From assembly GCA_964016885.1 (NCBI GenBank), contig OZ024753.1:30628001-30692000 (forward strand): 64,000 nt of DNA, in the 5' to 3' direction. Below the pieces are notes generated by a model. It was not told the origin of the DNA. It was given only the letters and a program-made list of their open reading frames with translations, and made no database searches. Positions 1 through 64,000 of the stretch are shown here, piece by piece. The DNA comes from Eledone cirrhosa. Lineage: Eukaryota. A program made the position numbers and the translations under genes. Every line of letters starts with the position of its first letter. The first letter of the stretch is position 1.

Positions 1-25925: not shown

Positions 25926-26372
25926 GACAATAACTAAACAACCACAACATTATTTAAGGCCGGATGGTATCCATCTTAATCGATGGTATCCATCTTAATC
26001 GATGTTAAAACCAAGATATTTCATTCTTGGCGTCCCATAGCTACCGTTTTTCTGCAGTATAATCGTAAATACATCTCAATTTATATTTTTGTTGGGATTA
26101 AAGTAAACATTGAGTTTTAATTGAAGAGGTTTATAACTTTTATTTTCGAAAAGCACAATAGTTCTCGTCACTTTACATAAATCGGAATGAAAACGAAATT
26201 AAAGTGAGGGTTTGAGAAAGTTCCAAATCAATATGGATTTTTCCTGATGATTAATAATTTTTGCAATAAAATTATACTTGGTAATTTTCCAGCGATACTT
26301 AATATGCATCATTGAGGAATACTACCAGAGCCCAAAGATTCTACTTAAAAAAGGATAAAATGTAATAACAAC

Positions 26373-26592
26373 AATTGCTTTTACTTTAGGCACAAGGCCA
26401 ACAATATTTTTTTTTTTTTGGGGGGGGGGGGGGGGTCAATTAAATCGACCCCAGTGCTTTACAGGTGTTTTATTTTATCGACCCCATAAGGATGAAAGGC
26501 AAAGCTAATCTCAATGGGATTTGAAATCAGACTGTAAAGGGCCGTAAATTATGTTGTCCGACGCTCTACCGATACTGCCAATCCACCGCCCT
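26373..26592 (-). mobile_element. SINE1, long-tail variant
   Basis: Reverse complement of head and core. Confidence 0.85.
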
Positions 26593-28249
26593 AATAATAA
26601 TAGATGAGACCTGAGTAATTGAAAAGTAAGGGGAGAAAATGTTCATTTCTCTTTTTTGATGCATTGCCAATAATCAATATTTGCTTAAATTTATGTGTCA
26701 CCTGATTTCATTTAGCAGGAATCCTCGCTTTTCCCAGAAATGTGTTTATTTATTCGTTAACTATAGCTTATAAAGGATGTCCTTTGTGTAAAATTTAACC
26801 TAGTCAAACGCCATAATCTTTACATGATTGATAGTTGAAATAAACTGACAGAAACAGCGAGATGGCTTGGTGTCAACATACTAATTTGATCCCATCTGAC
26901 CAAAATTCATTTAATATACAAATGATTGAGAATGGAGCGAGTGGATCATAGACAGACGATTTGATTTGACTCGGTGTAAACACGAAATACATTGCAATTT
27001 ATAATATAATAAAAGTTTGATATTACTAACATGCCGAAGCATGAAGACGTGAAGTCTATTGGTTTTCTTGAAACTAGTTTACCTGAAATAATATTTTTTC
27101 GCAGAGTATTCATGTGAAGAATGGCTGAAGGCTGTGAGTTGGCAGCAATGGTGGATAGTGAGATTGTTTTGTTTTGTTTGTTTGTTTGTTTGTTCTTTTT
27201 TACTTAATTTATTTAGCTTTAATCCTATATCAGTTAATAGCTTCAAATCTTGCCGTGGGTCAACCTTGGATTTAATTTAAATTCCAGTGGATAATGGAGA
27301 CTATTCCATTAACTATATCCCTGCCCTAGAAAATCTAATTTTGTACACAATGAACTGACGTTATTGTGAATGATTGCTCAGTAAACATTTAGTACAACCC
27401 TGAAGGATACATTTCTGGCAAGGGGAATCTTTATTTAAACATGAAACCAACAAACTCTTTTCCGTTACTTTACTTTTTTTTTTCAGCGCAACTATCATTA
27501 TGAGTTTATGCTTTCAGCAATTTGCCTCGATAAAGCAATTAATATTCTGCAAATAATTATTTAAGAATTGTTGACCAATTGGCATGTTAGTAAAATCTGA
27601 AGAATTCTATCTTGGATAATGTTCGCTCATATCACACATAATATCACACATAATATCACAAGCAAACATATTCCCAAGATTTGGCCTCCGACGAAAAAAC
27701 ACGTAATAGAATTTCTTTTTTGAAACATTTAATGTAATTGCTGACATTAATGCTTTTCAAAAATATAGAAGTGTCATAATTTTCAACTTTTATACTTTAC
27801 TACTACAATGTTTCGCATTTTACACATGTGTCTACTTTCTGTTGCAACTGGTTGACTGAATAATATGATGTAAGTATATGGCTTGAATTCTGTCCGTCTT
27901 TAAGGAAGGCATCACGTTATCCAAGTCCACATATTCGTCGTATACAACTGTAAAAACAACGAGCTCACTGTACACTTGAGTAGTTTGTTGAATTATAGAA
28001 CCGAAATCTATTCCTTGTTTTGACATTCATGTTAAAGTAACACTCAACATAATCGATAGAACAAATCCACCATTGCCATAAACAACTGATATACAATTTA
28101 CATTATTTTTAAATTCACGTGTGGTAAATTTTGATCTTTGTTCAACTAGGCAAAAAAGTTTTATATTTCAGAGAATAAGGATTAAGATTCTGTGATGTTT
28201 ATGTCTTCTAAGTGTAAGTGTATTGGAGAGCTGCAGGCAGAGAGAAAGA

Positions 28250-28425
28250 GTTTAGCTGGATCTTGTGAATAGTGCAAACATGGAAGGTGTGAAAACGTTT
28301 TGTTACCTAAGAAACGTATTGAATAGAGAGTAAGGATTGAACTTTGTATCGGTAGCTAGAATGAGAATCGCACAGAAGTACTGGGAATTGAAAGGCGTGC
28401 TAATGAGGAAAGAATGTCGCTGAAA
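28250..28425 (+). pseudogene. Decayed RTE RT fragment
   Basis: Translates to VKTFCYL...VARMRIA..YWELKGVL, similar to IVDSFRYLG...VARVRTGWKKFREL of the RTE at 58627. Confidence 0.5.
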
Positions 28426-29485
28426 TGCGTAAAAGGTCTTAACAGGTTTTAAACCACTAAATACACCATGGAGCGTTAGTATGGAAGAGTAGTTAACATT
28501 CTGAGTTCGATCTTCCTTCTTTGCGTCTTGGACAAGTTTCTTCTACCATAACCACAAATCGATTTAAGCCGACTACTTTGACGGACGGAAACTGTCGCAG
28601 CACGTCCGACGGATTGAGCTTGTAATTCTATGGTTCAGCTTTGTTACATACATAACACTCCTTCGGATTTTACGTGTTGATGCCGCAAATAAACAGATAA
28701 GAGCTGCATGGAGTAAAGTGACTACTATGACTGCTCCAAGCATCCAGACACTTAGCTCATTTAGGGAAGAACACATCGATCATTCAAATTTGATACTATA
28801 TTGAATTCATTGTATCAATCAGGGTATTGTGTTGGTACGTAAAGTGTTGTATGTTTTACAAATCAGGGGGAAAACAGTTAATGGAAAGGAACGTAGAATG
28901 TAGTGGCTCATATTTAGTTAATAAATTACTGCAGTATATTTTATCATGAGATCTATTTCAATCTTTTTTATTCTCTTAGTAAAATATGTTCGTAACTTTT
29001 ATCTAATCAATGCTTGAAGAAATAAAGTGATCGTTTCTATTTATTTCAAGTAGATTTGTGTGTTAGTAAAGCAATCCTGTCATTGTTACTTCTTACAACA
29101 TTGACGTTAAACTCAGCATGAGATATCTTTCTCCACAAAGTTCAATCACCAGCAACAGAGTTTAAAGAGCAAATATCAAGTCCAGTCCAGTCCATAGGTT
29201 GACATTATCAAGCCCTCATTTTGGCTGCCGGCCTCTGCTTCTCTTACTAGCGAACATTCCTTCCAGACATAACCTACTCACACCACGAGTTGATATTTTT
29301 ATATGACCGTATAGTTTGAGTACTCTTGACGTGACGATTGTTAATGGCATTCAAAAGATTCAAATGATTTCAAAACATTAAGAGATGGCTTGATGTATGT
29401 CATATATTTATACAAGTGAAAAAAGAATGGACACTTGAAGAATGATATAATTTCAATACATGTTCAATCAATCAGTCTACTAACA

Positions 29486-29677
29486 CAATTGTTTCTACTT
29501 TTGGCACAAGGTCAGCAATTATTCCAGTGTATTACTGGTACTTTATTTTATCGACCCCGTAAGGATGAAAGGCAAAGTTAACCTCGGCGGGATTTGAACT
29601 CAGACCATAAAGGGCCGTAACTCTTTGCTGCAAAGCATGGCGTCCGACTCTCTACCGATACTGCCAATCCACCGCCC
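29486..29677 (-). mobile_element. SINE1 with TSD-like AGTCTACTAA flanks
   Basis: Full head, core and tail on the minus strand. Confidence 0.87.
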
Positions 29678-30133
29678 CCTTCTAGTCTACTAATATAATT
29701 GTTTCTATTTACTAATATAATATTTATTCATTTGTAAAGACGGGACAAAAAGAATTTTTCAGTATTTATTTTTATCCTTTTTCAATTTTCAATTGAAATA
29801 TAATAGGGCTGAAGGTTGCTTCTCGTCACCCACACTCCACCTAGCCTCTTCCCGGAGTTAATAAACTTGTATCAATCAAATAATGTAGAGGAATCTATTG
29901 AATATACCACATCTATTCAGATTTAGAAATTTATATTTATATAAGAAATCACCATATTCGCTTGCAACAAAGAACCAAAAGTTAATCTCCCGGTTGGTTG
30001 TTTCAGTAACGTTCCAATAAATCCAGGAATATATTCCTATCAATTACACCGCAACAAACTTTATTTTGATATGTAATTGAATCCAATTCATTTCACTCAA
30101 GTTCGTCATGCCTTTGAGTCAGACGTGAATATT

Positions 30134-30352
30134 GGTTTCTGATTTAGGCACAAGGCCAGCAATTTTCGGGGAGGGGAAAGTCGATTAAATTGACCCCAGT
30201 GTGTTACTGATTCTGTATTTTATCGGACCCTGTAAGAATGAAAGGCAAAGCTAACCTCGGTGAGATTTAAACTCGGAATGTAAAGGGACGTATCTCTGTG
30301 CCATAAAGCATATTGTTCGACGCTCTGCCGATACTGCCAATCTACCACTCTT
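30134..30352 (-). mobile_element. SINE1 with 16-bp TSD
   Basis: GTCAGACGTGAATATT at 30118-30133 and 30353-30368. Confidence 0.87.
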
Positions 30353-30552
30353 GTCAGACGTGAATATTTAAACAAATCTATGTCCAATCCAAACTTAGAC
30401 TTGTGTATGTCAAAAAAAAAAAAAAAAAAGTTTATTTTCAGAGTCGAGCTTCTGAACAGACATGATCTCGATCCCTTGTGAGAAACATTCCCTTTTGTGT
30501 ATTTAGATTGTCTATTTGGAAAGAGGGTCGACTCACTGTTTCTCTACACTTA

Positions 30553-30765
30553 GTTCTTCTTCTTCGCCCACTTATTCTTGAGAGGGTCGTGGGGGTAGTC
30601 CTCAAACACTCCTTCGAGCAGGTCCTGTCAGAAGCAACCATCTTCAACTTATCCGACTGAATCCCCAAGCGTGACCAGCCAAGCTCATGGATGTTATCCA
30701 ACCGTCTTGCTCGGGGTCTAGCCCTTGGTCTCTTGCCGGTTGGTTTTGCCGTAAAATCTGTCCAG
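30553..30765 (-). mobile_element. RTE-type LINE 3' end (second copy 63505-63670)
   Basis: AKPTG(K/R)RPR(A/G)R.RAR(R/W)LDNIHEL C-terminal motif and (GAA)n tail. Confidence 0.65.
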
Positions 30766-32974
30766 CGATTTATTCTGAGACATTCTAACCACATGTACAT
30801 AGTATACATAGTATCGAAGCTGTGATATCTAAATTCGGAGAAGTAGCGGCTCTTAGACTTAATACATAAATTTGTTTTACGCTCACGTTCGCGTTATTAC
30901 CTAACATGAATTTAATTGAATCTCATCCTTAATAAGTTTCACAAGGGAGTGAATATCACAATATACTGTGCTTCTCACCCTACAAATATGTCGGCATATG
31001 TCTCGCCAAAAGAAATCGATATTGGTTTCCCTGTGGCAAACAACTTTCTGTTGCCAAAAGAAAATCGATAACATTTTATTATATACAATAAGAAAGAAAC
31101 AAATAATTTTTATTGTGATATAAAATGTAAGATATACAGAGGAAATTATGTAATTTGTTTTGGCCAGTACAAATAGTTCAATTATGATATTCATAAATAC
31201 ATAAACGACAGCAAAGAGGAAAACCCCATAATGACACTAAAAAAATTAAAAAATATAAAATAAAAAAAAATGGCAAATACATTGAAAAAAAAAAAATTAT
31301 TAACAAAAAGTAATTTAATTTATATTAATTATTCCCTCGTGGAAGAATTCTTTTCATTCCACAATTTTTCATTGAGTATTTGAAATATTCAGTGCATTAT
31401 TTTGGACAATTTCCATACTTCCGTTTTGAAGCTAATTTCCCAAAGTCAGTTTCATCAATTGAGTTTGAAATAAATTATTTGGTGAAGGGTGACAGGAGAA
31501 TAAATGTACTTAATTAAATCCAAACGTGTGATTAAGTCATATTCTATCTACTCTCATGGTTTAGAGTAGAATAAAATATAAATATAAACTATGGAAATAT
31601 ATATCCAGAATATAGAGTTCAATATAGTGCAACTTTATTAATCAATTAATTTGTATAAATGGTCATTTGTCTTGGTAGAAATAGCAGCCAAATCTCCTTG
31701 AAATGTCATCCTACTGTCTTAAAGGAGAAGGACATTATTGTCCTCGATGCAGTATGTCTGAAAAATTAGAGAATGGTCAAGGTTGGAAACTCTTTGATCA
31801 GAAATGTGTTAGATCAGGGCGGGCGACCCTGAGGTAAATTATCTTCATAGCCATTAATTTATATTATTTAAACACGTGTTTAATCATATTAATACAAACG
31901 TAATTACTAGTGGTGATCGAGTCAAAAACAGTTTGTTTTTTTTACAAATTTTAAGCTAAAATACCTATACGTCAACTAACTGTGAATGACGCTATAGTTA
32001 CTGTGAGTAAAGTCTAGCAAATGATACGCCATAATTTGAGCGCCATTTAATCTATTATGCAGAGATTTTCTGAGATATTCGCTAACAAGGTGGTGGTACT
32101 CCATTTAATATAGTTTCTAAATACATTTCTGTTTCATTACATCCATTGATTTCCACGCTTTCTGAAAATAATCGGATCGGAAGCTATTAATTTTTAATAA
32201 GATTAAAATATTTTAAACTCGTCTATAGAGATTATTATTTTACAATAATAAAATTTAATTTAAATTTAAATATAACCCAATATAGATGGCGTGTTTATTC
32301 ATTTTGTGCTGCTAGTTTATCACGTATTCAACTACTTCACTATCTCATAATTTCTATATGTTTAGGTCATTTATAATTGTATATATTTCATCTTTTACAA
32401 TTTTAGTATTCTATAATTAAATATTTTATTACCTTTAATAATTGTTTCTACATTTGGCACAAGGCCAGTAATTACCCAGTGCATTATCAATTCCAGAATC
32501 GGGAGAGATCACTGCCGATTGTACCTGACCGGTTGTAGAAGCCTTTCCTGAACCGAGACGTTTTATGTTCGAAAAAATTGTTTGTGAACCGATTTGTTCG
32601 TGATGAGAGGCTTCGTGAACCGAGGTTCTTTATCTTTAGAGAAGAAAGACAGACAATACCAACTCACCACTAAAAGCTTCAAATTATTTCATGTTAAAAG
32701 TAAACTTATCATGACTACATTGACTGAAAGTTAGTGATTGAATTTATCCCAGAGTAACAGTAATAGCTTTACCTGCTTTGTATCAAGTGAATGTATGATT
32801 GTCAATGATATATTGATACGAACGCGCGATCTACCAAAATTGGCTTTATTTGGTTTTACTGTAGAAAACTATTTATCAACTGAGAAGGTGTTTGAACTTC
32901 TAGGTTATCAACAATAGACAATATACAAACATAGTTTCGTAGTATAGTAGCATTTAATGGGAATGGTTTTGAGG

Positions 32975-33245
32975 TCTTGCGCCATAGGGTGCTGCCTCAA
33001 TACCGCCGCGCCATAGGCCCATCACTCTCTCCCTTCCTCCTCCCAGTCTTCTGTGACACTAGAACCCTTGCCTTTCCCTTCCTTTTCCGTTTTCTTTTTA
33101 TATTTTCTGATCCTACATTCCATTCTTTCTTCTCAATCTATCTTTCTTTGCTTTTTCTATTAAATTGTTTTTACTAATCCCCACTGCCCCTTGTCTTTGT
33201 ATTGCCCCCTATATGTCGGCCGTTGTGGCCAATAAATGAAATCAC
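32975..33245 (+). mobile_element. LINE-like 3' UTR fragment (related minus copy 46920-47048)
   Basis: Ends TGTCTTTGTATTGCCCC...TGTGGCCAATAAA like 56795-56840; pyrimidine block homologous to the reverse complement of 46930-47000. Confidence 0.5.
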
Positions 33246-33261
33246 TATTATAAACATCAAT

Positions 33262-33459
33262 AGGGCGGTGGATTTTTTGGGAGTATCGGTGGAGCGTCAG
33301 ACATCATGCTTTGCAGCATAGTTATGGCCCTTTACGTTTTGAATTCAAGTCCCGCCGAGGTTAGCTTTGCTTTTCATCCTTACGAGGTCGATAAAATAAA
33401 GTACCAGTAATTGCACCAGGGTAATTGCTGGCCTTGTACCAAAAGTACAAACAACTATT
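33262..33459 (+). mobile_element. SINE1 with AAACATCAATA TSD
   Basis: Head, core, tail and flanking direct repeat. Confidence 0.85.
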
Positions 33460-33935
33460 ACAAACATCAATAAAGTATTACCATGGTACAAGTAGTTTCA
33501 TGTTTGTCTCTTTTTTGTTTTTGTTGTTGTTGTTGTTGTCTTTTATTTATCATCACCAGAGTCAACACAGAACAAATGTCAAGTTGTTGTCAACACATGA
33601 TTGCCAAGATGCGAGATAAACGTTAATTTATTGTTATGTGGTTAACTTGGTATAGAATACTTCATTGCGACTTAATTTTAATGTTCGCTCATGCTACATC
33701 TTCAGCATTAATTATCATTATCGCTAGCCTCGAAATGGAAAGAAAGAAAATCAACACCTATGTCGCGTAATCGGAGGACACAGACTCACAGACTCGCACA
33801 CGCACACACACACACACACTCACACACACTCACTCACTCACTCACTCACTCACTCACTCACTCACTCACTCACTCACTCACTCACTCACTCACTCACTCA
33901 CTCACTCACTCACTCACTCACTCACTCACTCACTC

Positions 33936-34172
33936 TAAAAGCTTCACGGCACAGGCATTGCTTTATATTTGGAGATCTCTCTGCACTTGTCGTCACATGG
34001 TACCATGGGCCCAGCACTATGTGTCAATAATTGTCATAAGTGTAGTGTTTGTACCAGAGTTTTCAGGTCGCTGGCTGGACTAAAAAGTCACACTCGTTCA
34101 GTGCATCGGTAGGGGTTCTCCTACATGGATATAAGGTAGTGGCCGTACTCGAAAACGAGTTGGCAGCCACCA
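33936..34172 (+). mobile_element. 5'-truncated copy of the 1043-1640 element
   Basis: Near-identical to 1404-1640; follows a (CACT)n tract. Confidence 0.85.
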
Positions 34173-34654
34173 TGTATGTATGTATGTGTGTGTGTGGGAG
34201 GAAACCGAATGTCCAAACTGCTAAATAGAAAATTGACCTTGTTAACCGAGCTTGTCAGTTGAAAACTTTCTTAGTGAACTCATGACGTTCTTGCCATTGT
34301 TTGTAGCATTAACTTACGTTTGGTTGGAGTTGAGAAATTCCTATTAAATTCTTTGTTTTGCCCTTAGAGTTTTGTCTTTCGATTTTCTTTTGAAGTATAT
34401 TTTAATCTAAACAATTCAATACCCAATCTTTCAATCCCTAAGAGAACATATATCGGCTGGAATGTAAAGAGTTGAAGAACACCGACATATATATATGTAT
34501 GTGTATTTCTAAAACTTTCCCTAATTTATCTTGCTAATAACGTGAGTCTTTTTAAAAGGTCTCCGTGGAATTTCGTACATTTTAACGTATTTGTATAAAT
34601 TCGTTCATTCAGCTTCCAAAACAACAACAGCAGCAGCAACAACAACAATAGTAA

Positions 34655-35324
<670 letters not shown>

Positions 35325-35326
<2 letters not shown>

Positions 35327-35549
35327 ACACATGCTCTATGGTGCAACACAAAAAATATATGTGCATATATATATGTATATATGTATATATATATATATAT
35401 ATAGTGAATATATGTATGTGTATATATATATAGTGAATATCATTTCACACCTTTTTTTGTTAAGATTTTTGATGTTCTATTAAGAGAGCCGATTTTACTG
35501 AAAAAATCGAATAATGTACACCATTTTACCAGGGGGAAAAAAAATACTG

Positions 35550-35630
<81 letters not shown>

Positions 35631-35812
35631 CACACACACATACACACGCGTACATCAACATACAAAGAGACTTATATATACACACACACACACACACACG
35701 CACTTCTCCGTATAAGACAAAAGCTGAAAAATATATTTTGACATGCTAAAATACCCCCCATTGCTTTCAGACACATTCTTACTGACCATCCCTGCCACCA
35801 CGAATTACTCTG

Positions 35813-35880
<68 letters not shown>

Positions 35881-36385
35881 TTGTTGTGAAAGAGTCATTT
35901 CTCAATCTTGGCGCAAAACCAATTTTTTATTCACATGACCTCTACCGACCAATCAAAATTGTTTTGACCACAAGAATTTTTGCTGGAGCCACTTTTTTAA
36001 TATAAAAACAGTCTTGGCGCAAAATCAATTTTTTACATTCACATGACCTCTACCGACCAATCAAAATTGTTTTGACCACAAGAATTTTTGCAAATTGGAG
36101 CCACTTTTTTAACATAAAAACAGGTAGAATTCCCAAAACTAATCAGATCAGAGCAAACAGCACGGACACTCTATCTCAAAATTATTTTTGAAAAGCATTT
36201 AGAAATGCGCAACCGGTAAAAACTTAAAAACTTAAAACCACAACTGAATACTAACCCATACAATCACTAATACTCTTTTATTCCTAATTAAACCATTTTT
36301 CAACTGTGAACAATTTGTCAGCATTTTCTATTCCGTTTACCAATATATAATAACTTGTGTGTTACACCTCTATTCTTTTAACTAT
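35325..36385 (+). repeat. 5' pseudo-LTR (direct repeat)
   Basis: Colinear with 40097-41264, including microsatellites and an internal ~105-bp tandem duplication (35905/36012). Confidence 0.92.
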
Positions 36386-36495
36386 CATATCCTCACACGA
36401 GATACAGAAAATGCCAACAAAAAACGGATACAACCCTCATCAACTCAAATGAAGAGATCCTACAGGAACTCAAGAAAATCAACACCAACCTATCT

Positions 36496-37722
36496 TTGCT
36501 GGTCGACAAACTTGATTCCACAAATAAGGAAACCGCCACCGGATACAAACCCTCCGAAATCGGCGACAAACTCCAAAACCTTTGCGATACTATCCAAACT
36601 ATGTTCACTACTACCAACCCAGGAAAAACCAACAAAGAACCATGTGAGATTGATTCACACAAAATGAAAATTCGAACAATTCCAAAATGGAACAAATCCC
36701 TCAGAGACAGAAAGTTCTCATTCTGGAAGATGATACAAAATCACAACAAAGCAGAGATATATGAAACATGGCTTAACTCAACCCCTCTAACTCTCCCCCG
36801 TAAACTACAAATAAAGTCCATTCCAAATGAACCCGAACCTCAAAGACACCTTAGGGAAAGAATGGCATTGGAAAAAATGAAGACAGAAATTGAACTTCTT
36901 AAACTGAGGGCCCAGACAAATGAAGAAAAAATCAAAACCATCGATGAAGAGATCCTCCTGGAAATCAACAACAAAACTGAAGGCCCCAAGGTAGAGAAGA
37001 TCTCCAAATTATGGAAAGGGGACTGCAACAGAGAAGAACTGAAATCCCTTCAACGCTGGGAAAAAAGTGCCGCTTGGTTCCTACACTATGAATCGACTTT
37101 TCAAACGGATTACACCTCCAATAACCCGTTCATAAAAATAGGAAAACCCATAACTGAACCGCACAACAACTTCTCAAACCCCCAAGCCTCTAACAAACGA
37201 AGAAGGAAGCACCACACCGAAGATGAACTTCCCAACCTCGCTACCATAAGAAGGAACAAAAACCCAAGAAATCATCTCCCCCAGAATGACATTTACAACT
37301 TTCCCCCTTCAAGGAGACACCATACCAAATCACTCAACTACTACGCGGATGCCTCATCGTCAAACATAGGGAAAAGATACCACCGCCATGATAGATGTAA
37401 CAACTTCCCCGCTTCAAGGGGACAGCAAGGTAATTACCATTTTCTCAACTCTCGCTTCCACAATACACAACAAACCCACACCACACGATACAACAAACAA
37501 CGTAGACCACTTATAACACCACAATACAACATGGCACATAGAAACACACACCCATACTCGCAGTACAGGAACACCCCATTCAATCTACAACCACCAACCC
37601 GAACCACATTTTACAACAACAAGGAATATAACAAACACAGGAGACCACTTAACATCAGCAGACAACCCCTCTACCCCAACCATTTTTTAGACACAGCACA
37701 CAGATACAGGCAAACAAAATAA
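36496..37722 (+). CDS. PLE ORF1: coiled-coil N-half, basic N/R/H-rich C-half; frame open from 36382, true start uncertain
   Basis: 408+ aa uninterrupted; heptad-like LRERMALEKMKTEIELLKLRAQTNEEKIKTIDEEILLEINNK; lies between the pLTR and the RT ORF. Confidence 0.7.
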   Translation: MLVDKLDSTNKETATGYKPSEIGDKLQNLCDTIQTMFTTTNPGKTNKEPCEIDSHKMKIRTIPKWNKSLRDRKFSFWKMIQNHNKAEIYETWLNSTPLTLPRKLQIKSIPNEPEPQRHLRERMALEKMKTEIELLKLRAQTNEEKIKTIDEEILLEINNKTEGPKVEKISKLWKGDCNREELKSLQRWEKSAAWFLHYESTFQTDYTSNNPFIKIGKPITEPHNNFSNPQASNKRRRKHHTEDELPNLATIRRNKNPRNHLPQNDIYNFPPSRRHHTKSLNYYADASSSNIGKRYHRHDRCNNFPASRGQQGNYHFLNSRFHNTQQTHTTRYNKQRRPLITPQYNMAHRNTHPYSQYRNTPFNLQPPTRTTFYNNKEYNKHRRPLNISRQPLYPNHFLDTAHRYRQTK

Positions 37723-40008
37723 CACAAGACAGGGAGGAGAAACCGATAGTAATAAAAATTATCAATCTTACTAGTGCAGAACCAACACCCAACCTTATCA
37801 ACTTACTCTCCAAAGGTCTTAAATTCACACCGACCCCACTACGTCCTAACTACTATGAAATGAAGGAAGACATCACAGACTTCTGTAGAAAGTTACGACT
37901 TAGTGAACAACTATTCGACCAGTACAATGAGGATGAATCATTAGCCAGAAATAGAAGCAATTACACCCCTTCAAAAGGTAGAAATAAAATCCTGGACGAA
38001 TTCTGTGAACACATCACAAACTTCCCTTACCAACACTTGCACAGACAAAAACACAAGCCAAACCTCAACAAGAAAGAATGGGAAGAATTAAATAGATTAA
38101 AAACCGACAGAACTATTACAATTAAAGAGGCTGATAAAGGGAGTACAGTAGTCCTAATGGAGACAGAATTCTATATCAACTTAGCGCTCTCCACTTTGGA
38201 AAACGAAACATACTACGAAAAGGCTGAACACTACAATCAACAGAAAATTATGAGAAACCTAAAAACTCTAATCAACCAATACAAAGAAGGACTCACTAAC
38301 AAGGAATTCAGCTTCATCACAGACTTCACAAGTAAATACAGCCTTTTCTACGGTATCCCTAAAGTACATAAAAGCGAATCAATAAGTAAGGCATGCAAGG
38401 AAGCCACAGACATAGTCATCAATGTCCCCTCACCCAATGATCTCAAATTAAGACCTATAATAGCAGGCCCCGCTTGCGAAACGCACCGTCTTAGCAACTT
38501 CATTGATACCCTTCTCAAACCCTTCCTCAAGCACATCAAAAGCTATATAAGGGACGACCTAGATATGCTCAATCACCTCCCTAATATGCCACTTTCTGAA
38601 CAAACCCTACTAGTGACGTTCGATGTAGTCAACCTATACTCCAACATCCCCCACAACCTAGGAATAGAAGCTATCCAATTCTGGCTGGATAATTTCCACA
38701 ATGAACTCCCACAACGCATCAAAAAAGAATTCGTGATAGAGGGACTCAAATTTATCTTGGAGAACAATTACTTCGTTTTCAATAACAAACCCTACAGGCA
38801 GAAATCTGGGACCGCTATGGGAATGAAAACAGCCCCCCACTTATGCCAACCTAGTCATGGGATACCTGGAAATCACCCTCTACACTAAAGTCCTAAACAA
38901 ATTTGGAAACACCCTCCACTTACACATTGAAAGGAACTGGAAGCGATATCTAGATGACTGCTTCATCCTTTGGCACGAAAACATCGAAAAACTTAAAGAA
39001 TTTCACACCCTTATAAATGGGCTCAACACAAATATTAACTTCACGATGAAATACAGCCATCAACAACTCCCCTTCCTCGACATCCTCATTAAGATCCATA
39101 ACAAAAAAATAGAAACAGACATATACTACAAGCCCACAGACTCCAAGCAATATCTCCCCTTCAACTCTTGCCACCCTAGACACGTTAAAATTAATATTCC
39201 CTACAACTTAGCCAAGAGAATCTGTACTATAGTCTCCAATAAAAACATCTGCTACTTACGGCTACAAGAACTAAAGGACACACTCATAGGCAGGGACTAC
39301 CCTGCATCACTAATTGACAATGGAATCCAACGTGCCCTAAAACTCAGTACCCAGGACCTTAGACACCCTAAAGTAAATCAACCAAAACTAAAAGCTCTTC
39401 CATACATCTCCACACACAACCCCCTCAACAACGAGGCCTTTGACACCATCCTCCAGAACATCCCTGTATTGAAAAAGGACCATAGAATGAACCAAATTCT
39501 ACGAACACACGATATCATAAAGAGCAAAAGACAATCCAAGTCAATGAAAAACATCTTAACACATGCCAAAGTACTGCCAACCACAACAACGAAACCCACA
39601 GTAAAAAAATGCGATAGACCCAACTGTGGCATTTGCATCAACCTAATAGAGGGTTCGGAATTCTATTTCAAAGATGGACAACGTTTTATAGTAAAACACA
39701 ATTTCACATGTGCATCGGAAAATCTAATATATGTATTAACTTGTTCAGGTTGTCGAGAATAATACATAGGCCAGACCAAAAACAGCCTCCGCCAACGCAT
39801 GACTGTCCATAGATCCCAAATCAAAATACGGGAATACAGGAAAATACCACTGAGTGAACACATTGATACCTGTGCCGCACAAAATCATTCCAACTTCAGA
39901 ATCTTTCCCCTCTACAAATTTAAAGATAATGCCACCCACACCCAGCGCATCAGCAAGGAATCTTACTTCATTAACAAATACGGACCCCGTCTAAACACTT
40001 CTCCATAA
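37653..40008 (+). pseudogene. PLE reverse transcriptase plus GIY-YIG endonuclease, with one frameshift (~38833-38838) and one premature stop (39760-39762)
   Basis: IINLTS...LLSKGLKFTPTP, ADKG, FYGIPKVHK, LRPIIA, FDVVNLYSNIP, GTAMG, WKRYLDD, PFLDI, CDRPNCGIC linker, LIYVLTCSGCRE*YIGQT..LRQRMTVH, EH, ESYFINK. Confidence 0.95.
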
Positions 40009-40096
40009 GACGAACCCACAACATACACACGTCAACATACATACCTACATCAGCACACATCTCTACCCACATATAAACACAATGACATACGTAAAC

Positions 40097-40148
40097 ACAC
40101 ATGCTCTATGGTGCAACACAAAAAAATATATGTGCATATATATATGTA

Positions 40149-40244
<96 letters not shown>

Positions 40245-40373
40245 ATATATGTATGTGTATATATATATATAGTGAATATCATTTCACACCTTTTTTTGTT
40301 AAGATTTTTGATGTTCTATTAAGAGAACCCATTTTACTGAAAAAATCGAATAATGTACACCATTTTACCAGGG

Positions 40374-40405
<32 letters not shown>

Positions 40406-40454
40406 TAGTCCACCCACACACATACACACGCGTACATCAACATACAAAGAGACT

Positions 40455-40487
<33 letters not shown>

Positions 40488-40589
40488 GCACTTCTCCGTA
40501 TAAGACAAAAGCTGAAAAATATCTTTTGACATGCTAAAATACCCCCCATTGCTTTCAGACACATTCTTACTGACCATCGAATTACTCTG

Positions 40590-40647
<58 letters not shown>

Positions 40648-40719
40648 ATCTTAATAGCCATTTGACACACATCGCTGCTAACCATTATCACAACATCGAA
40701 CACCTTACTACTACTACTA

Positions 40720-40759
<40 letters not shown>

Positions 40760-41257
40760 TTGTTGTGAAAGAGTCATTTCTCAATCTTGGCGCAAAACCA
40801 ATTTTTTATTCACATGACCTCTACCGACCAATCAAAATTGTTTTGACCACAAGAATTTTTGCTGGAGCCACTTTTTTAACATAAAAACAGTCTTGGCGCA
40901 AAATCAATTTTTTACATTCACATGACCTCTACCGACCAATCAAAATTGTTTTGACCACAAGAATTTTTGCAAATTGGAGCCACTTTTTTAACATAAAAAC
41001 AGGTAGAATTCCCAAAACTAATCAGATCAGAGCAAACAACACGGACACTCTATCTCAAAATTATGTTTGAAAAGCATTTAGAAATGCGCAACCGGTAAAA
41101 ACTTAAAAACTTAAAACCACAACTGAATACTAACCCATACAATCACTAATACTCTTTTATTCCTAATTAAACCATTTTTCAACTGTGAACAATTTGTCAG
41201 CATTTTCTATTCCGTTTACCAATATATAATAACTTGTGTGTTACACCTCTATTCTTT

Positions 41258-41264
<7 letters not shown>
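40097..41264 (+). repeat. 3' pseudo-LTR
   Basis: Direct repeat of 35325-36385. Confidence 0.92.
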
Positions 41265-41311
<47 letters not shown>

Positions 41312-41344
41312 ATGGCTGACTGAATATGCTTGTGTGTTTTTTTA

Positions 41345-41521
41345 TCCCCTTTCTTAATCAATCTTTACTTTCTTTTTATGATCTATTTCTAACTCTATCT
41401 TCTGATAAAGGACTAACGTCCGAAATTTAAGACTCTGTTCTTTCTATTTCAAGCGTTAAACTAAACTAATATATTTCTTCCGTGTACTGTCATTTGTTTT
41501 GTTATTTCTGTTTACCTTTTA

Positions 41522-41524
<3 letters not shown>
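41345..41524 (+). mobile_element. Family A hammerhead element, core mutated
   Basis: TCTT-CTGATAA-AGGAC taac GTCC-GAAATTTAAGA followed by the family tail TATTTCAAGCGTTAAA. Confidence 0.65.
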
Positions 41525-41597
<73 letters not shown>

Positions 41598-42273
41598 CCT
41601 TTGTGCTAGCATTAATACAACTGTATTTACTGCTTATATCAGGCGCGGCGGCCATATTGTAAATTATCTTTCCAAATATATCATTAGGCATTTCGTTGTT
41701 AGATTCTTCATAAATAAAAATAAAATTATTTAGACAGATATCTAAACAGAAGCAAAATAAAAAAAAAAATGAAAGGAAAATGTCAGAGTTGGCATATAAA
41801 GTAACTCTTGTCCCGAGATGCCAAATATTCAAAATTAGAAATATATATCGGTACCTAATTAACTCAGTTACTTCGTTTATCTGTAGAGTGAAATAATTGA
41901 AATACATCTTATTGCATATTTAACTGAAAGCCGCATATTTCCCTACATCCAGACAAATAAATGCAAAGGAGTGGGAAGATTCTGTTAGCAGCCAGCTAAA
42001 TTAAACTAATTTGATGATTAGACCAGTATCTTAATGATGTACTATTACGTCATAACTACCCATCCGTATTTGCTAATCATACATAAAAAGAAAAATATTG
42101 CCTTTGTTTTATTCCGTAGTTTTCATTCTCCCTATGTCGTTGACTATTTTTGTATGTCGCCAAAATGTCATGTCTTCTTTTTTTATCGCTTTAAGATCGA
42201 TCTATCACTCAGAGTTTGATATAGTTTATATACATAAACTATGTAACTAAATAAGTATATATATATATATATA

Positions 42274-42315
<42 letters not shown>

Positions 42316-42419
42316 CGTCCGAAACGTTAAGACCCTCCTCCTGCTATCTCAAGCGTTAACCTAATATATTCCTTCCATATACTGTACCGATTGTGTTGTT
42401 ATTTCTGTATACCTTTTAC
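42316..42419 (+). mobile_element. Family A element, 5'-truncated inside stem II
   Basis: GTCCGAAACGTTAAGACCCTC...ATACCTTTTACA, nearly the reverse complement of 45639-45741. Confidence 0.75.
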
Positions 42420-43017
42420 ACACACCACACACGATAGTCATTGATAGACTAAAGGAAATGTAATAATATCTTAATAAATATCCACAATACTTCTTATGCA
42501 ATTGTCTGACATTGTTGATAGGTTATCTTTGAACTTAAGTTGAGTATTTGCGACAAAGATTCAAGTCTGCATATGAAGCTAAATCACACATCATTTATCT
42601 CTTTCCTATATTTGTAACCTGTCGTTAATAGTCCAGAGAGTGATCAACTGAGAATCAGTGACAATGGTTCTAGTCTGGATAAATAATACAGAGTGAGCAT
42701 GGTCTTTCCACACTGAGCTTTTTGTTTCATAGATGCCATTTTATTACTGAAAATTACAACTACTTCCTGTTGAAGAGAAAATATAAAATATGTTCAGAAA
42801 AACTTGAAATTTATATATTAAAACAATGAAAAAATAAAATTCCGAGATATGGTATTTTATAACCAGGGCAAGACTTTATTCTCACTCTGTACTTTTTCGT
42901 TGCCTCCATCTTAGCGTTCATTTTGAATTGTTTAGCCTTATATCAAATATCACTTTCCACATTCAATAATGTTTCATTTATTTCTCGTTCTCGTGAATCC
43001 AAACCGCTCTGAAGTTC

Positions 43018-43160
43018 TTCACTGGTGTTTTATTTTATCGACACTGGGGTAGTGAAAGACAAAGCTGACCGTAGAAGATTTTAGGCTCAGAAAGTATTAG
43101 ACTTAACTAAAAACCGAAAAGCATGTTGTTTGACACTCTACTGATTCTGCCTATCTACTA
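43018..43160 (-). mobile_element. Diverged SINE1
   Basis: ACTGGTGTTTTATTTTATCGAC...GAAAGACAAAG. Confidence 0.6.
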
Positions 43161-43299
43161 CCATAGCTGTTTTATGATATTACCAGTGCAATAACATTCA
43201 TGAATTAAGGACTGAGAAAGTTATTCATTTGTTGCTATTGGTGTTCAACCCTAGGCCAGCTTTGATCGGTGCAGTTGTAAACATCCCGATAGAGTTGTT

Positions 43300-44010
43300 T
43301 CTGTTTTCTTCTTTCTGAAACTGTGTATGTTGTTTTTTTACTTTCTGAAACTGTGTATCCTGTTTATTTATTTCTGAAACTGTATGCCGTTTTTCTTTCT
43401 TTCTGAAACTGTACATGCTGTTTTTTTTTTTTCTTTCTGAAACTGTACATGCTGTTTTTTTTTTTTTTCTTTCTGAAACTGTACATGCTGTTTTGTTTTT
43501 TTTTCTTTCTGAAACTGTACATGCTGTTTTTTTTTCTTTCTGAAACTGTACATGCTGTTTTTTTTTCTTTCTGAAACTGTATATGGTGTTTTTTCCTTTC
43601 TGAAACTGTATATGCTGTTTTTATTTATTTCTGAAACTGTACATGCTGTTTTTTTCTTTCTGAAACTGTATATGGTGTTTTTTCCTTTCTGAAACTGTAT
43701 ATGGTGTTTTTTCCTTTCTGAAACTGTATATGCTGTTTTTATTTATTTCTGAAACTGTATATAGTGTTTTTTTTTTCTTTCTGAAACTGTATATGGTGTT
43801 TTCTCTTTCTGAAACTGTATATGGTGTTTTCTCTTTCTGAAACTGTATATGCTGTTTTTATTTATTTCTGAAACTGTATATGGTGTTTTTTTTTCTTTCT
43901 GAAACTGTATATGGTGTTTTCTCTTTCTGAAACTGTATATGGTGTTTTTTTCTTTCTAAAACTGTATATGGTGTTTTCTCTTTCTGAAACTGTACATGCT
44001 GTATTTTTTA
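43300..44010. repeat. 30-37-bp minisatellite TTTCTGAAACTGTAYATGSTG(T)n
   Basis: About 21 units. Confidence 0.93.
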
Positions 44011-44088
44011 CTGCTTTTCTTCTTTTCTCTCTTTTTCCTTAAAGATATAGAGTAAGAGAGCACACACACAAATATATATCTGTGTGTG

Positions 44089-44203
<115 letters not shown>

Positions 44204-45399
44204 CTGTATGTATGCATGTATGTGTATGTATGCATGTGTGTATGTCTGTTGTGTGTTTGTTAATGTTCTGCACAAGAACGCTGTTTCACTTAACTTATAA
44301 CATCCTCTAGGTCTAATATATATATACAACAATAGTTATCTCTTAAATTCCACAAGGAGTATAGAGCGTATGTGTAGATAATTAGTATTTAAAATAAAAA
44401 ATACAATCTATACTTATGCTAAGCAGTTCAAACGGATACATAAAAGGATGAATTTATTTCGTTGATACAGACGCCATTGTAGGAAATAAATACTTCATTG
44501 ATGCAAAAGACTGTATGTTTATATTTGATAGCAATAGCACTTTTCCATAGAACGCGTGTTCGTAGTGCATGTATATGTGACAAACACTACTTGGGCGTAG
44601 TGTGTGTGTGTATGACAAACATGGTATTTGAAAATAGCAAATATAACCTTTGTATGTGTGTGTGTGTGTATGTATGTGTGTCTAAGTATGTATTTGTATG
44701 TATATGTATATGTATGTATATGTATATGTATGTATGTGTCTAAGTATGTATTTGTATTTGTATGTATGTGTGTCTAAGTATGTATTTGTATGTATATATA
44801 TGTGAGTCTAAGTATGTATTTGTATGTATATGTATGTGTGTCTAAGTATGTATTTGTATGTATATGTATGTGAGTATGTAGGAGACAAAACAAAGTTCTA
44901 TGACCAACAAAGCAATTTTATTCCTCAAGCCACTGCCATAAATGAAACTTAAGAGTCAGTCCACTTCGTGGTCCCGGTCGATAAAATAATAGCTTCTACA
45001 GACAAGGACATAATGAGAAATTTGTAAAATAAAATTACATTTATTTAGTTAGTTTCCATTCGCTTCTATAAGAAATGTAAATAGAGATAACGCCGTCGGC
45101 TCTTCCTCGTTTCTCAGTATATTTTTTCTTCTTTTAAAATTCCTTATTTATGACGGTGAGTCTAATCGCTGGCAAAGTGGTTGTTGCATGGAAAATTGTC
45201 CACAAAAGACACATCTGAAAGTCGGTGGAGGCCTTGGTAGGAGTTAACACATATTTCGTTATAGCCTTTTATCTTCTTAAGCTCTTCAATACACACAGAC
45301 GTACGTCAATACTCAACCTTTTTCCATTCAGAGGGCTTTAAAAAAAACCCACTATCAGACTAACTTCATTAGTCAAATACGACGTAAGCTTACATTTCT

Positions 45400-45451
<52 letters not shown>

Positions 45452-45586
45452 TTAAAGCTTAAGCAAAGAATCGCTGCTTTCACCCTAAACGGGATCTTCT
45501 GAAACTAAAAAAGTCAATCTGCCAATATATATATATAGTTCAAGGAAACGGCAAAACAGAGGTACAAAAATTCTTAGTTTTACGCG

Positions 45587-45623
<37 letters not shown>

Positions 45624-45724
45624 ATATGTGTGTGTGTGTAAAAGGTATACAGAAATAACAACACAATCGGTACAGTATATGGAAGGGATATCTTAGGTTA
45701 ACGCTTGATATAGCAGGAAGAGGG

Positions 45725-45760
45725 TCTTAACGTTTCGGACGGTAGTTCTTCATCAGAAGA
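45725..45760 (-). ncRNA. Minimal type I hammerhead (family A) in element 45639-45830
   Basis: TCTT-CTGATGA-A-GAAC tacc GTCC-GAAA-CG-TT-AAGA. Confidence 0.68.
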
Positions 45761-45871
45761 ATGAGAAATAAGATAGATTGAGGGGATGGGCGGGTTGGAA
45801 TTGGAAAACATATCTTTAGATAAAAATAACAGGTCCATTCATGTTGACATATATACACACACACAAAAGGG

Positions 45872-46040
45872 TGTGGTAAGATACCAGGTGGACAATAAAG
45901 CACCAGAGTACTCGATACTTGGGGTAGTAGAGTGGGTAATATGAAAAGATTCAGGACCCCGACGGCTGAGCTCCGGCCGTTTCGATCTAGCTGTCGAAAC
46001 GACCGGAGTTCAGTCGTCGGGGTCCAGAATCTTTTCATAT
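45872..46040 (-). mobile_element. Fold-back palindromic mini-element, family B (more diverged)
   Basis: Arms 45939-45985/45994-46040 with shortened centre; tail homologous to 15977-16042. Confidence 0.75.
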
Positions 46041-46618
46041 ATATATATATATATATATAAATGTAAGAAGATGGATTCGTCCTTGCATATAACATTAAAA
46101 CTAAAAAAAAAGATTTCAAACCTGTAAAAGTCAATAATGCCACCAACACAAAGTCATCTACAAACAAAACAATAAAGATTTAAAGGCAAGGAGCCTTGCT
46201 AATGATTTTGTTGAGTATTTTTCCACAGTAATTGTCTTCAAGGTTTCTAATCAAGTAATTTCTTCAACAGATACGGTAAATTTTTATATTTTATATTTAC
46301 TTTACCATAAGGAATAGACTGAGAAACGGGGGGGGGGGGGGGGGGGGGCTGGAAGCATTTCTGAATTGGGAAGCGGCAATTTGGTCAATTTAATTGAAAT
46401 GATAAGTTTAGCTCCTTGCAATCTTAAATGGTCATCAAACTTCGATAAGCGATAAACATAACATGTACATAAATTGTAGCGCATATACAAATAGATGGGT
46501 GTTTTGGTAGTTTGGGGAGATCCACCACCCCCGAGAAAGTATATCTGTCATATTACATTCTGTGCTTAATGTATATTTTAAACAACAAAACTAACTCTTA
46601 TTCATTGACTAATCAAAT

Positions 46619-46808
46619 AACTGTTTCTACTTTAGGCACAAGGCCAGCAAATTACCCAGTGCATTACTGGTACTTTATTTTATCGACCCCGTAAGGATGA
46701 AAGGCAAAGTCAACCTCGGCGGGATTTGAACTCAGATCGTAAAGGGACGTAACTATGCTGGAAAGCATGGCGTCCGACCCTCTACCGATACTGCCAATCC
46801 ACCGCCCT
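46619..46808 (-). mobile_element. Full-length SINE1 with ATTGACTAATCAAATAAC TSD
   Basis: Direct repeat at 46604 and 46809. Confidence 0.9.
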
Positions 46809-47321
46809 ATTGACTAATCAAATAACGATAAAATACTAATGTCATTTTTTTTTGTTCTTGTTATATTTCCAATATCCGTTCTTTGGTATGAACGTTTTAT
46901 TGTAAAAAGTACAAGTGTCATTTGGGGTTATGAAAACGGAAAAGGAAGGAAAAGGGAAGGGCTCTAGGGTCATAGAAGAATGAGAGGAGGAAGGTGTTGG
47001 GCTCTAGGTCTAGGGCACGGTGGTATGAACGGTCAATAAACGCCAAGATTAATGAGATATTAACATTATATCCGTGTGATAAACGATAACCACTTAAAAT
47101 ATATGTGAATGCATTTGTTATAAATGAAAAATATCTTTTTACAGATGCATATCTAATTACAGTCACATCTGCATTGTAGTTTTATTTTTTTGTGGAAAAT
47201 AAAACCCATGCACTATATATACTAAAAGCATTGGTGTGGGAGTGGGGGAGATGATATTTCGGCCACTATGGTGTAATAAAGTAGGGTAGTAGTAATTTCA
47301 GGATGATAAATCTTAGATTGC

Positions 47322-47470
47322 AAACCTGTCAACTCTCCCCGTCGGACGGGGAGATCTCCCACCCACTTTCGGTGAAAATTTGTATAGCTTTCATTATGTA
47401 AAATCTCCCCGGTTTGAGGTACTTTTTTTTTTTATTGTACTCCCCTTTTGAGTTTAAATGAGGTTGGCCG
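47322..47470 (+). mobile_element. SINE-free copy of the MITE-like element
   Basis: ACCTGTCAACTCTCCCCGTCGGACGGGGAGAT...AGCTTTCATTATGTAAAATCTCCCC...GAGGTTGGC. Confidence 0.7.
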
Positions 47471-47637
47471 ATATGAGATTGACAGCATCCTTACAGACTC
47501 TGAAAAAATAGGTTGCAATAGTTGTTCTGGATCATTACGTACCGAGTTCAAATCATATCAAAATCAACTTCGCCTTTTATCCTTTCCGTATCGATAAAAT
47601 CATATATGGTCAAATAGTAAGGTTGTTGTAACTTAAT

Positions 47638-48017
47638 CAGACCTGTCAACTCACCCCGTCTGACGGAGAGATGTCCCATCCACCCCAAAGTGGGTGGGTG
47701 AGAGATGTCTTCTCTTGTGAAAATGGGTATAGCTTTCATGTGGATTGGCAGTATCGGTAGAGGGTCGGACGCCATGCTTTCCAGCATAGTTACATCCCTT
47801 TACGATCTGAGTTCAAATCCCGCCGAGGTTGACCTTGCCTTTCATCCTTACGGGGTCGATAAAATAAAGTACCAGTAATGTACTGGGTAATTGCTGGCCT
47901 TGTGCCTAAAGTAGAAACAATTATGTAAAATCTACCCATTTTGTCTCATTTCTCTCCGTTTGGGCACTTTTTTTTCATGGTACTCTCCGTTTAGATTTTT
48001 AGAGGTTGGCAGGTCTG
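47638..48017 (+). mobile_element. MITE-like element (TIR CAGACCTGYCAAC) with SINE1 at 47740-47922
   Basis: Terminal inverted repeats CAGACCTGTCAAC / GTTGGCAGGTCTG. Confidence 0.75.
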
Positions 48018-48174
48018 CTTAGTAAGGCCTCCTCCTCAATTTTTGGTCTTCTGCCAATGATAGAAATAATTATTACGGTGATGTAAGACCGTCAGAAATG
48101 ATATCTCGCATAACTTTGTTCTCAGATTGAGAGTCACAAGCACTCACTTATGCTCAGATAGTCAAGATTAGTTG

Positions 48175-48615
48175 ACAAGACAAGAGGTCTTTGGACGCGC
48201 TGGAATGCCTAGCATGGAAATAATTACATTTGCGTTGGATGAGGAAAACACTGCCCAAAGCCATCCTTTATAGTTGCGTAGGGCGGATCTTGTTGTCAAG
48301 ATGGATGAGAAGAGACTGTCCAAAGCCATCCTCTACAGTGAGCAGGACATGTCAGTATGGATGAGTAAAAACTGCCCCAAACCATCCTTTACAGTGAGCT
48401 TAGATATTCAACAATTGCGTTGTGCGAGACACGTTGTTAGGATGAATGAGAAGAAACTGCTGAAAGCCATTCTTCACAATGAGTTTACATACTCAACAAG
48501 AATACAAGGTGAGCAGAACGATTTTCAATTGAACTTGAAGCGTTGCAAAATTCTATTCAGTGTTCAGGGGAAGATAACAGCAAAAGACCAGCAATGCTGG
48601 CGTTCTCTAACCACA
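48175..48615 (+). pseudogene. Decayed RTE/BovB-like ORF C-terminus with internal tandem duplications
   Basis: QQLRCARHVVRMNEKKLLKAILHNE resembles QLRWAGHVVRM..RLPK.ILYSEL; motif repeated 3-4 times. Confidence 0.6.
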
Positions 48616-49690
48616 CAGTATCTCCCTAAACTATTTAAATTTCATCCTGCCCAGGTCACTGCAAGCAGAGACCTGTATATATTAATACATACATATTCAT
48701 ACTTAGATATATATATAGAGAGACATGTATGTGTGTATATGTTTACGTGTGGATGTGTGTGTATAAATGAATGTTTAAACGCGTTTCGCCGTTGCTATTA
48801 AATAGTCCAAGGGAGATAACTACAAAATAATGTATAAAAATAAATATATATATAATTTTACTGAACAACAAAAATGTAAAATAAGATTAAAGACACAATA
48901 CTCTTGATTCACAACAATGAAATTTAAGAGATGAGAAATCGTGGGACATTGAGGGGATATGTGTTGAAGTATATATTTAAATCGATATATCTCGTATCGT
49001 CGTTATATACTGTGCAAATCCCAAGTAGATCACTAATAAATTTAGTTTCGTAATAATATTTTCAGAAACGTTTGTCAATAAATTTCTGTTTCTATAATTT
49101 CATCTTAAAGATATTTGATCAATTTCTAGGTTTCTTTAATTTTCTCGAAAATTCAAAGATATAAACTGCAATATAATAAACTTAATTCAACGTAAACTGG
49201 ATGTGGTAGTATAAATACGAAACTGTCGTTCTGAATAAACTTTTAAACTTCTAAGTAGGAAGAGTTTATTTTCAACATAATATATCTGGCTTTGAGCCTT
49301 CAAGTTATACGTCCTGTTCCAGTTGTTGTATAAATATCTCTTGTCACACATTGTTACATCTGTATTTTCGTCTCTGTGAAGTATTCACCTCATAACAACA
49401 CAGTAATATACTTATGTAAGTGTTATATTTATTGTATTTTTTTCTTTGGAAATTCGGTTTATTTATGTATACAAATGTTCCTCTTATATATGTAACACAC
49501 ATATATAAATTGCCTCCTGTGTTTTGTTCGTTCATTTTCAACTATATATATATATAAAGCAATGAGTTATTTAATTTGTTGGTTATTCAACAAATTTAGT
49601 TTATAACAGGTTCGAAGCACTCTACAGATCCTTCTGGAATATAATATCAATGATATTAATAAATGGAAACTATCTTTATAAAACCATATT

Positions 49691-49752
49691 TATTTTATTA
49701 TATATATTTCAAGGGTACCAACATTTTTGGTACGCCCTCATCAGATAAAATA
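49691..49752 (-). ncRNA. Apparently intact minimal type I hammerhead ribozyme
   Basis: TATTTTAT-CTGATGA-GGGCGTACCAA aaatg TTGGTACCCTT-GAAA-TATATA-TA-ATAAAATA: 8-bp stem I, long stem II, palindromic stem III. Confidence 0.7.
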
Positions 49753-50083
49753 TAAAAGTTGTTTTACAGATAGTGACATATTCAAAACAAGAAATTATCG
49801 TTTTCAGTTCCGAAACTTAAAACGATAAGTTCTTGTTTTGAATATATATATATAGAAAGAGAGAGTCTGCGGTGCTGAGACCTGGGATACCACTAATCAT
49901 GGGAGTATTCAATGCATGGGGAGATGCGGAATGGGTATAGAGATATATAAAATTCCGACAGCTGCTTAAAACGGGTTCGATTTCTGCGAACACACACAAA
50001 CAAGCCGAAAGCGCTTGGCGCCACGGTCAGGATTTTACATGTCTCTCTCTTTTTCTTTCTCTCTCACTCTATATATAAAATAA

Positions 50084-50585
50084 TAATAATGAAATCATTG
50101 TGTACAGTGCTCAGGTGCACTACAACTCATCAAAGGTGCATGTATAGTACATAGAATAATGTACAAATGTCAGGAAAATGAACAGTGTATGAGTCATGAT
50201 ATAATAACAATAACAATAATGAAATATTGTGTACAGTGCTCAGGTGCACTACAACTCATCAAAGGTGCATGTATAGTACATAGAATAATGTACAAATGTC
50301 AGGAAAATGAACAGTGTATGAGTCATGATATAATAACAATAACAATAATGAAATATTGTGTACAGTGCTCAGGTGCACTACAACTCATCAAAGGTGCATG
50401 TATAGTACATAGAATAATGTACAAATGTCAGGAAAATGAACAGTGTATGAGTCATGATATAATAACAATAATGAAATATTGTGTACAGTGCCCAGGTGCA
50501 CCACAACTCATCAAAAAAGTGCATGTACAGTACATAGGGCAATGCACAAACATCAGTAAAATGAACAGTGCACGAGTCATGATAC
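50084..50585. repeat. 129/129/123-bp tandem repeat forming the LINE 3' UTR
   Basis: TGTACAGTGC unit starts at 50101, 50230, 50359 and 50482. Confidence 0.95.
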
Positions 50586-53381
50586 ACACATGTGTGCATG
50601 TGTATGGAAGGGGTACATCAGGTGTAGTTTTGGCGTATTTCGGGAAGCATGAGTCTTAAAGGATGCAGTGTCTCGGCAGCTAACAATTGACGCAGGCAGT
50701 TTGTTCCATGCTTCAGCAACTCTGAGCGTGAAAAAATGTCTGCGAAAGTCATGGGAGCTGTGCTGTTTTCTTATCTTGTAGGCATGTCCACGTGTGTTAG
50801 ACACATGGAGATCAAAGAGGCGCTCAGGGTTGCAGTTGGCGAGATGGTTAAAAACTTTGTGGGTATTCACCAAGTCCATTGCCAGACGTCGGAGCTTCAA
50901 TGAATCCATGCCCAGGGAAGCAAGGCGTTCAGAGTATGGTAGGTGTCTGATGGAGGGTATGTGCTTGGTTGCACGTCTCTGAACAGTTTCCAGGAGGTCA
51001 ATGTTCCGAGCAAGATAGGGGTTCCAGACTGATGATGCGAATTCCAAGTGTGGTCGCACCATAGCTGTATACAGTTTTAAATAGATGGCTGGAGAGCGGC
51101 TAACAAAGGTCTTGCTGAGGGATGCCAAGACACCCTCGGCCTTCTTGACAATCTTAGAGACATGCTTTGTCCAACGCAAATCGTTGCTGACAGTAATGCC
51201 CAGGTCACGTTCACAAGAGGACTTTTTGATGTCAGTGTTGTGGAGGGAGTATGTGGACGCTGGATTTTTCCTTCCAAAATGCATGGTGGTACACTTGTCC
51301 ACAGCCAGCTTCAGTTGCCAGTCTGTGATCCATTGCTGCATTGTGTCCCGGTTTGATTGTAGGAAAGAGTTGTAAATTTCAGGATCGGTCCTTTTGATTT
51401 CAAGGTACAGCTTGATGTCATCTGCATATTTTAGTACCGTGGCATTCTGTAAGTTGGCATCTATGTCATTAATATATGCCACAAACAAAAGAGGACCAAG
51501 AACAGATCCCTGTGGTACACCAGATGACATCTCATATGGTGAAGAATGCTGTCCTAGAACCGTGACTACTTCCTTTCGGCTGAGAATGAAGGATTTCAGC
51601 CAGTCGAAAAGATCATCCCTCACACCCATTGCAGAGAGTTTTGCCATAAGTCTCTTGTGTGGCACAGAATTAAAAGCCTTAGCAAAGTCAAGGTAAACAA
51701 CATCCACCCATGAGCCGCTGTCAGTGATCCGGGTGATGTCCTCAAGGAACTCGATAAGCTGATCACAGCAGCTGGAGTTAGGGATAAATCCAAACTGTGA
51801 GGGCCGGATGAGGCTGTGAGAGCTCCAGAAGTTCCAAAGTGTTTCTCTGACACAGGATTCCATCAGTTTGGCCATACAGCTAGTAAGACTGACTGGACGA
51901 TAGTTGACAGGTGACATGCGGTTGCCCTTTTTGAACAGGGGAATGACACTGGCAGTTTTCCACTGCTCCGGAGTAGCACCATTGCTGAGACAGTATTGAA
52001 AGAAAAAAGAAAGCTGGCGCAAAAGGAAATCCCCGCCACGTTTGAGAAGCAGGTATGTCACACCATCAAGACCAGGGGAGGCATAGTTGCGCTTATTCTT
52101 AAGGTGACGTCGCAACATTGCAGGTGTAAATTCCATAGTTGTTATGGAATTTGATGTTAGAGATGGTGGAGATGGTACATTCTGGTTTTCAACAGTAAAA
52201 ATACTTGCATAGCACTCAGCAATGAGTTCTGCGCATTCCTTGGGATCATCAGTGATCTGGCTTGTGTGGGGATTGCGAAGAGGACCAACTGGAGAGTGAG
52301 GTCTCTGCTTTGAATGAACATATTTCCAGAACACCTTACTGTCAGGATTGGTTGCGATGCACTGTTCAAATTCAAGCACTGCCTTCTTTGTCACTTGCTT
52401 GAGATGGTTAGAAGATTTATTCCGCTTTTTTCTGTTGGCATCTGATCTATGCAGTTTATATTCCCGTTCAGCGTTCCGACGTTCTTTCCTGGCAAGTCGG
52501 ACCGCTGAAGTTTCCCAGATTGCACTTTTGGGGTGGTTATTTTTCCGCTTCCGTGGCACTGATGCTGCACACGCTATCCATATTGAGTCCAGGATGCTCT
52601 GGAGTATAGAGTTCACATCTCCAGAGTTATACATCTCATGCCAGTTTGGGCGCTGTAGCTCAGTGCAGTACAAGTTCCAATCCGTCCTCTTCCAATCAAA
52701 GCAAGCAGATTGGGGATGGCTCTGGTTTTTGTTGCTGCCCGCAAGAGCCAGATTGGCAATGATCATAGCATGATCAGAGTCGCCTAGAGGTTCCTCAGTA
52801 GTACAACTGATAACCACTTCAGGAGTAGTGGTGAAGATCAGGTCCAAAGTGTTGTCACCTCTTGTTGGAGAGGTGACTACTTGTGACCAGTTTGAGTCCA
52901 GCACTAGTTCAAGGAAATCGTTTGCACTTTGTGGCCAACGAAAGGTTTCCCAATCGATCTCAGGATGATTGAAGTCACCTGCAATAAACACATAAGTGGC
53001 TGTTTTCTTGGCAGCAACTCTGAGGATATCGCAAAGCTGTGTGTCCTGATGGTAGTTTGGGGGGCGATAAACAACACCAAGCAGAAGTGTTGACATGGTC
53101 ATACGTATGTCACAGAAAAAAACTTCTTCCTGTGATTCGTTCAAATCAACGCAAGGAATTACTGAAAAGTTTGAATGAACGTAGACCATCACACCACCAC
53201 CACGGCGGTTAATGCGGTCCTTGCGGAAAAGGTTGTACCCAGTAATGGTGAAAACCCCATCACAGAGTAAGGAATGTGCCCATGTTTCCGTGACTGTGAT
53301 GAAGTCAGGGTCGATGCTTCTGACGTAGGATTCGAACAGGTGTATCTTGTTGCATAAACTGCGAGCATTTAAGGACAACAA
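50577..53381 (-). CDS. CR1-type ORF2: AP endonuclease plus reverse transcriptase (934 aa, uninterrupted)
   Basis: LNARSL, VTETW, RGGGV, YRPP, GDFN, LDLIF, SDH; SPGLDG, NYRPVSLTS, QFGF, YLDFAKAF, GVPQGSVLGPLLF, YADD, ERDLG, RPHLEFA..VW.P, TRGH, FFTLRV..WNKLP. No ATG at the domain start. Confidence 0.95.
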   Translation of the reverse strand: MLSLNARSLCNKIHLFESYVRSIDPDFITVTETWAHSLLCDGVFTITGYNLFRKDRINRRGGGVMVYVHSNFSVIPCVDLNESQEEVFFCDIRMTMSTLLLGVVYRPPNYHQDTQLCDILRVAAKKTATYVFIAGDFNHPEIDWETFRWPQSANDFLELVLDSNWSQVVTSPTRGDNTLDLIFTTTPEVVISCTTEEPLGDSDHAMIIANLALAGSNKNQSHPQSACFDWKRTDWNLYCTELQRPNWHEMYNSGDVNSILQSILDSIWIACAASVPRKRKNNHPKSAIWETSAVRLARKERRNAEREYKLHRSDANRKKRNKSSNHLKQVTKKAVLEFEQCIATNPDSKVFWKYVHSKQRPHSPVGPLRNPHTSQITDDPKECAELIAECYASIFTVENQNVPSPPSLTSNSITTMEFTPAMLRRHLKNKRNYASPGLDGVTYLLLKRGGDFLLRQLSFFFQYCLSNGATPEQWKTASVIPLFKKGNRMSPVNYRPVSLTSCMAKLMESCVRETLWNFWSSHSLIRPSQFGFIPNSSCCDQLIEFLEDITRITDSGSWVDVVYLDFAKAFNSVPHKRLMAKLSAMGVRDDLFDWLKSFILSRKEVVTVLGQHSSPYEMSSGVPQGSVLGPLLFVAYINDIDANLQNATVLKYADDIKLYLEIKRTDPEIYNSFLQSNRDTMQQWITDWQLKLAVDKCTTMHFGRKNPASTYSLHNTDIKKSSCERDLGITVSNDLRWTKHVSKIVKKAEGVLASLSKTFVSRSPAIYLKLYTAMVRPHLEFASSVWNPYLARNIDLLETVQRRATKHIPSIRHLPYSERLASLGMDSLKLRRLAMDLVNTHKVFNHLANCNPERLFDLHVSNTRGHAYKIRKQHSSHDFRRHFFTLRVAEAWNKLPASIVSCRDTASFKTHASRNTPKLHLMYPFHTHAHMCVS

Positions 53382-53437
53382 TTTGTACCCTGCTCGCAGT
53401 TTATGATGGTGTGTAGAGGGTGGCAGGTTGTTCTGGT

Positions 53438-54028
53438 TTAGTTTCCCAGAGTTGTAGCAGTTTTTACATTGCTAGTTATTGTGGGTAGATCACACTCAGA
53501 CCAGCTGGTATCTCTCTTCCACGTTTCACCAGCCTTGACAAACCTCCAGATCTGCCCATCATCACGCAGACTGAAACTTTCATCTTGTGCTGAGTTCCGA
53601 TTCAAGGAAGCTGCAGCACTTAGTTTTGGACGTACATGGGGTGGTAGGCCTGGGCGTGTTCGGAAGGTAATCCGATTTTCACGCCCAGCTTTAGCAGAGG
53701 CCAGATGATATGAGGTTGCCTCTGCGGGGTCCGAGAAAGACAGCCTGATGAGTCTGGGTTTTGGACCAGGTCGACCAAGGCGGAGGGCACCCTTTGGGGG
53801 AACACAGCCTAGGTCTTTGGCTGAGCTGGCAGCAAATGCCTGAAGATCAGCCTTGTCCTCTGGTACCCCAATGGCAATCACTTCATGGGTAGCAGATTCC
53901 GCAGTCTTTTCAGCAAGAGGTACAGGGAGATTCTTTAGCAAGGCATTCCGATAAGACCCCTCATTGTGGGGTTCTACCCGAATGCTTGCCTCTATTCCTG
54001 CAACTTCCCTTCTCAGAGCAGAAATCAT
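53438..54028 (-). CDS. CR1-type ORF1 (partial)
   Basis: IAIGVPE...LRLGRPGPKPRLIRLSF resembles the CR1/L2 ORF1 RRM-like region; ends 57 nt before the ORF2 TTG. The track's extension to 54211 runs into another repeat. Confidence 0.7.
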   Translation of the reverse strand: MISALRREVAGIEASIRVEPHNEGSYRNALLKNLPVPLAEKTAESATHEVIAIGVPEDKADLQAFAASSAKDLGCVPPKGALRLGRPGPKPRLIRLSFSDPAEATSYHLASAKAGRENRITFRTRPGLPPHVRPKLSAAASLNRNSAQDESFSLRDDGQIWRFVKAGETWKRDTSWSECDLPTITSNVKTATTLGN

Positions 54029-55269
54029 TAGTTGATATAAGATATATGCTCTAAATAGTCGGGACCCCAACGGCTGAGCTCTTGCCGTTTCAACAACTAG
54101 TTCCAGACTCCTTAAACTAACAATTGTTTTTTTTTCTCCGAAACGGAAGGGCAGGACTGTCAGAATGTTAATGTTTTCAACGAATCTGACCTCCGGCTCA
54201 CCCGCAATCAACTTTTTCCTTCGAAAACAGAAGGGAGGGATGGAGAGGAGTTGGAACTTCCGAGTTAGGATTAAGCACTCCTCTACTATTTAATGAGAAA
54301 TTTTTTCCCCTGTATTTTTTCGTGTTTTCAGTGAATCTGACTTAAAATCGTTGGAAATTATTCGTTTTTTAGTTAACCATGCCTCTCAGCAGATGTTGGA
54401 AGGCTGGGGAGGGGTAAAATTAAAGTAGTAGTGGAAATGAAAACATTAAAAATGCTTTAGGGGTCAGATGCAGTGTGTAGTAGAGGAGGTGGCTGTGGTA
54501 TAGACATGTGATGTTTAAAGTGGATGGCAGCTGTATAAAAAGATGGAGGGTGCTCAAAATTGATGGAAACTATGGAAGAGGAAGATCTAGGAAAGCTTGG
54601 AATGGAGTGATAAAGGCTGACCTTTAATTAAATTTTTTAAAGGAGATGACACAGAATTGAGATCTCTGGTGTTATGCTGTACTGCAGTGAGAGCACGGGG
54701 AGGAGATATTGGTTACATCTCATAGAGGGTTTTTTTAAATGATAAAAACTATCGTGTTACTACAACTCACACCAATGTAGGTTTAGCTGACCTTGTATGA
54801 GATTGCATCTTATAGATTTCTAGGGGTTTTTTTAAATGATAGGTGTTCTATCATGAAATGAAACATCTATTCCAGTCCAGGAACTGTAAACCTTATGATA
54901 GTGAGTATAACAACCTAACCACCTTATGATAGTGAGTATAACAACCTAACCACCAGACATCACTAATGAGGGCAATATAGAGGTTGTTACAAGGATCTGA
55001 TATAATCTATTCTTAACAACTATTTAACTACATACATGGAGTGCCAACAGGATATAAGAAGGCTGAGAGGAATGGAATTTTATTTTTGTATGAAAGTGTG
55101 TGTTTGGCTCATGATCGTGTTTGTGAGTTCTATTCCTGGAGTGTTGGGTCCTTGAATATTAGCTACCGAAAGTAAGTTGTACCTGTAAATTCAAAGAGCC
55201 AACCTTGTCAAACACTGTCTTGCTGAATCTCCCTAAGAACTACATTAAGGGTACACATGTCTGTCGAAT

Positions 55270-55650
55270 GCTCAGTCCACACTGTAAAGTGGAAGTGCTG
55301 GTGCCATAATAAAATGCACTCAATCTACACTGAAGTGGTATTGCTGGTGCCACGATAAAATGTCCTCAGTCTACACTGTAAAGTGATAATGCTGGTGTCA
55401 CGATAACATCCACTTAGTCCACACTGTAAAGTGGTATTGATGGTGTCAGTCCACCTTGTCAAGTGGACAAACACGGCACACACCATAAAGTGGTTGTCGT
55501 TATGAATGGCATCCAGCCGTAGAACGTATGAACCAAATGGAACGTATGAACAAGACACTGTCGTCTGATCTGCCTGCTTAACTACAGAACATAACAATCC
55601 GTCTAACTCATCTTTGCACGGAAAATAGACATAAAACGATGATGATAATA
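55270..55650 (+). repeat. ~50-bp tandem units (CACACTGTAAAGTGG...GCTGGTGYCA) ending in an RTE-like 3' tail
   Basis: Ends GGCATCCAGCCGTAGAA...AAACGATGATGAT as in the RTE 3' UTR. Confidence 0.6.
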
Positions 55651-55894
55651 AAGTGTTTTTCATTAGAAATATAATAACGAAAGGTTTTAATTATTTATGT
55701 TCATCTAAAAAGCCTTCCACCATAATTCTATGTAAGAAACTTTAAGTTATGTTGCAGACATCGGCTTAATAACGAGAACATTAGTTCTATTGCTAAATCT
55801 CTCCAAATTAAAAATAAAAATAATTGAAAACCGTAGGCAATGTATTTGTAACACTTCTATAAATATACGAGCCAGTCAAAGAGAGAGATTAGCA

Positions 55895-56847
55895 GCGTGT
55901 ATCCTATCTATATGAATGCGCTCAGGCGCTCACAGTCCTCTGGCAAGCGGGCGCAGCAATCAGTGGAGACTCCACTTCGACATTCTATAGAGGGATTGTA
56001 CGTTACAAGGGCGACGACGTGCTCGGAGAGACTCTGGGCGTCGAAGACCAGTCTGTTTGGTAGGACTTTCCGCCCGGAACCTATGGACAACTTCCAGAGG
56101 TCCCTGGCCTGGCAGTGCTACCGAGGAGCTCTACCGGTTCGTGACAAGATCTACAGGCACGGACGCCCCGGCAGGGATCCTTCCAAGAGGACGTGTCCAA
56201 GATGCGCGCAGGACATTGAAACAGTTCTGCACGCAATTGTACACTGCCCGGGCGTAACCGACCTGTGGAACTATGCAGAACAACTGCTGTCGCGTATGGG
56301 ACAAATCCAGTTGACTGCCGAGTCCATAGTAAGGATCAAACCGCCAGCCTCTTTCAAAATCCAAAGAGAGGCGGTTTTCCTCTGTACGGTGGTTATGGTG
56401 AAAGAAGTTATATGGTGGACGAGGTTGAGAGGACTGAGGACAGATGCCTTTCTCTCCGGACAACAATTGATTTTCTTCTTTAAGTATCACTTTAGAAGAA
56501 GAATCAGGGTGGAGAGAGAGGCACTGCACCCCAGTAAATTTACTGAAAGGTGGGTGAATGAAGCGAAAATGGCCCGAGTGATTGGGCCTTCTCTGTTTAT
56601 AAGCCTGTAGGTTGAGGAAGAGAGCGAAAGGAAGAAAGGGGCACTTGCACAACACGCTCCTGGAGTTGAGGGCTGTTCTATCGACGGGGTATTAAACAAC
56701 CCATTTGTGGCGCCTCACCCTTATTGGGGATTTCGATTGTTGTAATTGTTTGTTTTTATATTTTTTACACGACTGTATGTAAAATCCCCGGCATGTCTTT
56801 GTATTGTCCCCTTTTCTTGTGCGCCCTTGTGGCTAATAAAGAAATAT
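55895..56847 (+). mobile_element. 5'-truncated L1/Tx1-like LINE: ORF2 C-terminal zf-RVT/CCHC region (55897-56610) and 3' UTR
   Basis: LAWQCYRGALPV...CPRCAQDIETVLHAIVHCP...LW; AATAAA at ~56835. Confidence 0.8.
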
Positions 56848-57139
56848 ATCTAGATAAATGGCGGTAATACTGGACAAATCAGTCATAAAAGACAAGTGTA
56901 ATATTAACTACAGTGAAGAGGAAATCACTTTGAATTCTCCGCCAGGCTTAAAATGCCCGTATGTCAATACGGCTTCTGTACTAAATGAGATCGAGTTAAG
57001 GATCAAAGGGAAATAAATCTTGAAACTTACTGAAGACATGCAGGATTTCTTTCCCTTTGATGGTTGCTGAAAGCGGTTTCAAAGTTACGCCTGAACGACA
57101 CCAAATCTCCACTCGATCGCTCTACCATCTAAAATTATC

Positions 57140-57140
<1 letters not shown>

Positions 57141-57202
<62 letters not shown>

Positions 57203-57850
57203 CGCCTCCTCTCTCTCTCACTCACTCCGCCTCCTCTCTCACTCACTCTGCCTCCTCTCTCTCTCACTCACTCCGCCTCTCTCTCAGCCTCCTCTCTCTC
57301 TCTCCGCCTCCTCTCTCTCTCTCCGCCTCCTCTCTCTCTCTCCTCCTCTCTCCCTCTCTCTCCGCCTTCTCTCTCTCCGCCTTCTCTCTCTCTCTCTCTC
57401 TCTCTCCGCCTCCTCTCTCTCTCCCTCCCCGCCTCTCTCTCTCTCCGCCTCCTCTCTCTCTCCGCCTCCTCTCTCTCTCCGCCTCCTCTCTCTCTCCGCC
57501 TTCTCTCTCTCTCTCCGCCTTCTCTCTCTCTCTCCGCCTTCTCTCTCTCTCTCCGCCTTCTCTCTCTCTCTCCGCCTTCTCTCTCTCTCTCCGCCTTCTC
57601 TCTCTCTCTCTCCGCCTTCTCTCTCTCTCTCTCCGCCTTCTCTCTCTCTCTCTCTCCGCCTTCTCTCTCTCTCTCTCTCTCTCCGCCTTCTCTCTCTCTC
57701 TCTCCGCCTTCTCTCTCTCTCTCTCCGCCTTCTCTCTCTCTCTCCGCCTTCTCTCTCTCTCTCCGCCTTCTCTCCCTCTCTCTCTCTGCCCCCTCTCTCT
57801 CTCTGCCTTATCTCTGCCCTCTCTCTTTGCCTTCTCTCTGCTCTCTCTCT
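57141..57850. repeat. (CT)n/CCGCCT compound microsatellite
   Basis: Direct reading. Confidence 0.96.
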
Positions 57851-58267
57851 AACATATATATATATATATATATATATTTACACACACGCACACTGTGATA
57901 CCATAATTCCATAGTTGCTCATTGTGTCCTGTTTATAAATTATCTATTTATGCTTACATAAAGTTTTGAAATATGTTAATAAGACAGAAAAAAAATAAAA
58001 CAGATTATATTGTCCTCAAATCTGTTATACAGAAAATGGCTGTTGTACTTCTATACAAGTCATTGTTCATGTGATGTTGAGAGAACACAATACTATTTAT
58101 TGTATACACTTTATCTATCAAATTTCACATCATCACTTAAACCTTCTAATTCAATTTTGTTTCCTAAACCTCTGCCTGTCAAATGGAATTAGTTTTCAGT
58201 CATTGACACTTATATGCTCTATGGGTGTCCACATAGTCAAAACTTGTCTAAAAAAATAATTTTATAT

Positions 58268-59821
58268 ATCATCATCATCATCATCATCATCAACGTTTAA
58301 CGTCCGTGTTCCACGCTTGCATGGGTTTGGACGGGGGTAGTCCCACTTGAGGCAAGAGTGATTGTCTTGCTGGCATAGGACTGTCTGGCAGGTTTTCTAC
58401 AGTTGGATGCGCTTCCTAACACCAACCACATTTACAGTGTGGGTCTGGGAGGTTTTTACTGTGTTGCCTACACGGCCACATTACAGCGTGGACTGTGTGT
58501 TTTTTTGTCGTGACACCTACACGATCTCATTTGTTTCGGCCTGGATGGCGCGGCACCAACATAACTTTACATAGAACGGGGTGGTGTGGATGGGGTGGGG
58601 GTGGTGGCGGGACGGGGTGTATTTTGTTAGAGATGCCTACTGGCAAGGCGGGTCTTCTCTGTTACTGAGTACCGCCAAAGGTCTCGGTTCAGTGACATTG
58701 TCTTGGAGAGGTGTAAGTGTGTGAGGTCGGAGTTTATCAGCTCGTCCCAGGTTTTTCTAGGTCTGCCTATTCCGTGGCTACCATCTATCTTTATTGCCCT
58801 GCACTTTGTTATACAGCTATCGACTTTCATGCGCATCACGTGTCCATACCAACGTAGCCTTCTCTCGAGTAAACAACATCTGATCCCTCTTATCTCTAAT
58901 TTTTTCCTTAGTTCGTTTATGCTTTGCCGTTCACGTATATTACTGTTACACATCCAGTGGAGCATGCAAGCTTCGTACCTCTCTAGTCTGCGTATATCCT
59001 CTGCACACAATACCCAGGTCTCACTGCCATGCAACATTGCTGTTCGTATGCAGGCATCGTACAACCTGCCTTTCATTTTTAGGGAGAACCCTTTAGCAGC
59101 TAATAGTGGTATAAGCTCTCTGAACTTTTTCCAACCAGTTCTGACTCTAGCTACAGTACTTTCAGAGCACCCTCCCCCACTGCTGATTTTATCGCCCAGG
59201 TAACGGAAGCTGTCCACTATTTCTATAGAACCCTCTGCGCAATTGAAAGAGCTAGTATTTTGTGGGCACTTGCTGCTACTTATTGCACCAGAACACCGGC
59301 CACATGTAAAATCTATGTTCTTAGTTAGCTTACCTGTGATCCCACTACATCTTTTATGCACCCATACTTTGCATTTAGGACATAAAATGGAGTTTCTACC
59401 TACGCCTTTCCTACACACCGAGCACGACCATTTCCCAGAAGGGACTGCCGCCTTGTTTTCTTTCCTACAAACTAGTACTTTGGTCTTAGCCAGGTTAATT
59501 TTAAGTCCTTTTGACTCTAGGCCGTGCTTCCATGTTTGGAATTTCTTCTCTAGCTCGGCCATTGATTCCGCTATGAGTGTCAGGTCGTCTGCGTATAGGA
59601 GTTTCCATGGGCAGCCTGTCTTGAACTCCTCTGTTATAGCCTGAAGGGCAATAATAAATAGTAGGGGGCTGAGAACAGAGCCCTGATGGACGCCAACTTT
59701 TACGCTAAACTCTTCACTATATTCGTTGTTAATTCTAACCTTGCTGACTGTTTCTTTATACATGGCTTGTATAGCCCTCACAAGCCATTCGTCAACGCCT
59801 AGTTTTCTAAGAGCCCACCAG

Positions 59822-59822
<1 letters not shown>
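58268..59822 (-). mobile_element. 5'-truncated RTE LINE (open RT 3' part 58627-59820 with PHD-like insert; 3' UTR; (GAT)n tail)
   Basis: GVHQGSVLSPLLF, LLYADD, GLKINLAKTKV, FRYLG, HGSETW, RLRWYGHVMR, GRPRKTW. Confidence 0.93.
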
Positions 59823-59854
<32 letters not shown>

Positions 59855-59890
59855 TAGTATGTGTATATACATAAATATGTATATATAAAA

Positions 59891-60986
59891 GATGTAGTGG
59901 GATCACAGGTAAGCTAACTAAGAATATAGATTCTATATGTGGCCGGTGCTCTGGTGCAATATGTAGCAGCAAGTGCACACAGAATACTAGCTCATTCCAT
60001 TGAACAGAGGGTTCTATAGAAATAGTGGACAGCTACCGTTACCTGGGTGACAAAATCAGCAGTGGGGGAGGGTGCTCTGAAAGTACAGTAGCTAGAGTCA
60101 GAACTGGATGGAAAATGTTCAGAGAGCTTATACCACTTGGGTTCAGAGAAAATGTTCAGAGAGCTTATACCGCTAAAGGGTTCTCTCTAAAAATGAAAGG
60201 CAGGCTGTATGATGCCTGCATACGAACAGCAATATTTCATGGCAGTGAGACCTGGGCATTGTGTGCAGAGGATATTCGCAGACTGGAGAGGAACGAAGCT
60301 TGCATGCTCCGCTGGATGTGTAATAGTAATATACGTGAACGGCAAAGCATAAACGTACTAAGGGAAAAATTAGAAATAAGAGGGATCAGATGTTGTTTAC
60401 TCGAGAGAAGACTACGTTGGTATGGTCACGTGATGTGCATGAAAGACGACAGCTGTATAAAAAAGTGCAGGGCAATAAAAATAGACGGTAGCCACGGAGT
60501 CGGCAGACCCAGAAAAACCTGGGACGACTTGCTAAATTCCGACCTCACACACTTACACCTCTCCAAGACAATGTCACTGGACCGAGATCTTTGGCGCTAC
60601 ACAGTTATACAGAAGACCTGCCTTACCTAAGTACAAAGCGAAATCTACAGTCAGTAGGTACCTCTAACAAAATACACCCCCATCCACACCACCCCCTTAA
60701 ATGTGAAGTTATGTTGGTACCACAACATCCAGTCCGAAACAAATGAGGTCGTGTAGGTGTCACGACAAAAAAAACACAGTCCACGCTGTAATGTGGCCGT
60801 GTAGGTAACACGGTAAAAACCTCCCAGTACACACTATAAACGTGGTTGGTGTTAGGAAGGGCATCCAGCCGTAGAAAACCCGCCAGACAGTCCTGAGCAA
60901 GACAACCACTCTTGCCTCAAGTGGGACAATTCCCGTCCAGACCCATGCTAGCGAGGAAAATGGACGTTAAACGATGATGATGATGA
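59891..60986 (+). mobile_element. Second, shorter and more damaged RTE copy in opposite orientation
   Basis: ORF 60025-60630 homologous to the 58627-59781 product; has its own 3' UTR and (GAT)n tail. Confidence 0.92.
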
Positions 60987-62119
60987 TATGAATGTATATG
61001 TTAGCAATGAAAGTGCATGGCTTAGTGTTTAGGGGGCTGGGCTTACAATCATGAAGTCGTACTTTCAATTCCGGGCTGGGTGGCACATTGTGTCCTTGAG
61101 CAAGACACTTTGTTTCACTTTATATTCAGGTTAAGGCCACATCCTATGCGGCGCTGCTCGACAAAGGTTGCCCATGCTTGTGTTAAATGAGGAGGTGGAG
61201 GATTCACTTATTCACAAGGCATTGATTGGACTGGGGTTATAGTAAAAGTAGCTTAGCCAGAATGTCATGCCATTGCCTAACAATGACAAAAAGAAAAAAA
61301 CCTATCATATTTGTAGCATTACCAATGAGGGTATATTAACCCTTTCATGGCCATATTTTTAATAAGAAACATTGCCTATAATTTTCAAGAATTTAAAGGT
61401 CTAGTTCTAGTTGGATTGTTGTCCCTTTTAATACAGACTGTTCCTGGTTCTACTGTACAAAATGGTTTATTTTAAAGTGTTTGTTTATCTAAAAACCTCT
61501 CACCATAATTTTATCTAAACTTTTGTTGTTATATTCCAAACACAAGTTTAATAATGAGAAAATTAATTGTATTTTTAAGTCTCTCCAAATTCTCAATTAT
61601 TTTCAAAATTATTAAAAAATTATAAGCAGTCTTTCATCAGAAATATGGTAACAGATGGGTTACTTATAATAATTATTTAACTTTGAACATTTTTTAACAG
61701 ACATAGTAATTTTCCATTCTCATCTTCCTGCTGTTAATAAGTACATTTTCTCACTAAAACCAGTATTTCATCAATATATACTTATTGAACCATTTTTCTT
61801 TATTCTCCATAAATAATCAAACCTAATTATTTATTTAACTAGCCATTGTTATAGTTGTTTCAGTTTTTTTGTTTCTTCCTCTGCACAATATTGATTTGAT
61901 GTGTAAAGTGAATTCATGTGAAATCACCTCACCATGATTTTACTTCAAATTATTTTAATTCAATTGGATTAATCTTATGCAACATATTACTGATATGCTA
62001 AATGCTGTAACATATCTGTTCTACTTCATCGCTACCATCGATTTTTACGTTCACTTTTCTATGCTGGCATGGGTTGTACAGGTCTTTTTATTCTTTTTGG
62101 TTGCATTGTTTCCATGGCA

Positions 62120-62270
62120 GGGTGTTTCTACATTTAGCACAAGGCCAGCAATTTGCAGGGAAGTGGAAAGTCAAATAAATTAATCCCAGTGCGTTACTGG
62201 TACTTTATTTTATTGACCCCATAAAGATGAAAGGCAAAGCTAGTCTCGGCAGGATTTGAACTCCGAATGT
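62120..62270 (-). mobile_element. SINE1, 5'-truncated
   Basis: Reverse-complement core. Confidence 0.8.
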
Positions 62271-64000
62271 TATTTAAAACCATACAATGTCTTTCATGAG
62301 AAATATGGTAACTAAAGGGGGCTAGAAACATGAATATTCTTATGCTGAATAAGTGACTCTTTTACTCTTACCTGTTCCAACCATCTGGCTGAGGCCATAC
62401 TGGGGCACCACCCTGGTGAATTTTTACCTTTTCTTTTTAATAAAAAAAAATCTCTATATATATATTTCAAGAAAATATGTTATGGCTCACAACACCCAAG
62501 TTTACTCATTGTAAAAAAAATCAGAATTTTGAAATTTAAATTATTTACATTCTTTATTGTTTTTTTTGTTTTTTAATTTAATTTAATTTTTTTTTATTTG
62601 TTATACAATAACAATGTGACAAATAGCTATCAATGAAACTTAAGAATAGCAGGCTTAAAAATAACTACTGGGGCCAATATGATTAACTAAAGGCCTTGAA
62701 GGTGCTGTCCCAGTATGACTGCAATCCAATAGCTGAACCCAGTAAAAAATATAAAAGAACACAATCCTTAATATCACTTCCCCTCTAGTTTATAACCCTA
62801 TACTAATGTAAAGTAATTATTGTCAACGTCAATACCACTATCACCATCATCATCACCATCGTTCTCATCTCTATTATGACATAGGCAATGTGTTTAAGAA
62901 AAGGTTATCTTTAGTCATTAACCAGATTTCCTGTTAAGGCAAGTGTTTTATTTTTGTTTGTTTGTTTTTTGTTTTTTTACCAAGTAGATCTTGGTTCTGT
63001 TACAAAGACGTTTGTTTTAAAGTGTTTATATTTAAATTTTAACATTCCAACATAATTCAACTTAGGAAAATTTTCTTGTTTCAAACACCAGCTTAAAAAT
63101 GAAGTTATTTTACTAAATCTTTCCAAATTCTCAATTGTTTTCAAAATTATTTGAAAATCTTTTCATTAAAAATATAGTAATGAAAAGGTTAATTTCCTAC
63201 CAGATTTTCTTTAATTTCACTCAGTTGAGAAATGGAACCCTTTAGCATTCAAAGCGGCTGTATCCGGCCAGAATTCTCTCACCTCTTTCTGTTCAAACAA
63301 GCCTGTAACTGGCCACTCATACTGATGTTAAGGTATTATTCTCAAAATAAATATCAAAATCGCATAGATTTGATATTATGTGAGATAATTATGCGAGGTA
63401 AAGCCTTTGCTGTGAAAATACAATGGTATATATAGAGTAATGTAAATACTAAAGGGTTACGAAAAATTGATTACATAAATATTTATTTATATATAAATAG
63501 GTGCAGGTCAAACATGACTTCCAGTGAGTCCTCTCAGAAGCAACTGTCTCCAATTGATCTAGCTGGATCTCCAAGTTAGACCAGCTGAGCTCATGGATGT
63601 TATCCAACCATCTTGCTCTGGATCTACCCCTGGGTCTCCTGCCAGTTGGTTTTGCCTGTAAAATCTGTCCATGATAAAATAAGTAGTAAACTAAAATAGG
63701 CACTGGGTAACAATTTTATGATGGTACCTCTTCATGGCTGCTGTTCAATAACCTATATTAATAAAAGAATGGGTTGGTCACAGCTGGTATGTATTTGGGG
63801 AAGATCTATGGGTTAAACAACACCCACAACCAGTGACCTCACTACTATCATCATTATCATGTCCACGACTAGACATAGTTCACTTGGTTCAAATTTACTA
63901 TCAAACACATGCCTGGTTTGTGTATGTGTTGTGGTGCTTTGCTTTCTCTGTGTGTGTGTTTCGTGTTCTATGACATGCTTGTGTGAGTTGTGTATGGAGG

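Follow-up and report, generated by a model that had tools for sequence, protein, structure and literature searches.

A candidate −1 ribosomal frameshift site at the ORF1/ORF2 junction of a CR1-type LINE in Eledone cirrhosa

A 64,000-nucleotide stretch of the Eledone cirrhosa genome (hereafter the window) carries on its minus strand the junction between ORF1 and ORF2 of a 5′-truncated CR1-type LINE, and the second frame is probably expressed through a −1 ribosomal slip on the heptamer G_GGA_AAC, a reading to which we assign a probability of about 0.8 on sequence comparison. How LINEs translate ORF2 is a long-standing question, to which reinitiation is the usual answer. The preliminary description of this DNA had proposed the slip, with a downstream stem as its stimulator and initiation at TTG as a fallback; comparative data strongly support the slip, while the stem as stimulator and the TTG fallback both look unlikely.

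Features of the junction and its surroundings are collected in the table below. CR1 elements carry an ORF1 of either the RRM or the esterase type, end at the 3′ side in a short tandem repeat, and are commonly found as 5′-truncated copies. The copy described here has at its 3′ end a short run of ATT repeats, (ATT)n, at around 50090–50077 and is truncated near 54035 within ORF1, as expected of CR1, and is therefore not autonomous; the ATG at 54028 encodes a Met internal to ORF1. Related ORF1 proteins are about 400 residues long, and the remaining part aligns with residues 206–405 of one of them (P0123). A Pfam search with this part gave no match; its predicted structure (pLDDT 85.5, falling to 58–65 in the last 20 residues) finds its best matches in human LINE-1 ORF1p (E 8.5e-6), and this predicted likeness to the RRM and C-terminal domain of L1 ORF1p would fit a separate ORF1 of the RRM type. 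ORF2 matches PF03372, PF14529, and PF00078, that is, APE and reverse transcriptase only, with RNase H absent, as in CR1. Named matches to the window proteins include bird and turtle proteins, which we take to be CR1-type. Around the copy, no target-site duplication exceeding 7 nt was found. A palindromic repeat adjoins the 5′ truncation, its full form lying at 16043–16158; the perfect inverted repeats of the window are dominated by TA microsatellites.

Table 1. Features of the LINE junction and its flank in the window.
Feature	Position	Strand	Remark
Decayed half of palindromic repeat	54060..54110	−	matches 16056–16145; flank, outside the LINE
ORF1, 3′ part	53438..54034	−	RRM and C-terminal domain, then low-confidence tail ending Gly-Asn
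Slippery heptamer G_GGA_AAC	53441..53447	−	read in the ORF1 frame; spans its final two codons and one further base
ORF1 stop TAA	53438..53440	−	directly after the heptamer
A/C-rich spacer, 35 nt	53406..53440	−	without stable fold of its own
Stem 5′ arm	53391..53405	−	15-bp perfect stem
Stem 3′ arm	53353..53367	−	codes part of APE motif I (N-A-R-S-L-C)
First ORF2-frame ATG	53187..53189	−	60 codons after the motif-I Asn
ORF2 (APE endonuclease and reverse transcriptase)	50577..53447	−	extent if entered at the heptamer
Element 3′ end	50070..50584	−	about four tandem copies of a 129-nt unit

ORF1 ends CTG GGA AAC TAA on the minus strand, just as first described, and thus has an X_XXY_YYZ heptamer in its own frame, one that is a known slippery sequence. 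The ORF2 frame is stop-free from 53471 to 50577 (964 codons), shares 34 nt with ORF1, lying in the −1 frame relative to it, and is open through the junction. Also as described, it lacks an ATG before the middle of the APE domain, the first one lying inside the endonuclease, downstream of both the motif-I Asn (codon 53369–53367) and the TETW motif, so that no usable AUG is available. Of the 1109 other codons in the element, 6 carry a canonical in-frame heptamer, which places the chance of finding one at the last position before the stop at about 0.5%, and anywhere in the overlap at about 6%; a single copy by itself is therefore only suggestive. Under the proposed mechanism, most ribosomes would terminate at the TAA, while a fraction would slip back one base on the heptamer into the ORF2 frame, yielding an ORF1–endonuclease–reverse-transcriptase fusion at a presumably low ORF2:ORF1 ratio. 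Slow termination at the adjacent stop is our preferred candidate for a helper of the slip in this lineage.

The nearest relative for which DNA was available (L002, 60% APE identity) retains both heptamer and stop (CAG GGA AAC TAG at 1286–1295) and the same −1 offset, open to the motif-I Asn. The distance from the heptamer to that Asn is similar (68 nt vs 71 nt in the window) and the intervening DNA has diverged. An APE tree, made quickly from this domain and outgroup-free, groups the window element with L002, P0003, and P0008.

Most members of the window's ORF1 family are known as protein only, and the tails of these proteins extend the comparison. GN occurs in 40 of 52 tails, and GN or KN in 46; 10,000 shuffles of the tails gave means of 6.7 and 10.2, with maxima of 17 and 24. 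The position of GN/KN is variable relative to the last conserved Trp of ORF1, with GN lying 3–36 residues past it, often with further residues following; the stop comes directly after GN in 8 of the 41 GN sites, the window included. None of the residues preceding GN (0/41) is one whose codons are unable to end in G, such residues making up 18% of the tails. A point against the slip is that, in 26 of the 41 GN sites, the residue that follows is encoded by a codon beginning with G, so that AAT-G could supply a +1-frame ATG in members known as protein only. One pair of proteins, P0135 and P0008, which share contig number (3) and longest contig (4299 nt), are compatible with one another over 15 codons in the −1 frame only, and this forces A_AAA_AAY plus a stop; aside from the window's own pair, the next-best compatible run spans 8 codons. 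Scans for further loci yielded little: with a 51-row ORF1 alignment nothing useful was obtained, the rows being too diverse; with a 14-row alignment, none of 6 viral and none of 16 metagenome candidates held up, and a weak 26-residue bacterial match (L001) was treated as chance; and the viral contigs, scanned with APE, yielded none out of 36.

A different explanation of these tails is that Gly-Asn at the end of ORF1 serves as a protein motif, that the overlap is incidental, and that ORF2 is reached via a spliced or shorter RNA or by internal entry. The window's ORF1 family is indeed known mostly from protein, and the RNA side is represented by a single run (X14), guessed to be RNA and available as contigs. 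Nevertheless, GN floats within a low-confidence tail, is often not terminal and is replaced by KN, and synonymous positions are fixed wherever DNA exists; the listing for the putative RNA run contains no splice joint, a weak observation given that the run comprises contigs only. We regard a pure protein motif as distinctly improbable.

The element might alternatively be natively one long ORF, the present copy being a dead one in which a one-base indel gives the appearance of a slip site. Truncation and loss of autonomy would suit such a copy, and copy-specific frameshifts do occur in relatives (L002 ORF1 near 1080, L037, and L042). Against this, L002 has the same offset, the three closest ORF1 relatives with full tails also end in GN, and no ORF1–ORF2 fusion was present among the 58 matches of a search without length limit. 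Three sequencing runs cover the junction (run X10 does not), and no frame-changing indel was listed in them: three indels close to the junction appear among the best 40 of 109 variant rows, and each preserves the frame, one being an in-frame 3-nt insertion at 53410, within the spacer, in run X13. The same 40 rows hold no change in the heptamer, which in one run is flanked, unchanged, by changes at 53448 and 53437. The one-long-ORF explanation is thus largely refuted, and we consider it very improbable.

More distant CR1-type loci show conservation of the nucleotides themselves. These belong to other CR1 lineages (about 30%–40% APE identity) whose ORF1 ends differently, and many of them are related to one another, all 79 falling into 30 clusters at 60%. 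An amino-acid motif, defined in amino acids only and noticed after the junction DNA had been viewed, is present in 54 of the 79 junctions. Within it, the Asn codon is AAC in 44 of 44 cases (background 0.39) and the Glu codon GAA in 36 of 36 (background 0.55), with the neighbouring Tyr and Phe codons varying freely. The base before the slip codon equals that codon's first base in 53 of 54 loci (12.7 expected) and covaries with it among G, A, and T. Taking one locus per 70% cluster leaves 30/30 AAC, 24/24 GAA, and 36/37 first-base matches. Until two codons short of the heptamer, 9% of the −1-frame codons are stops; past that point there is not one in 1223 codons of 37 loci (synonymous resampling 91 ± 8, minimum 66); the upstream control gave 117 observed vs 120 expected. 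An ORF2-frame ATG at least four codons before the motif-I Asn exists in only 8 of 52 distant loci. Imperfect sites dominate, with 36 G_GAA_AAN and 9 G_GGG_GA(C/A), the latter poorly matched in the A site, and in 9 of the 79 junctions no candidate slip site was seen. Conservation of nucleotides beyond the need of the protein is found in L002, in the GN/KN tails, and in the distant loci; as distant relatives keep the same type of signal, ribosomes likely slip back one base.

The usual alternative for LINEs, termination at the TAA followed by non-AUG reinitiation, would in the window most plausibly use the CTG at 53426 (53426–53424, within the spacer), with the stem slowing scanning, as proposed for mammalian L1 ORF2. 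This CTG has an A at −3 and is 14 nt away from where the stop codon begins, a second ORF2-frame CTG follows at 53399, and the very stable stem begins 18 nt past the first, in a region that looks conserved in run X14. For mammalian LINE ORF2, AUG-independent initiation is described as more likely in a passage of PMC5009743. A CTG start is possible in the window copy, and CTG 53426 is a better candidate than the TTG codons originally named as a fallback (53381 and 53378), which are unlikely starts, lying just three to four codons before the motif-I Asn. Reinitiation, however, leaves unexplained the conserved heptamer, the co-varying first base, and the loss of −1-frame stops before the ORF1 stop. 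L002 has no near-cognate start at least five codons before motif I, and such starts are missing from 30 nt before the stop onward in 28 of 54 distant loci, and from the entire open frame in 14. Altogether, reinitiation seems quite unlikely. Stop–start coupling of the SART1 type at a UAAUG-like junction is refuted by the frames: TAAATG is present at 53371–53366, but its TAA is not the ORF1 stop, and the ATG at 53368 is in the frame of ORF1 rather than ORF2.

With −1 slippage as the preferred reading, the part played by the downstream stem can be considered. Its two 15-nt arms are exactly complementary, as had been reported, and the stem region folds with z −4.5 (141 nt) and z −7.2 (101 nt), none of 200 shuffles being as stable in either case. 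The spacer gives z −0.8 and −0.1, and no helix longer than 5 bp begins within its first 30 nt. The caveat originally attached to the spacer length holds: the stem starts at +36, beyond stimulator distance, and with pseudoknots checked as short helices no 3′ structure was found at 5–9 nt, or up to the maximum of about 15 nt. In L002 the stem is absent; a different hairpin runs from +1 with a G-C core at +15 (z −3.0, 2/200 shuffles). On sequence grounds the stem region looks conserved in one relative, run X14, where its 79 nt contain at most one change and the 103 aligned nt upstream of it contain 10 (p ~0.015). Variants inside the stem, and hence covariation, were not seen among the best 40 of 109 variant rows. 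Nor do relatives possess a general local fold near the junction (mean z −0.02, 4/39 below −2), and neither a common downstream hairpin in the distant CR1-type loci nor, in 24 loci, a long-range partner for GTGGTAGG was found. The stem is thus unlikely to be a classical, direct stimulator, and a role as an aid to CUG initiation is just as unlikely; an indirect effect, e.g., ribosome queuing one footprint past the usual spacing, is conceivable but doubtful, and an RNA function unrelated to the slip has nearly an even chance.

Comparable junctions can be traced to birds. There, 54 of 120 CR1-type ORF1 proteins end in LN, and two of three ORF2-frame proteins tested can be matched in the −1 frame to LN-ending ORF1s for 15 and 18 codons (best +1-frame run 4–5), forcing U_UUA_AAY plus a stop; the third, P0217, showed no long compatible run. 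Bird and turtle CR1 resemble the window element in ORF2 (about 27%–32% identity) and in common C-terminal motifs, and the bird ORF1 ends likewise imply a slippery site and stop with ORF2 in the −1 frame. They differ in their esterase-type ORF1 and in the roughly 100 residues between site and APE motif I, where Met codons are available; they are described as having two ORFs in a passage of PMC11835228. It is an evenly balanced proposition that −1 frameshifting is the general, ancestral ORF2 route of CR1-clade LINEs, from invertebrates, cephalopods among them, to birds, producing a Gag-Pol-like fusion from a moving slip site and without a classical pseudoknot. The drivers would then be the adjacent stop, a linear element, GUGGUAGG, located at +13, or, in the present copy, the stem that lies further on by the length of one ribosome, and the slip site would have moved among different ORF1 types.

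Precedents exist in other systems. In Dictyostelium, a −1 frameshift is stated in a review to be required for ORF2 translation of TRE5-A and TRE3-A (PMC5911963), which like the window element have two ORFs with APE and reverse transcriptase in the second, but are amoebal, of another lineage, and distinguished by a zinc finger and tRNA-gene targeting. For CR1, a literature search that covered the more recent papers found no earlier report. Viral and retroviral-type frameshifting uses X_XXY_YYZ heptamers, as here; the window element differs as a LINE without LTRs, protease, or integrase, and without structure at 5–9 nt, its 35-nt spacer lying outside the range of 3 to about 15 nt given in a review. 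Mammalian L1 shares a bicistronic LINE RNA and the ORF1 fold match, whereas its ORFs are non-overlapping and unconventional, AUG-independent ORF2 initiation is favoured in passages of PMC5009743 and PMC1965478; in the window the frames overlap by those 34 nt, without an ATG. UAAUG coupling, with reinitiation at an overlapping AUG, is given as established for SART1 of Bombyx (PMC2699510, citing Kojima 2005), and a +1 shift, reinitiation, or readthrough has been suggested for Paramecium non-LTR groups (PMC5405496). Both are non-LTR elements with a proposed junction mechanism, but neither involves a −1 heptamer shift, and the window has no in-frame AUG overlapping or adjoining the stop.

CR1 is widespread in animals, and it dominates the repeat content of the chicken genome, of which it makes up 11.8% (PMC11835228). 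If CR1 does use such a virus-like slip, its enzyme would be made as a fusion with ORF1, present annotations of the ORF2 start would be wrong, engineered CR1 assays would need an intact junction, and these elements could come under the control of host factors that influence frameshifting. The junction offers a seven-base target, together with candidate stimulators that fall outside the standard pseudoknot model.

The LINE on the minus strand of the window lacks the first ~205 residues of ORF1, and it likely belongs to CR1. ORF2 encodes APE and RT domains and counts bird and turtle proteins among its matches. ORF1 has no Pfam match; its structural model (pLDDT 85.5 from a 51-row alignment, the last 20 residues being of low confidence) best matches human L1 ORF1p, and its named relatives are Octopus vulgaris proteins with 52–78% identity, which makes an octopus the likely host.

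As the preliminary description had it, ORF1 ends CTG GGA AAC TAA, the −1 frame is open throughout ORF2, and ORF2 has no early ATG, the first lying at 53189, well within the endonuclease. The element holds six canonical heptamers in 1109 codons; from this rate, the chance of one at the position just before the stop is ~0.5%. The simplest account of the junction is a programmed −1 shift with production of a fusion, both of which we infer with a confidence of roughly 0.8.

A search with ORF1 over 1.84 billion representatives gave 58 matches, none being an ORF1–ORF2 fusion. With the window's own protein and two further relatives, these made 61 proteins; removal of nine lacking the last conserved motif left 52 tails. 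Gly-Asn (GN) occurs in 40 of the 52 (mean 6.7 and maximum 17 in 10,000 shuffles), and GN or Lys-Asn in 46 (mean 10.2, maximum 24, likewise from 10,000 shuffles), while the residue preceding GN never came from the set without G-ending codons (0/41; nominal p 3e-4, kinship ignored). Sites of the types G_GGA_AAC and A_AAA_AAC would leave such an excess and such a bias in the protein. Own-family DNA was limited to one locus, L002, in which heptamer and frame offset are both conserved: ORF1 ends CAG GGA AAC TAG and continues in the −1 frame. P0135 and P0008, two relative proteins that probably derive from a single element, are compatible in the −1 frame only and force A_AAA_AAY plus a stop. Against a −1 shift stand two CTG codons in the window copy and the 26 of 41 GN sites (seen as protein only) that possibly allow a +1 ATG.

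In the wider clade, an APE-based scan supplied 80 metagenome loci (the best 80 of 369 confirmed), of which 78 with an APE start, plus the window, gave 79 junctions. An amino-acid pattern, composed after the junctions had been viewed and applied to 600 nt in all three frames, gave a single match per locus in 54 loci; in 52 of these, ORF2 is in the −1 frame, and the remaining two carry a 1-nt loss. Within the pattern columns, Asn is always AAC (44/44) and Glu always GAA (36/36), and the base before the slip codon equals that codon's first base in 53/54, co-switching among G, A, and T. After reduction to a single locus for each 70% cluster, these ratios become 30/30, 24/24, and 36/37. Stops in the −1 frame are frequent as far as two codons upstream of the site, but past it none occurs in the 1223 codons examined from 37 loci, versus 91 ± 8 expected from synonymous resampling of ORF1 codons; the upstream control fits (117 observed versus 120). 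Counting against a −1 shift, the loci share kinship and most distant ones have imperfect heptamers: 36 are G_GAA_AAN, a listed variant type, and nine are G_GGG_GA(C/A), a poor fit. The other 25 junctions comprise the window and L002, 14 that, read by eye, have A_AAA_AAC (one C_AAA_AAC), U_UUA_AAC, or U_UUU_UUA at another place in the overlap, and nine in which no candidate slip site was seen. Of the 120 bird ORF1 proteins listed (466 were found), 54 have Leu-Asn at the C-terminus; three ORF2-frame proteins were tested, and two of them require U_UUA_AAY followed by a stop.

Several loci differ in arrangement. L005, L013, L016, L019, L060, L064, L075, L078, and L081 carry an invariant TCG GGG GA(C/A) at the column of their relatives' canonical heptamer, where slippage is possibly P-site-only. 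In L010, L027, L043, L054, L055, L070, and L071, A_AAA_AAC lies 174–177 nt ahead of the ORF1 stop; slippage at this point would therefore swap out the last ~59 ORF1 residues. In L056 (~1184–1192), ORF1 and ORF2 share one frame, split by one TGA codon with CAA directly after it; this is a candidate for stop-readthrough.

The perfect 15-bp stem described as bracketing the ORF2 start is real, beginning 36 nt past the heptamer, and the region folds with z-scores of −4.5 and −7.2 (0/200 shuffles as stable in both cases). It is probably under selection in close relatives. Contigs of four read runs (four organisms, one run each) were mapped to 53150–53700, and three runs cover the junction. The single junction-spanning contig of run X14 differs from the window at 11 positions, 10 of them at 53420–53492 and none of these 10 in the heptamer or stop; at most one change falls in 79 nt around the stem (p ~0.015 against the upstream part, a comparison in which linker and coding DNA are mixed). 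Across the 40 of 109 variant rows seen, the three indels are all of 3 nt, and no stem covariation was observed in these rows from the three junction-covering runs.

The role of stimulator is not assigned to this stem, since L002 lacks it (having a different hairpin that starts at the stop), no common downstream fold was found in the distant loci, and its spacer falls outside the 3 to about 15 nt given in passages of the frameshift review PMC5009743. It could instead serve ribosome queuing, a CUG start, or another RNA function. The −1 shift has no stimulator at normal distance, which counts against it. Exact GTGGTAGG does occur at +13 to +20 from the heptamer in 24 of 37 representative distant loci (L003–L081), a distance that passages of PMC5009743 link to linear, factor-bound stimulators. 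It may act as a linear stimulator of frameshifting, result from dual coding, or represent a splice-donor-like site; a search of the 24 loci for a long-range pairing partner found none.

Frameshifting is already known as an idea for APE-type LINEs, because passages of PMC5911963 state that TRE5-A and TRE3-A need a −1 frameshift. Passages of PMC5009743 favour unconventional initiation for mammalian LINEs and contain no discussion of CR1, and those of PMC9115989, PMC11835228, PMC13405545, PMC5405496, PMC2699510, PMC1965478, and PMC5006619 propose no CR1 frameshift. No publication on a CR1 −1 frameshift was found in a literature whose coverage is thin for subscription papers. Accounts from the 1990s of CR1-type elements in chicken, turtle, and mosquito may already have made such a suggestion.

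Features of the LINE junction and other repeats in the window
Feature	Position	Strand	Remarks
Heptamer G_GGA_AAC	53447-53441	−	
ORF2 open frame	53471-50577	−	
15-bp stem arms	53405-53391 / 53367-53353	−	
LINE 3′ end	50070-50584		129-nt units head to tail, each with ATT-rich tail; element ends in (ATT)n; possibly from repeated priming at insertion
Broken retroelement	36382-39762	+	three overlapping frames, weak RT match, Cys/His-rich end; presumably Penelope-like (by eye)
Two inverted pieces of another LINE	58275-60991		87% identical
Frame with RT and PHD-like finger	58627-59913	−	within the inverted pieces; looks RTE-type (by eye)
Long perfect palindromes, MITE-like family	1868-1937, 16043-16158, about 54060-54110		arms 32-38 bp; the last a decayed half adjoining the LINE's 5′ truncation
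Frame with weak zf-RVT match	55852-56610	+	likely fragment of a further retroelement

Under programmed −1 frameshifting, the tRNAs on GGA and AAC would re-pair one base back. The majority of ribosomes would terminate at TAA, and those that had slipped would read on into APE and RT, thereby yielding a fusion protein.
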